This document shows positions 1 through 64,000 of a stretch of 64,000 nt of DNA, piece by piece; position 1 is the stretch's first letter; each line of letters starts with the position of its first letter. The DNA is from Minisyncoccia bacterium. GTDB lineage: Bacteria; Patescibacteriota; Minisyncoccia; SW-4-49-11. The translations under genes and the position numbers were made by a program. The notes under the pieces were generated by a model, which was not told where the DNA came from, made no database searches, and saw only the letters and a program-made list of their open reading frames with translations. Location: positions 45,187 through 109,186 of the forward strand of contig JBIIRM010000003.1 in assembly GCA_044341565.1 (NCBI GenBank). Reading direction: 5' to 3'.

Positions 1-2
1 AA

Positions 3-1067
3 GGTGGTCCAGGAACAGGTAAATCAGTTGTAGCTATCAATCTTCTTGTAGAATTAAATCGTCGAGGTAAAATGTCTCAATATGTTACTAAAACATCCGC
101 CCCTCGAGATGTTTATTTTGAAAAACTAAGAGGAGAGAAAAGGATGATTGAATTAAGGTCTTTATTTGTCGGTTCTGGTACTTTTATCAATGCTCCTGAG
201 AATATAATCAACACATTGATAATCGATGAGGCTCACCGTTTAACAGAGAAAACAGGTTTCTTAAAAAGGGGGGATAATCAAATTAAGGAAATTCTAAAAT
301 CTTCCTTGTCTTCAGTATTTTTTATTGATGAAGACCAACGGGTTTCTGTTGCTGACTATGGGGAAATAGGTGTCATAGAAGAGTTAGCTAAAGAGCTTGG
401 AATAACTGTTCATAAGCAGAAACTAGAATCTCAATTTAGATGTAATGGTTCAGATGGCTATTTAGCTTGGGTAGATAATATTCTTCAGATTAAAGAAACC
501 GCAAATTACGATTTAAGTTCTCTTGACTATGAGTTTGATTTTAAAGTATTTGATAATCCGCTAAAGCTACAAGAGGCTATTTACGAGAAAAATGAGATTA
601 ATAATAAAGCTCGTTTAGTAGCAGGTTATTGTTGGAAATGGGTTAGTAAAAACGATCCATCCGCATATGATTTTAAGGAAGAGGAATTTGGCTTCAATAT
701 GCGTTGGAATATGACGGATTATGGAGGTAAGTGGATAATAGACCCTAACTCAGTTTCTGAAATAGGCTGTATACACACAGCTCAAGGACTAGAGGTCGAT
801 TATGTAGGGGTTATTATTGGGAATGATTTAATCGTTAGGGATGGTGAAGTATTAGTCAATCCAAAAGAGAGAGATAGTGGCGATAGAACTATTTTTGGTT
901 GGAAAAAAGGAATTAAAGAAAACCCAGATTACTGGAATCCATTATTGAAAATGATAATAAAAAATACCTATAGAACTTTAATGACAAGAGGAATGAAAGG
1001 GTGCTATATCTATTGTACTGATCCAGAGACACAAGAATATTTTAGAAAATTATTAGAGAGAAAGTAA
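3..1067 (+). CDS. DUF2075-type P-loop NTPase / helicase-like protein, 5'-truncated by the window edge
   Basis: The ORF runs in frame from the window edge (GGPGTGKSVVAINLL = Walker A at nt 3-47). IIDEAHRL is a DEAH-like Walker B. The C-terminal region (AGYCWKWVS...IHTAQGLEVDYVGVIIGNDL...) matches the UvrD_C-like tail typical of the DUF2075 family. Confidence 0.6.
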   Translation, partial: GGPGTGKSVVAINLLVELNRRGKMSQYVTKTSAPRDVYFEKLRGEKRMIELRSLFVGSGTFINAPENIINTLIIDEAHRLTEKTGFLKRGDNQIKEILKSSLSSVFFIDEDQRVSVADYGEIGVIEELAKELGITVHKQKLESQFRCNGSDGYLAWVDNILQIKETANYDLSSLDYEFDFKVFDNPLKLQEAIYEKNEINNKARLVAGYCWKWVSKNDPSAYDFKEEEFGFNMRWNMTDYGGKWIIDPNSVSEIGCIHTAQGLEVDYVGVIIGNDLIVRDGEVLVNPKERDSGDRTIFGWKKGIKENPDYWNPLLKMIIKNTYRTLMTRGMKGCYIYCTDPETQEYFRKLLERK

Positions 1068-1188
1068 AAATATGAATGTGAAGGATGTAAATATAATCAA
1101 CCACATAAACATAAGGGGAAATATGCCAAAATTATGGATTGGGAAAAGGGGAAAGTTATTAGGTTTGTTGATCTCATAAAAAAATAAT

Positions 1189-3066
1189 ATAAAAATTAAA
1201 TCTCTCCAAATCTCAAATATACTTAGCTTCCCCCATGTCGAAAATATAGAAGTTGCTCCAAAAATCATCTTTGATAAAGATTTAAGTATTCTTATTGGTC
1301 AAAATGGTTCAGGAAAATCAACAGTCCTAGAAATAATAAACTTTATTTTTAGGAGAGTGATTTTTATTCCATATAACAGAAATACAGATTTATATACTAA
1401 AAGAAACACAATTAATTCTAATGAAAAGAAGCAAATATTATCACAAATACATAATATTTCATACTATCATGGTTTTCGTCTTGATAGGAATTACGATTTT
1501 GAAAATAATGAACAAAAAATACGAGTTGTTGTTGAGTTGGATAATATTGATTTAGATAATATTGCACATCTTAAAAATAATACAGACCAGTTATCACCAA
1601 TAATTGATATGTATTCGGCTGAGCAAATGTTTGGAGATGGGGTAATACAAGAGGAGTATCAATTAGATATTATCTTAAATAGTACAAATAAAACCTATAT
1701 CGTCGAAACTAATCAAGATATTGGATATACTTATTTAAGAGCATATAATCTATATAAAGAGATGATAGAAATATATAATGAAGAGAACTTTGATGCTCCA
1801 ATCAAAAATTTAGCTGAATCATTTTCATTGATTGGGGGATACAGGAATTATAATTCTTATGCTACTCATGTTTCTCTTGGTGCTGGAGAAACCTCAATAA
1901 AACAAATTCAGGAGATTAGGGTTTCTGAGTCTTCAAGGAGTGCAAATTCTGTAGAAAATACTGAGCCTTCCATTTTTAGTTTAGTTCGATTGAAAATGGC
2001 TGGTCAATGTTTTGACTTAATAGGTACTAATGCAAATCAGCAAGAATGTGAAGCTACTGCAAATAATATGGATTTTATAAGAAGTATCAATGATAAACTC
2101 AAAATTATTAATCTTAGAGTAGAAATTAAGCTTCTTGATTATTCACGCTGGAATTTTACTTTTTCTTTTGTTGATATCAAAAGAGGTAGAGATATTTCTG
2201 ATATAAATGTTTTGAGTGCTGGGCAAAAGGCAATTATTCATTTAATATTTGAGGCGTATGGACGAGGTTATTTACAAGGTGGGTTAGTGATTATCGATGA
2301 GCCTGAAATACATTTACATTATCAGTTTCAAAGTGAATATATTCGTGTGATAGAGAAATTAAACAGCGAACAGGATTGTCAGTACATCTTAGTTACGCAT
2401 TCTGAATCTCTCATAAATTCGGAGACTATAGATAATGTTGTACGCTTATCTCTGGATGAAAAGGGTTATACTAAAGTTAATCAACCAGTCATTAAAACTG
2501 ATCAAAAATGGCTTGTTAAGATTTTAGATAATATGCGTTCTACTCACGCATTTTTTGGAAGTAAGATTTTATTGGTAGAAGGAGAAACAGATCGTTATTT
2601 TTTCCGTGAGGTTCTAGGAGAGATAGAGGAGAAGTTAGGGAAAGGATTAATTCAAGATATAACTATATTATCTGTTGATAGTAAAAATAATTTTACAGAG
2701 TGGAAAAACTTATTCAGTACCTTTGGGCTAAAAGCTTTTTGTATTGGTGATTTAGATTATGCATTTATTTTTTATCCTAAGGAGAAACAAAGTAAGATTA
2801 AAAACTTAAAACAAGTTACCGAGTTTTTAAATGATCATCCAGACGTTATTTCAAAGATAGAAGGAGAGTATCAAAATGGAACATATATTTTAAAAGAGGG
2901 GGATTTAGAGATGTATTTAAATATTAAAAAAGATCTTAGTAACGTAATATATTTTTGTCAGAACAATCTCAAAACATATCTTGCAGATAGTAAAAACTCC
3001 AAAGTACAAGAATTGAAAAGAATTATGGCTTGTATTACGGGTGAGAATGAAGCTGATTTGTGGTGA
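1189..3066 (+). CDS. OLD-family ATP-dependent endonuclease (ABC-type ATPase head + C-terminal Toprim)
   Basis: Walker A GQNGSGKST lies at 1303-1329, upstream of the GTG at 1357 called by the ORF track. The ABC signature is LSAGQK, Walker B is LVIIDEPEIHLH and the H-loop is ILVTHSE. The Toprim motifs are LLVEGETD and CIGDLD. The in-frame reading has no ATG/GTG/TTG between the TAA at 1177-1179 and the Walker A, so the placed start (ATA 1189, which would give MKIKSLQISNILSF) is provisional. Confidence 0.75.
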   Translation: MKIKSLQISNILSFPHVENIEVAPKIIFDKDLSILIGQNGSGKSTVLEIINFIFRRVIFIPYNRNTDLYTKRNTINSNEKKQILSQIHNISYYHGFRLDRNYDFENNEQKIRVVVELDNIDLDNIAHLKNNTDQLSPIIDMYSAEQMFGDGVIQEEYQLDIILNSTNKTYIVETNQDIGYTYLRAYNLYKEMIEIYNEENFDAPIKNLAESFSLIGGYRNYNSYATHVSLGAGETSIKQIQEIRVSESSRSANSVENTEPSIFSLVRLKMAGQCFDLIGTNANQQECEATANNMDFIRSINDKLKIINLRVEIKLLDYSRWNFTFSFVDIKRGRDISDINVLSAGQKAIIHLIFEAYGRGYLQGGLVIIDEPEIHLHYQFQSEYIRVIEKLNSEQDCQYILVTHSESLINSETIDNVVRLSLDEKGYTKVNQPVIKTDQKWLVKILDNMRSTHAFFGSKILLVEGETDRYFFREVLGEIEEKLGKGLIQDITILSVDSKNNFTEWKNLFSTFGLKAFCIGDLDYAFIFYPKEKQSKIKNLKQVTEFLNDHPDVISKIEGEYQNGTYILKEGDLEMYLNIKKDLSNVIYFCQNNLKTYLADSKNSKVQELKRIMACITGENEADLW

Positions 3067-3118
3067 AGTATGGAATCGCCTTATATAGATGCTATAATAA
3101 ATCTATAAACAATAATCT

Positions 3119-3358
3119 ATGAAACTCTTTCGTTATCGTAAACCATCTCTCAAAACATTACTTGGAGTGACAAAGCTGAAGCGTAGGATAAAGAAGGCTA
3201 CGGGAATTTCTGCTATTCAATCTCTCAGTCCTTCTCGAGTTAAGCAAAAAATAAAATACAATATAGGGTATAATAAACCTATTTTTAAACATACCAGAGA
3301 ACTGAGCAAGGGCAAAGTCCCAAGTTTATTCGGCTGGTTTTCAAAATTATTTAAGTAA
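3119..3358 (+). CDS. small basic hypothetical protein (79 aa, Lys/Arg-rich)
   Basis: The ORF lies immediately downstream of the OLD gene on the same strand. No recognisable domain. Confidence 0.3.
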   Translation: MKLFRYRKPSLKTLLGVTKLKRRIKKATGISAIQSLSPSRVKQKIKYNIGYNKPIFKHTRELSKGKVPSLFGWFSKLFK

Positions 3359-3387
3359 TAAAAAAAATCCCCCGGCTAGGCGGGGGT
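3358..3387 (-). terminator. GC hairpin (CCCCCG...CGGGGG) with an A-run on the plus strand, i.e. a T-run on the minus strand
   Basis: Seen in sequence at 3369-3386 with A10 at 3358-3367. Orientation fits a minus-strand transcript arriving from the right (ORF 3457..3741). Confidence 0.45.
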
Positions 3388-3456
3388 GGGGGAGATGTTG
3401 ATTGACTTCAGATTTCCCCTGTGAGTTGCAGCACGAGAATGCGCTGCTTCTCCCGC

Positions 3457-3741
3457 TCAGGGGGGGAGAGGATGTTTTTGTCCTTCATGAACAAAGAATC
3501 CGTCCTCTATTCCTTCTTGGAGCAAGCTGTCTGCCAACTTCTGCTGGCTGAATGTGAGTCGACTGAGGTTGGGCTTCTGGTTTGCCAAACGGCGGAGAGC
3601 ATCTTGCATCCCCGAAGAATAAACACCCATGATGCAGTTGCAATTTGCTAAGACAACATAGCATATTTTATCAATTTTGTCAATAGGTAATAACTGAAAA
3701 TTCCTTATATCAAAAAGCAAAATCCAATTAAATTCACTCAA
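3457..3741 (-). CDS. hypothetical protein (94 aa) in a GC-richer segment
   Basis: The ORF ends just upstream of the minus-oriented terminator hairpin. No domain recognised, and the competing plus-strand ORF 3421..3651 overlaps it. Confidence 0.25.
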   Translation of the reverse strand: MSEFNWILLFDIRNFQLLPIDKIDKICYVVLANCNCIMGVYSSGMQDALRRLANQKPNLSRLTFSQQKLADSLLQEGIEDGFFVHEGQKHPLPP

Positions 3742-3782
3742 AGCCTGGTTAAGCGGCTGACCGCAAGACTATTTTCGAGCAA

Positions 3783-4184
3783 ATGCTCCTCGCTACAGGG
3801 AAGTATACCGTTCTAAAAGGGGGGTATGAGCATACTATGCCCTTGGTTGCTCAGATTTCTCGGGAGTTAGAAGAGGATAAGGTTCTGGAAGGAGTAAGAA
3901 AATCTCCTGATTTTATCCTTATTAATAAAAAGCATCCACATGTTGATTTTATTGAAGTAAAATATCATAAAGATAGAAACTCGACTTATATTCTGGAAGA
4001 TACTCAGGAAATTCACGCATTCTGGCCGCATGCAAAATTATTTGTTGCAACACGAGAAGGATTCTTCCTGGATACCTGTTCTGACATTATTAAATATCAC
4101 AATATTCAGCCCTTCTCAGACCATATTGTGTCATCAGAGCTACAAGAAGATTATCTAAAGATTTTGAAGAAGTTTTTGAGGTAA
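3783..4184 (+). CDS. hypothetical protein with PD-(D/E)xK-like motif (candidate nuclease fold)
   Basis: SPDFILINKKHPHVDFIEVKY gives PD ... D-x-E-V-K spacing typical of the PD-(D/E)xK restriction-endonuclease-like core. The assignment rests on the motif only. Confidence 0.35.
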   Translation: MLLATGKYTVLKGGYEHTMPLVAQISRELEEDKVLEGVRKSPDFILINKKHPHVDFIEVKYHKDRNSTYILEDTQEIHAFWPHAKLFVATREGFFLDTCSDIIKYHNIQPFSDHIVSSELQEDYLKILKKFLR

Positions 4185-4265
4185 GAAAAAGCAAGTAATA
4201 AAAACGTTGAGTTCAAGTAATATCAGAAGAAGTATGATAGTATATAAGATAGAATATTATATACT

Positions 4266-5192
4266 ATGAGTGAGGATATTATTGATACTAAAAAATTAGA
4301 GAGGCTAAAGGCTCGGGTGAGTACTATTGGAAATCTGATAGGTATTGTTGGGTGGTTGAGTGTGCTGGTGATGACTCCGATATATGTATATTTGGGGTAT
4401 AAAGACAATATATTTACTGGTTTTGTTGGGATTACGGATATTGTATTAAGTATTTTATTGTCCAGTGTTTTTATTATTCTTGGAGCTCGTATTCGAGATG
4501 GGGTGGATATGAATATCAAGAAGTATGTGCAGGTCCTGATAACTATATTGATCTGTATATTAATATTATATTGGTTGGCTGAGAGTTTAGGAGGTGTCAT
4601 TATGTGGCTGGGTATAGGCTTACTTGTGTTTTTGATATGTTCTTGGTTTATAGTTGGTAATATAGTTAAGAAAAAAGAATTTGCAAAAACTCTTTCTAAA
4701 CCTGTATATAAGTATTTTGATAAGAAGGGTTGGATTATATTTGTGTTATCTAGTGTGATTTTGATGACCGGGGCTGTGTTTATTGATCTGACATTAGATG
4801 ATGAGATGTATTGGGACTCATTGTCAGAAGAGGAGTATAGTGAAGAGACAGATAATAAGCTTGCTGCTATGGTGGCGATATTAAATGATAGACCTTTTCC
4901 GAGTAAATTGAGTGATAACATTACTCTGTTAGGAATTAAGGAGCAGCAATCTGGTTCTATTCAATATACATATGAAATACAAAATATAGATTCGAGTCAA
5001 TTATCTACGGAATTCCTTAAGGATTTAATGGTTCAAGAGTACTGTAGTAGTGAATTTTTTAATTATATTCTAGACCAAGAGATAGATATTGCGCATTCAT
5101 TTACAACGGAGAAAGGTGAGAATTATTTTGTTACTCTTGATTTTAGTAGTTGTAAATCTTCTTCATCTAATCTTCTATACAAATCCATATAA
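4266..5192 (+). CDS. membrane protein (4 predicted TM helices) with acidic soluble C-terminal domain
   Basis: Hydrophobic stretches (IGIVGWLSVLVMTPIYVYL etc.) with coding-like composition. The overlapping minus ORF 4223..4921 is low-complexity and is rejected. Confidence 0.5.
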   Translation: MSEDIIDTKKLERLKARVSTIGNLIGIVGWLSVLVMTPIYVYLGYKDNIFTGFVGITDIVLSILLSSVFIILGARIRDGVDMNIKKYVQVLITILICILILYWLAESLGGVIMWLGIGLLVFLICSWFIVGNIVKKKEFAKTLSKPVYKYFDKKGWIIFVLSSVILMTGAVFIDLTLDDEMYWDSLSEEEYSEETDNKLAAMVAILNDRPFPSKLSDNITLLGIKEQQSGSIQYTYEIQNIDSSQLSTEFLKDLMVQEYCSSEFFNYILDQEIDIAHSFTTEKGENYFVTLDFSSCKSSSSNLLYKSI

Positions 5193-5203
5193 ATTGGTAT
5201 AAT

Positions 5204-5647
5204 ATGGGATATATGAATGCTGAGATGGCTATACAAATTAATCAATGGATAGATAGATTTCATAATCCTAGTTATTGGATTATATTTTGGGTTATTGCCT
5301 TGTATATCCTATTAGAATATACGATTTTACCCACAAAGAAAATCCTATTGAATACGGTATATAGTCGTATAGTCTTATATACTAAATTTGGTCTTCTCCT
5401 CTTTACCTTTTCTATTGCCTTATCTCAAAGTGTATTGGGTGGTTGTGCTATTCAGTTAATTCAGAATTATCTGGCGGTCAATTATCTAGACAGAGAATAT
5501 TGGTATCCTTTTGGTTTGGTATTCCGTGAGCAATTAGCTCCTCAATTTTGGATTTGGCTCAGATTATTATATGGGGTGCTTACTATAGGATATGGATTCT
5601 GGATTTATCGGTATTATCGTTTTGTGAAAGGAAAGGTGGGGGAGTAG
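5204..5647 (+). CDS. small membrane protein (3-4 TM)
   Basis: Hydrophobic ORF, Trp/Tyr-rich, immediately after the previous membrane protein. Confidence 0.45.
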   Translation: MGYMNAEMAIQINQWIDRFHNPSYWIIFWVIALYILLEYTILPTKKILLNTVYSRIVLYTKFGLLLFTFSIALSQSVLGGCAIQLIQNYLAVNYLDREYWYPFGLVFREQLAPQFWIWLRLLYGVLTIGYGFWIYRYYRFVKGKVGE

Positions 5648-5653
5648 AAAACT

Positions 5654-5697
5654 GTCCACACCCACCACTGACGTGGTCCCCCCTCGCCAGCGAGGGG
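5654..5697 (+). repeat. GC-rich double-hairpin dispersed repeat, copy 1 (GTCCACACCCACCACT..GTGGTCCCCCCTCGCCAGCGAGGGG)
   Basis: A near-identical copy lies at 12888-12930 and an inverted copy at 62290-62334. Each copy contains two hairpins (ACCAC..GTGGT and CCCTCGC..GCGAGGG). Confidence 0.8.
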
Positions 5698-5791
5698 CAA
5701 AGATGGGTGTCGTATATATTAAACTACTGACAATCTTTGACAAAAGATACTGTTTTTGATACTATTAGCTAGACCTTAAAAGGTGTACTTT

Positions 5792-6391
5792 ATGATTCGT
5801 CCTCTTGCAGCCCTTGGTGCTGCAATGCTTCTCACTACTGCTTGTGCCTCGGCTCCAACCAAGATATCTGCAGCGCCTGTTCAAACGCCTTCTTTTCTGA
5901 GGGCTGTGGGGACGGGTGAGAGCAATCGCTTCGGCAATCCTCTTATTCGAGTGGAGATGTACGCTGAGGGTCAGCTTCAAGGCTCTGTATTGGCTGTTTC
6001 TGGAAGAGCTCACACTCAAAACAGGAATAGGCATATTGCAGGGACAGAGGCTCCTTTGCCAGATGGTCTCTATACGGTGGATAATCAGGTTTATCCTTCC
6101 ACCAATCCACAGACTGCTGGTCAATTCCTCCCGATTTGGCCACAATTCCCAACTGGGCGTACTGAGCTTGGATTCCATCTGGATCCTAGCTACAATATTG
6201 ACCCAAAAGAGGATGGTACTCAAGGCTGTATTGGTTTCACCACTGCAGCAGATAGAGCCAAGCTATTCGGTTGGATTTCTAAGCATAAACCACGCTATCT
6301 CGAGGTGAATCTCTCATGGAAAATTCCTCCCGCCAAGTCGCTATCGGCCTTGGGGCTTTTGCCCTCTCGCTGGCATCAGTACCGGCATTGA
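5792..6391 (+). CDS. secreted protein, divergent YkuD-like (L,D-transpeptidase-fold) candidate
   Basis: ATG at 5792 with SD AAAAGG upstream, signal peptide MIRPLAALGAAMLLTTACASAP. Motif FHLD-x13-TQGCIG parallels the YkuD H-x(14-17)-[ST]HGC[IV] spacing with His replaced by Gln. GC is ~53% against the AT-rich backbone. Confidence 0.4.
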   Translation: MIRPLAALGAAMLLTTACASAPTKISAAPVQTPSFLRAVGTGESNRFGNPLIRVEMYAEGQLQGSVLAVSGRAHTQNRNRHIAGTEAPLPDGLYTVDNQVYPSTNPQTAGQFLPIWPQFPTGRTELGFHLDPSYNIDPKEDGTQGCIGFTTAADRAKLFGWISKHKPRYLEVNLSWKIPPAKSLSALGLLPSRWHQYRH

Positions 6392-6633
6392 GTCAAGTTG
6401 GTCCAGGTTATGTTCCGGTGATTCGGGCTTATGTCTGCGTCTGGGATGCATCTACCACACTCAATCTCCGCGCCGGCCCTAGCCGAGCTACCAGAGCAAT
6501 TGGGAGTCTCTGGCATGGTACTCCTGTTCAAATCATCAATCGCTTTGTGGCGAGCGATGGAATGTACTGGAATTTCGTCCGGGTCAATGGTGGCTCTGGT
6601 TATGTGCGTGATGATTATGTCTGTATCGGCTGA
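6316..6633 (+). CDS. secreted bacterial SH3 (SH3b)-domain protein
   Basis: Signal peptide MENSSRQVAIGLGAFALSLASVPALSQ, SD GAGGTGA 9 nt upstream. LNLRAGPSRATRAIGSLWHGTPVQIIN..DGMYWNFVRVNGGSGYVRDDYV matches the SH3_3 pattern. The ORF overlaps the previous one by 76 nt in another frame. Confidence 0.6.
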   Translation: MENSSRQVAIGLGAFALSLASVPALSQVGPGYVPVIRAYVCVWDASTTLNLRAGPSRATRAIGSLWHGTPVQIINRFVASDGMYWNFVRVNGGSGYVRDDYVCIG

Positions 6634-6663
6634 GGATTCTCCTTTTGCTACCGATTACAATAT

Positions 6664-6695
6664 CTCCCTGCCTTGCGTAGGGAGATTTTTATTTT
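6664..6695 (+). terminator. intrinsic terminator (CTCCCTGCCTTGCGTAGGGAG + TTTTTATTTT)
   Basis: Perfect 7-bp stem followed by a T-run, 30 nt after the stop of the SH3b gene. Confidence 0.7.
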
Positions 6696-6713
6696 GTAAG
6701 AAAAACTCCCCCC

Positions 6714-7031
6714 TCAAAGAGGGGGGAGAGAGAAAGCTTGGGGTTGAGATTTGTTGCAGGAGACTTGTCCTCCATCAAGGAGTCCAAGTACTAGACCTGT
6801 AGCTTTTGTATCGGGGTATTTCTTCAAATACCAAGAGGGAATTTTATTTCCCTCAAAAACCGCTGTGACCTCTACAGTTCCCCCTGTGGGGGTGTTGTAT
6901 TGGCAGTATCTTTGTTGCTCCCACTCAACGCGTGAGGAGCGAGTACCCACCCATGCATTGGGTGTGGCTGTGGCGGGGGAAGAAAAGGCTACAATGAGCA
7001 AAAGAGCCTTGAAAATGTGAGAAATGGACAT
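6714..7031 (-). CDS. small secreted hypothetical protein (105 aa)
   Basis: N-terminal signal-like MSISHIFKALLLIVAFSSPATA. The stop lies inside the minus-oriented hairpin 6706-6728 (CTCCCCCCTC..GAGGGGGGAG), which carries an A-run on plus = T-run on minus. Confidence 0.35.
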   Translation of the reverse strand: MSISHIFKALLLIVAFSSPATATPNAWVGTRSSRVEWEQQRYCQYNTPTGGTVEVTAVFEGNKIPSWYLKKYPDTKATGLVLGLLDGGQVSCNKSQPQAFSLPPL

Positions 7032-7100
7032 AATGTCAAAAATTGACGGTTCTGCTGGAATATAGCATATTTTAGCTATTTTGTAAAGGGGTTATAACAT

Positions 7101-7290
7101 AAAAGAAAAAGCCCCCCTCGTCGTAAATGGGATTTACTCCTGGGAAACCTCTCGGTGTTCCAACCTTCCTCCACGGGAAAACTCCCGTTTCCCCGACCCC
7201 TTTCCCAGACTATCTTGAGGTGGAATTTTTATACCGTTTAGAAATAACTGAGAATTGATAAAAAAAACCACCTCAGGATAGAGGTGGATA
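7101..7290 (+). repeat. ~160-190 bp intergenic repeat, copy 1 (second copy at 8752-8915)
   Basis: AAAGCCC(C/G)CCTCGTCGTAAATGGGATTTACTCCTGGGAAACCT(C/T)TCGGTGT(T/C)CCAACC ... CTTGAGGTG.A.TTTTTATAC.G.TTAGAAATAACT.AGAATTGATAA.AAAAAAC is shared by both copies. Copy 1 carries a ~30 nt insertion (TTCCTCCACGGGAAAACTCCCGTTTCCCCGA). Both copies sit in the 5' upstream region of minus-strand genes, in the same relative orientation. Confidence 0.75.
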
Positions 7291-7305
7291 TTGTGGGGAG
7301 GTGAG

Positions 7306-15423: not shown

Positions 15424-15492
15424 TAGGGGCGACCTTTCAGTCGCTCGTTTTTTATAACTATAATCTATTTCGGGAGACTGAAAGGTCGAATA
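15424..15492. repeat. hairpin/inverted-repeat element GTAGGGGCGACCTTTCAGTCGC ... GACTGAAAGGTCG (second family copy at 62383-62404)
   Basis: GCGACCTTTCAGTCGC hairpin + T-run at 15429-15453. The 13-bp partner GACTGAAAGGTCG lies 30 nt downstream, with a TATAAT hexamer (15459-15464) between them. The near-identical GTAGGGGCGACCTTACAGTCGCC recurs at 62383-62404. Confidence 0.6.
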
Positions 15493-15529
15493 GTATATGA
15501 TATAAAAATAATGTCCTTCAAGTTGAGGT

Positions 15530-15799
15530 TTGAGGATGCAAAGTTTGGCTGATTTTGCCCCACTAGAATTGGCGTGTTTATGTTTCATTAGATATGCTAC
15601 TGATATACATTACGACAATCTGAGGGAGATGATTCACTTTACTCTGAGGAGGGGATTAGAGGCTGGTATTGATATAAGATTTATTCAGAGAAATCCTATA
15701 TTTATAAAAGCCTGGGATCTTTTTATAGGCTATAAAGAGCCAAATAGTCAACACCCTAGTAATATCATTTATTTGTCTGGGAGACTTACTCCGTACTAA
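15530..15799 (+). CDS. hypothetical protein (89 aa)
   Basis: ORF with the probable true start at ATG 15536. Followed by hairpin CTCCTCC..GGAGGAG + T-run at ~15816-15850. Confidence 0.3.
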   Translation: MRMQSLADFAPLELACLCFIRYATDIHYDNLREMIHFTLRRGLEAGIDIRFIQRNPIFIKAWDLFIGYKEPNSQHPSNIIYLSGRLTPY

Positions 15800-15888
15800 G
15801 TTTTCAGTTCAATTTTTACTCCTCCCGTCGACTGATGAGGAGGAGATTTTCTTTTTAAGGAGAGGGAGATTTTAAAATCTCCTAAATA

Positions 15889-18252
15889 TTATTTTACCAA
15901 TTTACCGACTCGAAGGGCTTTTGTGAGGAACACTTCGTATGGGCTTAAATCCTGAGTTGAGGTGTATGTAAAACTTTCGATTTCCTTACCGAGTGATATG
16001 CTATTTTGTGATTTGTAGGCTCTCACGCCTTCTACTACGGATAATATATCTGTCATCAAATTATTCTCCTCTTCGGACAATTGCCAAGTTGTGTTGGTCT
16101 GTGGCCAAGCTGAATTATGTATACTCTTTGATTCGATATTGGAATATAATCCTTGATATAGCTCTTCGGTAATAAATGGCAAAATAGGAGCATATAATTT
16201 GAGTAGGCTCTCAATATAAATGTAGAGAGTATATTGGGCCGCTTTTCGTGAATTTTGCCCTTCAGGAGACTCGTCATATAGTCGATATTTGATCAGCTCA
16301 AGATAATAATCAGTGAATTTATTCCAGAATAATTGGTCTATTGCGGTTCGAGCTTTATAATATTCATATTGCTCAAAACTATGAGTAGCAATTTCAATCG
16401 TTTGATTGAGCTCGGATAATATCCATTTGTCTATTAATTCTAATTCTGGAGCTGTATCAGGTAAAGTGAAATTGACTAAATGCATTTCAGCAAATTTACC
16501 TGCATTGAAGAGTTTATTGACGGTCTTTTTCCCTTTTTTGATTTCCTCTTCATTATAGCGAATATTTTCACCAAGAGTGGTTCCTGTAGCCCAATATCTC
16601 ATGGCGTCAGCCCCATAGGTAGCGATTGTAGTCTCAGGTGGGGTGAAATTCCCTAATCTCTTAGAGATTTTGCGTCCTTGGGTATCGAGTCCATGACCTG
16701 ATATCATCACATCAGTGAAGGGGAGGGTATTATGATGAAAATAGGCTTTGGTGACTGTATAGAATAACCATGTTCTGATTATCTCAAAGGCTTGTGGCCG
16801 CAGGCTAGATGGGAAAAGTTTAGCGGCAATATCTGGGTTCTCCACAAGCTTAGCTCCGATTTCTGGTGACATAGAAGATGTCATCCAAGTATCCAGCACA
16901 TCTTGTTCTGCTATTAAGTCCTCAGCTTTATATCCGCGTGGAGTATATTCGGTTGGGTCTACTGGAAGCTCATCTTCTTGAGGGAGTATGATTTTTCCGG
17001 TTTTTCGATGATACCAGACAGGAATTGGTACTCCGTAATAGCGTTGGCGGGATATACACCAATCCCATTTGAGTGAGCTTACCCAATCTGAGTAAATAGA
17101 AAACATTCGCTTTGGATTCCAATTGAGTTTGCGACCTTGTTCTAATAATGCCTCTTTATGTTCTACAACATTGATAAACCATTGTTTGGTGATAATGAAT
17201 TCAATAGGGGTTCCTGATCTTTCGGATACTTGTATGGTATGAGTAATAGGAGTTTGTTTGATAAGAAGATTTTGAGTTTTCAGATCTTCTAATATAGTAT
17301 TGCGAAGTTTACTAATATGTGTACCAGCATAGGCTCCCGCAAGTTCCCCGAGAATTCCTCGTTCATTAAATATAAGGCGAGTTTCTAGATTATATTTTTT
17401 CCATTTAGCAATATCCTCACTATCTCCCCATGTACATACCATCATAAGTCCTGTTCCAAATTCTCGGTCTACTGTCTCATCGGTGAGTATAGGGATACTA
17501 TGTCCTGAAATAGGAGTAATAGCTTTTGTCCCAATCAGATGCTGATAACGCTTATCCTCGGGGTGGAAGAATAAGGCTACTGCAGCGGGGATAAGTTCGG
17601 GCCGGGTGGTCGCAATAATAAGGTCTTCTCCTGTGTCCTCGGACTTAAAAATAATATCATTAAGATGAGATTTTTGCTCTAAGTCTTCTAAATCGGTTTG
17701 AGCGAGGGCAGACTGAAAACTAATATCCCACATAATAGGTTCTTCTCTTTGGGATAGGAATCCTTTGCGATAAAGGTCAATAAATGACCATTGGGCAATT
17801 TTTTGGGAATGAGGATTAATAGATGAATATGTTTTTGACCAATCAACAGAAATACCAAGTAATGACCAGAGATTACGATATGTTTCTATCCCTTTTTGGG
17901 TTTCCTCGAGGCATAACTTTACGAATTCAGAGCGACTTATGGCGTCTTTATTCTTGATCTTATATTTTTTCTCCACATGGCGCTCAGTGGGCAGTCCATT
18001 ATCATCAAATCCCATTGGATAAAATACATTATAGCCTTGCATTCTCTTGAAGCGTACGACAAATTCAGCTTGAGAATAACTCATTATATGTCCAGGATGC
18101 AAATGATCAGCCGATACATAAGGTGGGGGAGTATCTACGGAGAATATAGGCCTATTTGATATCTCATCAAAAGCATAAATATTGTGCTTTGCCCAGAATT
18201 CACGCCAATAGGCTTCTCGTTCGCTAATTTCGTATTTGGAGGGAAGTGACAT
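15889..18252 (-). CDS. valS: class I aminoacyl-tRNA synthetase, valyl-tRNA synthetase-like (short form, 787 aa)
   Basis: HIGH-type motif HLHPGH, KMSKS-type KISKRLGN, and editing-domain motif ATTRPELIPAAVALFFHPEDKRYQHLIG resembling the ValRS TTRPET..HPED.RY..LIG signature. Valine versus leucine specificity is not certain. Confidence 0.7.
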   Translation of the reverse strand: MSLPSKYEISEREAYWREFWAKHNIYAFDEISNRPIFSVDTPPPYVSADHLHPGHIMSYSQAEFVVRFKRMQGYNVFYPMGFDDNGLPTERHVEKKYKIKNKDAISRSEFVKLCLEETQKGIETYRNLWSLLGISVDWSKTYSSINPHSQKIAQWSFIDLYRKGFLSQREEPIMWDISFQSALAQTDLEDLEQKSHLNDIIFKSEDTGEDLIIATTRPELIPAAVALFFHPEDKRYQHLIGTKAITPISGHSIPILTDETVDREFGTGLMMVCTWGDSEDIAKWKKYNLETRLIFNERGILGELAGAYAGTHISKLRNTILEDLKTQNLLIKQTPITHTIQVSERSGTPIEFIITKQWFINVVEHKEALLEQGRKLNWNPKRMFSIYSDWVSSLKWDWCISRQRYYGVPIPVWYHRKTGKIILPQEDELPVDPTEYTPRGYKAEDLIAEQDVLDTWMTSSMSPEIGAKLVENPDIAAKLFPSSLRPQAFEIIRTWLFYTVTKAYFHHNTLPFTDVMISGHGLDTQGRKISKRLGNFTPPETTIATYGADAMRYWATGTTLGENIRYNEEEIKKGKKTVNKLFNAGKFAEMHLVNFTLPDTAPELELIDKWILSELNQTIEIATHSFEQYEYYKARTAIDQLFWNKFTDYYLELIKYRLYDESPEGQNSRKAAQYTLYIYIESLLKLYAPILPFITEELYQGLYSNIESKSIHNSAWPQTNTTWQLSEEENNLMTDILSVVEGVRAYKSQNSISLGKEIESFTYTSTQDLSPYEVFLTKALRVGKLVK

Positions 18253-18364
18253 AGATAGGGTATAGTTATACTAATTACTGCGTAGTATATCAGAGAATAG
18301 TATCTTATTCAATAATGGGTATTATGTAGTCAGGAGTTGACAAATATGATAATTTATGATATAT

Positions 18365-18665
18365 AATATATACAATGCCTTTTTGTGATGACTGCCCTCA
18401 TCCCGCCTCCCGTCCTCCCAAAGAGGGGTTGTCCGCCGTCTCGTTGGAGATTGGTGACTACCCCTTCGGGGGTGAAAAAAATTGAGGAGATCAATTCTCC
18501 TCTACTACTTCCGAGTGAAGTAGTAATCACTCCGTTTCCCGTCATTGAGATGAACTCTCATGCGTGGAAGCGTCTCAGAAAGCGGGAGCTCTATGTCACT
18601 AATCCCGCCCCCCGACCTCCAATGGGAGGCGTTAATGGTAAGGGCTTCGGTCCTCGTCATTAATC
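18365..18665 (+). ncRNA. candidate structured RNA: promoter-preceded ~300-nt GC-rich segment without convincing ORF
   Basis: TTGACA at 18327-18332 plus an AT-rich -10 (TATAAT 18352-18357) upstream. ~50% GC, UUCG-tetraloop hairpins (CCCCTTCGGGGG at 18461-18472, GGGCTTCGGTCC near 18643), ORFs in multiple overlapping frames. No match to the RNase P, tmRNA or SRP core motifs I can recognise. Confidence 0.25.
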
Positions 18666-18761
18666 ATCATTCTTTCAATTCAACTAAACTAAACCTCATA
18701 GTTTGCTATGGGGTTTTTACTTTATGCTATAATAAAAGAAGTAATAATTAATACTATACCT

Positions 18762-19049
18762 ATGTTGGAATTATATCAAAGAGAAGAATGTCCTTTTTGC
18801 CGTAAGGTAAGAGTAGTACTTAATGAATTGGAATTAGATTATATATGTAGAATTTCTCATACAGGATCTCAGCAAAGAGAAATTATGTTGAAATTGGGAG
18901 GACAACCTCAAGTACCCTTTCTAGTGGATCAATCTAAAGGTATTATGATGTATGAATCTGATGCTATTGTGGAATATCTTCAGAAAACGTATGGTAAATC
19001 ACCTCAAAATGAAACTAATAATAATCCAAAAGTATGTCCGATAGAATAA
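18762..19049 (+). CDS. glutaredoxin-like protein
   Basis: MLELYQREECPFCRKV: CPFC active site at the N-terminus of a thioredoxin fold. The start is taken at the internal Met (18762) rather than the ORF-track start. Confidence 0.7.
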   Translation: MLELYQREECPFCRKVRVVLNELELDYICRISHTGSQQREIMLKLGGQPQVPFLVDQSKGIMMYESDAIVEYLQKTYGKSPQNETNNNPKVCPIE

Positions 19050-19576
19050 ATCTATCTCCTACAGAAACACCCAAAGCCTCCAATAAACGTTGGATACGCA
19101 ATGGCATTGCAATTGTATTAGTAATAATTGTCACTACTATATTTACTATTTTTAGTCCTACAACTGAGATTATTAAACATAGTCTTAGTGCTGAAGGTTG
19201 TAGTGAAACCGAAGCGATAGGAGCAAAATGTATATTCAAATCAGGAGAAAAAGAATTGACATTGCGAGAATGTACTACAGATAAACCTTGTGATAAATCA
19301 GAGTATATGTTAGGGAAAAAAGATAAGAATACGCAATATGTTATTGTGAAATCTCAAGTTTTTGGTGAGTCTATACAAATACTTTCAATTGATGTTGAAG
19401 CTATGAGTCAATCTGAAATTGGTAATGCTTTTTATACTGAGGTGAGTGAAGAATGTAAATCCAAGGATACCTATGAGGAAAAATGTTTTAGCTTTCCCGT
19501 AAATGAAGAGCAGAGAAAAGATATTGCTGAACAGAATAAAAAATATAATACTTTGCTAAAAGATTATAGTAAATAA
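19034..19576 (+). CDS. membrane-anchored hypothetical protein (N-terminal TM, Cys-containing ectodomain)
   Basis: The ORF has a single TM helix (IAIVLVIIVTTIFTIF). Confidence 0.45.
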   Translation: MSDRINLSPTETPKASNKRWIRNGIAIVLVIIVTTIFTIFSPTTEIIKHSLSAEGCSETEAIGAKCIFKSGEKELTLRECTTDKPCDKSEYMLGKKDKNTQYVIVKSQVFGESIQILSIDVEAMSQSEIGNAFYTEVSEECKSKDTYEEKCFSFPVNEEQRKDIAEQNKKYNTLLKDYSK

Positions 19577-19578
19577 AT

Positions 19579-20478
19579 TTATTTCTTCTTTATCTCATGC
19601 CCACCAAATTCATTGCGAAGGGCAGCGAGAGTTTTACCCGCAAAGGATTCTTCTTGTCGGGAACGGAAGCGAGTATATACCGCATCAGTAATGATGGGTA
19701 GGGGTACGGCATGTTCTATAGCAGTATTAACTGTCCAGCGTCCCATACCATTATCATCTACATAATCGGTAAGAGCGTCTAAATTTGTATCTTTTTGGAA
19801 AGCGTCATAAGCTAAGTCCATTAGGAATGAGCGAATAATAGAACCATTTTTCCAAACCTTGGATACTTCTTGCATATTGAGATTAGAATAAGGTCCTTCT
19901 TTAACAAGTTCAAATCCTTCAGCCATGGCCTGCATAATTCCATATTCAATTCCATTATGCACCATTTTTACAAAATGACCTGAGCCCGAGGCTCCCATAT
20001 AGGCATAGGCATCAGGAGCTGCAAGAGCTTCCCATAGAGGATTATAGGATTCTATAAGTGATTTATTACCACCTATCATTAAAGAAAATCCAATTTCCTC
20101 ACCTTTGAGGCCTCCACTGGTTCCAACGTCAATAAAATGAATAGATTTAGACTCGAGTAACTCGGCTTGAATTTGGGAATCTTTAAAATAACTATTTCCT
20201 CCATCAATTATAGTGTCTCCAGGGGCAAGAATTTCGGATAGCGTAATAATAGTGGAGCGGGTAATTTCACCGGCTGGGACCATAAGCCAAATAGTACGAG
20301 GAGTAGGTAAATGTGATATGAGATCGGCTACTGACTCATAGGTAGTGACTCCAAAAGTGTTAGCTAAATTACGAGTTTCCTCTGAGGGTGCAAATCCAGA
20401 TACGGTATGATTATGCTGTATAGCTCTCTTGGCTATAGCAAGTCCCATTTTCCCGAGCCCAATAATTCCAATATTCAT
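19579..20478 (-). CDS. gnd: 6-phosphogluconate dehydrogenase (decarboxylating)-like, short (~300 aa) form
   Basis: N-terminal NAD(P) fold MNIGIIGLGKMG, ...GGNS... and GHFVKMVHNGIEYG motifs typical of 6PGDH. Confidence 0.8.
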   Translation of the reverse strand: MNIGIIGLGKMGLAIAKRAIQHNHTVSGFAPSEETRNLANTFGVTTYESVADLISHLPTPRTIWLMVPAGEITRSTIITLSEILAPGDTIIDGGNSYFKDSQIQAELLESKSIHFIDVGTSGGLKGEEIGFSLMIGGNKSLIESYNPLWEALAAPDAYAYMGASGSGHFVKMVHNGIEYGIMQAMAEGFELVKEGPYSNLNMQEVSKVWKNGSIIRSFLMDLAYDAFQKDTNLDALTDYVDDNGMGRWTVNTAIEHAVPLPIITDAVYTRFRSRQEESFAGKTLAALRNEFGGHEIKKK

Positions 20479-20517
20479 ATATGTTATAATTTAAATATAA
20501 TAATAGTATAGCATGAT

Positions 20518-21108
20518 ATGAAAATAATTTTGACGGGAGCACATGGTACGGGTAAAAGCACTTTATTGGAGCATTTAAGAGAATATTATCAGTTAAATAC
20601 TCTCAAAAGAACAGTGAGGAATTTTTGGGAGGATAATGGTGTAGTTGATTTTGAAAAATTACCGAGTGATGTACGGGCTATATTCCAAAAGCATTTATTA
20701 TTAAATCAATTAGATAAAGAAAATGATTTGTGGGAAGGGGGATTTATTACTGATAGATCAGTACTCGATTATCTTGGGTATACGGTGGTATCAAGTACTA
20801 TGTCTGATATTGATTTAGAGTTATATAAAGCTCTCATTCGAGAGAGATTATTGCAATATGATTATATTATTTATTGTCCGGTAGAATTCCCAGCAGAGGC
20901 AGAATATTTGAGGGCCGATCCCAAATCACAAATACAAGTTGCAGATGTATTAGAAGAGCATTTAGCTTTATGGCTAAAACCAGAACAATATTGTATTGCA
21001 AGAGGTAGTGTCGAAGAGAGGCTAGAGCAAATTAAGCAATTTATTGGGACTCCAAATATCTCTGTAGACTATATTTCCAATGAGGAATCGGAGAATTTAC
21101 TATGGTAG
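20518..21108 (+). CDS. P-loop ATPase/kinase-like protein (AAA_28-like)
   Basis: Walker A GAHGTGKST at the N-terminus, 196 aa. Convergently overlaps rfbD by ~68 nt. Confidence 0.55.
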   Translation: MKIILTGAHGTGKSTLLEHLREYYQLNTLKRTVRNFWEDNGVVDFEKLPSDVRAIFQKHLLLNQLDKENDLWEGGFITDRSVLDYLGYTVVSSTMSDIDLELYKALIRERLLQYDYIIYCPVEFPAEAEYLRADPKSQIQVADVLEEHLALWLKPEQYCIARGSVEERLEQIKQFIGTPNISVDYISNEESENLLW

Positions 21109-21877
21109 TAATGCGTCTTTTATCGAGTACAGAATAATAGGGTCTTTGAGCAGGAGTAGGATAATCTGTGGTTGGAATTGGTATTATTTGGCATTCAATA
21201 TGTTGTAGGTTTACAATTTCATAAGCAAAATCATACCAAGATGCCACACCTTGATTAGAATAATGTAAAATTTGTTTTGTCCCAGATGGGAGTTTGGGTA
21301 ATAATTCAAGAATAGCTTTAGCTAAATCAGGAGCATAAGTTGGGCTTCCAATTTGATCTGAAACTATATTGAGTATATCTCGCTCTTGGGCAAGGCGGGT
21401 GATTGACTTTACAAAATTATTGCCATAAGGAGAATATAGCCAAGAAGTTCGAATAATATATGCTGAATGCGCAAGTTCTATAATAGCCTTCTCACCCTCT
21501 AATTTGGATTTACCATATATGGAAAGGGGATTAGTATTATCATCTTCTGTATAGGGAATATGATTTGTCCCATCGAATACATAATCAGTGGAAATATGTA
21601 TAAGGGGAATTGTGAATTGCTGACTAATAAGGGCAAGATTATGAGCTCCCTCACTATTTACTTGATAGGCAATTTCAATTTCTTGCTCGGCTTTATCTAC
21701 TGTGGTATAGGCGGCCGCATTGATAATAGAATTAATAAAATTTTTCTCTACAAAATCTTGTAGAGCTGATATATTAGTAATATCTAATTCACGACCTTTG
21801 AATATAGCTTGCTCGTCAGTGAGAATAGCTCTTAGACATTGTCCCAATTGCCCATTGGCTCCTGTTACCAATATCAT
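21041..21877 (-). CDS. rfbD: dTDP-4-dehydrorhamnose reductase
   Basis: MILVTGANGQLGQ Rossmann start plus an SDR-type YxxxK region. The start is placed at the Met giving a 4-nt overlap with rfbC. Confidence 0.8.
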   Translation of the reverse strand: MILVTGANGQLGQCLRAILTDEQAIFKGRELDITNISALQDFVEKNFINSIINAAAYTTVDKAEQEIEIAYQVNSEGAHNLALISQQFTIPLIHISTDYVFDGTNHIPYTEDDNTNPLSIYGKSKLEGEKAIIELAHSAYIIRTSWLYSPYGNNFVKSITRLAQERDILNIVSDQIGSPTYAPDLAKAILELLPKLPSGTKQILHYSNQGVASWYDFAYEIVNLQHIECQIIPIPTTDYPTPAQRPYYSVLDKRRITTIVNSPIPHWKYSLQRYLESQ

Positions 21878-22458
21878 AGCTTTCCTAAATATTCTTCTAA
21901 ACTCGGCCATTGCAAATCTCTATCGGCAACTATTTGTTTATCTTGTGGAATTTGCCAGTCGATATTAAGCGTGGAATCAGAAAAAATAATTCCTCCTTCA
22001 GCTTCTTTATTATAATTATTATCGCATTTATAGGCAAAAATTGCTGTCTCAGACAATACGGCAAATCCATGAGCAAAACCTCGAGGAATAAGTAATTGTC
22101 TAAAGTTTTTGTCAGATAATTCTACAGCTATATATTGCCCCCGAGTTGGGGAGTTGGGTCTTAAATCTACTGCTACATCGAGTACAATTCCCGATACAGC
22201 TCTTACTAATTTAGCTTGTGCTGATTCTCCTGTTTGAAAATGTAATCCCCGAATAGTGCCATATTGAGAGAATGACTGATTGTCTTGTACAAAACTATAA
22301 TTTAGATTTTTATCTGCAAACTTTATCTGACTATATGTTTCTACAAAATATCCTCGTGTATCTGTGAAAACCTGAGGTTCTATAATAAGTAAATCTGGAA
22401 TTGAGGTTGATATAATATTCATATATATAAGTATATCATAAAGTAGTTTAAATGGCAT
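21874..22458 (-). CDS. rfbC: dTDP-4-dehydrorhamnose 3,5-epimerase
   Basis: Cupin motifs TDTRGYFVETY and RGLHFQ, ~190 aa. Confidence 0.85.
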   Translation of the reverse strand: MPFKLLYDILIYMNIISTSIPDLLIIEPQVFTDTRGYFVETYSQIKFADKNLNYSFVQDNQSFSQYGTIRGLHFQTGESAQAKLVRAVSGIVLDVAVDLRPNSPTRGQYIAVELSDKNFRQLLIPRGFAHGFAVLSETAIFAYKCDNNYNKEAEGGIIFSDSTLNIDWQIPQDKQIVADRDLQWPSLEEYLGKL

Positions 22459-22483
22459 TAATATTAATATAAGTTAGTTGCTC

Positions 22484-22511
22484 TTGACAATTTAAATAAA
22501 AAGAGTATAAT
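22484..22511 (+). promoter_or_regulatory. near-consensus sigma70 promoter TTGACA-16-TATAAT
   Basis: Hexamers at 22484-22489 and 22506-22511. The ATG at 22513 is too close to be in the transcript, so the promoter reads into the GC-rich segment. Confidence 0.65.
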
Positions 22512-22517
22512 TATGAG

Positions 22518-22790
22518 CGTTGTTCATTCGAGAACTGTTTTGACCAGTGATGCTTGGGACTTGATCACAACCCGCAAGGGTGATTCCCTCTCGGTACCTC
22601 GGAGACCAACTACCTGCACAGAGACGGGAGACTCCTGTCTCTGTGGGCCGGGGGAATGCCGATTCCTCAACCCTCTCCCACCACATCCTGTGGAGTCGGT
22701 GGAGGTGCTCTTCACGGTTGGTCGCTAGTAGGCCAATTCTCACAAAATCAAAAAGAGAGTCACCCACATTTGGGTTGACTCTTTTCATTT
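22518..22790 (+). ncRNA. candidate ~270-nt structured RNA (GC-rich, promoter- and terminator-bounded) upstream of ileS
   Basis: ~52% GC, overlapping ORFs in four frames. It ends in a strong plus-strand terminator (22756-22794), ~230 nt before the ileS start. No T-box (AGGGTGGnACCGCG), RNase P, tmRNA or SRP motifs were found by eye. Confidence 0.3.
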
Positions 22791-22794
22791 TATT
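22756..22794 (+). terminator. intrinsic terminator AGAGTCACCCA-CATT-TGGGTTGACTCT + TTTCATTTTATT
   Basis: 11-bp stem with one bulge followed by a T-rich tract. Confidence 0.7.
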
Positions 22795-22802
22795 AACAAT
22801 AA

Positions 22803-22835
22803 AAAAAGCCCTCAATGCAGGGGCTTACATTTGCA
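22803..22835 (-). terminator. minus-oriented intrinsic terminator (GCCCT..AGGGC with A7 on plus = T7 on minus)
   Basis: Seen in sequence. It could insulate the candidate RNA from antisense read-through, or terminate a short minus transcript. Confidence 0.5.
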
Positions 22836-23019
22836 TGCTGCGTCTGAATCCCTTATTATAGACATCGGAAAATAATATATTTTTCCCTTGAAGTTAAGGT
22901 GGGTTTCAATTTTTCGCAGCCCCATTCTGAAGGCTTTATACCAGTATATAGTATTTTAGGTGAATTGAAAAGGAAGTAATTTTATGCTATGATAAATGCA
23001 ATGATTAATCAATTTTGTT

Positions 23020-25905
23020 ATGTTTAATAAACCTCCCTTTAATGTTTCTTTTCCTGATTTGGAAAAAGATATACTTGAGTTTTGGAAAATTGAGAATATT
23101 CTACAAAAATCTATAGAGTTACGGCCCGCAGATAAGACCAAAACATTTTATGATGGGCCTATTACGGCCAATGGGGAGCCTCATTCAGGACATATGCTTA
23201 CTTTTGCATTGAAGGATATTATGCCTCGTTATTGGACTATGAAAGGATATAGAGTTACTCGTAGTCTTGGTTGGGACTGTCAGGGTATTCCAGTTGAATA
23301 TGAGATTGAAAAGAAGCTTGGATTTCAACAAAAAAAGGATATAGAAGAATATGGAATAGCCAAATTTAATCAATTATGTCGTGAATCGGTATCTACTCAT
23401 CGTGAGGGTATTATTGAATTAGAAGAAAAATTAGGAAGACTTACCAATTCGGATGAAGAATATGCTACTATGGATGCTGATTATATTGAATCAGTATGGT
23501 GGAGTTTATCAGAATTATATCGCAAGGGGCTTTTGTATGAAGGGTTCAAAGTAGTGCCGTATTCTACTCGGGCAGGGACAACACTTTCTAATGCTGAGGT
23601 GGCTCTGGGAGGGTATAAAAAACAAATTGACCCAGCTGTTACGATTAAATTTGAGCTTATAGATAAGCCCAATACTTTTGTATTAGCTTGGACTACTACT
23701 CCTTGGACTTTACCTACTAATTTTGCTTTAGCTGTAGGTAAGGATATTGATTATATTGAAGTTAGCATACTGAATACAGAAGAGCATTATATTGTGGCTC
23801 GGGATTTAGCCGAGAATATATTTGGTACGGATTATACCGTAGTGGAAGAATATAAGGGTTCGGATTTGATTGGAAAATCTTATAAACCTTTATTTGATTT
23901 TTTTGAGGGAAAAGAACATTCTTTTGTCATTTATGATGGCGCCCATGTTACGACAGAATCTGGTACTGGTATTGTACATCTTGCTCCTTATGGTGCTGAG
24001 GACAATGAAATTTTCCAGCAAGTAGGAATTCTATCGGTAGATGTGATTAATGATCAAGGTGATTTTATTGATGAAATTAAGCCTTATGCAGGGATGTTTT
24101 ATCGTAAAGCTAACAAATATATTATTGAGGATTTGAGAACAGCAAATAAGCTTTATAAAGTGGAGTATTATGAGCATGATTTGCCTATGTGTTGGCGTAC
24201 GAATACTCCTTTGATTTATAAGCCTATTACTTCTTGGTATATAGCAATGAGTACTTTGCGTGATAGATTAGCAGAGAATAATAATGCTATTGGCTGGATT
24301 CCTGATCATATTAAAGAGGGGAGATTTGGTAATTGGCTTAGAGAAATCAAAGATTGGGGGATTTCTCGGACACGATATTGGGGTACTCCACTTCCAATAT
24401 GGAAATCTGAATCAGGTAAGACGAAAATTATTGGTTCATTTACTGAATTAAAAGAATTATCTGGAATTGAGTTGGATGATCCTCATAGACCTTTTGTAGA
24501 TGATATATCATTTACCTTTGAGGGAGAGACATATAACAGAATTCCTGATGTATTAGATGTTTGGTATGATTCAGGGTCTATGCCTTTTGCTCGATTTCAT
24601 TATCCTTTTGAAAATAAAGAATTATTTGACTCTAAATTCCCAGCAGAATATATCGCTGAAGGGGTGGATCAGACTAGAGGTTGGTTTTATTCTCTTCTTG
24701 CTCTCTCTACCGCATTATTTGATCAGCCAAGCTATCGCAATGTGATTGTAAATGGATTAGTTTTAGCTGATGATGGACAAAAATTATCTAAGAGTAAGAA
24801 AAATTATACTAATCCAATTGAGCTTATTGATCAATTTGGAGCTGATGCTGTGAGACTTAACTTTTTCTCTACTCCAATCTCAGCAGGAGAAGATACTATT
24901 ATTTCAGGGAAGACAGTCAAACTTATGACTCAAGAATATATATTGCCTCTATGGAATATATATAGTTTTCTCGTTACCTATGCTAATGTGAGTGATTGGA
25001 CTCCTGCTTCTCAATCTAAAAAACCCAAAAACCCTAAAAATGAATGGTTATATACCAGGCTTAATTATACTATTCAAGAGGTGAATATGTCTCTAGATAA
25101 TTATCGTATACCTCAGGCTACTCGTGAGATTAAAGCTTGTATGGATGATATGTCTAAATGGTATATTCGTACAGCTCGTAATGATTTTGCAAGCGGAGAT
25201 ATTGAATTCTTACAAACTTTATATGATAATTTTGTAAGATTATTGCACCTCTTAGCACCATTTGCTCCATTTATTACGGAATATCTCTATCAGCAATTAG
25301 TGGTATCACAAAATTTTGAGGCGAGTCAGTCAATTCATTTGAGTCAATATCCAGAATATGAGGGTGAAATTGATGAGTTGGTATTGAATCAAGTAGAGCA
25401 GGTAAAAGTTATTCTGGAGCAAGGATTTAAGCTTCGAGAAGTATCGAGTATCAAGGTAAGGCAGCCGTTACAATCACTCGGAGTAGAGGGATTAGAACTT
25501 ACTGATTGGATGCAAGATATTATCAAGACAGAAATTAATGTAAAAGAAGTTGTAACTCATAAAGTTTCAGATAATAGTATTGAACATTTAGGATATATAT
25601 TAAGTCTGGATGATATTATTACAGATGAGCTAAGAGAAGAGGGATTGGTGCGAGAATTAATTCGTAATCTTCAAATTACTCGTAAGAATACTCGTCTTTC
25701 TAAGGAACAGAATATTAAGCTCACCGTAGATGCCTCGGATACAATTGTTAATCTTATCAAATCACATCAGGCAATTATTAGTGAGCCTGTAGGTGTGGTG
25801 GAATGGGAATTTAAGTCTCTATCGGAACAAGAAAATACGCAAAAAGTAAAAGTAGAACAAGAGGAATTTTTGATTTATATCACCGTACTTGAGGAGACAA
25901 AATAG
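23020..25905 (+). CDS. ileS: isoleucyl-tRNA synthetase
   Basis: HIGH-type GEPHSGHMLT, editing-domain motif WTTTPWTLPTN, KMSKS-type KLSKSKKN. 961 aa. Confidence 0.95.
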   Translation: MFNKPPFNVSFPDLEKDILEFWKIENILQKSIELRPADKTKTFYDGPITANGEPHSGHMLTFALKDIMPRYWTMKGYRVTRSLGWDCQGIPVEYEIEKKLGFQQKKDIEEYGIAKFNQLCRESVSTHREGIIELEEKLGRLTNSDEEYATMDADYIESVWWSLSELYRKGLLYEGFKVVPYSTRAGTTLSNAEVALGGYKKQIDPAVTIKFELIDKPNTFVLAWTTTPWTLPTNFALAVGKDIDYIEVSILNTEEHYIVARDLAENIFGTDYTVVEEYKGSDLIGKSYKPLFDFFEGKEHSFVIYDGAHVTTESGTGIVHLAPYGAEDNEIFQQVGILSVDVINDQGDFIDEIKPYAGMFYRKANKYIIEDLRTANKLYKVEYYEHDLPMCWRTNTPLIYKPITSWYIAMSTLRDRLAENNNAIGWIPDHIKEGRFGNWLREIKDWGISRTRYWGTPLPIWKSESGKTKIIGSFTELKELSGIELDDPHRPFVDDISFTFEGETYNRIPDVLDVWYDSGSMPFARFHYPFENKELFDSKFPAEYIAEGVDQTRGWFYSLLALSTALFDQPSYRNVIVNGLVLADDGQKLSKSKKNYTNPIELIDQFGADAVRLNFFSTPISAGEDTIISGKTVKLMTQEYILPLWNIYSFLVTYANVSDWTPASQSKKPKNPKNEWLYTRLNYTIQEVNMSLDNYRIPQATREIKACMDDMSKWYIRTARNDFASGDIEFLQTLYDNFVRLLHLLAPFAPFITEYLYQQLVVSQNFEASQSIHLSQYPEYEGEIDELVLNQVEQVKVILEQGFKLREVSSIKVRQPLQSLGVEGLELTDWMQDIIKTEINVKEVVTHKVSDNSIEHLGYILSLDDIITDELREEGLVRELIRNLQITRKNTRLSKEQNIKLTVDASDTIVNLIKSHQAIISEPVGVVEWEFKSLSEQENTQKVKVEQEEFLIYITVLEETK

Positions 25906-25908
25906 TCT

Positions 25909-26712
25909 ATGAAAATAACCAAAGAACAAGAATTTATACAGCTTGTTTGGGATTATTATTATCAGTATAAGCGGCCAATGCCTTGGCGGGATAATATTAA
26001 TCCTTATTGGGTAGTTGTTTCTGAGATTATGCTACAGCAAACTCAAGTGGCGAGAGTTCTTGAGAAATTCCCTGTATTTATAGAACAGTTTCCGAGTTTT
26101 AAAGTTTTGGCAGAATCTAGTCTTTTGGAAGTATTGCAAGCTTGGCAGGGATTGGGTTATAATCGGCGAGGTAAATATCTTTGGGAAATTGCCCAAAAAA
26201 TAATGCAGGAATATGATGGGGTTCTACCAGATAATCCTGATATATTAATTCATTTTCCTGGTATTGGTAAGGCCACAGCCGCTTCAATTATAGCCTTTGC
26301 TTATAATAAACCTACCATATTTATTGAAACAAATATTCGGCGAGTTTATATACATCATTTTTTCTCTGAAGCAGAGAATATTTCTGATAATGATTTACTC
26401 CCCTTTGTTGAGAGAACGGTTTCCAAAGATAATCCAAGAGAATGGTATTATGCTTTGATGGATTATGGAACTTATCTGAAAACTCAAATTAGTAATCCTA
26501 ATCGTAAAAGCAAACATTATACACGCCAAAGTGTATTTGAGGGTTCTAATAGACAAATACGCTCTCAAATTATAAAACTATTATTACAGGGATCAAAAAC
26601 TTTGTCAGAGATACAGGATATGATTTCAGATAGTAGGGTTGAGGATAATATAGAATCTTTAGTAAAAGAAGAATTAATAAAAAAGGAAAAAAATCAGTAT
26701 ATAATTCGTTAA
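25909..26712 (+). CDS. HhH-GPD family DNA glycosylase (MutY/Nth-like, short)
   Basis: LLQQTQVARV ... helix-hairpin-helix FPGIGKATAASI. No obvious 4Fe-4S Cys cluster and no NUDIX tail. Confidence 0.65.
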   Translation: MKITKEQEFIQLVWDYYYQYKRPMPWRDNINPYWVVVSEIMLQQTQVARVLEKFPVFIEQFPSFKVLAESSLLEVLQAWQGLGYNRRGKYLWEIAQKIMQEYDGVLPDNPDILIHFPGIGKATAASIIAFAYNKPTIFIETNIRRVYIHHFFSEAENISDNDLLPFVERTVSKDNPREWYYALMDYGTYLKTQISNPNRKSKHYTRQSVFEGSNRQIRSQIIKLLLQGSKTLSEIQDMISDSRVEDNIESLVKEELIKKEKNQYIIR

Positions 26713-26760
26713 ATAGTAACATTTATGCTATACTATATGTAATATAATGTAGTATAAAAT

Positions 26761-28029
26761 ATGCCGCAAAACCCTAAAAAAATTCTAATTCTTTCTTGGG
26801 AAATATTGCCTTTGATGGAAGGTGGATTAGGGGTATTGGTGCGAAGCTTAGTGGATGAATTACGCCGACAGGGGGCAGAGGTTACTATACTTACACCTCA
26901 CAATACTGATGATATTGAGGATGTTATTTCACTTGAATTGGGAGTGAGAAAATATAGTAAATCAGATACGCCTATTCCTGGACTCAAGGATTTTGTATTA
27001 AAAGAATTTATTCCAAAAGGGAAAAAGAAATATGTAAAATGGCCACAATTATATAGTGAATCAGTAGTAAAAAGAGCTACTCTGTATCCTAATCATACTC
27101 CTATTTCAACGAGAGCTTATGCCTATGCAGTTTATGATTGGCTACAAGAAAATGGACAAGATTTTGATGTAATATATGGTATGGATTGGATGGCTATACC
27201 AGCGCATTTACTTTTGGTACATCATAATATTACTATTCCATTTTATTATCATATTAATTCTACGGAAGTTGATCGCTCAGGTGGACATGTACATAATAAT
27301 GATCACACAGCAAGAGCTTTATATGAACTTGAGAAAAAGGGATTTTATTTGGCACAAAAAATTGCAGTAGTATCAGATATATCTAAACAAATATTAATTG
27401 AGGATTATAATATTCCTGAGGAGAGAATTTATCCTATATATAATGATATTAGTTTTGAACCTGAAAAAATTGGATTTGAGCATTTGGATCGCGGTAAAAA
27501 TGTATTATTTATGGGACGTGTTGTGGCACAGAAAGGATTATTCTTTTTGATTGAAACAGCGGCTCGGGTTCTTCAAATTGATTCTCAAGTTACTTTTATT
27601 ATTGCAGGGGATGGATCTACAGAAGGAAATCTTTTACCCGAAATTGTGGAGCATGTAGCAAAAAGAAAATTGGAGCGAAATATTGTATTTACAGGTTGGG
27701 TAAATAGTGAATCCAAAAAACAATTATATAAAACTAGCCAATTATTTGTTATGCCATCTCCTAATGAGCCATTTGGACTTACCGCCTTGGAGGCTATTCG
27801 CTCAGGTGTCCCTACTATTGCCTCAGAGACAAGCGGATTTATTAGTGTAGTGCCCTCAACTCCAACCTTTGCTTATTATGATATTGAAGCCTTTGCTAAT
27901 ACAATACTCCATTTTATTCAAAATAAAGATGCTCGAATTGATTTATTAAAAAGACAACAGGAAGATTTATCTCATCATAATTGGCCACAAGAAGTGAAAA
28001 AATTATTGAGTTTAATAGAAGCGGTATGA
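26761..28029 (+). CDS. GT4-family glycosyltransferase (glycogen/alpha-glucan synthase-like)
   Basis: GT-B architecture. The C-terminal EPFGLTALEA (E-x7-E motif region) is typical of GT4 / Glycos_transf_1. Confidence 0.75.
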   Translation: MPQNPKKILILSWEILPLMEGGLGVLVRSLVDELRRQGAEVTILTPHNTDDIEDVISLELGVRKYSKSDTPIPGLKDFVLKEFIPKGKKKYVKWPQLYSESVVKRATLYPNHTPISTRAYAYAVYDWLQENGQDFDVIYGMDWMAIPAHLLLVHHNITIPFYYHINSTEVDRSGGHVHNNDHTARALYELEKKGFYLAQKIAVVSDISKQILIEDYNIPEERIYPIYNDISFEPEKIGFEHLDRGKNVLFMGRVVAQKGLFFLIETAARVLQIDSQVTFIIAGDGSTEGNLLPEIVEHVAKRKLERNIVFTGWVNSESKKQLYKTSQLFVMPSPNEPFGLTALEAIRSGVPTIASETSGFISVVPSTPTFAYYDIEAFANTILHFIQNKDARIDLLKRQQEDLSHHNWPQEVKKLLSLIEAV

Positions 28030-29117
28030 CAAAAGATATAAAAACACCAATTTTGCTCAAAGAGGAATATCCCGTAGTGATTTCTTTGTCTTTAATTTTT
28101 TCTTATACTTCTAAATCTTTAGTGGATATTTTGAAAAACCCAAAACTTCTTTTTGTAGATAAGAGGCGAAGTGATACTATTTGGGAAAAAGAATTCAATA
28201 CCATATATATTCCCTTATTTGAATTTCTGTATAAGCAAAATATTAAAGCTGCAGTAATTATTACAGGACATTTTCTTGATATTGCTGCTCGTAAATATCC
28301 AGTATTCTTAGATATTTTACAAAAAATGATTCAAAAAGATTTACTATATATTATTCCAGATGCCTATTGGGGAAGTAGTCATCTTAGTATGTATTATTTT
28401 GATTGGTGGAAAGATGAAATTGCAGGAACTATAGAGCGAATAAAAGAGTATTTAAACATTATACCAACTTCCGTATATGTGCCTTTACTGTATCGACAAT
28501 TACCATTAGAAAAATTATTAACAAGTTTTAGAATAGTAGATTTTGTGACCATAGTAGATGAACGTAAAGGAGGGATTTTGACTATGCCATTAAAATCATT
28601 TCGGCGTTTTCGAGGGGGGAGAGTAACTTGGATAAAAGAGGTGGAGAAAACAGATATTAATATTCATTGGTATCCTTATACCCATTATTTTGATTTGATG
28701 AATGTAAAAAATCATCAAACAATAGAATTGATGACAAAATCAATAGGACTTGAAATAGCACTTGCCTCAACCAAAGCTCAAATTGTGAAAAGTAAACCAA
28801 AAAAGAAGTCCTCTCTTCGTATACAAGAAGAGCGTAATTGGTCACGATATAGTAATCTTCAAAAAGGAGTATTTAGGCTATGGGAATATGCTACCTATAT
28901 GCTCGGAAAAGAACATGCAGAAATTGATACCATTGATGATGATCCCTTAATGCGAAATTTGTTTTATAGTATGAATAGAGATTTCTTTTATTATCTTGGA
29001 TATGATAATTATACCAAAAAACAACAAATTCCTTTTACTTCACCATATGAATCATTTATTCATATTCAGAATACCAATATACAATTAGAAATTTTATTTA
29101 ATCAGAGAGAAACATAG
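28026..29117 (+). CDS. hypothetical protein in glycogen-type cluster (possible GH57-like fold, uncertain)
   Basis: The start ATG overlaps the upstream TGA (ATGA coupling) at 28026-28029. Weak resemblance to the GH57 N-terminal region, without clear catalytic residues. Confidence 0.4.
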   Translation: MTKDIKTPILLKEEYPVVISLSLIFSYTSKSLVDILKNPKLLFVDKRRSDTIWEKEFNTIYIPLFEFLYKQNIKAAVIITGHFLDIAARKYPVFLDILQKMIQKDLLYIIPDAYWGSSHLSMYYFDWWKDEIAGTIERIKEYLNIIPTSVYVPLLYRQLPLEKLLTSFRIVDFVTIVDERKGGILTMPLKSFRRFRGGRVTWIKEVEKTDINIHWYPYTHYFDLMNVKNHQTIELMTKSIGLEIALASTKAQIVKSKPKKKSSLRIQEERNWSRYSNLQKGVFRLWEYATYMLGKEHAEIDTIDDDPLMRNLFYSMNRDFFYYLGYDNYTKKQQIPFTSPYESFIHIQNTNIQLEILFNQRET

Positions 29118-29123
29118 TATATA

Positions 29124-30743
29124 TTAATGCTTATATCCTTTACGAATATATTCTAATACCATGCGCTGCGTATTATAATAGCTTCCAATGAGGGATATTG
29201 CAGATCTTTGCATTCGGGTAAATTTTTCTCTATTATTATAAAATACATCTAGAGCATTCCCAATATTATCATACATACTATTGATTTCCTGATACTCATC
29301 TTCCCCCGATATTGTCCATCCATTAACATGATGTATACCACTTTCAGGCCACCAACCATCATAGGTGGATATATTGAGCACTCCATTGAGAGAGGCCTTC
29401 ATACCACTAGTTCCTGAGGCTTCATAGGATATACGAGGGGTATTAAGCCAAACATCTACACCACTAACAAGAAGTTTGGATAGCTCAATATTATAATTGG
29501 GTAAATATATAATTTTGAGATAATCATTAGAATGTTCCCGAGCAATATCTAATATTCGTTTAATAATATCAAATCCTACATTATCGGTGTGATAGGCCTT
29601 CCCTGCAAAAATAATATTAAGTCCTTTATATTGCTCAGCAAGTTTAGCCAGTCTCTCAATATCAGAAAATATAAGATGAGCTCTTTTGTACTCAGTAGCA
29701 CGACGGGCAAATCCTATGGTGAAGGCATTGGGTAGAAAATTGATATCAGGCTGTTGTTTGAGATATTCAGCTAATATATCTTTATTGATTTGATGAGCTT
29801 GTTGTATATCAGCAATTGGAATCCCATCAATATAGCGTAAAATTTCTGGATGTGTTTCCCAGCTAGGATAATATGATTGAAATACTTTATTCATAGATTC
29901 AGAAATCCAAGTAGGACTATGAATTCCATTAGTAATAGAATCAATTATGTGTTCTGGGAACATAGCCTGAGATACTTCTTGATGTTTTTGGGAGACGGCA
30001 TTAGAATAATCAGCAAGAGACAAAGCAAGTCGCGTAAGATTAATAGTATGCTCATCTTCAAAGGCATCTTTTGGTAAATGCTGTAATTGCTCTGATGTAC
30101 ATATTCCTTGTAACCATTCTATAGGAAGACGAGTATGCCCGCCCAGAAGGGGAGTATGAGTAGTGAATACTACCTGAGAAATAGGATGATCAATCACCAG
30201 TGAAATAAGGGCACTATGGCTTTCATTGAGATGAAAGGTATCAATATTATTAAGCCCAAGACTATCAAGAGCATATTTGCTCCCAAGTCCTAATATGAGT
30301 AATTGTCTTCTGAATATTTCGGGATCTGGGGAATATACTTTATCGGAAACTGCTCTGAATAAATCTGAATTCTCAGGTAAATCAGTATCTAATAAAAGTA
30401 TGGATACTGATTTATTAGAAAGAGAAGAAGTATAACTATATTCCCAAATATTGATTTGTACGGTTTCCTTTGCAAATTGAATACTTGTTTTCCCAATTAG
30501 ATTGAGTAATTTGGTATAATCCCATTCTTGAGGATTTGCAATTTGCCCTTGCTCAGCATCTAATACTTGGTCTAGATATCCATGTTTATATAATATCCCA
30601 ACACCAATTACAGGAAGTCCCAAATCAGCAAAACTTTTCATAGTGTCTCCAGCCAAAATTCCAAGACCTCCAGTATAAATTTTGATATCATCAGAAAACC
30701 CAAATTCCATACAGATATAGGCGGTACTCGGGATATAATTCAT
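29124..30743 (-). CDS. glgP: alpha-glucan (glycogen/maltodextrin) phosphorylase, short GT35 form
   Basis: YICMEFGFSDDIKIYTGGLGILAGD N-terminal signature and a PLP-lysine region. 539 aa. Confidence 0.85.
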   Translation of the reverse strand: MNYIPSTAYICMEFGFSDDIKIYTGGLGILAGDTMKSFADLGLPVIGVGILYKHGYLDQVLDAEQGQIANPQEWDYTKLLNLIGKTSIQFAKETVQINIWEYSYTSSLSNKSVSILLLDTDLPENSDLFRAVSDKVYSPDPEIFRRQLLILGLGSKYALDSLGLNNIDTFHLNESHSALISLVIDHPISQVVFTTHTPLLGGHTRLPIEWLQGICTSEQLQHLPKDAFEDEHTINLTRLALSLADYSNAVSQKHQEVSQAMFPEHIIDSITNGIHSPTWISESMNKVFQSYYPSWETHPEILRYIDGIPIADIQQAHQINKDILAEYLKQQPDINFLPNAFTIGFARRATEYKRAHLIFSDIERLAKLAEQYKGLNIIFAGKAYHTDNVGFDIIKRILDIAREHSNDYLKIIYLPNYNIELSKLLVSGVDVWLNTPRISYEASGTSGMKASLNGVLNISTYDGWWPESGIHHVNGWTISGEDEYQEINSMYDNIGNALDVFYNNREKFTRMQRSAISLIGSYYNTQRMVLEYIRKGYKH

Positions 30744-30796
30744 TGTATTTGTATTATGTATATCTATTAGTATAGCATATTATTGGGATAACAAAA

Positions 30797-30816
30797 AATC
30801 CCCTTATCGGGGACAT
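30797..30816 (-). terminator. small intrinsic terminator downstream of rpmA (TCCCC-TTATC-GGGGA, T-run on minus)
   Basis: A-run on plus precedes the hairpin, so on minus the hairpin is followed by a T-run. Confidence 0.5.
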
Positions 30817-30834
30817 CTTGTTATGAGAGCTAAT

Positions 30835-31107
30835 TTAGATTACAGATACTGTTTTGATGATATGCTTTTTTCCAGTAAATGAAACTTTACGAGCTTTTCC
30901 AAATTCAATAACTCCATTTGCAATTGCATATAATGTGTCATCTGCTCCACGAGAAACATTTTTTCCAGCATGAAATTTAGTTCCACGTTGTCGAATAATG
31001 ATATTCCCTTTTTCTACTTTTTGTCCAGCATATAACTTAACTCCAAGATATTTTGGGTTTGAATCTCTACCTAAGGCTGTAGAACCACCAGCTTTTCTAT
31101 GTGCCAT
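30835..31107 (-). CDS. rpmA: 50S ribosomal protein L27
   Basis: [29 protein letters not shown] matches the L27 N-terminus. The start is taken at the internal Met, not the longer ORF-track start. Confidence 0.9.
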
Positions 31108-31144
31108 ATCAAATAATGTTACTATATATGGTATAATAATACAT

Positions 31145-31528
31145 ATGAAATACCAATTTGTCAAGAATAGTGAAATTGTACTGTTGATTATATCTGCAAT
31201 ATTGATAGGAGGGATTGCGTATTTTATTGGAAAAATTCAAACTTTAGAATCCCAACCAAATACAATACAAGTTGTGTATCCAGATGCTATTGCAATAAAA
31301 AAGGATACTATCAATACGTCTAATCAAGCCGCGGCCTCCATCAATAGTACTATTGAGACAAAATTACAAACAGGTAAAATTATAGCGAGTAAAAATGGAA
31401 AACGATATTATTATGAATCCTGTAGCGGTGTAAATCGTATTAAGCCAGAAAACAGAATATATTTTGATACGAAAGAACAAGCTGAAGCCAAGGGATTAAC
31501 TATTGCTTCTGGATGTAAAGCCTTATGA
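31145..31528 (+). CDS. membrane-anchored small protein with C-terminal Cys-containing motif ([34 protein letters not shown])
   Basis: N-terminal TM helix. The start is placed at Met 31145 to avoid antisense overlap with rpmA. Confidence 0.45.
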
Positions 31529-32334
31529 GAAAAACCTATATTCCCCGAACATATACCAAAAAGAAATCACCTGCTCGCAAAGCAAATCGATTCATAGAAA
31601 TATTCCAATTTTTTATTTGGATTATATTTTTTGGGGGAATTGGATATGCCTTATATTCACCCATATTAAATATTGTGAATATAGATATTCGAGTAGATAA
31701 TGAAATATTACAAAAAAATATTAAATCAAAGTCTGAAGATTTAATACAAGCTCATAATCATTGGTATTATAATAATAAGAATATTCTCCTTGCTCGTAGT
31801 GATATTCTTGAGAGAGAATTACAAAAAGAATTCCCACAAATTAAACATATTACTATTAAAAGGACAATAAATCGTTCATTGGAACTCACCATTCAACTTA
31901 GAAATTCCTTATTCACTATTTGTGAAAATACTATCTGCTCCAATATTAGTGATGATGGCGTCAATATTGGTAATGATTCTCTATCGGCTTCACTCATATC
32001 ATTAACTGGGATTACTCCTAAGTCTCGTGGAGAAATTGTATTTTCAGAGAGAGAAATAGCTTGGTTTAAAACTATTGTGGAAATGTATAATCAAATTGAT
32101 GGCGTAAAAGTATCCTCAATTGCCATACAGCAAAAAGCAGAGAATAGAATATTGGGGGTATTCGTCTATACAGAACAAGGATATTATATTATGCTAGATT
32201 TAGATACAGATATTATTTATCAAGCAGGGGCTTTAAAACAAGTCTTTATATCCCAGCTGCCTCCAGATCAAAGGCCTAATCTTCAATATATTGATTTACG
32301 GGTAAAGGATAGAGTATATTATAAGTTTAAATAA
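31525..32334 (+). CDS. FtsQ/DivIB-like cell-division protein candidate (N-terminal TM + POTRA-like region)
   Basis: Basic N-terminus, a single TM, ~270 aa, directly upstream of envelope glycosyltransferase genes. Weak similarity. Confidence 0.4.
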   Translation: MRKTYIPRTYTKKKSPARKANRFIEIFQFFIWIIFFGGIGYALYSPILNIVNIDIRVDNEILQKNIKSKSEDLIQAHNHWYYNNKNILLARSDILERELQKEFPQIKHITIKRTINRSLELTIQLRNSLFTICENTICSNISDDGVNIGNDSLSASLISLTGITPKSRGEIVFSEREIAWFKTIVEMYNQIDGVKVSSIAIQQKAENRILGVFVYTEQGYYIMLDLDTDIIYQAGALKQVFISQLPPDQRPNLQYIDLRVKDRVYYKFK

Positions 32335-32337
32335 TGT

Positions 32338-34131
32338 ATGAAACAGCATATTATCAAGTGGTATAATAAAATTCCCCTATGGGGATATGTTTTAGGTATT
32401 ACGATAATACTTGCTGTGTTGGCATTTGGATCAAGTGCTGGAGATTCGTTAACAGTTGATGAAAGTCCTCATATTGGAGCTGGATATTCATATATTGCAA
32501 AGGGGGATTATCGACTGAATCCAGAACATCCACCTTTATTAAAAATGTTATCAGGGTCTTCTATTTGGCTTGGAGCAAAGCTCACGGGGAATACCGTTAA
32601 TTTCCCAGATACTATTCCTGCTTGGACAGAAAAGGTTAATGCCCAATGGGATATTGGATATGCATTTCTCTTTCAATCAGGTAATGATGCTAATACTATT
32701 ATATGGTGGGCTCGACTACCAACTATATTGATATTACTTTTAGGGGGGATTTATTTGACCTATTCGGTATATTATCATACTAAGAGTAAAGCTATTAGTG
32801 TTATTAGCATTATATTATATGCATTTTCTCCTAATGTAATTGCTCACGGACGTCTTGTGACAACTGATATTATTGCAAGTATATCATTTATTATTGCTAT
32901 TGATATTTGGGTGCGTTATCTCAAAAATCCTACCATTAAATATATTGGTTTACTTATTGTAGCTATATCATTTGCCTTTTTGTCTAAATTTTCTACTATT
33001 CTTTTTTTGCCATTATTTTTTGTGACCGGATTTGGGTATATTGCAGTAAAGTATTGGGGTAAAAAAAATATAATACGTAAAGGTGGTATTCTATTGCGAG
33101 ATGCTCTTATTATAGCTATGGGAGTATTTGTAATTATCAATGGAGTATATTATTATACTATGCGAAATATGAGTGTTGATACACAAATGAAATTAATTCA
33201 AGAATCATTCCCGCAAGATAATGCTATATCTCAAATTACAAAAAACAGTTTATCCCAGGTGGTTAATACTCCAGGGCTACAATATTTTGGACAATATCTT
33301 TTAGGTCAGTCTATGGCAATACAAAGAGTAGGTGGGGGGAATACTACCTTTTTATTAGGGAGATTTACTAATCAGAGTTTTACTGAATATTTTCCAATCA
33401 CCTATATATTAAAAGAACATTTAGGTATACTTGCGGTGTTAGCAAGCTTACTACTAGTGAGTATAGTTCTTGGGATTCGAGCTATTCAGCATAAAAAGTT
33501 GAAATTCAATAGAAAATGGTTGCTCAAATACTGGTATGAATGGACGATAATCACTATGATACTCTTATATTGGTTTATTAGTATAAGAGGGAATTTGAAT
33601 CTTGGAATACGACATATATTACCTGCCGTCATATTAACTTATATAATTATTGCTATTGGAATTGTACGTATATTATTACCTTTGAAATTTTCAAAAATAA
33701 TTCTTGGTATATTTTTGATATGGTATATTGCTGCCACATTACTTACATATCCTTCTTATCTCTCTCATTTAAATGTATTGGCAGGTCATGATCAAGGCTA
33801 TCAAATCTTTACTGATTCTAATCTTGATTGGGGTCAGGACTTAAAACGATTGCATACATGGACGAAAGAGCAAAATATTGATACACTATATATAGATTAT
33901 TTTGGAACTGGAGATGTGAAATATTATCTTCCAGATATCAATATAATACCAGTAAAATCGAATGATGGACCTAAAATTGGCTATACTGCAATTAGTGCGA
34001 CTATGTTTCAAGATTCATTTTATCTGAAACAAAAAAATCCAAATTATCAAGAATATTGGTGGTTAGCATGGAAAAAGCCAGATTATATTATTGGGAATTC
34101 CATATTAATTTATTATAATAGCAGATATTAA
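32338..34131 (+). CDS. GT-C fold membrane glycosyltransferase (PMT/ArnT family, GT39/GT83-like)
   Basis: Polytopic membrane protein with the DE-type motif DESPH in the first extracytoplasmic loop, ~600 aa. Confidence 0.7.
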   Translation: MKQHIIKWYNKIPLWGYVLGITIILAVLAFGSSAGDSLTVDESPHIGAGYSYIAKGDYRLNPEHPPLLKMLSGSSIWLGAKLTGNTVNFPDTIPAWTEKVNAQWDIGYAFLFQSGNDANTIIWWARLPTILILLLGGIYLTYSVYYHTKSKAISVISIILYAFSPNVIAHGRLVTTDIIASISFIIAIDIWVRYLKNPTIKYIGLLIVAISFAFLSKFSTILFLPLFFVTGFGYIAVKYWGKKNIIRKGGILLRDALIIAMGVFVIINGVYYYTMRNMSVDTQMKLIQESFPQDNAISQITKNSLSQVVNTPGLQYFGQYLLGQSMAIQRVGGGNTTFLLGRFTNQSFTEYFPITYILKEHLGILAVLASLLLVSIVLGIRAIQHKKLKFNRKWLLKYWYEWTIITMILLYWFISIRGNLNLGIRHILPAVILTYIIIAIGIVRILLPLKFSKIILGIFLIWYIAATLLTYPSYLSHLNVLAGHDQGYQIFTDSNLDWGQDLKRLHTWTKEQNIDTLYIDYFGTGDVKYYLPDINIIPVKSNDGPKIGYTAISATMFQDSFYLKQKNPNYQEYWWLAWKKPDYIIGNSILIYYNSRY

Positions 34132-34135
34132 TTCC

Positions 34136-34597
34136 ATGGCAGAAATACAAAACAATTCAGAATCAATACCCCCACTAGAACACAATACTCCATCAGAACA
34201 AAGTATTGAGCGTAATTTCGAACAAATTACTCCTTTAGAGCAAAATAATCCAGTGGTGGAAAAGCATATAGAGAGTTCAGCATATCAGGAGGCGCAAACT
34301 CATATCAAACAAGTAGTAGAAGAACAAAAAGTTGTACATCAACAAAATCCTATTGCAAAACCTTTATCTCCAAAATTACAAGAAAAATATGGATGGTTAT
34401 TATCAATTCCAGAAGAGACAAGAACAGAAGTTTCTGTTAAATTGATTACCACAAAAGGTAAAGATATATTAGAGGTAATACATGCTTTTTTAGCTATTGA
34501 AGATTATGTAGGATTAGATAGATTGGAGGAATCTCTAAATGAAGTCTATCCAACTTTGATTCAAGAAGGTATACTAACAGATATACACGATAAATAA
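34136..34597 (+). CDS. hypothetical acidic protein (153 aa)
   Basis: ORF 5 nt after the upstream stop. No domain recognised. Confidence 0.4.
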   Translation: MAEIQNNSESIPPLEHNTPSEQSIERNFEQITPLEQNNPVVEKHIESSAYQEAQTHIKQVVEEQKVVHQQNPIAKPLSPKLQEKYGWLLSIPEETRTEVSVKLITTKGKDILEVIHAFLAIEDYVGLDRLEESLNEVYPTLIQEGILTDIHDK

Positions 34598-34605
34598 ATA
34601 TCAAT

Positions 34606-37029
34606 ATGATAATTGTACTCTATGTACTGCTGGTGCTATGGGTTATTGCTATAACATTTATTATAGCAACGGTTATTATACATCCATTTTGGGAAAAACG
34701 TCGTATTAATCGGGGACTTGCAATGACACAATATCAAATTATTGTACCTCGCAATATCCCTAATCCAGAAGCTAATATCAAAGATTTAATTAGTGTGATG
34801 GAACAGGTATATGCGGGGTTCTCTTATCTCAAATTAGAGAAATTAGTCAATCGTCTTAGATATGGGAGTCCTTATATTTCTCTTGAAATTGTAAGCCCTA
34901 CCGAGCGAGATGAAATTAATTTTTATATTGGAGTTCCAAAAGGGTATGAATCTATTTTTGAAAAACAAATTCATGGAGTATATCCAGAAGCTGAGCTGAA
35001 GCATATTACTGATTATAATGTATTAATCCCTGAAGGAGAAATTCGGGCCGGATACTTACAGCTTAAAAAACCCTATATTCTCCCTATTAGAACCTATAAA
35101 GAATTAGAAACTAATCCTTTGAATGTGATTACCTCGGCTCTGTCTAAAATTCAGGAAGATGAAAGTGCAGTGGTACAGATTTTAATACAAAGAGTATCGG
35201 ATGATTGGAGTAGTAGTGGTAAGAAGGTAGTGAAGAAAATGCAAAAAGGAGAAAGCTTCAAAAATGCATATAATGAAGTTTTTGGGGGGATTGATAAGCA
35301 ATTTTTGAAAACTTTAGGTTCTGCTACAAAGTCTAAATCAACGGAAGTCTCTGAGCCAAAAATGTTAAGTCCTCAAGAGTCTATTATGATGGAGAAAATT
35401 AGTCAAAAAACAGGTAAAATTGCCTATGCGACTAATATTAGATTATTAACTATATCTCGAGATAGCCAAAGAGCAGATGTATTATTTGATCAATTAGAGG
35501 GTGCTTTTTCTCAATTTGCCAATGGAGATCTGAATCAATTTAAAGTAATCAAATATCCTATAAAGAATATTAAACAATTTATTTATACCTTTATATTCCG
35601 ATTATTCTCAGTAAAAGAATCAATGTTATTAAATAGTGAGGAATTGACGAGTATATATCATATTCCTGCTGTGGGAGTGGAGACTCCAAAAGTAACTTGG
35701 ATTACTTCTAAAACCTCACATCCTCCAGTTGATTTGCCAAAGGAAGGATTATTATTAGGGAAGAATATATATCGTGGTGAAGAAATTGAGGTAAGAATTG
35801 CAGAAGAGGATAGGAGACGTCATATGTATCTTATTGGACAAACAGGAACAGGTAAAAGTTCTTTGATGAAAAAAATGATACAAGAAGATTTGCAAGCAGG
35901 ACATGGTCTTGCTCTATTAGATCCTAATGGAGATTTTGCCGTGGAAGTATTGGGTATGATTCCAGAGCATCGTATGCAAGATGTGATTTATTTTAATCCT
36001 GCTGATACTAATTATCCTATGGGACTTAATATTCTGGAAGCCCGCACACATGAGGAAAAAGATTTCTTGATACAAGAAATGATTTCTATTTTTTATAAAT
36101 TGGTATCTGATCCAAGTATGATAGGGCCAATATTTGAGCATAATATGCGAATGGCAATGTCAGCTTTAATGTCAGATGTCAATAATCCAAGAACTCTAGT
36201 AGAAATACCTCTTATGTTTACTGATGAGGCATTTAGGAGACAAGTATTATTAACAGTTGACGATCCTGTCATACGGCATTTTTGGGAAAAAGAATTTCCT
36301 GCTACACAAAAAGGTTCACAAGCAGGGGATACACTTGGGTATCTATTAAGTAAATTGGGCCGATTTATTGAAAATGAAATGGTGCGTAATATTATTGGGC
36401 AATCTCGTTCAGCCTTTGATTTTCAAGATATTATGAATTCAGGTAAAATTTTGATTGGTAATCTTTCTAAAGGAGGGTTGGGGGAACAAAATAGTAATTT
36501 ATTAGGTATGTTGCTGGTATCCAAATTACAAATGGCAGCCTTTAAGCGAAATGAAATTCCAGAAGAACAGAGAAGAGATTTTTATTTGTATTTAGATGAG
36601 TTTCAAAACTTTACCACAGATAGTATATCTACCATTCTCTCTGAGGCTCGCAAATATCGATTATGTCTCATATTGGCCCATCAATATATAGGACAATTAT
36701 CTGAGGGGATAAAGAATGCAGTATTTGGGAATGTGGGTACTGTGGTAAGTTTCCGTATTGGATCCGAGGATGCTGAAATTATTGCTCAGCGTATGCAACC
36801 ATATTATAGTGCTGAGGATTTAGTGTCAATTGACAATCTAAAGTCAGTAATAACCTTGATGATACAGGGTAAGACCAGTAAAGCTTTTAATATGGATATT
36901 ATATTCGCTGATAAGACGAATGCATCTTTACAACAACGGGTAATATTAGAGTCTCGCAATAAATATGCCAAGCCGGCAGCTGAAATACGAGCGGATATAT
37001 CGAGTCGTACGCAAAGTATGTTCGAATAG
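34606..37029 (+). CDS. FtsK/HerA-superfamily P-loop ATPase, VirB4/TraC- or VirD4/TraG-like (type IV secretion-type)
   Basis: N-terminal TM helix. Walker A IGQTGTGKSS around residue 412 followed by LALLDPNGDF, and Walker B FYLYLDEFQNF. 807 aa. Confidence 0.6.
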   Translation: MIIVLYVLLVLWVIAITFIIATVIIHPFWEKRRINRGLAMTQYQIIVPRNIPNPEANIKDLISVMEQVYAGFSYLKLEKLVNRLRYGSPYISLEIVSPTERDEINFYIGVPKGYESIFEKQIHGVYPEAELKHITDYNVLIPEGEIRAGYLQLKKPYILPIRTYKELETNPLNVITSALSKIQEDESAVVQILIQRVSDDWSSSGKKVVKKMQKGESFKNAYNEVFGGIDKQFLKTLGSATKSKSTEVSEPKMLSPQESIMMEKISQKTGKIAYATNIRLLTISRDSQRADVLFDQLEGAFSQFANGDLNQFKVIKYPIKNIKQFIYTFIFRLFSVKESMLLNSEELTSIYHIPAVGVETPKVTWITSKTSHPPVDLPKEGLLLGKNIYRGEEIEVRIAEEDRRRHMYLIGQTGTGKSSLMKKMIQEDLQAGHGLALLDPNGDFAVEVLGMIPEHRMQDVIYFNPADTNYPMGLNILEARTHEEKDFLIQEMISIFYKLVSDPSMIGPIFEHNMRMAMSALMSDVNNPRTLVEIPLMFTDEAFRRQVLLTVDDPVIRHFWEKEFPATQKGSQAGDTLGYLLSKLGRFIENEMVRNIIGQSRSAFDFQDIMNSGKILIGNLSKGGLGEQNSNLLGMLLVSKLQMAAFKRNEIPEEQRRDFYLYLDEFQNFTTDSISTILSEARKYRLCLILAHQYIGQLSEGIKNAVFGNVGTVVSFRIGSEDAEIIAQRMQPYYSAEDLVSIDNLKSVITLMIQGKTSKAFNMDIIFADKTNASLQQRVILESRNKYAKPAAEIRADISSRTQSMFE

Positions 37030-37084
37030 AAATATAGCTAGTATATGATATACTTAATAGTATATTGAAATTATAATAGAGATT

Positions 37085-38059
37085 ATGAGTAATATTTGTC
37101 TTACAGGAATACAGCCGACAGGAAAATTACATATTGGGAATTATTTTGGGGCAATGAAACCTCTATTAGAATTGTCACAGAATTCTGAAATTGATAGCAT
37201 ATTTATTTTTGTGGCGAATCTTCATGCTCTTAATAGTATTAAAGATGCGGAGACATTAAAGGCTTATACTACTGATATTGTACTTGATTATCTTGCTTTG
37301 GGGCTCGATATCAATAAAACCAGTTTATTCCTACAATCAGATATACGAGAGCTTACTGAGCTTACTTGGATATTCAATAATCTTGTTAGTGTTGCCTATC
37401 TCGAGCGTTCACATGCCTATAAAGATGCTATTGCTAATGGGAAAGAGGCAAGTATGGGATTATTTGATTATCCGGTATTAATGGCAGCAGATATATTATT
37501 ATATAAATCAACTATTGTACCCGTAGGGCAAGATCAAAAACAACATATTGAGATAGCACAAAAAATTGCAGATAAATTTAATTCTCAATATGGAGAAATT
37601 TTTATTAGACCAAAGCCCTATATTCAATTAGACACTGCTATTGTACAGGGACTTGATGGGAGGAAAATGAGTAAATCATATAAGAATACCATAGAATTAT
37701 TTGAAGCTGAGGATAGTATTCGCTTAAAAGTGAGTAAAATAATTACAGACTCCAAAGCACCAAATGAACCAAAAGACCCAACAAACTGTAATATATTATC
37801 TTTATATCGTCTATTTGCATCTCCAGAGGAAATTACTCATATTGAGGGTCAATATCGAGAGGGGACTATATCATATCGTGAAGCAAAAGAATTATTAGCT
37901 GAAGCAATTTTAAGCTATTTTGCCGCTATTCGCCAAAAGCGACAAGAATTATTATCACAACCAGAATATATACAAGATATATTACATAAAGGATCTCAAA
38001 ATGCTCAAACTATTGCAAAAGAAACTATGAATCAAGTTCGACAAGTAGTAGGTATATAA
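37085..38059 (+). CDS. trpS: tryptophanyl-tRNA synthetase
   Basis: HIGH-type TGKLHIGNYFGA and KMSKS, ~324 aa class Ic. Confidence 0.95.
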   Translation: MSNICLTGIQPTGKLHIGNYFGAMKPLLELSQNSEIDSIFIFVANLHALNSIKDAETLKAYTTDIVLDYLALGLDINKTSLFLQSDIRELTELTWIFNNLVSVAYLERSHAYKDAIANGKEASMGLFDYPVLMAADILLYKSTIVPVGQDQKQHIEIAQKIADKFNSQYGEIFIRPKPYIQLDTAIVQGLDGRKMSKSYKNTIELFEAEDSIRLKVSKIITDSKAPNEPKDPTNCNILSLYRLFASPEEITHIEGQYREGTISYREAKELLAEAILSYFAAIRQKRQELLSQPEYIQDILHKGSQNAQTIAKETMNQVRQVVGI

Positions 38060-38065
38060 TAAAAA

Positions 38066-39676
38066 TTATAAACTATCTTTAAAGATATCAGCAATGGTAT
38101 CATTCATATCTTTTGGCTCATCATTGTCTATTGAATGAGAGAGTTCATAGTTATGAGCTGGAGCGGTGATTTTTTGCGCAATAAAATTAATACCAACAAT
38201 GGATTCTATAAATTCAGCAATACTATCTAATATAATATTGCTATGTTTTTCTAATCTATCTCGATAAAAATTAGACTCAACTGCAATAGTTAAGGTTTCA
38301 TCAGATAATTCAATAGGTTGGGTTTTAGCAAATATAACACTAAGACTTTTATTTGATTTGCTAAGAGACTTATTAATTTCAGGATAGAGTTTTTGGACAT
38401 TATCAATATCAGGAGATACAGTTTTTCTGATGGGAGCTGGAGCTTTGATCTCAGCTTTAATAGGTTCTTGTATTTTAGGTTCGATTTCATATTTAGCTTT
38501 AGACTCTTTAATCTCGGTTTTTGTGATAGATTTTTTTAATTCTTTTGTCCTAGGGATAGTATCAATTTCAGTATCAGATGGGGGAGTATTCTGGCCCCAT
38601 ATTTGAGCAATAATTAATTCTAGGGGTAAATAGGGGATATAGGCAGAATGAGTTTGAGATTTTACTCTTTCTAATTCTTGTATGAATATAATAATTTTTG
38701 ACTGAGTAATAGCTTTAGAGAGCTTGGTAAGCTTATCATACTCAGACTCTAATAATGGGCTTATATCAAGTAAATTAGGGCTAATTTGTATCAGGAATAT
38801 TGAATGAGATATGGTCAGTAAGTTCAATAACAATTGTGGTATTCCAAATCCCTCATCATAAAGATTATGAATATGTCTAATGGCGGGATACAAATCTCCC
38901 TTGGAGAGAAATTCTAATAATGTATAGGCTTCAAAATAGGAGTTTTTACCAAGAATTGTGGAGGCAAATTCAGTATTAATATCTTTTATTCCAGAGGAAA
39001 TAAGTTTGCCCAAAATACTCTCAGCATCTCTGGCTCCTCCCATAGCCTGTAGGATAATTTGATTTACAACGGAGTCATCAATAGTAACTTTTTCGGCTTT
39101 TGTAATATACAGAATTTTTTCTCTAAGCTCAGCTGAAGATAGGGGTTTGAAATCAAATTTTTGTACACGAGACAAAATGGTAGGGAGCATTTTATGGGCA
39201 TCGGTTGTGGCGAGTATAAATATGGTGTTCTTGGGAGGTTCTTCAAGTGTCTTTAATAATGCATTAGATGCATCCTTGGTGAGCATATGAGACTCATCAA
39301 TAATATAAATTTTATATCCATTTTTTTGAGAGGGGGCAAAGCGTACCGCTTCCTTGAGATTGCGAATCTCATCAATACCACGATTAGAAGCAGCATCTAT
39401 TTCAATCAAATCAATAAAAGCATTATCATTAATTGCCTTACAATTATCACAACTATTACATGGTTCAGCAGAATTCTCTTTGCGCTTGAGACAATTGAGT
39501 GCCTTGGCAAAAATTCTTGCCATAGTAGTCTTACCTGTACCACGAGGCCCACTAAATAAATAAGAATGCACCGTACGATTATGAATAATGGCATTCTGAA
39601 GTGTGGTCTTCACAATTTCTTGTCCAACAATTTGTGTGAAAATCTGGGGTCTATAAGTTCGGTATAAGGCTGGCAT
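38066..39676 (-). CDS. dnaX: DNA polymerase III subunit gamma/tau
   Basis: GPRGTGKTT Walker A, Zn-module CNSCDNC, and a clamp-loader SRC-like region. Confidence 0.9.
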   Translation of the reverse strand: MPALYRTYRPQIFTQIVGQEIVKTTLQNAIIHNRTVHSYLFSGPRGTGKTTMARIFAKALNCLKRKENSAEPCNSCDNCKAINDNAFIDLIEIDAASNRGIDEIRNLKEAVRFAPSQKNGYKIYIIDESHMLTKDASNALLKTLEEPPKNTIFILATTDAHKMLPTILSRVQKFDFKPLSSAELREKILYITKAEKVTIDDSVVNQIILQAMGGARDAESILGKLISSGIKDINTEFASTILGKNSYFEAYTLLEFLSKGDLYPAIRHIHNLYDEGFGIPQLLLNLLTISHSIFLIQISPNLLDISPLLESEYDKLTKLSKAITQSKIIIFIQELERVKSQTHSAYIPYLPLELIIAQIWGQNTPPSDTEIDTIPRTKELKKSITKTEIKESKAKYEIEPKIQEPIKAEIKAPAPIRKTVSPDIDNVQKLYPEINKSLSKSNKSLSVIFAKTQPIELSDETLTIAVESNFYRDRLEKHSNIILDSIAEFIESIVGINFIAQKITAPAHNYELSHSIDNDEPKDMNDTIADIFKDSL

Positions 39677-39687
39677 ATATCTGGGTA

Positions 39688-40134
39688 TTATTTACGGAAG
39701 ACAAAAAATTTATATCCAACAAAGCTCACAATCATTGATCCCCCTGTTCCTAATAGTTTACCAATAATTGCCGGATCTATCAATTGAGAGGGGATAAAAG
39801 ATAAGGATAATGGGAGGAGAATAGTTGCTGGCAATATTAATATGGTGAGTCTTAATATAGTAGTATTCACAATAAATCCTAAAGCATTTACCATGAGAAA
39901 ACTCCCAAATTCTCGAGGCTTGGTCTTTTTCTTATGCTGAAAGGTAATATATTTATTGGCAAAATAACTAAATATAATAGCAGTGATTACCGAGATAAGA
40001 TTAATATAGATAATTAGATGTGATTCATTAGAAATATTAAAGCTATATTTCAATAAAGCAAATACCCCGATATCAATCGAGGTATTCAGAATTCCAATAA
40101 TAGCAAAGAGTATTATTTCGCGATTTTTTACCAA
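39688..40134 (-). CDS. GtrA-family membrane protein
   Basis: 4-TM ~150 aa protein with a GtrA-like pattern. Confidence 0.55.
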   Translation of the reverse strand: MVKNREIILFAIIGILNTSIDIGVFALLKYSFNISNESHLIIYINLISVITAIIFSYFANKYITFQHKKKTKPREFGSFLMVNALGFIVNTTILRLTILILPATILLPLSLSFIPSQLIDPAIIGKLLGTGGSMIVSFVGYKFFVFRK

Positions 40135-40820
40135 GGCTGTATTTTTAGTGGTTCATCAGAATTTTCTTCTTCAGATTTAGTATCCTCTGAAGCTTCCTCA
40201 AGAAGGGGAGTATCATCTACAATTTCTTCATCAATATCAATATTAGGAGCAACTTCTGGAGTATCATTGAGATTAGACGGTGCATTCGTATTTACAATTC
40301 CAAGTGCTTGAGCTGATACTACATTTTCAATAGCTGCCCATTCACTTTTTTTAGTAAGTGGGGTAAGAATAGTCACCTCATCACCAGGAGATAATCTAAA
40401 ATAAGTTACAGAAGCAGTTAAGAGTCGATATAATTCATCTCCAACTTTTGCAAAATAACTATTATCTTGATATATAATATTCCCAATAGCACGACGACGT
40501 GGAGCTGGTCCAATTTGCTTATAAATAAATGCTCCATCAGCCGTAATAGTAAGTTTTAATTGATCTCCTTCAATCAATTTAGATTTACTCGCATAATTGG
40601 CAGGGACTGGATATTGTTTTTTAGTATCATCTACCATATATTCACCGGTAAATTCTCCCAATACAACTTTTTCTGCTTGCCCTACTACACTCACATAGGA
40701 TTGATTAGCTCCTGCAACTTGAGTCAGCATAGCACGAGCTTGATTGAGCCGAGCTTCTGCTTCTTTTACGATTTGTTCTAACTCAGCAATTTGCTGAGAT
40801 TTGTCCTCAGTATTTGACAT
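40128..40820 (-). CDS. hypothetical protein with N-terminal coiled coil and acidic C-terminus
   Basis: The ORF overlaps the downstream gene by 7 nt. Confidence 0.45.
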   Translation of the reverse strand: MSNTEDKSQQIAELEQIVKEAEARLNQARAMLTQVAGANQSYVSVVGQAEKVVLGEFTGEYMVDDTKKQYPVPANYASKSKLIEGDQLKLTITADGAFIYKQIGPAPRRRAIGNIIYQDNSYFAKVGDELYRLLTASVTYFRLSPGDEVTILTPLTKKSEWAAIENVVSAQALGIVNTNAPSNLNDTPEVAPNIDIDEEIVDDTPLLEEASEDTKSEEENSDEPLKIQPW

Positions 40821-40879
40821 ATCTGTGCTTTTATTTTGATATTATTACTACAATATTAGTATATCATATTGTAAATTTA

Positions 40880-40909
40880 TTGACAAGGGGATGATGAAAT
40901 GGATATAAT
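40880..40909 (+). promoter_or_regulatory. sigma70-like promoter TTGACA-18-TATAAT for tRNA-Leu
   Basis: Consensus hexamers ~20 nt upstream of the tRNA 5' end. Confidence 0.6.
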
Positions 40910-40926
40910 AGATTAGTTCGCATAAA

Positions 40927-41009
40927 GCTGGTGTGGTGGAATGGTAGACACGAAGGACTCAAAATCCTTTGGAGGCAACTCCGTAACGGTTCAAGTCCGT
41001 TCACCAGCA
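40927..41009 (+). tRNA. tRNA-Leu (anticodon CAA), class II with long variable arm
   Basis: Acceptor GCTGGTG/CACCAGC + discriminator A, anticodon stem AAGGA/TCCTT with loop CTCAAAA, variable hairpin GGAG-GCAA-CTCC, T-arm ACGG-TTCAAGT-CCGT. Confidence 0.85.
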
Positions 41010-41016
41010 CAATATT

Positions 41017-41044
41017 ATAAAACCGCCTTGAAGGCGGTTTTATA
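41017..41044. terminator. bidirectional terminator AAAACCGCC-TTGAA-GGCGGTTTT
   Basis: Seen in sequence directly after the tRNA. Confidence 0.7.
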
Positions 41045-41198
41045 ATATTGTTGACTGGATCTGATATAAGTAATAGTCCGTTTGGACTATTACTCTAGGA
41101 CTTGAAAGTCGGAGCGATGTGTGAGTTTGGGCATAAGCCCAAGGCGAACACCGCGAGACGGGGTAGCGAGAATTTTTCGTCAGAAAAATTACTTGTGA

Positions 41199-41218
41199 TC
41201 AAGTCCGTTCACCAGCAC
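41199..41218 (+). repeat. 20-nt exact direct repeat of the tRNA-Leu 3' end (TCAAGTCCGTTCACCAGCAC)
   Basis: Identical to 40991-41010 but without the upstream 5' half of the T-stem, so it is not a functional tRNA. Sits ~190 bp downstream of the tRNA. Confidence 0.8.
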
Positions 41219-41223
41219 TAAAT

Positions 41224-41253
41224 AAAAAACTCCCAATTCTTTGGGAGTTTTTT
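41224..41253. terminator. bidirectional terminator AAAAAACTCCCAATTCTTTGGGAGTTTTTT
   Basis: It serves the 3' end of the minus-strand pilin-like gene. Confidence 0.7.
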
Positions 41254-41260
41254 ATTTACT

Positions 41261-43654
41261 CTATTGTGCTCGGCTCCCATCAGTATTAAGACGAGCTATA
41301 TATTGCGCCGCTACTCCTTGATATTGAGTAAAACTTCCTCCTACTACAAATTTACCATCATTTTGTGTTATTATACTATACACCATCTGATCAAATCCCG
41401 TGCCTATACTAAAACTATAGTCCCTACTCCCATTACTATTTAGTCGTATAATATAATTAGCTCCTACTCCTTGATATGTACCAAAATCTCCCCCTATTAT
41501 TAATTTCCCATCACTCTGCTGTATAATACCTCTTACTGGAACAATCAAAAGATTATTAAAGCCTGTACCTATAGCAAAAGTATTATCTGGAGACCCATCA
41601 CTGTTTAGTCGTATAATATAGTTAGCTCCTGCTCCCTGATAAGTAGTAAAAGTTCCACCCAATACTAATTTTCCATCGCTTTGCTGTATAACCGCGTATG
41701 GTACATTATTAAATCCCGTACCTATATTAAAAGTATTATCTTGAGATCCATTACTATTTAACCGTGTTATTCTATTTGTAGACACACCCTGATACGTACT
41801 AAATGACCCTCCAATAATAATTTTCCCATCACTTTGTTGGTAAACCTTGTTTACCGTACCATTAAATCCTGTACCTATATTAAAACTCGTATCTATACTC
41901 CCATCAGCATTTAACCTTATGATTCCATTTGCTGATACTCCTTGATAAGTGGTAAAAAAGCCACCTATAACTATTTTCCCATCACTTTGTTGTATAATGC
42001 TCATTACGCTACTATTAAATCCTGTACCTATATTAAAAGTATTGTCTCTACTTCCATCACTATTTAGTCGTATAATATAATTGGCTGCCACTCCTTGATA
42101 AGTAGTGAAATCTCCCCCTAGTACTATTTTACCATCACTTTGTTGTATAATACTCGCAGGAGGATTATTAAACCCTACCCCTATATTAAAGCTACTGTCT
42201 CTTGTTCCATCATTATTTAAGCGTGTTATTTTATTAACTGACACCCCTTGATAAGTGGTAAAAAAGCCACCTATAACTAATTTCCCATCACTTTGTTGTA
42301 TTATACTCTGAGTAGAACTATTAAACCCAGTAAAACCTAGAGGTGGGGTTTGAATTCCTCTGTTGACACAACGGAAACCAATACGGCTATTAAAATCAGA
42401 GGGAATATACGACATATTGAGCGAAAAAACTCCTGTAAAGCTATGATCAGACAACTGGCTACCACGAATGAAACCGTAAATGGTATTATTTCCAGGAGTC
42501 CCATCACTCCATACTGCTCCCACATTCTGGCTAGTATCCCAACTTGTATTACTTGCTCTATAATCATCATAATTAAGGATTCCATTAGTGGTTAACAGAG
42601 TAAATGGTCTCCAACCACCAAATCCTGGACTTGCTGTTATTGTTGGTTGATCAGCTCCAGTTATAGTGTTATTAGTCCATTCCCATACATTTCCACTTAA
42701 GTCCCATATTACTGATCCATTGGATAAAGTATGTGTTCTTTTTTGTATACTAGGAGATATGTCCCCTGTCCCGCTATAGGGAGCTGTATCAATTCCTGCT
42801 ACTAATCCTAAGGCTGGAGTATTATCACTATGTCCTCTCCATAATCCTCCCGACCCTACTGTTCCACCTGTCCAATTACTTGGCTGAGCCTCTATATTAC
42901 GGGCTATTGTCATCCATTCTTTATTCGTAATAAGACTTCCTCCAGCATTAATACAATATGTAGCTGCCGTTATCTGGCTTATCTTTACTATTGGATAACC
43001 ACTTGCTACACTAGCTACAGCCCTACCATTAGCTGATGTAGTTGCGGTTATAGTATTGTCTATGGTATTTGCCCCTTCGTCGGGTGTAGTTAGTCCTACT
43101 GTAGGAGAGGCTATTGCTACTGCCTTAGCCTCATATTTCATCACACAAAAGTCCTCAGTATTATAAAGACTATTTCCTGGGACTTTAATATATCCTGTTG
43201 GACACACAATATTGGTATAGATAGATTGTCCACGAGTAAAAATGGTATTATCAACTGAATTGACTCCACTAATGGTGAAGCGCCCTATATCATCGGTAAC
43301 AATAGAGAAACCACTTAAGACGGGATCAGTCCCATAAAAGGGTATGCTTTGAATATATGTAGGGACAAGAAAAGTAATATCAATACAACCTGCTCCAGGT
43401 GTCTTACAGATAGGAGTGGTGGAATTAGCAGTAAGGGCAGATATTTGTGGGTGATGAGATCCTGTCTTGAGAGCATATTGTTCTAATGCCTGATAAATAG
43501 TCAGGGCATCGGCTTTGCGTTCATTATCATTTGCTTCCGAAATAATTCTGCTGGGGTTTAGAGCATATAATACTGTGGCAAATAGAATAGCAAGAAGAGC
43601 AATGACGAGAAGTATCTCGAGTAGGGTAAAACCTTTTTTTGTAGTGTGTTTCAT
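41261..43654 (-). CDS. type IV pilin-like protein with FGE-sulfatase-like (C-type-lectin-fold) domain and 8 C-terminal delta-60/DUF5122-type beta-propeller repeats
   Basis: Prepilin-type N-terminus KKGFTLLEILLVIALLAIL. The mid region has NVWEWT ... GFRCV (FGE-sulfatase family signature). The C-terminus has ~48-aa tandem repeats FNIGTGFN..IIQQSDGKIVIGGFFTTYQGVS.N.IIRLN.DGS.D, which are also tandem at DNA level (~41300-42330). Confidence 0.85.
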   Translation of the reverse strand: MKHTTKKGFTLLEILLVIALLAILFATVLYALNPSRIISEANDNERKADALTIYQALEQYALKTGSHHPQISALTANSTTPICKTPGAGCIDITFLVPTYIQSIPFYGTDPVLSGFSIVTDDIGRFTISGVNSVDNTIFTRGQSIYTNIVCPTGYIKVPGNSLYNTEDFCVMKYEAKAVAIASPTVGLTTPDEGANTIDNTITATTSANGRAVASVASGYPIVKISQITAATYCINAGGSLITNKEWMTIARNIEAQPSNWTGGTVGSGGLWRGHSDNTPALGLVAGIDTAPYSGTGDISPSIQKRTHTLSNGSVIWDLSGNVWEWTNNTITGADQPTITASPGFGGWRPFTLLTTNGILNYDDYRASNTSWDTSQNVGAVWSDGTPGNNTIYGFIRGSQLSDHSFTGVFSLNMSYIPSDFNSRIGFRCVNRGIQTPPLGFTGFNSSTQSIIQQSDGKLVIGGFFTTYQGVSVNKITRLNNDGTRDSSFNIGVGFNNPPASIIQQSDGKIVLGGDFTTYQGVAANYIIRLNSDGSRDNTFNIGTGFNSSVMSIIQQSDGKIVIGGFFTTYQGVSANGIIRLNADGSIDTSFNIGTGFNGTVNKVYQQSDGKIIIGGSFSTYQGVSTNRITRLNSNGSQDNTFNIGTGFNNVPYAVIQQSDGKLVLGGTFTTYQGAGANYIIRLNSDGSPDNTFAIGTGFNNLLIVPVRGIIQQSDGKLIIGGDFGTYQGVGANYIIRLNSNGSRDYSFSIGTGFDQMVYSIITQNDGKFVVGGSFTQYQGVAAQYIARLNTDGSRAQ

Positions 43655-43760
43655 AAGGATATATTTTATTTCTAGATTAAGTTTAGTATAGCATAAAACT
43701 ATTATTGAGTGTATAGTGACTTTATGCTATACTTATACACATAAATCATTAACATAATAT

Positions 43761-45083
43761 ATGTTGGATATACTATATATAAAAGCAAATCGAGATTTTA
43801 TTATTGAAGTTGCCAAAAATAAAAAGGTTGGTATAGATATCGATAAGCTATTGTCATTATATGAAGAGCGTCAAAATCTTTTGCAACAAATAGAGCAATT
43901 GCGGGCAGATAAAAATGTTATTGCTGAGCAAATGAAGCAAATAGCTATTTTATCAGGAGATGAAAAATCTAAATTAATTGAACAAGGGAAAAGTATTAAA
44001 GATACTCTTGCAAATTTGGAAACTCAATATGAGAAAATAGATAGTGAGTATCAAAACATTCTTTATCAGGTACCTAATATATATTCCGAGGATACCCCTA
44101 TTGGACTTACTGAAGATGAGAATCACGTTGTGAAACAGGTGGGGGAGAAGCCTAATTTTAACTTTACTCCTTTGGAGCATTGGCAATTGGGTAAAGATTT
44201 GAATCTTATTGATACTGAGAAATCAGCTGAAGTCTCAGGTTCACGATTTGCTTATATTAAAGGAGATTTAGTATTATTACAATTTGCTTTAATACAATGG
44301 GTATTATCGCTGTTACAAGATACTAATTTGATTGATTCTATAGCAAAACAGGCTGGTTTAGAGGTGTCCAATAAAGCCTATACTCCCGTATTGCCTCCTG
44401 TATTGATGAAGCCAGAAGTGATGAAGCGTATGGGGAGATTGGATCCTATTGATGATAGGTATCAGACTACAGAGGATGGATTAATGTTAGTGGGGAGCGC
44501 TGAGCATACTTTAGGACCAATACATATAGATGAGATATTAGATTATAAGCAATTACCACTTCGATATGTCGGGTATTCTACAGCTTTTCGGCGTGAGGCA
44601 GGAACCTATGGTAAGGATATGAAGGGAATATTGCGATTACATCAATTTGATAAAATTGAAATTGAGGTATTTAGTAATAAAGATAATGGATTTGTTGAGC
44701 AGGAATTGATTCTTGCCATACAAGAATATTTGATGAAACAATTGGAATTACCATATCAAGTGGTACTCAAATGTTCAGGAGATATGGGAACTCCCGATGT
44801 GAGAGCCTATGATATTGAGACTTGGTTACCTGGGCAAAATCAATATAGAGAAACCCACACCTCAGATTATATGGGAGATTTTCAAGCTCGAAGATTACAA
44901 ACTCGATATAAAGATAGCGATGGGCAAAAACATTTCATACATATGAATGATGCCACCGTATTTGCAATTGGCCGAATATTAATTGCTATTATGGAAAATT
45001 ATCAGCAGGCTGATGGAAGTATTCGTATTCCACAAATCCTACAATCATATATTCATAAAGATAGTATTACCAATACAAAATAA
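43761..45083 (+). CDS. serS: seryl-tRNA synthetase
   Basis: N-terminal coiled-coil arm, class II motif 2 FRREAG, 440 aa. Confidence 0.95.
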   Translation: MLDILYIKANRDFIIEVAKNKKVGIDIDKLLSLYEERQNLLQQIEQLRADKNVIAEQMKQIAILSGDEKSKLIEQGKSIKDTLANLETQYEKIDSEYQNILYQVPNIYSEDTPIGLTEDENHVVKQVGEKPNFNFTPLEHWQLGKDLNLIDTEKSAEVSGSRFAYIKGDLVLLQFALIQWVLSLLQDTNLIDSIAKQAGLEVSNKAYTPVLPPVLMKPEVMKRMGRLDPIDDRYQTTEDGLMLVGSAEHTLGPIHIDEILDYKQLPLRYVGYSTAFRREAGTYGKDMKGILRLHQFDKIEIEVFSNKDNGFVEQELILAIQEYLMKQLELPYQVVLKCSGDMGTPDVRAYDIETWLPGQNQYRETHTSDYMGDFQARRLQTRYKDSDGQKHFIHMNDATVFAIGRILIAIMENYQQADGSIRIPQILQSYIHKDSITNTK

Positions 45084-45084
45084 T

Positions 45085-46320
45085 ATGTTAATCAGATTAA
45101 TAAAATCTTCTTGCTTAGTAATCGGGATCTTGTTGATTTTAGGTTTTCCTATATTTAGTTTTGCTCAAGATGACATAATCACTGAACCTAATATTTCAGA
45201 GTCTAATAATACTGTTACGGAAGACTTGGGTTCCCCAGAGGCTATATCCTATAATAAGCCAGATTCTTTTTATCGTGCAGAAGTACAAGGAGTTGAGAGT
45301 AAAGAAACAGAGATTTTAGGAAGAAAAGTAACTTCTCAAAATCTTACAATGAAAATTTTAGATAAAGATAAAAAAGGAGAAATTATCGTTGTAGATAATG
45401 GGGGAGGAGCTGATTTACAAGAAAGTCAAATATATAAAAAAGGAGATATATTAATTGTAGTTAAGACAAGAGTTGGGGGGGCTGATCAATATTATGTCCA
45501 AGATAGATATCGATTACCAGGACTATTTGGAATGATAGCAGTATTCTTAATTCTTACAATTGTTTTTGCTCGAAGGCAGGGGATAGGATCTATTATTGGA
45601 CTTATTGCAAGTGTAGGAATTCTGATTGGATATCTGGTCCCTGCATTACTCGGGGGTCAGAATCCTGTTTTAGTAACCTTTATAGCGAGTATAGCTATTA
45701 TTACTTTGACTTTATTTATTTCACATGGATTTAGAGTGAGAACCTTTATCTCCTTTGTTGCTATGAATATTACACTTGGACTTGCATATGGCATATCCGT
45801 AGTATTTGTGTATATGGCACATATGTTTGGAGTAGGGAATGAAGATACATTTTATCTTGCCTCTATTAGTAGTGTAGATCTTGACCTAAGAGGAATATTA
45901 TTAGCTGGGGTCATTATTGGTATGCTTGGAGTATTAGATGATGTTACTGTTGCTCAGGCAGCAACAATTGATGAGATAAAGCGGGCTAACCCTAAAACTC
46001 GATTCAAACAATTATATACAGCAGGTATGTCGGTTGGGCGAGATCATATTGCCTCATTAGTGAATACCCTAGCCTTAGCTTATGTGGGGTCTAGTTTACC
46101 ATTATTCTTATTACTTTATATTAATAGTGCCAATATACCAATTTGGGTAACATTAAACTCTGAATTTATTGCTCAAGAATTAATTCGTACAATGGCGGGT
46201 AGTATTGCAATTGTATTAGCCGTTCCGATTACGAGTTTGATAGCAGCTAAAGTATTCGATAATTATATACATAAACCAAGAGATAAACATGATATTGCTC
46301 ATCATGGGCATAGCCATTAA
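45085..46320 (+). CDS. YibE/F-family membrane protein
   Basis: N-terminal signal/TM, extracytoplasmic domain, then a 7-8 TM bundle (GIGSIIGLIASVGILIGYLVPALLGG). Start taken at ATG 45085 (the ORF-track start overlaps serS). Confidence 0.55.
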   Translation: MLIRLIKSSCLVIGILLILGFPIFSFAQDDIITEPNISESNNTVTEDLGSPEAISYNKPDSFYRAEVQGVESKETEILGRKVTSQNLTMKILDKDKKGEIIVVDNGGGADLQESQIYKKGDILIVVKTRVGGADQYYVQDRYRLPGLFGMIAVFLILTIVFARRQGIGSIIGLIASVGILIGYLVPALLGGQNPVLVTFIASIAIITLTLFISHGFRVRTFISFVAMNITLGLAYGISVVFVYMAHMFGVGNEDTFYLASISSVDLDLRGILLAGVIIGMLGVLDDVTVAQAATIDEIKRANPKTRFKQLYTAGMSVGRDHIASLVNTLALAYVGSSLPLFLLLYINSANIPIWVTLNSEFIAQELIRTMAGSIAIVLAVPITSLIAAKVFDNYIHKPRDKHDIAHHGHSH

Positions 46321-46381
46321 TTGATATATTCATAATTCTTATGATATACTATAAAAGAATTATAAAGATTAAGATATAGAT

Positions 46382-47038
46382 ATGAGCGATATAACAGAAA
46401 ATAATTTTATTGGAAAAGGAATACTTATTGTTACGGTATTAGTAGTGATAGGTGCTATTGTTTGGGGACTTAATACTCAAAGTTCAGGATCTCGTAATGT
46501 AAATGTAGAAGTTACAGATGAGGATACTTATCTTGGAAATAAAGATGCCAAAGTTACTCTAGTAGAATATTCTGATTTTCAATGTCCTGCATGTAAGGCT
46601 TATGAAGATATTGTGAAACAACTTCGGGATTCTTATAGTCCAGAGGATTTAAAATTTGTATATAGACATTTCCCACTTCGTAGTATTCACCCTAATGCTG
46701 ATATTGCCGCTCAAGCTGCCGAAGCTGCAGGTGAGGAGGGGAAATTCTGGGAAATGAAATCTCTCTTATTCGAAAAACAATCTGAATGGGAAAAGGAAAA
46801 AGATCCTAAGGGATTATTCGGAGCTTATGCAAAATCATTAGGAATAGATGTAGGTAAATTTGATGAGGATTTGAAAGCAGATGATGATTCAAAAGAGCGA
46901 GTAGAAAAAGATTATCAATCAGGAGTTGCTCTCGATATTGCCTCTACTCCGACCTTTATATTAAATGGAGTAATTATCAAAAACCCTCAAAGTCTAGATG
47001 AATTCAAATCTCTTATTGATGCTGAATTAAAAAAATAA
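46382..47038 (+). CDS. membrane-anchored DsbA-like thiol:disulfide oxidoreductase
   Basis: N-terminal TM plus a thioredoxin fold with CPAC active site (YSDFQCPACKAYE). Confidence 0.75.
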   Translation: MSDITENNFIGKGILIVTVLVVIGAIVWGLNTQSSGSRNVNVEVTDEDTYLGNKDAKVTLVEYSDFQCPACKAYEDIVKQLRDSYSPEDLKFVYRHFPLRSIHPNADIAAQAAEAAGEEGKFWEMKSLLFEKQSEWEKEKDPKGLFGAYAKSLGIDVGKFDEDLKADDDSKERVEKDYQSGVALDIASTPTFILNGVIIKNPQSLDEFKSLIDAELKK

Positions 47039-47046
47039 TCCAGTCC

Positions 47047-47604
47047 ATGATAGCAAAGCCTGACTTTGAACATGTCGTATTAGTAACTGAGCTCGATGAA
47101 GTAATTGGAGTATCACCTAAATCTGAGGTACATACTCTTAATACCCCCCTTCATCGAGCTTTTTCTTTATTCCTATTTCGTCCGGAGGATAAACAATTCC
47201 TCATTCAACAAAGATGGCATGGGAAGAAAACATGGCCACTAGTTTGGTCTAATAGTTGTTGCGGACATCCGGAATTAGAGGAGTCTACTATTGATGCGGT
47301 GAGAAGACGCGCTCAATATGAACTTGGTATACAACATTTTGATATACTAGAAGAGGCAAGCCCTTATCGCTATACCTTTGAGCGAGATGGAGTAGTTGAA
47401 AATGAAATATGTCCTATTTATTTTGGTATTAGCTCAGATCCAATTAACCCTCATCCAGAAGAAGTAGAGGCTTATCGTTGGATTAGCTGGGATCAATTTG
47501 TGAGTGAGGCTTTCGCTGATGATAAAACATTCTCCGAATGGTGTCGTGAGGAATTACGACTATTAGAGCAAACACAAATATTTAAGGATTTTATGAAAAT
47601 GTAA
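47047..47604 (+). CDS. idi: isopentenyl-diphosphate delta-isomerase, type 1 (NUDIX)
   Basis: WSNSCCGHP (the WxNxCCxHP IDI-1 signature) and NUDIX-box-like RRAQYELGI. Confidence 0.85.
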   Translation: MIAKPDFEHVVLVTELDEVIGVSPKSEVHTLNTPLHRAFSLFLFRPEDKQFLIQQRWHGKKTWPLVWSNSCCGHPELEESTIDAVRRRAQYELGIQHFDILEEASPYRYTFERDGVVENEICPIYFGISSDPINPHPEEVEAYRWISWDQFVSEAFADDKTFSEWCREELRLLEQTQIFKDFMKM

Positions 47605-47694
47605 TATAATTATTATTTTTTGACATTATATAAATACAGGATATACTATAAATACATGCTGTTCGGCATGCCTGTCCCATTATCATGGGGAAAT

Positions 47695-47994
47695 GACATG
47701 GCTCAGACTCAGTTTGGATTCTTAACTCGAGAAAGAGAAGAGGAAATTGTGGGGCGAGGAGTATTAGCTTTACAACCACAATTCCATTCTTTTTTTCCTC
47801 GTCGTGAACTTCGAGTTCGTGATTGGGAAAAATCAATTCAAATATTGAAGCAACAGATGTATCATTTTTTTCTCGGAGAAGGTATGAAGGCAAAGCATGC
47901 TGATAATCTTTCTACCCATATTCTTGAGTCCATTATCTCTCAGCTTGTACTTAAGGAATTTGCCCATATCATCAATCCCAATGAAAACATATAA
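47695..47994 (+). CDS. hypothetical protein (~99 aa)
   Basis: Promoter TTGACA at 47621 followed by a -10-like TATACT. SD GGGGA before ATG 47695. The longer ORF-track start would lie upstream of the predicted TSS. Confidence 0.3.
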   Translation, partial: DMAQTQFGFLTREREEEIVGRGVLALQPQFHSFFPRRELRVRDWEKSIQILKQQMYHFFLGEGMKAKHADNLSTHILESIISQLVLKEFAHIINPNENI

Positions 47995-48265
47995 AGCTCT
48001 GTATATCCCGCCTTCTCTTATGTTGGCGGGAATTTTTTCTTTTGACCATATAAACATATTATGGTATATACACTATGTCCTCATTGGGTATTACCTTATG
48101 TCATCATATCAATCATTCTCCTTGCCTCGGCGCTGGAAAATTGTTGTAGCCATATTGCTTTTACTATGGTTAGTACCGACAATATGGATGATTCCAATTC
48201 TGTTGGGTAATTCCTCATTAAAGCAAATTTTACCCGATGATATTTCACAAAAATATGAAGTATGA
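47981..48265 (+). CDS. small membrane protein (~94 aa, 2-3 TM)
   Basis: Hydrophobic ORF, followed by hairpin + T-run at ~48428-48460. Confidence 0.3.
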   Translation: MKTYKALYIPPSLMLAGIFSFDHINILWYIHYVLIGYYLMSSYQSFSLPRRWKIVVAILLLLWLVPTIWMIPILLGNSSLKQILPDDISQKYEV

Positions 48266-48457
48266 GCAAGGCGCACTTTCAACTTGGCTCCCAATCAATG
48301 TGAATTGGGAGGTATCAAACCTTATCTAGTGGATCATGCAATTGGCACATCTCAATCAATAATTCTCGTATGTGGTAAAAAACTTGACGCTAGAGTTGTC
48401 AGTACCTCTCCATAATACTCTCATTGTATGAGCCATCTTTTGGGGTGGCTTTTTCTT

Positions 48458-49408
48458 TTATTCTATATGCTTTTCTTCTAATTGATGAATATAGCTATAG
48501 GCTGATAAGGCAGCTTTGACAGCGTCTCCGGCGGAGATATTATTTTGCTTATAAGCCTCATCAGTTATATCTCCCGCTGCAAATATTCCTGCTCGAGAAG
48601 TAGTAGCATATTTATGATCGAGTATAATTTCTCCAATTTGATTAGTATCAACCAGATGTTTGACTATATCTGAATTAGGTAGAGATCCAATTTCAATAAA
48701 TAATCCTGTAATATCAAGCTCACTAATCTCTTGTGTTTTGAGATTCTGATAATGAATTCCTGTCATTAATTTTTCTCCGAATATATCAGTAACTACCGTA
48801 TTATAAAGTATACCTTTGAAATTAGGATGTTTTTGAATTTTCTCAGCAGTTTGGGGGTCTCCTTTGAGCTCATCACTACGATTAAAGAGATATACTTCAC
48901 TGGCATAAGAGAGTAAATCGAGTACACTTTCGAGCCCAGCATTACCTCCTCCCACAACAGCAACTTTTTGCCCTTCAAAAAATGGAGCATCACACGTAGC
49001 ACAATAAGCTACTCCCTTAGCAGAGAACTCTGCTTCTCCTGGAATATCTAATTTGCGTCGATGTGCTCCCATACCAAGAATTAAGGTTTTGGTTTGAAAA
49101 GTTTTACCTCCTTCAGTTATTACTTCATATAGAGGATAAGGGGTTTCGCTGACTTGACTGATAGCAGATACTCGGTCTATTAGAGTCTCAAGTCCTGGCT
49201 GGGCTTTGATATGGGCTTCGAATTTTTGAGCTAAATCAAAGCCAGAAATTCTAATATCTCCAATCCAATTATCAATATCATTAGATACTACAGACTGTCC
49301 TCCAAAACTATCAGTAATCAAAATGGCTTTGAGTTGTTTACGGGCGGCATATATAGAGGCTGCTGTCCCTGTAGGACCTCCTCCAATAATAATAGTGTCA
49401 TAAATCAT
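48458..49408 (-). CDS. trxB: thioredoxin-disulfide reductase
   Basis: FAD motif IIGGGPTG, redox-active CATCD, NADPH motif GGGNAG. Confidence 0.9.
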   Translation of the reverse strand: MIYDTIIIGGGPTGTAASIYAARKQLKAILITDSFGGQSVVSNDIDNWIGDIRISGFDLAQKFEAHIKAQPGLETLIDRVSAISQVSETPYPLYEVITEGGKTFQTKTLILGMGAHRRKLDIPGEAEFSAKGVAYCATCDAPFFEGQKVAVVGGGNAGLESVLDLLSYASEVYLFNRSDELKGDPQTAEKIQKHPNFKGILYNTVVTDIFGEKLMTGIHYQNLKTQEISELDITGLFIEIGSLPNSDIVKHLVDTNQIGEIILDHKYATTSRAGIFAAGDITDEAYKQNNISAGDAVKAALSAYSYIHQLEEKHIE

Positions 49409-49491
49409 ATATACTTGCGTTTAATTTGAATATACTTTGATAATATAGGAATATTTGATATACTTATATCATAATAGAATAATAATATACT

Positions 49492-50238
49492 ATGCAAAAT
49501 AAATCAATTTTATTGGTGGTGGCTTCCATCTTACTTTCTGGTATGATGATTGCCTCAGCAATTATATTCAATGGGTCTCAGAATAGAGCAAATAGTAATA
49601 ATACGGCTACTAATGATTTACCACCAGTTGATAATAATGACCCAGTAGAGGCGCGCGATATTAATGTTGATATTTCTGATGATACTCCATATCTTGGAAA
49701 AAAATCAGAGGCCAAAATTGCAATTATAGAGTTTAGCGATTATGAATGTCCTTTTTGTAAAAAATTCCATGAAGGAGCAAGGCCTGATATAATTGACAAA
49801 TATGTAAATACTGGAAAAGCAATATTAGCTTGGAAAGATTATCCATTAGAATTCCATGATCCTCTTGCAACCAAGCAAGCGATAGCAGCTCAATGTGCAT
49901 ATGAACAAAAAGGAAATGAGGGATATTTTGCATATGCTGATTTGATATTCAATAAAACTGAAAGTGGTGGAGATGGAATGAAAGAAGAAGAATTAAATAT
50001 ATTAGCTAAAGGGATAGAGGGGCTTGATACTGCGAAATTTGATACTTGTCTGAAAGAAGAAAAAACTCTCAATAAAGTAAAAGCAGGCACAAAATTTGGT
50101 AATGATAATGGAATTACGGGAACTCCTGGATTTATTATTGGAAAATTAGAAAATGGTAAATTAGTTGGGGGTATTCGAATTGCAGGGGCTTTACCACTCG
50201 CAACATTCCAAGGATATCTTGATGACCTTTTGAAATAA
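49492..50238 (+). CDS. membrane-anchored DsbA-like thiol:disulfide oxidoreductase (second copy)
   Basis: N-terminal TM plus CPFC active site (YECPFCKKFHE). Confidence 0.75.
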   Translation: MQNKSILLVVASILLSGMMIASAIIFNGSQNRANSNNTATNDLPPVDNNDPVEARDINVDISDDTPYLGKKSEAKIAIIEFSDYECPFCKKFHEGARPDIIDKYVNTGKAILAWKDYPLEFHDPLATKQAIAAQCAYEQKGNEGYFAYADLIFNKTESGGDGMKEEELNILAKGIEGLDTAKFDTCLKEEKTLNKVKAGTKFGNDNGITGTPGFIIGKLENGKLVGGIRIAGALPLATFQGYLDDLLK

Positions 50239-50270
50239 TATGCTATACTAATAATGTAAATTAATAATAA

Positions 50271-50522
50271 ATGATTATGAGTACTCCCAATATACAAATT
50301 TATTCAACTCCTACTTGTGGGTTTTGTAAACAAGCTAAAGAATTCTTAGCTGAGAATAATATTCCTTTTGTTGACTATAATGTAGCGGCTGATGCTGAAA
50401 AGCGAAATGAATTAGTTGAAAAAAGTGGTCAGCTTGGTGTCCCAGTTATTGATGTAGATGGTCAAATTCTCATCGGTTATGATAGAGCTACTTTAGCAAA
50501 ACTTGTAGGAATTGAGGCCTAA
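50271..50522 (+). CDS. glutaredoxin / NrdH-like redoxin
   Basis: TPTCGFCKQAKEFL (CxxC) with ..GVPVI.. glutaredoxin fold, 83 aa. Confidence 0.75.
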   Translation: MIMSTPNIQIYSTPTCGFCKQAKEFLAENNIPFVDYNVAADAEKRNELVEKSGQLGVPVIDVDGQILIGYDRATLAKLVGIEA

Positions 50523-50535
50523 ATCAATTCCAAAC

Positions 50536-50568
50536 AAAAAAGACAGACTGTAAAATCTGTCTTTTTTG
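50536..50568. terminator. bidirectional terminator AAGACAGA-CTGTAAAA-TCTGTCTT flanked by A/T runs
   Basis: Between convergent grx-like (+) and peroxiredoxin (-) genes. Confidence 0.75.
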
Positions 50569-50586
50569 TTTTATGAAGAGAATAGA

Positions 50587-51108
50587 CTATAAAGTAGCCT
50601 CTCCTTCTTCCCATTCTACAGGACATAGACCTCCATTTTTTAGAGCTGAGAGAACTCTTACTGTCTCATCAATACTTCGCCCGACATTTAGGTCAGATAC
50701 TACTGCGTATCGTAATATTCCAAGAGGATCAATAATGAAAGTTCCACGAAGGGCAACTCCGCCATCATTATCTACAAGAATATTATAATCATCTGCAGTT
50801 TCTTTACGAAAATCTGAGAGAAGTGGAAATTCTAATTTTCCTAAATCTTTTTCTACCCAAGCTTTATGTGAATGTACGCTATCTACACTAGCTCCAAGTA
50901 CTTGAGCTCCAAGTTTATTGAATTCCTCAATTTGTTTGTTGAACCCTGTGATTTCAGTTGGACATACAAAGGTGAAATCAAGAGGGTAAAAGAATAGAAC
51001 TACCCATTTCCCAGATCCAGTGATATGGGATAATGAATATTCTGCAAATTTTCCATCTTGATATCCTTGTAAGGTGAAATCAGGGGCTGGTTGTCCTACT
51101 TTGATCAT
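50587..51108 (-). CDS. peroxiredoxin (AhpC/Prx1-type)
   Basis: Peroxidatic Cys motif FTFVCPTEI, 173 aa. Confidence 0.9.
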   Translation of the reverse strand: MIKVGQPAPDFTLQGYQDGKFAEYSLSHITGSGKWVVLFFYPLDFTFVCPTEITGFNKQIEEFNKLGAQVLGASVDSVHSHKAWVEKDLGKLEFPLLSDFRKETADDYNILVDNDGGVALRGTFIIDPLGILRYAVVSDLNVGRSIDETVRVLSALKNGGLCPVEWEEGEATL

Positions 51109-51240
51109 AATTATAGTATTTATTGAATATCTAGTATATATGAATATACCATGTGTAGTATATCATAAAATAGCCTATATTTGAACCTATCTACAATGAC
51201 ATCTAATTATGATATACTGGTATAAGAATAATACAATATT

Positions 51241-51837
51241 ATGATTGCGAGCTTATCCGGAAAAATTCAATATAAAAATCAGAATAGTCTTATTGTGGAT
51301 GTGAATGGAGTGGGGTATGCTGTATTAGTAAATAGTATTACCTTGAGTTCACTGGGATTAGTAGGGGATGAGGTGTCACTCATTACCTATCTTGATGTTA
51401 AAGAGGATAGTTTAATTTTATTTGGATTTTTGGATATGTTATCATTTGAATTATTTAAGTATTTGATTTCAGTGAATGGAGTGGGGGCAAAAAGTGCCTT
51501 AGCTTTATTAGATCTTGATCAGCCTGAAGCTTTGATGAGAGCTATACAACAAGAAAGAGTCAATATACTCAATCAAGCTTCTGGTATTGGTAAAAAAACA
51601 GCCGAGAGAATTGTATTGGAGCTTCGAGATAAATTAGGTGCTTTAGCTTATATAGATGGGGGAGAGAATATTTCCTCCGATTCAACTCAAGAATATCAAG
51701 GTACTCAAGATGTTTGGGATGCTCTGGAGTCTCTTGGGTATAAGTCAATACAAATTCAGAGAATTATGCCTCAATTAGATTCTAATCTTGAGGTGTCAGA
51801 GCAAATTCGCCAAGCCCTCAAATTATTACAAAAATAA
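51241..51837 (+). CDS. ruvA: Holliday junction DNA helicase RuvA
   Basis: MIASLSGKI...VDVNGVGY N-terminal OB domain, HhH pairs, C-terminal domain III. Confidence 0.85.
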   Translation: MIASLSGKIQYKNQNSLIVDVNGVGYAVLVNSITLSSLGLVGDEVSLITYLDVKEDSLILFGFLDMLSFELFKYLISVNGVGAKSALALLDLDQPEALMRAIQQERVNILNQASGIGKKTAERIVLELRDKLGALAYIDGGENISSDSTQEYQGTQDVWDALESLGYKSIQIQRIMPQLDSNLEVSEQIRQALKLLQK

Positions 51838-51847
51838 CAATAATCAT

Positions 51848-52306
51848 ATGAGTATCTCAACTATATATATTGGATCTGATCATAGAGGATTTGAGCTCAA
51901 GCAACATATTATACAGTTTCTAAAGACAAAAGGAATAGAAATTATTGATATTGGGAATACAGTATATGATGAGCATGATGATTATCCTGACTATGCTACT
52001 GAGGTGGCTCGTGAAGTTGCGTCTAATTCAGATTCACTTGGTATTTTAGTTTGTGGAACAGGAGTAGGTGTGAGTATAGTGGCAAATAAAATAAATGGTA
52101 TTAGATCGGCGGTATTGAGTGCTATTGAGACAGTTGCTATAGCCCGAGCACATAATCATATTAATGTATTGGCCCTATCTGCTAATCTTGAAATTGAGCA
52201 AATCCCCGATATAGTAGGAACTTTTATTGATACAGAACCATCTTTAGAAGAGAGGCATATTCGACGTCTGGCTAAAATAACTGAATTAGAACATAATCAA
52301 TTATAA
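51848..52306 (+). CDS. rpiB: ribose-5-phosphate isomerase B
   Basis: MSISTIYIGSDHRGFELK .. VCGTGVG, the LacAB_rpiB family pattern. Start taken at the internal Met. Confidence 0.85.
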   Translation: MSISTIYIGSDHRGFELKQHIIQFLKTKGIEIIDIGNTVYDEHDDYPDYATEVAREVASNSDSLGILVCGTGVGVSIVANKINGIRSAVLSAIETVAIARAHNHINVLALSANLEIEQIPDIVGTFIDTEPSLEERHIRRLAKITELEHNQL

Positions 52307-52307
52307 T

Positions 52308-54149
52308 ATGGCAAATTCTCCTGAAAAATTAGAAGTATTGTCAGCTCTTGCTCGTTATTGGAGTCTTTATGCAACAACTCAAGCAGGCTCAGGTCATCCG
52401 AGCTCTTCTTTATCAGTAGCTGAATTGGGGGTTGGATTATTTTTTGGGGGAGAATTTCATTATGATATTACAGATTCTAAAAGTCCTTATAATGATAGAT
52501 TTATTTTATCAAAAGGTCATGCAGCACCTTTGCTGTATAGTCTTTGGTTATTAGCGGGAGTTATTACCCCAGAGGAAATACAAGAATTACGCGAATTCGA
52601 CAGTGTATTAGAGGGACATCCGAGTAAACGATTTATTTTTACTGATGCTGCCACAGGTTCTCTCGGGCAAGGCGTAGGTATTGGAATAGGATATGCTCTC
52701 AATGCTAAAAATTTTGATAAAACTAATATATATACCTATGTTTTATTGGGAGACAGTGAACTTGCAGAAGGTTCAATATGGGAAAGCGTTGAGAGTGCAG
52801 CCTATTATCAATTGAATAATCTTATTGCATTAATTGACATTAATCGATTAGGGCAAAGAGGTGAGACTATGCAGGGATATCATATAGATGTATATCGCCA
52901 GCGATTTGAGGCCTTTGGTTGGAATGTCATTGCAATTGATGGACATAATGTCACTGAAGTAGTGTCAGCTTTAACTAATGCCAAAAAATCAGAGAACCCA
53001 ACAGTAATACTGGCTCAAACCATTAAAGGAAAAGGGATATCATTGATAGAGGATAAAGACAATTGGCATGGTAAGGCATTAAGTCAAGAACAATTTGATG
53101 AATATATTCATGAATTAGGGGATATAGATTTGACTTTAAGAGCAGAAATACCAGCCCCCACAATTACCGGAATTACCCCCTATACTCCACCAGCTTTTGA
53201 TGTAAATTCCTATCCCCGCTATGATTTGGATACATTGGTATCTGCCCGTAAAGCTTTTGGAGATGCTCTTGATATTTTGACCCGCAATTATTCAGATATT
53301 ATTGTCTTAGATGCTGAGGTAAGTAATTCTACTTTTGCGAGTCACGCCGACCCAGAACGATTTATAGAGATGTTTATTGCAGAGCAAAATATGATTGAGG
53401 TTGCAATAGGATTGTCTCTGTCTGGTAAAAAACCTTTTGCCTCATCTTTTGCAGGATTTTTAACCAGAGCCTATGATCAAATTCGTATGGCACAATATAA
53501 TAATCCTAATATGGTTATTATAGGTACTCATGCAGGTATATCTATTGGAGCTGATGGACCATCTCAAATGGCACTTAATGATATTGCTTTTTTTAGAGGA
53601 TTATTTGGCTCAATAGTATTATATCCAAGTGATGCGGTATCAGCTCTTAAATTGACTGAACAAGCTTATCTATATCAGGGTCTTAGTTATCTTCGTATAA
53701 CGCGAGCAGATGTCCCAGTATTATACTCTCCAGATGAAACCTTTGTAGTGGGGGGGAGTAAAGTATTACATCAAAGCGAGGCGGATGAATATACATTAAT
53801 TGGAGCTGGAATTACTGTCTATGAATGTTTGAAAGCCTATGATATACTACAATCAAGAGGAGTCAGAGTTCGAGTTATTGACTTATATAGTATAAAACCT
53901 CTTGATACAGCGACTTTACATAGTGCGGCTCGGGAGACCAAAGGATTTATTATTGTAGAAGATCATCATATTTCAGGAGGAATTGCAGAGGCAATACGAT
54001 CTGAGTTAGAAGATATATTAATACCAATACGATCTTTATCAGTACAAGAAATTCCACGTAGTGGTAGGCCAGAAGAATTATTAGCCTTTGAGCAAATTAA
54101 TGTGGATAGTATAATAGGACAAGTAGAAAGTCTAAGACAAGATATATGA
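52308..54149 (+). CDS. tkt: transketolase
   Basis: TPP-binding GHPSS-like region (GSGHPSSSLS), GDSELAEG (GDG motif), 613 aa covering the N, Pyr and C domains. Confidence 0.9.
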   Translation: MANSPEKLEVLSALARYWSLYATTQAGSGHPSSSLSVAELGVGLFFGGEFHYDITDSKSPYNDRFILSKGHAAPLLYSLWLLAGVITPEEIQELREFDSVLEGHPSKRFIFTDAATGSLGQGVGIGIGYALNAKNFDKTNIYTYVLLGDSELAEGSIWESVESAAYYQLNNLIALIDINRLGQRGETMQGYHIDVYRQRFEAFGWNVIAIDGHNVTEVVSALTNAKKSENPTVILAQTIKGKGISLIEDKDNWHGKALSQEQFDEYIHELGDIDLTLRAEIPAPTITGITPYTPPAFDVNSYPRYDLDTLVSARKAFGDALDILTRNYSDIIVLDAEVSNSTFASHADPERFIEMFIAEQNMIEVAIGLSLSGKKPFASSFAGFLTRAYDQIRMAQYNNPNMVIIGTHAGISIGADGPSQMALNDIAFFRGLFGSIVLYPSDAVSALKLTEQAYLYQGLSYLRITRADVPVLYSPDETFVVGGSKVLHQSEADEYTLIGAGITVYECLKAYDILQSRGVRVRVIDLYSIKPLDTATLHSAARETKGFIIVEDHHISGGIAEAIRSELEDILIPIRSLSVQEIPRSGRPEELLAFEQINVDSIIGQVESLRQDI

Positions 54150-54814
54150 TAGAAGTCAAAAATTTATCAAAAATCTATCAAATGAATGCAGAGAACAAAG
54201 TCTTTGCATTAAATGATATTTCATTTATCGCCGAGACCAAAGAAATGGTGGCTATTATTGGAAGTTCTGGATCTGGAAAATCTACTCTTTTGAATATATT
54301 GGGGGGACTTGATCGTATTTATGAGGGTGAGGTAATTGTAGATAATAAAGATATTAAAGATTATAACCCCAATATATATCGAAGATTTAAAGTTGGGACT
54401 ATTTTTCAGCAATTTAATCTTATATCTGCTTTGAATGTACTGGAGAATATATTGCTTCCAGTCAAATTTGGAAAACAATTATCAGTGAAGGAATCGGAAG
54501 ATAGAGCAAAATATCTATTGGATAAAGTAGGTTTGTTAGATAGATTAAAGCATAAGCCAAGCGAACTATCAGGAGGACAAATGCAAAGAGTAGCTATTGC
54601 CCGAGCTTTGCTTGCGAAGCCAGAAATATTATTAGCTGATGAGCCAACAGGAAATCTGGACTCAGTTACCGGTAAGGAAATAATGCATTTATTATTCGAA
54701 TTAAATGCTGAAGAGAGTATGACTATGTTTCTTGTTACTCATGATTTACATTTGGCTGAGGGAATAGACAGGAAACTATTCTTACGTGATGGTAGAATAG
54801 TAGATAATATATAA
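54146..54814 (+). CDS. ABC transporter ATP-binding protein (MacB/LolD/FtsE-like)
   Basis: Walker A GSSGSGKST, signature LSGGQMQR, Walker B ILLADEPT. Confidence 0.9.
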   Translation: MIEVKNLSKIYQMNAENKVFALNDISFIAETKEMVAIIGSSGSGKSTLLNILGGLDRIYEGEVIVDNKDIKDYNPNIYRRFKVGTIFQQFNLISALNVLENILLPVKFGKQLSVKESEDRAKYLLDKVGLLDRLKHKPSELSGGQMQRVAIARALLAKPEILLADEPTGNLDSVTGKEIMHLLFELNAEESMTMFLVTHDLHLAEGIDRKLFLRDGRIVDNI

Positions 54815-54817
54815 TAT

Positions 54818-56098
54818 ATGATTGGATATGCCATTAGTTTAGTCACAAGACGAAAATTAAGAACAATATTAACGAGTTTAGGTATTACTATTGCAGTCAT
54901 TCTATTATCTTTGATTATTTTTGGAATGCAGGATCTTAAAAAATTATTAGTGAGTGCCATTCAGACACAATTCAAATCAAATGAAATATTTATTTCTAAT
55001 TCCGGGGGAGCTGGAGCTTTTGCGCCTCCATCAGCTGAAGAAACTGATGCGAATGAAACTACGCTTATTACTCAAGATGTGGTGAATAATATTAAAAAAA
55101 TAGAAGGGGTAGACAATACAGTACCTGTTACTATTGTGAATAATCTTGAGATTAAAGTAGACGGTAAAGATAAAGCCTATAGCCCAGCTTTTATATCGGG
55201 ATGGGATATAAAGGGAGATGACACCTATTTTACTGATTTCTGGGGTGATAAAAGTAAGCCAGAAGGAAATAGTATTTTTGTTTCAAAATCAGTAGCTGAA
55301 TTCTATGATATTAAACCAGAAGAATTAATAGGAAAAAAAGTAAGTTTTATTACCTCAAAAAGTGCTTTATTTGGCACAGTAAAGACAAAAGAAATTCTTG
55401 ATAAAAAATTTGACTATACTATTAAAGGAGTATTTGATCCAGGGTCTGATCGTAATGATGCTATTGTTTCCCTTGATACTTCTGTCGCAATTCTCACCGA
55501 TATTGGGGGATTTGATTCTAAAGATGAATATATTTCATCAGTAGGATATGATTTACTTCGAGTAACAGGGGATGAGGCTAATATTAAAGGTATTAAACAG
55601 GAAATAAAAGATACATATAATTTTAAAGGAATATTTACCGCAGATGATGTATTAGGATTCTTGAATCAAATTATTCAGGCCTTTACTATTGCTCTTATAG
55701 CATTTGGTACCATATCAGCAGTGATTGCAGCCATTGGAATTACCAATACTATGGTAATGAGTATTTATGAGCAAACCAAAGAAATTGGTATATTAAAGGC
55801 AATGGGGGCATCCAATGGACAGATTTTAGGAGTATTCTTGATACAATCAGCTTTAATAGGATTATTAGGAGGTATAGTTGGGTTACTCGTAGTAATTGCA
55901 AGTATGCAAGTTGGTAATATATTTATTGTAAAACAATTGAATGATATTGGTTTTGAGGTTGATACATTTTTCCATTTTAATCTTGGCTCAACTCTAATAA
56001 TTGTTGCAATTAGTATCGCTATTGGAATATTAGCAGGAATTTATCCGGCTCTTAAGGCTGCTACACTCAATCCAGTAAAAGCTTTAAGATCAGAATAA
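54818..56098 (+). CDS. ABC transporter permease, FtsX/MacB-type
   Basis: N-terminal TM, large periplasmic-type domain, C-terminal 3-TM FtsX-like bundle, 426 aa. Confidence 0.8.
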   Translation: MIGYAISLVTRRKLRTILTSLGITIAVILLSLIIFGMQDLKKLLVSAIQTQFKSNEIFISNSGGAGAFAPPSAEETDANETTLITQDVVNNIKKIEGVDNTVPVTIVNNLEIKVDGKDKAYSPAFISGWDIKGDDTYFTDFWGDKSKPEGNSIFVSKSVAEFYDIKPEELIGKKVSFITSKSALFGTVKTKEILDKKFDYTIKGVFDPGSDRNDAIVSLDTSVAILTDIGGFDSKDEYISSVGYDLLRVTGDEANIKGIKQEIKDTYNFKGIFTADDVLGFLNQIIQAFTIALIAFGTISAVIAAIGITNTMVMSIYEQTKEIGILKAMGASNGQILGVFLIQSALIGLLGGIVGLLVVIASMQVGNIFIVKQLNDIGFEVDTFFHFNLGSTLIIVAISIAIGILAGIYPALKAATLNPVKALRSE

Positions 56099-56139
56099 TT
56101 ATACAAAGATCAAAAATAGGGTATAATAGAAAAGAGAAA

Positions 56140-57387
56140 ATGAAAAAAATGCAAAAAAAAGGATTTACATTATTAGAGGTATTACTGGTTATCGCTTTAA
56201 TAGGGATATTATTGACTATTATATTGGTAGTCCTCAATCCAAGGGAGCGTTTTGCTGTAGCTCGTAATGATGTTAGGAAATCTGATATACAAAAATTAGA
56301 AGGAGCTCTTACCCAATATCGCCTACAAGAGGGTTCATATCCAGCTGGACTTACTTCAACCTTACAAGAAATTTGTGACCCAGATATTAGTAATCCTTCC
56401 GTAAATTGTGGTAGCTATATTAACTTATCATCTCTTGTCCCAACTTATATTCAATCAATACCACAAGATCCCCAAGACACTGATTCAACAGGAGGTTCTG
56501 GATATCAAGTTGCGGTAGATGTGACACGAAATGTAGTAGCACTAAAAGCAATACAGGCAGAATCCTCAGCTACAATATCTATTAATAACCCCTTATCATC
56601 GGCTCTATCAAGTACAGCGGTGAATACACCCCTTGCAGCAAGTAACCCTCCCATAACTAGTCAAACTCCACCTTTAGTACCTAATACAGGAGATGTATCG
56701 CTACTGCTCCACGCGGATGGCAGTTTTGCAGACAGTAGTCCTAATAATTTTGTTCCGATGAGTACCGGAGGGAGTGGCGGGGGTGTGCAAATTAGCACTA
56801 CTCAGAGCAAGTTTGGTGGTTCAAGCCTATTCTTCCCAGATGTGGACATAAACAATGCCCCCTATCCCGCGTTGTCATATTGGACACCTGAGTCTGGTGG
56901 ATATAATTATTTCCCTGAGTTTAGCCTAGGAAATACTTATACAATTGAAGCATGGGTCTACGCAATTACACCCAGGGGAGGAATAGTTGAGAGGCTTGCT
57001 GGAGCTTTTTCACAGGAATATGGGTACTCTATGACGTTTGAAGGAACACGAATAAAATGTTACTTTTACGGAACCTTCGACGGTTCAGGATTTCAACAGT
57101 ATATCTTAGCTCCTTCTGCGTTTCCCACCTCAACCTGGGTTCATGTAGCAATGGTTCGTAGTGGAACAAACGGAGCCTTATACATTAACGGTGAGTCAGT
57201 TGGTACTATAAATAATCTTAACACTCCGCAAGGAAGTGTCAAGCCGGTTCTTATAGGTTCAAAAAGTGTTGGAAGCGGAGGAAATTATAACACTATCTTC
57301 TTCAACGGTTACATAGATGATCTACGTATCACTAAAGGAGTTGCCATATACACCTCTAACTTCACCCCACCTACTTCAGCTTTTTGA
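56140..57387 (+). CDS. type IV pilin-like protein with C-terminal LamG-like (concanavalin A-type lectin/glucanase) domain
   Basis: Prepilin N-terminus KKGFTLLEVLLVIALIGIL. C-terminal LLLHADGSF..KFGGSSLFF....FTIEAWVY....WVHVAMV..G.LYINGESVG....FNGYIDDLRI is the LamG_3 pattern. Confidence 0.8.
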   Translation: MKKMQKKGFTLLEVLLVIALIGILLTIILVVLNPRERFAVARNDVRKSDIQKLEGALTQYRLQEGSYPAGLTSTLQEICDPDISNPSVNCGSYINLSSLVPTYIQSIPQDPQDTDSTGGSGYQVAVDVTRNVVALKAIQAESSATISINNPLSSALSSTAVNTPLAASNPPITSQTPPLVPNTGDVSLLLHADGSFADSSPNNFVPMSTGGSGGGVQISTTQSKFGGSSLFFPDVDINNAPYPALSYWTPESGGYNYFPEFSLGNTYTIEAWVYAITPRGGIVERLAGAFSQEYGYSMTFEGTRIKCYFYGTFDGSGFQQYILAPSAFPTSTWVHVAMVRSGTNGALYINGESVGTINNLNTPQGSVKPVLIGSKSVGSGGNYNTIFFNGYIDDLRITKGVAIYTSNFTPPTSAF

Positions 57388-57450
57388 TGGGTTATATGTG
57401 ACCACTTTTTCTGTTGATTAAATAATTATTATTACCGCTAGAGTAGTATA

Positions 57451-57633
57451 TTGATCAGAGGTGATGGGTCTCGAGATAATACCTTTAATATCGGGGCAGG
57501 ATTTATGAGTACTGCTCAGACTATTATACAACAAAATGATGGGAACTTCGTTATAGGTAGCTATTTTGATACTTATCAAGGAGTAGCAGCTTATATAGCT
57601 CGTCTTAATACTGATGGAAGTAGAGCTCAGTAA
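57451..57633 (+). pseudogene. orphan 3' fragment of a delta-60 beta-propeller repeat gene (paralogous to the 3' end of 41261..43654)
   Basis: It encodes a single repeat ending ...YQGVAAYIARLNTDGSRAQ*, almost identical at protein and DNA level to the C-terminus ...YQGVAAQYIARLNTDGSRAQ* of the 797-aa pilin-like gene. No prepilin N-terminus. Confidence 0.55.
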
Positions 57634-57695
57634 TACATTACCCTATCTTTTTTATCATAAATATTCTATACTAGGTCTAAGATAATGTATTATAT

Positions 57696-58358
57696 ATGAG
57701 TATTATAGTCCCTGCGATATTGGCAAGTACCAAACAAGAATTCAGAGAATATCTATCTCAAATTAAATCTGTAGCTCATAATATTCAAATAGATATTATG
57801 GATGGTGAATTTGTGGAGAGTAAATCTTTATTCCCGAGAGAGTTTTTCTATGAAGATTTTGGAAGTCTCAAAGTGGAAATTCATATTATGGCTACTTTCA
57901 AAAATACCCAAGATATTATTGAAAGCCTAAAATCATTTGCTCCTCTTACTCGTATTATTGTACATCAAGAAAGTTGTGAAAATCTTGAGCAATTGCGTCA
58001 ATTAGTAAATCAAGTAAAGGGTATTAATAAAGAGATCTCTATTGCAATTAACCCCGATACTGATATACGAGATATTGGTAAAGTAGTAAAGAAAATTGAA
58101 GGAGTACAATTCATGGGTGTTAATCCCGGATTTTATGGAGCAGCATTGCAAGAAAAGGTTTATAATAAAGTAACTGAATTCAAAGAGCGTTATACTATGT
58201 ATGAGGGAGATATAGCTTGGGATGGGGGAGTTAATAAAGACAATATTAAGACTATTCAAGATTTAGGTGTGAATCGTATTGCTATTGGAAGTGTTATATT
58301 CAAATCAGATAATCCAGCTCAAAGTTATCAGGAATTAATTATTCTATTAAAGGCATAA
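57696..58358 (+). CDS. rpe: ribulose-phosphate 3-epimerase
   Basis: TIM-barrel Rpe pattern (IVPAILAS..., ...IDIMDG..., HIM...), 220 aa. Confidence 0.85.
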   Translation: MSIIVPAILASTKQEFREYLSQIKSVAHNIQIDIMDGEFVESKSLFPREFFYEDFGSLKVEIHIMATFKNTQDIIESLKSFAPLTRIIVHQESCENLEQLRQLVNQVKGINKEISIAINPDTDIRDIGKVVKKIEGVQFMGVNPGFYGAALQEKVYNKVTEFKERYTMYEGDIAWDGGVNKDNIKTIQDLGVNRIAIGSVIFKSDNPAQSYQELIILLKA

Positions 58359-58369
58359 TTGAGACAATT

Positions 58370-59665
58370 ATGGCAAATTCACTTATATCAAAACTAAAAT
58401 CATATTATCATATTGGGATTACCTATGGAGCTCATATTATAACGGGTCGCCCAAGTGAATCAATGATAGTAATAGGAATTACGGGAACTAAGGGTAAGAC
58501 GAGTACTGTCTATGCTCTCTATCAAGTGCTTATCAAATTAGGGCTTAAGGTGGGATTGTCCTCTTCCGTATATACCAGTAATGGTAAAGAATTAATCAAA
58601 AATCCTATTCGCAATTCCATGCCAGGAAGAGGCCGAATTCATCAATTAATGAGAGAATCTCAACAAAATGGGGCGACTGTATTCATTGTAGAGGTTACTA
58701 GTGAGGGATTGGCTCAAAATCGTCATCTTGGTATTCATTTTGACTCTGTTGTAATTACCAATTTATATCCAGAGCATTTGGAAGCTCATGGAGGTTTTGA
58801 GAATTATAAAAGAGCTAAAGGAATATTATTCAACGTTTTTGATACAGCTAAGACTAAAACTGTTCAAGGCAAAGTCATTCAGCCTATATCTTGGGTGAAT
58901 CAAGATGATGAACATCAAGAATATTATCGCAACTTAACACAAAAAACAGTATATTCAATTGGGAAATCAGATAAGGCTCGTATACAAATGAAATCGATTG
59001 AATCAGATGAAAATGGATTGGTATTCACCTATACTGATAAAAATCTTAATACATCCTATCAAGTTACAACCCCAGTTCTAGGAGAATTTATGGGATATAA
59101 TCTGTTATTTGTAATTGGTATAGCTCATTGGTTAGGTTTTGAATATGAAGCTATTAACAAAACTCTAGCTACATTAAATGATATTCCGGGGCGTATGAAT
59201 AAAATTGCTACAAATCCAACAATTTTTGTTGATTATGCCCATATTCCAGAAGCTTTAGAAAAAGTATATCAAACTATTAATTTAAGTTTTAAGGGTAAGG
59301 GAAAAACTATTGCCATATTAGGTTCTTGTGGTGGGGGAAGAGATACTTGGAAGCGATTCCCAATGGGAAAAATTGCAGCCCAGATGAATGATTATGTTAT
59401 TGTAACAGATGAAGATCCCTATGATGAAAATCCGCAGTCTATTATTGATGAGGTATTCTCAGGGGTACTTGAGTCAGGAAAAATTGAGAATACGAATGCC
59501 TGGAAAGTATTATCTCGCCGAGATGCTATTATAAAAGCACTTGCTTTAGCTGAGAGAGAAGATGTGATTATTGTAACAGGGAAGGGGAGTGAAACTAGTA
59601 TTATGAGAGCCAAGGGAGAAAAAGAAAATTGGAATGATACCGAGGTTATTTTAAGCTTATTATGA
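58370..59665 (+). CDS. Mur ligase family protein (central + C-terminal domains)
   Basis: ATP-binding GITGTKGKTST and DYAHIPEAL. There is no N-terminal UDP-binding domain, so the specific member (MurE/MurF/MurT-like) is not resolved. Confidence 0.7.
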   Translation: MANSLISKLKSYYHIGITYGAHIITGRPSESMIVIGITGTKGKTSTVYALYQVLIKLGLKVGLSSSVYTSNGKELIKNPIRNSMPGRGRIHQLMRESQQNGATVFIVEVTSEGLAQNRHLGIHFDSVVITNLYPEHLEAHGGFENYKRAKGILFNVFDTAKTKTVQGKVIQPISWVNQDDEHQEYYRNLTQKTVYSIGKSDKARIQMKSIESDENGLVFTYTDKNLNTSYQVTTPVLGEFMGYNLLFVIGIAHWLGFEYEAINKTLATLNDIPGRMNKIATNPTIFVDYAHIPEALEKVYQTINLSFKGKGKTIAILGSCGGGRDTWKRFPMGKIAAQMNDYVIVTDEDPYDENPQSIIDEVFSGVLESGKIENTNAWKVLSRRDAIIKALALAEREDVIIVTGKGSETSIMRAKGEKENWNDTEVILSLL

Positions 59666-59717
59666 ACATAAAATAATCATATGGTATACTAAAAAATAAG
59701 TAACCAATATATATAGT

Positions 59718-60983
59718 ATGCAAAATAAAAAAGAAAAAGGCTTTACATTATTGGAGATATTACTAGTAATAGCAGTAATAGGAATATTAGCAGCTATAGT
59801 ATTAATTGCTATTAATCCTAATAAACAAATAGTGCAAGCTCGTAATACTGCTAGGAAAGTTGATATTAATACATTAGAAAAAGCCTTAAGACAATATTCT
59901 ATAGATAATGCAGGTCAGCTCCCAAATGTAATACTGAATCAATATAAAGTAATTTGTAGACAAGGTATTACTGATCCTTCTTGTATTAATCTTGATGTTT
60001 TGGTACCCACATATATTGCGGCTATTCCTCGGGATACACAATCAAATACTATTAATACAGGATATTCGGTAGCAGTAAATCCCAATAATACGAATGTTTC
60101 TATTGTTGCAAATTTAGCTGAACAGTTTGTAGAAATTTCAATTAATAAATTTAATGAAGGAAGTGGCGCTTCGGCTTTATTAGCAGCTAATTCTTGTCAA
60201 TCTATTTTGTCTTCTGGATACTCAACTGGAAATGGAGTATATTGGATTAATTTACCTACTTCAGGTGCTACACAGATATATTGTCTTATGGATACATTAT
60301 TTGATGGTGGTGGCTGGATGTTGGCTATGAAAGCTACTCGCGGCACTACATTTAATTATGACTCTGCTCATTGGACTACAACAACAACATTAAATCCCAC
60401 CGATCTAACGAGAAACGATGCGGATGCTAAGTATCATACTATGAACTATTACCCCACCAGGGATTTAATGGCCGTGTGGCCAGATATCCCAACAGCTGGA
60501 GGAAGTATTCCTAATACTGGAAGCTGGACTTGGTTGGAAAAGAATTTTTACAATGGTGGTAATCGAACTACTCCTATAAATTTCTTTAGCACAATGGGAA
60601 CATATAATAATGGCGGAACACCTAGTACGGGTGATTATGGCGGCTATTTTATTAAAGACGCTAAGACATTTAGTGGCTGGGCAAATGGTGTGTTTTCGAG
60701 CCAGGTAGATATTAGATTTTATGGATTCAACTTTATCAATCATCCTAATTATGGATTTAATGGTAGAGTCCGTTGGGGATTTGGATGGAATGAGAATGGT
60801 GAGGGACTATATACTAGTCCTGCTACACTAGCCACCGGCTGGGCACCTGGGTCGGATGACGTAAGTGGTGGTATAGGTATGGCAAGTCAATTTGGTAGTT
60901 ATTCAGCTGGAGATATAATTAACTGCTGTCAAGATAATACAGGTATAAACCGATCCGCTAGAGTTGAATTATATATTAGATAA
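59718..60983 (+). CDS. type IV pilin-like protein fused to a fibrinogen-related (FReD-like) domain
   Basis: Prepilin N-terminus KEKGFTLLEILLVIAVIGIL. ANSCQSILSSGYSTGNGVYWINLPTSGATQIYCLMDTLFDGGGWMLAMK parallels the fibrinogen C-terminal-domain opening (C..I...G...SG.Y.I........VYCDM.TDGGGWTV). Later FReD landmarks are less clear. Confidence 0.6.
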   Translation: MQNKKEKGFTLLEILLVIAVIGILAAIVLIAINPNKQIVQARNTARKVDINTLEKALRQYSIDNAGQLPNVILNQYKVICRQGITDPSCINLDVLVPTYIAAIPRDTQSNTINTGYSVAVNPNNTNVSIVANLAEQFVEISINKFNEGSGASALLAANSCQSILSSGYSTGNGVYWINLPTSGATQIYCLMDTLFDGGGWMLAMKATRGTTFNYDSAHWTTTTTLNPTDLTRNDADAKYHTMNYYPTRDLMAVWPDIPTAGGSIPNTGSWTWLEKNFYNGGNRTTPINFFSTMGTYNNGGTPSTGDYGGYFIKDAKTFSGWANGVFSSQVDIRFYGFNFINHPNYGFNGRVRWGFGWNENGEGLYTSPATLATGWAPGSDDVSGGIGMASQFGSYSAGDIINCCQDNTGINRSARVELYIR

Positions 60984-60992
60984 CAAAATTAT

Positions 60993-62264
60993 ATGGCAAA
61001 ATTTAAGATTAAAGGAAAGCAATTTGGTAAAAAGGGTTTAATTCCCGTATATGGAGCCAAGAATTCAGCAATAAAATTATTACCAGCTACACTCTTGATT
61101 GATGGAGTAATAACTCTTCATAATATTCCCGATATTGATGATATTCGCGATATGATTGCGATATTGATTGCACTGGGGGCAAAGGTAGATAAAATCGCCC
61201 AACATTCTTATACTATTGATACCACTACTATTGATAATAATAAAATTCCTATTGAACTTGCAATCAAAATGCGAGCCTCATTTTTGTTTATTGCTCCATT
61301 ATTAATTCGTTTTGGAGAAGTTGAATTTCCTCATCCTGGAGGAGATGCAATTGGTCGTAGGCCAATTGATATGACATTAGAAAGTCTTAGATTAATGGGA
61401 GCTGAAGTGATTGAGGATAATCAAAAATATATATTCCGATTACCCAATAAAAGTCTTAAAGGAATAGAATATATATTCAAATGGATTTCGCATACATCTA
61501 CAGAGAATTTAATTATGGCGGCGGTAAAGGCAGAAGGGAAGACAATCATTTATAATGCTGCTCTTGAGCCAGAAATTACTGCTCTTTGTGATATGTTACG
61601 AGGAGCGGGAGCTCAGATTACTGGAGATGGTACCTCACAAATTGAAATTGAAGGAGTTCAAGAATTATCCTCAGTAGAATATACTAATATACCAGATAGA
61701 CTTGAGGCAGGTACATTTGCAATTTTAGCGGCTCTCACCCGAAGTAATATTATGGTTACTGATATTAATCCTAATCATTTGAGAGTATTCTGGAAATTCC
61801 TTGATATGGCGGGTATACAATATGAATTAGGGGATGACTTTGTACATATTATTCCTCATCATAATAGCTATAAGGCTCTACAGCTTAAAACACATGAATA
61901 TCCTGGTTTTGTAACTGATTTACAAGCCCCATTTACCCTTTTATTAACACAGGCTATTGGTACTTCGGTAGTGCAGGAGACTATATTTGATGGAAGATTA
62001 TTTTATACGGATACTTTGAATCAAATGGGTGCTAATATCATTATGTGTGATCCCTATCGCGTAGTAGTAAATGGACCTACTCAATTATATGGACGCAAAA
62101 TAGAAAGCCCTGATGTAAGAGCTGGCATGACATTTTTATTAGCAGCTTTAATTGCTGAGAGAGATAGTGAAATTCATAATATTTATCATATTGATAGAGG
62201 ATATGAGAAAATAGAAGAGCGCCTCACCAATATAGGCTTTGATATTATACGAGAAAATACATAG
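60993..62264 (+). CDS. murA: UDP-N-acetylglucosamine 1-carboxyvinyltransferase
   Basis: EPSP-synthase fold. GKNSAIKLL at the N-terminus and typical MurA length (423 aa). Confidence 0.9.
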   Translation: MAKFKIKGKQFGKKGLIPVYGAKNSAIKLLPATLLIDGVITLHNIPDIDDIRDMIAILIALGAKVDKIAQHSYTIDTTTIDNNKIPIELAIKMRASFLFIAPLLIRFGEVEFPHPGGDAIGRRPIDMTLESLRLMGAEVIEDNQKYIFRLPNKSLKGIEYIFKWISHTSTENLIMAAVKAEGKTIIYNAALEPEITALCDMLRGAGAQITGDGTSQIEIEGVQELSSVEYTNIPDRLEAGTFAILAALTRSNIMVTDINPNHLRVFWKFLDMAGIQYELGDDFVHIIPHHNSYKALQLKTHEYPGFVTDLQAPFTLLLTQAIGTSVVQETIFDGRLFYTDTLNQMGANIIMCDPYRVVVNGPTQLYGRKIESPDVRAGMTFLLAALIAERDSEIHNIYHIDRGYEKIEERLTNIGFDIIRENT

Positions 62265-62289
62265 TCTTCTTTTAGGTTTTTTTACATAT

Positions 62290-62334
62290 TGTCCCTCGCT
62301 GGCGAGGGGGGACCACAAAGTGGTGGGTGTGGAC
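62290..62334 (-). repeat. GC-rich double-hairpin dispersed repeat, copy 3 (inverted orientation)
   Basis: The reverse complement GTCCACACCCACCACTTTGTGGTCCCCCCTCGCCAGCGAGGGACA matches copies at 5654 and 12888. Confidence 0.8.
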
Positions 62335-62382
62335 CTGATTATGAATAAGATGAGGAATATCATAGACAAAATATGAGTTATG

Positions 62383-62573
62383 TAGGGGCGACCTTACAGT
62401 CGCCTGTATTCCACCCCGTCCGCCTAAAGGCGACCACCCCTCAAGAGGGAAATATATAAAAATGTAGTGTTCTAAATATTTCCTGCCTAGGTTGTGGGTA
62501 TATAGGACCGCTCTATATCATAAAATACATTGTCCTGAAAATTCCCCTCTTGAGGGGTGCCATCTTTGATGGC
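62383..62573. repeat. cluster of short GC-rich hairpin motifs in a 430-bp intergenic region (GTAGGGGCGACCTTACAGTCGCC; CCGCCTAAAGGCG; CCACCCCTCAAGAGGG; CCCCTCTTGAGGGG; GCCATCTTTGATGGC)
   Basis: CCACCCCTCAAGAGGG also occurs at 8012-8029, and CCCCTCTTGAGGGG is its reverse complement. GTAGGGGCGACCTT.CAGTCGC also occurs at 15424-15445. Confidence 0.7.
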
Positions 62574-62695
62574 GGGATGGAGGACACTATTGTGTACCTA
62601 TCTACATTTTAAATTTACCTCTTTGTCTACAAGCTCCTCATCTCAATCTCATACAAATTAATCATATATTCATAATTTCATGATATACTTTCTAT

Positions 62696-64000
62696 ATGTA
62701 TATGCATAATATTAGTAGAGATAATTTAGAAATTGCCAGTAAACAACTTTGGGATTTTTTGAAACCGTATATATCTTATCTTAATTCAGCTGATTTAGAG
62801 CAAGTAGAAATTGCTTTTATGCAAATGGTAGAAGCTCATCAGGAGCAAAGACGAAAAAGTGGAGAATATTATATTACTCACCCAGTCTCAGCTTGTATTA
62901 CTTTGGCTGATATGAAATTAGATAGGGATACATTAATTGCAGTATTACTTCATGATGTACCAGAAGACACCGAGGTAAGCCTAAGACAATTAGAAAAAGT
63001 ATTTAGTCATGAAGTGATTTTTCTCATTTCAGGAGTAACTAAATTATCTAGTATCAAATATCAAGGAGAAGATAGATATGCCGAGAATTTACGGCGTATG
63101 TTTGTTGCTATGAGTCGTGATATTCGGGTTATTTTTATCAAATTAGCTGATAGAATTCATAATCTCGAAACTCTTGATGCTCTACCTCTTGATAAGGCTC
63201 ATCGTATTGCTCTTGAGAGTTTAGAAATATATGCCCCTATTGCCGAGAGATTAGGTATGGGAAAATTTCAAGATAGATTAGAGAATTTAAGCTTTCCCTA
63301 TGCTTACCCTCAAGAATATAAAGCTTTAGTAGATGAGGTAAAGCAAGAATATAATATTCGCCAAAATGTATTAGAATATATTCAAAAGAATATCGAGCAT
63401 ATATTTGATGAAGAAGATATTGAGCATATTACTATTTATGGAAGAGCAAAAAAATATTATTCTTTGTATAAAAAATTAGATGCCGGGAAAACGGTAGATG
63501 AAGTATATGATTTGATTGCGCTAAGGATTATTACAAAAGATATTGCAATGTGTTATCAGGTATTCTCAATAATTCAATCTCATTTTGAGCCTCTTGAGAA
63601 TAGAGTAAAAGATTATATTGCCAAGCCAAAAGATAATGGATATCAAAGTATTCATACAACGGTTCAAGATAAGGATACAGGAATGGTATTTGAAGTACAA
63701 ATTCGCACGGAGGAAATGCATGAATATTGTGAATATGGAGTTGCATCACATTGGTCGTATAAACAAAAATCAGATATAGATACTCATTCTTTTATTGATA
63801 CAGATAAATTTAAATGGATACAAGATTTAGTTAATTTAGGTAAAGAGCCATTGTCGGAAGAAGAGTATTTACAATATGTAAAATTAGATTTATTTCAGGA
63901 TCAAATTTTTGTTATGACACCAAAGGGGGATGCTATTCGTTTACTTGAAGGTGCTACGGCTCTTGATTTTGCTTTTCGTATTCATCAAGATATTGGAAGA
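62696..64000 (+). CDS. bifunctional (p)ppGpp synthetase/hydrolase RelA/SpoT family, 3'-truncated by the window end
   Basis: HD-domain motifs (YITHPVSACITLA, LLHDVPED), a RelA_SpoT synthetase region (DLIALRIIT..., YQSIHTTV) and the start of a TGS domain. The ORF continues past nt 64000. It is not listed in the ORF track because it has no stop in the window. Confidence 0.85.
   Translation, partial: MYMHNISRDNLEIASKQLWDFLKPYISYLNSADLEQVEIAFMQMVEAHQEQRRKSGEYYITHPVSACITLADMKLDRDTLIAVLLHDVPEDTEVSLRQLEKVFSHEVIFLISGVTKLSSIKYQGEDRYAENLRRMFVAMSRDIRVIFIKLADRIHNLETLDALPLDKAHRIALESLEIYAPIAERLGMGKFQDRLENLSFPYAYPQEYKALVDEVKQEYNIRQNVLEYIQKNIEHIFDEEDIEHITIYGRAKKYYSLYKKLDAGKTVDEVYDLIALRIITKDIAMCYQVFSIIQSHFEPLENRVKDYIAKPKDNGYQSIHTTVQDKDTGMVFEVQIRTEEMHEYCEYGVASHWSYKQKSDIDTHSFIDTDKFKWIQDLVNLGKEPLSEEEYLQYVKLDLFQDQIFVMTPKGDAIRLLEGATALDFAFRIHQDIGR

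Follow-up and report, generated by a model that had tools for sequence, protein, structure and literature searches.

The open reading frame at positions 59718 to 60983 of the window (the whole stretch of 64,000 nt analysed here) belongs to the chromosome of a freshwater bacterium of the Candidatus Saccharibacteria (CPR/Patescibacteria), and it probably encodes a modular type IV pilin with an adhesive, intelectin-like head of the fibrinogen-related domain (FReD) fold, the specificity of which would have been reset by cassette exchange with phage. As judged from nucleotide comparisons, the gene is a chimera whose head is recombinant with a phage-type gene, which is newly described here. The reading frame was found exactly as in the preliminary description, starting at ATG (Table 1). 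The window matches a Ca. Saccharibacteria MAG, which is its nearest reference and was co-assembled; the gene order around the pilin gene is identical in L051 and L056-L058, and a syntenic orthologous locus is present in a more distant Saccharibacterium. A scan for promoters and terminators around the gene detected nothing exceeding shuffled expectation.

Table 1. Coordinates in the window of the pilin gene, its parts and the two further modular pilins
Feature	Position	Strand	Basis
Modular type IV prepilin with C-terminal FReD/intelectin-like module, 421 aa	59718..60983	+	ORF list, Pfam, NCBIfam
Class III (prepilin) leader MQNKKEKG	59718..59741	+	PF07963, TIGR02532, motif scan
Mature pilin (carrier) module, aa 9-144	59742..60149	+	AF2, homology to stand-alone CPR pilins
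Linker, aa 145-158 (FNEGSGASALLAAN)	60150..60191	+	pLDDT dip, family variability
Complete lectin-like module, aa 159-421, phrog_1325 member	60192..60980	+	AF2, Foldseek, PHROG, conservation map
FReD opening (A-subdomain signature), aa 159-202	60192..60323	+	NF040941, ficolin-3 phmmer, hhalign
Replaced (recombinant) lectin segment, aa ~216-403	60362..60926	+	Divergence from L053, identity to P0002, GC
Exchanged tract core	60543..60902	+	338/360 nt (94%) shared with L054 phage fibre-cluster gene, MAFFT DNA alignment
Main hypervariable indel-rich loop, aa 293-305 (MGTYNNGGTPSTG)	60594..60632	+	Column entropy/gap profile, pLDDT
Paralogous modular pilin, LamG/ConA-like tip	56140..57387	+	Laminin_G_3 E=3.7e-20 and N_methyl (Pfam)
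Third modular pilin, 797 aa	41261..43654	-	Prepilin motif, FGE-sulfatase, seven DUF5122 beta-propeller blades

The prepilin N-terminus proposed in the preliminary description was recognized at aa 4-29 by Pfam N_methyl PF07963, with 32.6 bits (cutoff 21.2), and at aa 7-29 by TIGR02532, with 29 bits (cutoff 16.3). The Gly-ended leader is followed by FTLLEILLVIAVIGILAAIVL, which contains the hydrophobic stretch and the Glu at +5 of type IV pilin N-termini. In the AF2 model of the pilin module, a hydrophobic alpha-1 helix leads into a small beta-sheet head that contains the pair C80-C89, i.e., the helix-plus-beta-head arrangement of type IV pilins. In the full-length model, of which the pilin half alone is usable, pLDDT is 85-98 at aa 11-140, with helices at 11-32 and 34-63 and strands at 77-80, 113-120 and 127-131, and it falls to 34-45 from about aa 148 into the beginning of the lectin module. 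Over its full length, the pilin module shares 43-56% identity with CPR pilins of about 148 aa that occur as stand-alone proteins, and geopilin and GspG were among its matches in PDB sequences. The first linker residues vary across the family, and the 263-aa head folds independently and is found also in phages and on non-pilin carriers. Pilin module, linker and head together make up a modular type IV pilin in the sense of Raynaud et al. (2021; PMC8179133), and the leader/pilin/linker/FReD-like architecture as well as the suggestion that the lectin is presented by a pilus, both put forward in the preliminary description, are supported by these results.

Alternatively, the protein might be a surface-anchored lectin or a pseudopilin-type protein and not a pilus subunit, with an N-terminus that serves as export signal and anchor or that builds a short T2SS-like pseudopilus, and a head acting at the cell surface, e.g., in cell-cell aggregation or capture of nutrient glycans, which we consider unlikely. 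The gene is located amid cell-wall genes, namely a Mur ligase gene (58370-59665) and murA (60993-62264), and not in a pilus operon, and no type IV pilus assembly genes were detected among the window ORFs scanned with Pfam, but scattered pilin genes are usual in CPR. Type IV pilus machinery is well conserved across Patescibacteria, cultured Saccharibacteria build type IV pili with lectin-like minor pilins (PMC11623550), and Saccharibacteria bind their hosts through these pili and pilins (PMC11623550; PMC9894109). The best NCBIfam pilin-type match to the pilin module was the T2SS pseudopilin GspG, which like PilA remained below the threshold, and the N-termini of related carriers in L004 and L006 are pilin-like or PilX-like but do not show the canonical E5 motif. 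Here, by contrast, the canonical G|FTLLE motif with E+5 is present, and the pilin module is complete, confidently folded and 43-56% identical to the stand-alone CPR pilins mentioned above.

The head was confidently modelled as a separate domain (AF2 of aa 145-421: pLDDT 90.1, pTM 0.90). Foldseek comparison with the PDB yielded 25 matches at E<=1e-3, and all 50 matches listed are FReD-fold proteins aligned over approximately 270-330 columns, so that the overall three-subdomain FReD fold is recognized and the similarity extends well past the short N-terminal motif on which it had been based in the preliminary description. XEEL, hITLN-1 and LSVL led the matches (E 3e-7 to 5e-6, TM 0.46-0.52), followed among the matches listed by ficolins, FIBCD1, angiopoietin and tachylectin 5A; the FReD proteins listed are mostly glycan or acetyl-group lectins. 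The nearest solved folds are those of intelectins (X-type lectins) and not those of ficolin or tachylectin 5A, to which a comparison was proposed earlier. Intelectins (human ITLN-1, 4WMQ/4WMY; Xenopus XEEL, 4WMO/5ZC0; lamprey LSSL, 7E1E), which comprise a domain of similar length (about 280 aa) and bind microbial surface glycans, share the FReD opening and the disulfide with the head, but their identity to it is 14-17%, their Ca2+/ligand residues could not be matched to it, and they are secreted animal oligomers that are neither pilus-borne nor fibre-associated. Ficolin, FIBCD1 and tachylectin-5A, whose FReDs are acetyl-group/glycan lectins, have the A-subdomain signature C...GVY.I...YCDM..GGGW in common with the head and matched its fold at E 1e-4 to 1e-3; however, the query-normalised TM was 0.31-0.39, the head exceeds these domains by about 60 aa, and P-domain motifs of the canonical FReD type are unrecognisable in it.

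At the sequence level, the FReD-like opening, quoted in the preliminary description as ANSCQSILSSGYSTGNGVYWINLPTSGATQIYCLMDTLFDGGGWMLAMK (aa 159-207), is far above chance. Its pattern is SC..I...GVY.I......YC.M....GGGW, in which C162 and C189 occupy the positions of the two Cys that form the first disulfide of canonical FReDs and are predicted to pair. The NCBIfam model NF040941 GGGWT_bact, with a cutoff of 30 bits, matched aa 159-202 over its profile positions 1-45 of 46 (41.9 bits, E=7.5e-11). Among PDB sequences, ficolin-3 was matched by phmmer at aa 158-211 (E=0.0046). The search with Pfam Fibrinogen_C (PF00147), proposed earlier as a check, gave no match for the 421-aa protein at E<=1 (gathering threshold 22 bits). 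As PF00147 is also missing from most genuine intelectins in the protein database, this result is not counted against the FReD fold; the archaeal family members L014 and L015 do pass the model (32-35 bits), at profile positions 4-58 of 221 only. The comparison with a profile of 34 intelectin sequences by hhalign (probability 74%, E=2.8e-5) had a confident core of 43 columns, which is the FReD opening only, and the sole match among PDB sequences in the profile search, 7e1e (E=0.0012), lies in the same region. Homology through the intelectin-specific region, including the ligand-Ca2+ residues (N260, E262, H263 and E274 in hITLN-1), was not detected by hhalign. A longer homology of 90-93 columns appeared with the default realignment, whereas 43 columns are confident without it, and the claim of an intelectin-specific sequence segment was therefore dropped, together with a by-eye alignment of NTEHH/IGGGG with SDDVS/GGIG. 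The head, as modelled, resembles an intelectin, but its membership in the intelectin family is not established.

Within the head, the motifs KAT.GTTF, FSSQ..FYGFN, RWGFGWNEN, DD.SGGIG, CC and INRSARVE.Y.R are conserved. The main hypervariable loop, a candidate specificity loop, is deleted in P0013 and P0037, and residues 155-158 of the domain model, which belong to it, are the sole stretch with pLDDT under 50. A function of the head other than as a lectin, be it binding of a protein ligand or another role such as trimerisation of the fibre or pilus tip, is rather doubtful in our view. Angiopoietin-2 and tenascin FReDs occur among the structural matches and some FReDs bind proteins and not glycans, many phage fibre tips serve such roles, and phrog_1325 carries no assigned function, but glycan or acetyl-group lectins head the list of fold matches and are also the most frequent among them, and carbohydrate-binding modules (PA14, GLEYA and LamG) are found together with the domain. 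Acidic/amide motifs of a kind typical of Ca2+/sugar sites (NEN, DD.SGGIG and SAGD; N358-E359-N360, D381 and D399 in this protein) are invariant in the family, although they could not be aligned by profile methods to the ligand-site residues of ficolin or intelectin. Moreover, sugars can inhibit host binding by Saccharibacteria (PMC11623550).

Evidence for the exchange comes from the comparison with the sister strain L053, from which the P0013 protein derives. Divergence amounts to 5.6% at 59642-60361 and to 43.8% at 60362-60926 (Fisher p=7e-65 for the contrast with the flank), with zero mismatches at 60927-61015; the breakpoints are sharp, and indels are confined to the replaced tract. The GC content of the replaced segment is 0.418 as compared to 0.294 in the pilin part. 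At the protein level, aa 216-411 show 88.3% identity to P0002, a phage-module homologue that matches phrog_1325 at E=2.5e-31, and 57.5% to P0013. P0002 was the nearest neighbour of this part in 200/200 bootstrap replicates, and the nearest neighbours are discordant between the parts of the gene with support of 199/200 and 200/200. Furthermore, 119 of the 120 nt at 60603-60722 are identical to a gene on the donor contig L054 (2.4 kb), where the context is that of a tail-fibre module. L054 is taken to be of phage nature from its fibre-like PHROG matches and from a gene order in common with L048, whereas neither a capsid nor a terminase gene was seen on these 2.4 kb. The head joins a 'cellular-type', Cys-bearing opening to a 'phage-type' distal part.

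It is very improbable, and largely refuted, that the divergence at 60362-60926 arose by rapid diversifying point mutation or as a metagenome assembly chimera. Host-recognition proteins evolve fast, and in two related genomes the syntenic LamG pilins show just 34% identity, but point mutation cannot have produced the matches of 119/120 and 338/360 nt to a phage-module contig of independent origin, and the sharp breakpoints and the confined indels also argue against it. Misassembly at conserved motifs is possible in principle, and the nearest reference is a co-assembly; however, the Mur ligase-pilin-murA arrangement was found in three single-run assemblies, a JGI metagenome and the NCBI MAG, and the gene differs by 4-5 nt only between the five independent assemblies, which come from different runs and sources, with identical junctions and flanks, so that an assembly chimera was rejected. 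A diversity-generating retroelement was considered as well and discarded, as neither a template/variable repeat pair nor a reverse transcriptase was found, and tblastn of the window detected no further copy of the lectin module that could represent a silent pilS-like cassette.

The lectin module matches phrog_1325 over domain residues 5-223 (E=1.1e-30, 108 bits), and its family, which numbers about 1,900 members, is mainly viral, being found in cyanomyovirus tail-fibre gene clusters, where the phage copies adjoin fibre-assembly genes, and on 117 IMG/VR contigs. The cyanomyovirus 'T4-GC_349' proteins (S-MbCM7_084, S-MbCM7_086, P-TIM40 gp043 and P-HM2 E3SSV2) share 38-52% identity over 90-95% of the module, and the BFVD model of P-HM2 E3SSV2 superimposes on the head with a TM of 0.78. 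In the phrog_1325 phage proteins, whose function is unannotated, the domain is always C-terminal, short fibre-type N-termini replace the pilin, and the first Cys of the A-subdomain is absent (0/116), whereas it is present in 3/3 Saccharibacteria pilins. The module is also C-terminal in surface proteins of CPR, DPANN, Bacteroidota and Actinomycetota, the carriers elsewhere being Paceibacterota prepilins, DPANN proteins with class III signals, PA14/GLEYA or LamG proteins and giant actinobacterial proteins. With 315 clusters at 50% identity (E<=1e-30) and an NCBIfam model for bacteria, the rarity of such domains in bacteria was overstated in the preliminary description. The inter-domain transfer raised there, i.e., a FReD of eukaryotic origin, is scarcely credible. 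The FReD opening is indeed familiar above all from animals, and among solved structures those of vertebrate intelectins come closest. However, the nearest relatives of the module are encoded in phage tail-fibre clusters, and its close homologues, which number in the hundreds at 45-88% identity, without exception belong to phages, CPR, DPANN, Bacteroidota and Actinomycetota; animal proteins are 12-17% identical over full-length Foldseek alignments or match over 43 profile columns, and the literature speculates, if anything, on the reverse direction of transfer (PMC9682848).

Taken together, the protein is likely to be a glycan-binding pilus adhesin retargeted through cassette exchange with phage. 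The pilin module, of ordinary size, would be the carrier and the FReD-fold head of about 30 kDa, held by a flexible linker, the adhesin. Following this, we propose that prepilin peptidase cuts the prepilin after G8, as predicted from the leader motif, leaving F at +1 and E at +5, and that the alpha-1 helix then inserts the protein into a type IV pilus. Because the head is bulky, incorporation would probably be at the tip or sparse; the tip location is suggested only by analogy, as the pilin module resembles subunits of major-pilin size. The head would bind a surface glycan, possibly in a Ca2+-dependent manner, on the bacterium to which the episymbiont attaches. Its specificity would be altered by cassette exchange through homologous recombination and not by point mutation, with GGGWM.AMKAT.GTTFNY upstream and GINRSARVE.Y.R downstream as putative anchors flanking the variable two-thirds of the head, and the donor pool would include homologous receptor-binding-type genes (phrog_1325) of phage tail-fibre modules. 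Mosaic host-range cassettes are known from the T-even tail-fibre genes gp37/gp38, and the Neisseria pilin varies by gene conversion between pilE and pilS. In both, as proposed here, the distal ligand-contacting part is swapped by anchored homologous recombination, but in the present case a cellular pilin gene has exchanged sequence with a gene of a phage fibre cluster.

Given the recent swap with a gene from a phage tail-fibre cluster, host-recognition parts may be common to the pili of episymbionts and the fibres of phages. It is conceivable that episymbiotic CPR, probably also DPANN archaea, and phages draw on one exchanged pool of receptor-binding modules, mounted in the former on type IV pili, and that the ligand-contacting two-thirds of the present head were captured from phage. 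Equally tentatively, the phage may infect the episymbiont's own host, in which case one surface glycan would be the target of both parasite and phage, and the host range of the pilus might be retargeted by cassette swapping. The module could perhaps also be regarded as the prokaryotic and viral counterpart of animal intelectins. How ultrasmall episymbionts (CPR/Saccharibacteria and DPANN) choose and attach to their hosts is little understood, and work on TM7x points to type IV pili and lectin-like pilins. The locus offers a concrete candidate, namely a pilin with a well-predicted lectin head, the variable and probably ligand-contacting part of which differs between near-identical strains and is common, nearly nucleotide for nucleotide, to a phage tail-fibre-cluster gene. 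If this reading is correct, phage receptor-binding proteins and episymbiont pilus adhesins would form one exchangeable pool of modules, comparison of pilin heads with fibres of phages of known host might allow host prediction for uncultured CPR, and a function could be assigned to phrog_1325, a family widespread in cyanophages and freshwater phages that is structurally nearest to animal intelectins.

The adhesin design is less unusual than the preliminary description held, since modular lectin pilins are an established class. The concept stems from Raynaud et al. (2021), and the combination of a prepilin with IPR002181 (fibrinogen C-terminal) is already listed in Dataset S1 of that study with 8+2 proteins (PMC8179133); as Pfam is blind to the head, the 421-aa protein would have escaped that survey. 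In Streptococcus sanguinis, PilB (vWA tip) and PilC (ConA-like lectin tip) likewise consist of leader, small pilin, linker and bulky adhesin (PMC8179133; PMC9934059), whereas here the carrier is from CPR, the head is FReD/intelectin-like and recombinant with phage, and the protein is known from sequence and models. PilX1 and PilX2 of Nanosynbacter lyticus TM7x, of the same phylum and lifestyle, have predicted lectin heads proposed to recognize host cell-wall glycans (Grossman et al., 2024; PMC11623550). That report describes no head of the fibrinogen/intelectin type ('fibrinogen' has 0 occurrences) and reports neither cassette exchange nor a connection with phage genes, and nothing relevant on a module shared between phage fibre and CPR pilin was found in the literature searched.

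The window encodes three pilins with different tips, which confirms the diversified set and both additional pilins of the preliminary description. The LamG pilin, a genuine prepilin with a Laminin_G_3 domain, parallels the L-type lectin-like PilX1, and the pilin with the beta-propeller tip parallels the propeller lectin-like PilX2 (PMC11623550). A recent phage exchange of the LamG tip was considered, and no such claim is made because its identity to phage-module LamG proteins is just 27-36%. The N-terminal modules of the LamG pilin and of the pilin with the FReD-fold head show 72-74% nucleotide identity (repeats D3 and D6). In the third pilin, the FGE-sulfatase domain has the C-type-lectin fold, and the propeller blades form 153-nt repeats.

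The protein with the fibrinogen-related domain (FReD)-like head comprises 421 aa in the ORF list, and its N-terminus carries the methylation motif on aa 4-29 according to PF07963 (32.6 bits, cutoff 21.2), in accordance with a TIGR02532 score of 29 bits (cutoff 16.3) for the same N-terminus. Residues 1-150 were 43-56% identical over the whole span to stand-alone pilins of ~148 aa from many Patescibacteria, and the full-length AlphaFold model was confident for aa 11-140 (pLDDT 85-98), in which the classical long alpha-1 helix (11-32 and 34-63) packs against a small beta-sheet; confidence dropped sharply from about residue 146, in the linker. Because of this identity and the confident model, the carrier is a complete pilin of ordinary size with 277 further residues joined at its C-terminus. 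Raynaud et al. (2021; PMC8179133) define a 'modular pilin' in just this way, as a pilin module with a grafted C-terminal domain.

Features of the window discussed in the text
Coordinates	Strand	Feature	Evidence
72-1067	+	Schlafen-group-3-like helicase	
1357-3066	+	OLD-family (AAA_15 + TOPRIM) nuclease	
5645-5701 / 12878-12934		Intergenic direct-repeat set	84-92% identical (both sets)
7094-7267 / 8744-8884		Intergenic direct-repeat set	84-92% identical (both sets)
34606-37029	+	807-aa protein, TrwB/VirD4-type coupling-protein and HerA-like ATPase domains	
41261-43654	-	Modular pilin, 797 aa, FGE-sulfatase and seven DUF5122 propeller blades	Pfam, motif scan
56140-57387	+	Modular pilin, Laminin_G_3 tip	Pfam (E = 3.7e-20), motif scan
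57451-57633	+	60-aa ORF, single DUF5122 beta-propeller blade	E = 6e-7
58370-59665	+	Mur ligase gene	
59718-60983	+	Modular pilin, FReD-like head	Motif scan, PF07963, TIGR02532, NF040941
60993-62264	+	murA	

The FReD-like segment cited in the preliminary description corresponds to aa 159-207. NF040941 (GGGWT_bact, fibrinogen-like YCDxxxxGGGW domain-containing protein) matched aa 159-202 with 41.9 bits (cutoff 30, E = 7.5e-11), and aa 158-211 matched ficolin-3 in a phmmer search of PDB sequences (E = 0.0046); this opening is therefore no chance resemblance, and both it and the prepilin N-terminus were recognized as described. The Fibrinogen_C HMM (PF00147) gave no match on the 421-aa protein; most genuine intelectins in the protein database lack such a match too, and two DPANN family members pass it, but over profile positions 4-58 only. 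The likeness extended beyond the short N-terminal motif in the AlphaFold head model, built from 120 homologues (pLDDT 90.1, pTM 0.90), for which Foldseek returned only FReD-fold proteins from the PDB: first the intelectins XEEL (5zc0/4wmo), human intelectin-1 (4wmq/6usc) and a lamprey lectin (7e1e), with E values of 3e-7 to 5e-6 and TM of 0.46-0.52, then ficolins, FIBCD1, angiopoietin-2, tenascin, tachylectin 5A and fibrinogen (E of 1e-4 to 4e-3, query-normalised TM of 0.23-0.39). The sole match of the family profile among all PDB sequences was the lamprey intelectin-type lectin (E = 0.0012), and hhalign against a 34-sequence intelectin profile gave 74% probability (E = 2.8e-5), with the 43-column FReD opening as confident core. 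The head is thus predicted from its model to adopt a FReD-superfamily fold with intelectins as nearest solved relatives; membership of Pfam Fibrinogen_C or of the intelectin family is not demonstrable by sequence.

With aa 143-421 as query, 917 proteins passed E<=1e-3; the best 120 were 54-86% identical over ~250 residues, none with Pfam annotation on the head domain. An exhaustive search by profile, covering 1.84 billion cluster representatives, detected 1,875 clusters at E<=1e-3, of which 315 reached E<=1e-30; the carriers range from 250 to 5,290 aa, and the domain nearly always forms their extreme C-terminus. The T4-like cyanomyoviruses S-MbCM7/ACG-2014h, S-H9-1, S-H9-2, P-TIM40 and P-HM2 encode the head at 38-52% identity, as C-terminus of 'hypothetical proteins' directly downstream of tail-fibre genes and beside 'tail fiber assembly' genes. 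Moreover, the head matched phrog_1325, a mainly viral family of unassigned function (E = 1.1e-30), and, in BFVD, P-HM2 E3SSV2 (TM 0.78) as well as cyanophage proteins already named 'Fibrinogen C-terminal domain-containing' or 'tail fiber-like'; in IMG/VR, relatives at 43-67% identity occurred on 117 viral contigs. The closest metagenomic relatives, P0004 and P0005, were located in one-directional gene arrays with DUF2793 and Phage_tail_APC proteins, fibre-sized proteins of 1,100-1,250 aa and LamG proteins, and these arrays match tail-fibre, fibre-assembly and baseplate PHROGs. In Synechococcus phage S-MbCM7, two tandem paralogues, S-MbCM7_084 and _086 (7743-8714 and 9084-10016 of L001), directly follow a giant tail-fibre gene and each precede a small ~120-aa ORF, which suggests a duplicated unit of a lectin and a small partner, perhaps a chaperone.

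Only 45 loci with the head domain were found among 185,579 species-representative genomes. ORF extraction identified the carriers as prepilins in Saccharibacteria and Paceibacterota (L003, L005), proteins with pilin/PilX-like N-termini in Parcubacteria and Paceibacteria (L004, L006), a protein with a class-III-signal-like N-terminus in DPANN (L014), signal-peptide proteins with PA14/GLEYA in Bacteroidota and giant proteins in Actinomycetota. Some Bacteroidota MAG matches, the ~485-aa PA14 proteins with signal peptides among them, may stem from contigs of phages or prophages that were binned into MAGs, since a Flavobacterium MAG contig (L020) and an IMG/VR contig (L120), both with the head domain, are both 44,823 bp long. 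Proteins of DPANN archaea (Nanoarchaeota-type and others) have the same head on two MAG contigs (L014 5560-6735, L015 5641-6753), the former with the archaeal type of class-III-signal-like N-terminus and both passing Fibrinogen_C over the opening only; because of them, a pilin with FReD-like head may also occur in archaeal episymbionts. The FReD-type head of this modular pilin is common to phage fibre clusters and surface adhesins, and since prepilins made up only 3 of the 120 top database clusters, it represents a general 'tip' module, the pilin fusion being a minority CPR/DPANN architecture. A possible eukaryotic origin, raised in the preliminary description, was not upheld; all close homologues come from phages and prokaryotes.

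The FReD-headed pilin gene is flanked by a Mur ligase gene and murA, within an array of co-directional housekeeping genes. A more distant Saccharibacterium (L051), whose pilin module was 64% identical, shares the order LamG-pilin, Rpe, Mur ligase, FReD-headed pilin and MurA, and so do several assemblies obtained independently for the same species; this makes it a resident gene of the chromosome and not of a prophage. Type IV pilus assembly genes were absent from the window ORFs scanned. The head showed 100% protein identity to a MAG contig of 234 kb (L003, 'uncultured Candidatus Saccharibacteria bacterium'), the genes differing by 4 nt.

Comparison of the three pilin-fused heads revealed discordant identities of pilin and lectin modules: 94.4% and 75.3% between the window protein and its sister-strain allele P0013, and 67.4% and 91.4% between P0013 and P0037. 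At the DNA level, divergence between the window and the P0013 contig (L053) was 5.6% over 59642-60361, 43.8% over 60362-60926, where every indel falls, and zero over 60927-61015 (gene end, spacer and murA start; Fisher p = 7e-65 for the contrast across breakpoints). In its first third (aa 145-215), the head was 90.1% identical to P0013 and 56% to P0002, whereas the replaced segment (aa 216-411) matched P0002 at 88.3% identity and P0013 at only 57.5%; in bootstrapping, the nearest neighbour of the first part was P0013 (199/200 replicates) and that of the second was P0002 (200/200). P0002 is a 286-aa non-pilin on a short contig. Upstream of it lies the C-terminus of a fibre-type protein (phrog_17490 6e-40, tail-fibre PHROGs) and downstream a LamG-like gene, a gene order equal to that of the L048 phage module. 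Its gene was identical to the window at 338/360 positions (94%) over nt 60543-60902 and at 119/120 over nt 60603-60722. G+C of the whole window was 0.358; the pilin part had 0.294 and the replaced segment 0.418, compared with 0.41 for the phage gene. Furthermore, the canonical FReD N-terminal Cys, present in Saccharibacteria (3/3), DPANN (3/4) and actinobacterial versions (13/13) and absent from all 116 phage-type top matches, is found in the first third of the window head, the distal part being phage-type. An assembly artefact as source of the chimera was ruled out by the agreement of independent assemblies: three single-run assemblies (SRR23548128, SRR23548130, SRR23548131; 4-5 nt differences, identical flanks), the NCBI MAG (only 4 nt different) and a JGI metagenome (identical protein, same flanks). 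Taken together, these comparisons show a recombinant gene whose distal head was replaced as a cassette by phage-like sequence. The crossovers coincide with the most conserved family motifs, GGGWM.AMKAT.GTTFNY and GINRSARVE.Y.R, which therefore probably anchor the recombination on either side of a variable core; this core holds the main indel-rich loop (aa 293-305), the sole low-confidence loop of the head model.

Modular lectin pilins are an established class, lectin-like pilins have been proposed as host-binding factors in Saccharibacteria (PMC11623550), and prepilin-IPR002181 architectures already appear in a published table, without comment or experiment, so that the earlier wording 'rare in bacteria' and 'unusual adhesin design' could not be maintained. 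FReD-like proteins in phages have also been noted before (literature, BFVD labels). No earlier report was found in the literature searched that phrog_1325, structurally closest to intelectins, forms the head of CPR/DPANN pilins, of direct nucleotide-level evidence that a phage tail-fibre-cluster gene and a chromosomal pilin gene recently exchanged the distal part, or of allelic cassette replacement between near-identical strains, and these are considered new here.

We propose that prepilin peptidase would process the protein after G8 and that it would be incorporated in a type IV pilus; the analogy with S. sanguinis PilB and PilC (PMC8179133) suggests that it would probably sit at the tip or occur sparsely. 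The head may bind a host cell-surface glycan, because its nearest folds are mostly glycan/acetyl-group lectins, it co-occurs with PA14, GLEYA and LamG, and host binding in cultured Saccharibacteria is sugar-inhibitable and T4P-dependent (PMC11623550). Such binding may depend on Ca2+. The swap would then retarget specificity.

Across the window, the motif scan yielded three full-length prepilin ORFs in all: the FReD-headed gene and the LamG and FGE/propeller pilins previously named, both with the Pfam domains and prepilin motifs. FGE-sulfatase has a C-type-lectin fold, which diversity-generating retroelements classically target in CPR; within the 64-kb window, neither a template/variable repeat pair nor a reverse transcriptase was found. 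The DUF5122 blades of this pilin are 51 aa each, equal to 153-nt repeats. The single-blade ORF shares its frame with the LamG pilin, three stop codons lying between them, and resembles a degenerated relic of a propeller tip formerly fused to that pilin or situated behind it. The LamG-tipped pilin in the same slot of the conserved housekeeping array in L051 (1050-2216) is only 34% identical overall; pilin genes at this locus undergo very fast evolution or replacement.

Elsewhere in the window, the two direct-repeat sets lie in and around a stretch of raised G+C (0.40-0.45 compared to ~0.34 elsewhere) at roughly 6-16 kb, without Rfam family matches, which may be a mobile or horizontally acquired island. 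The adjoining helicase and nuclease at the window edge are likely an anti-phage defence pair, and the domains of the 807-aa protein suggest a type IV secretion or conjugation-like component of this Saccharibacterium.
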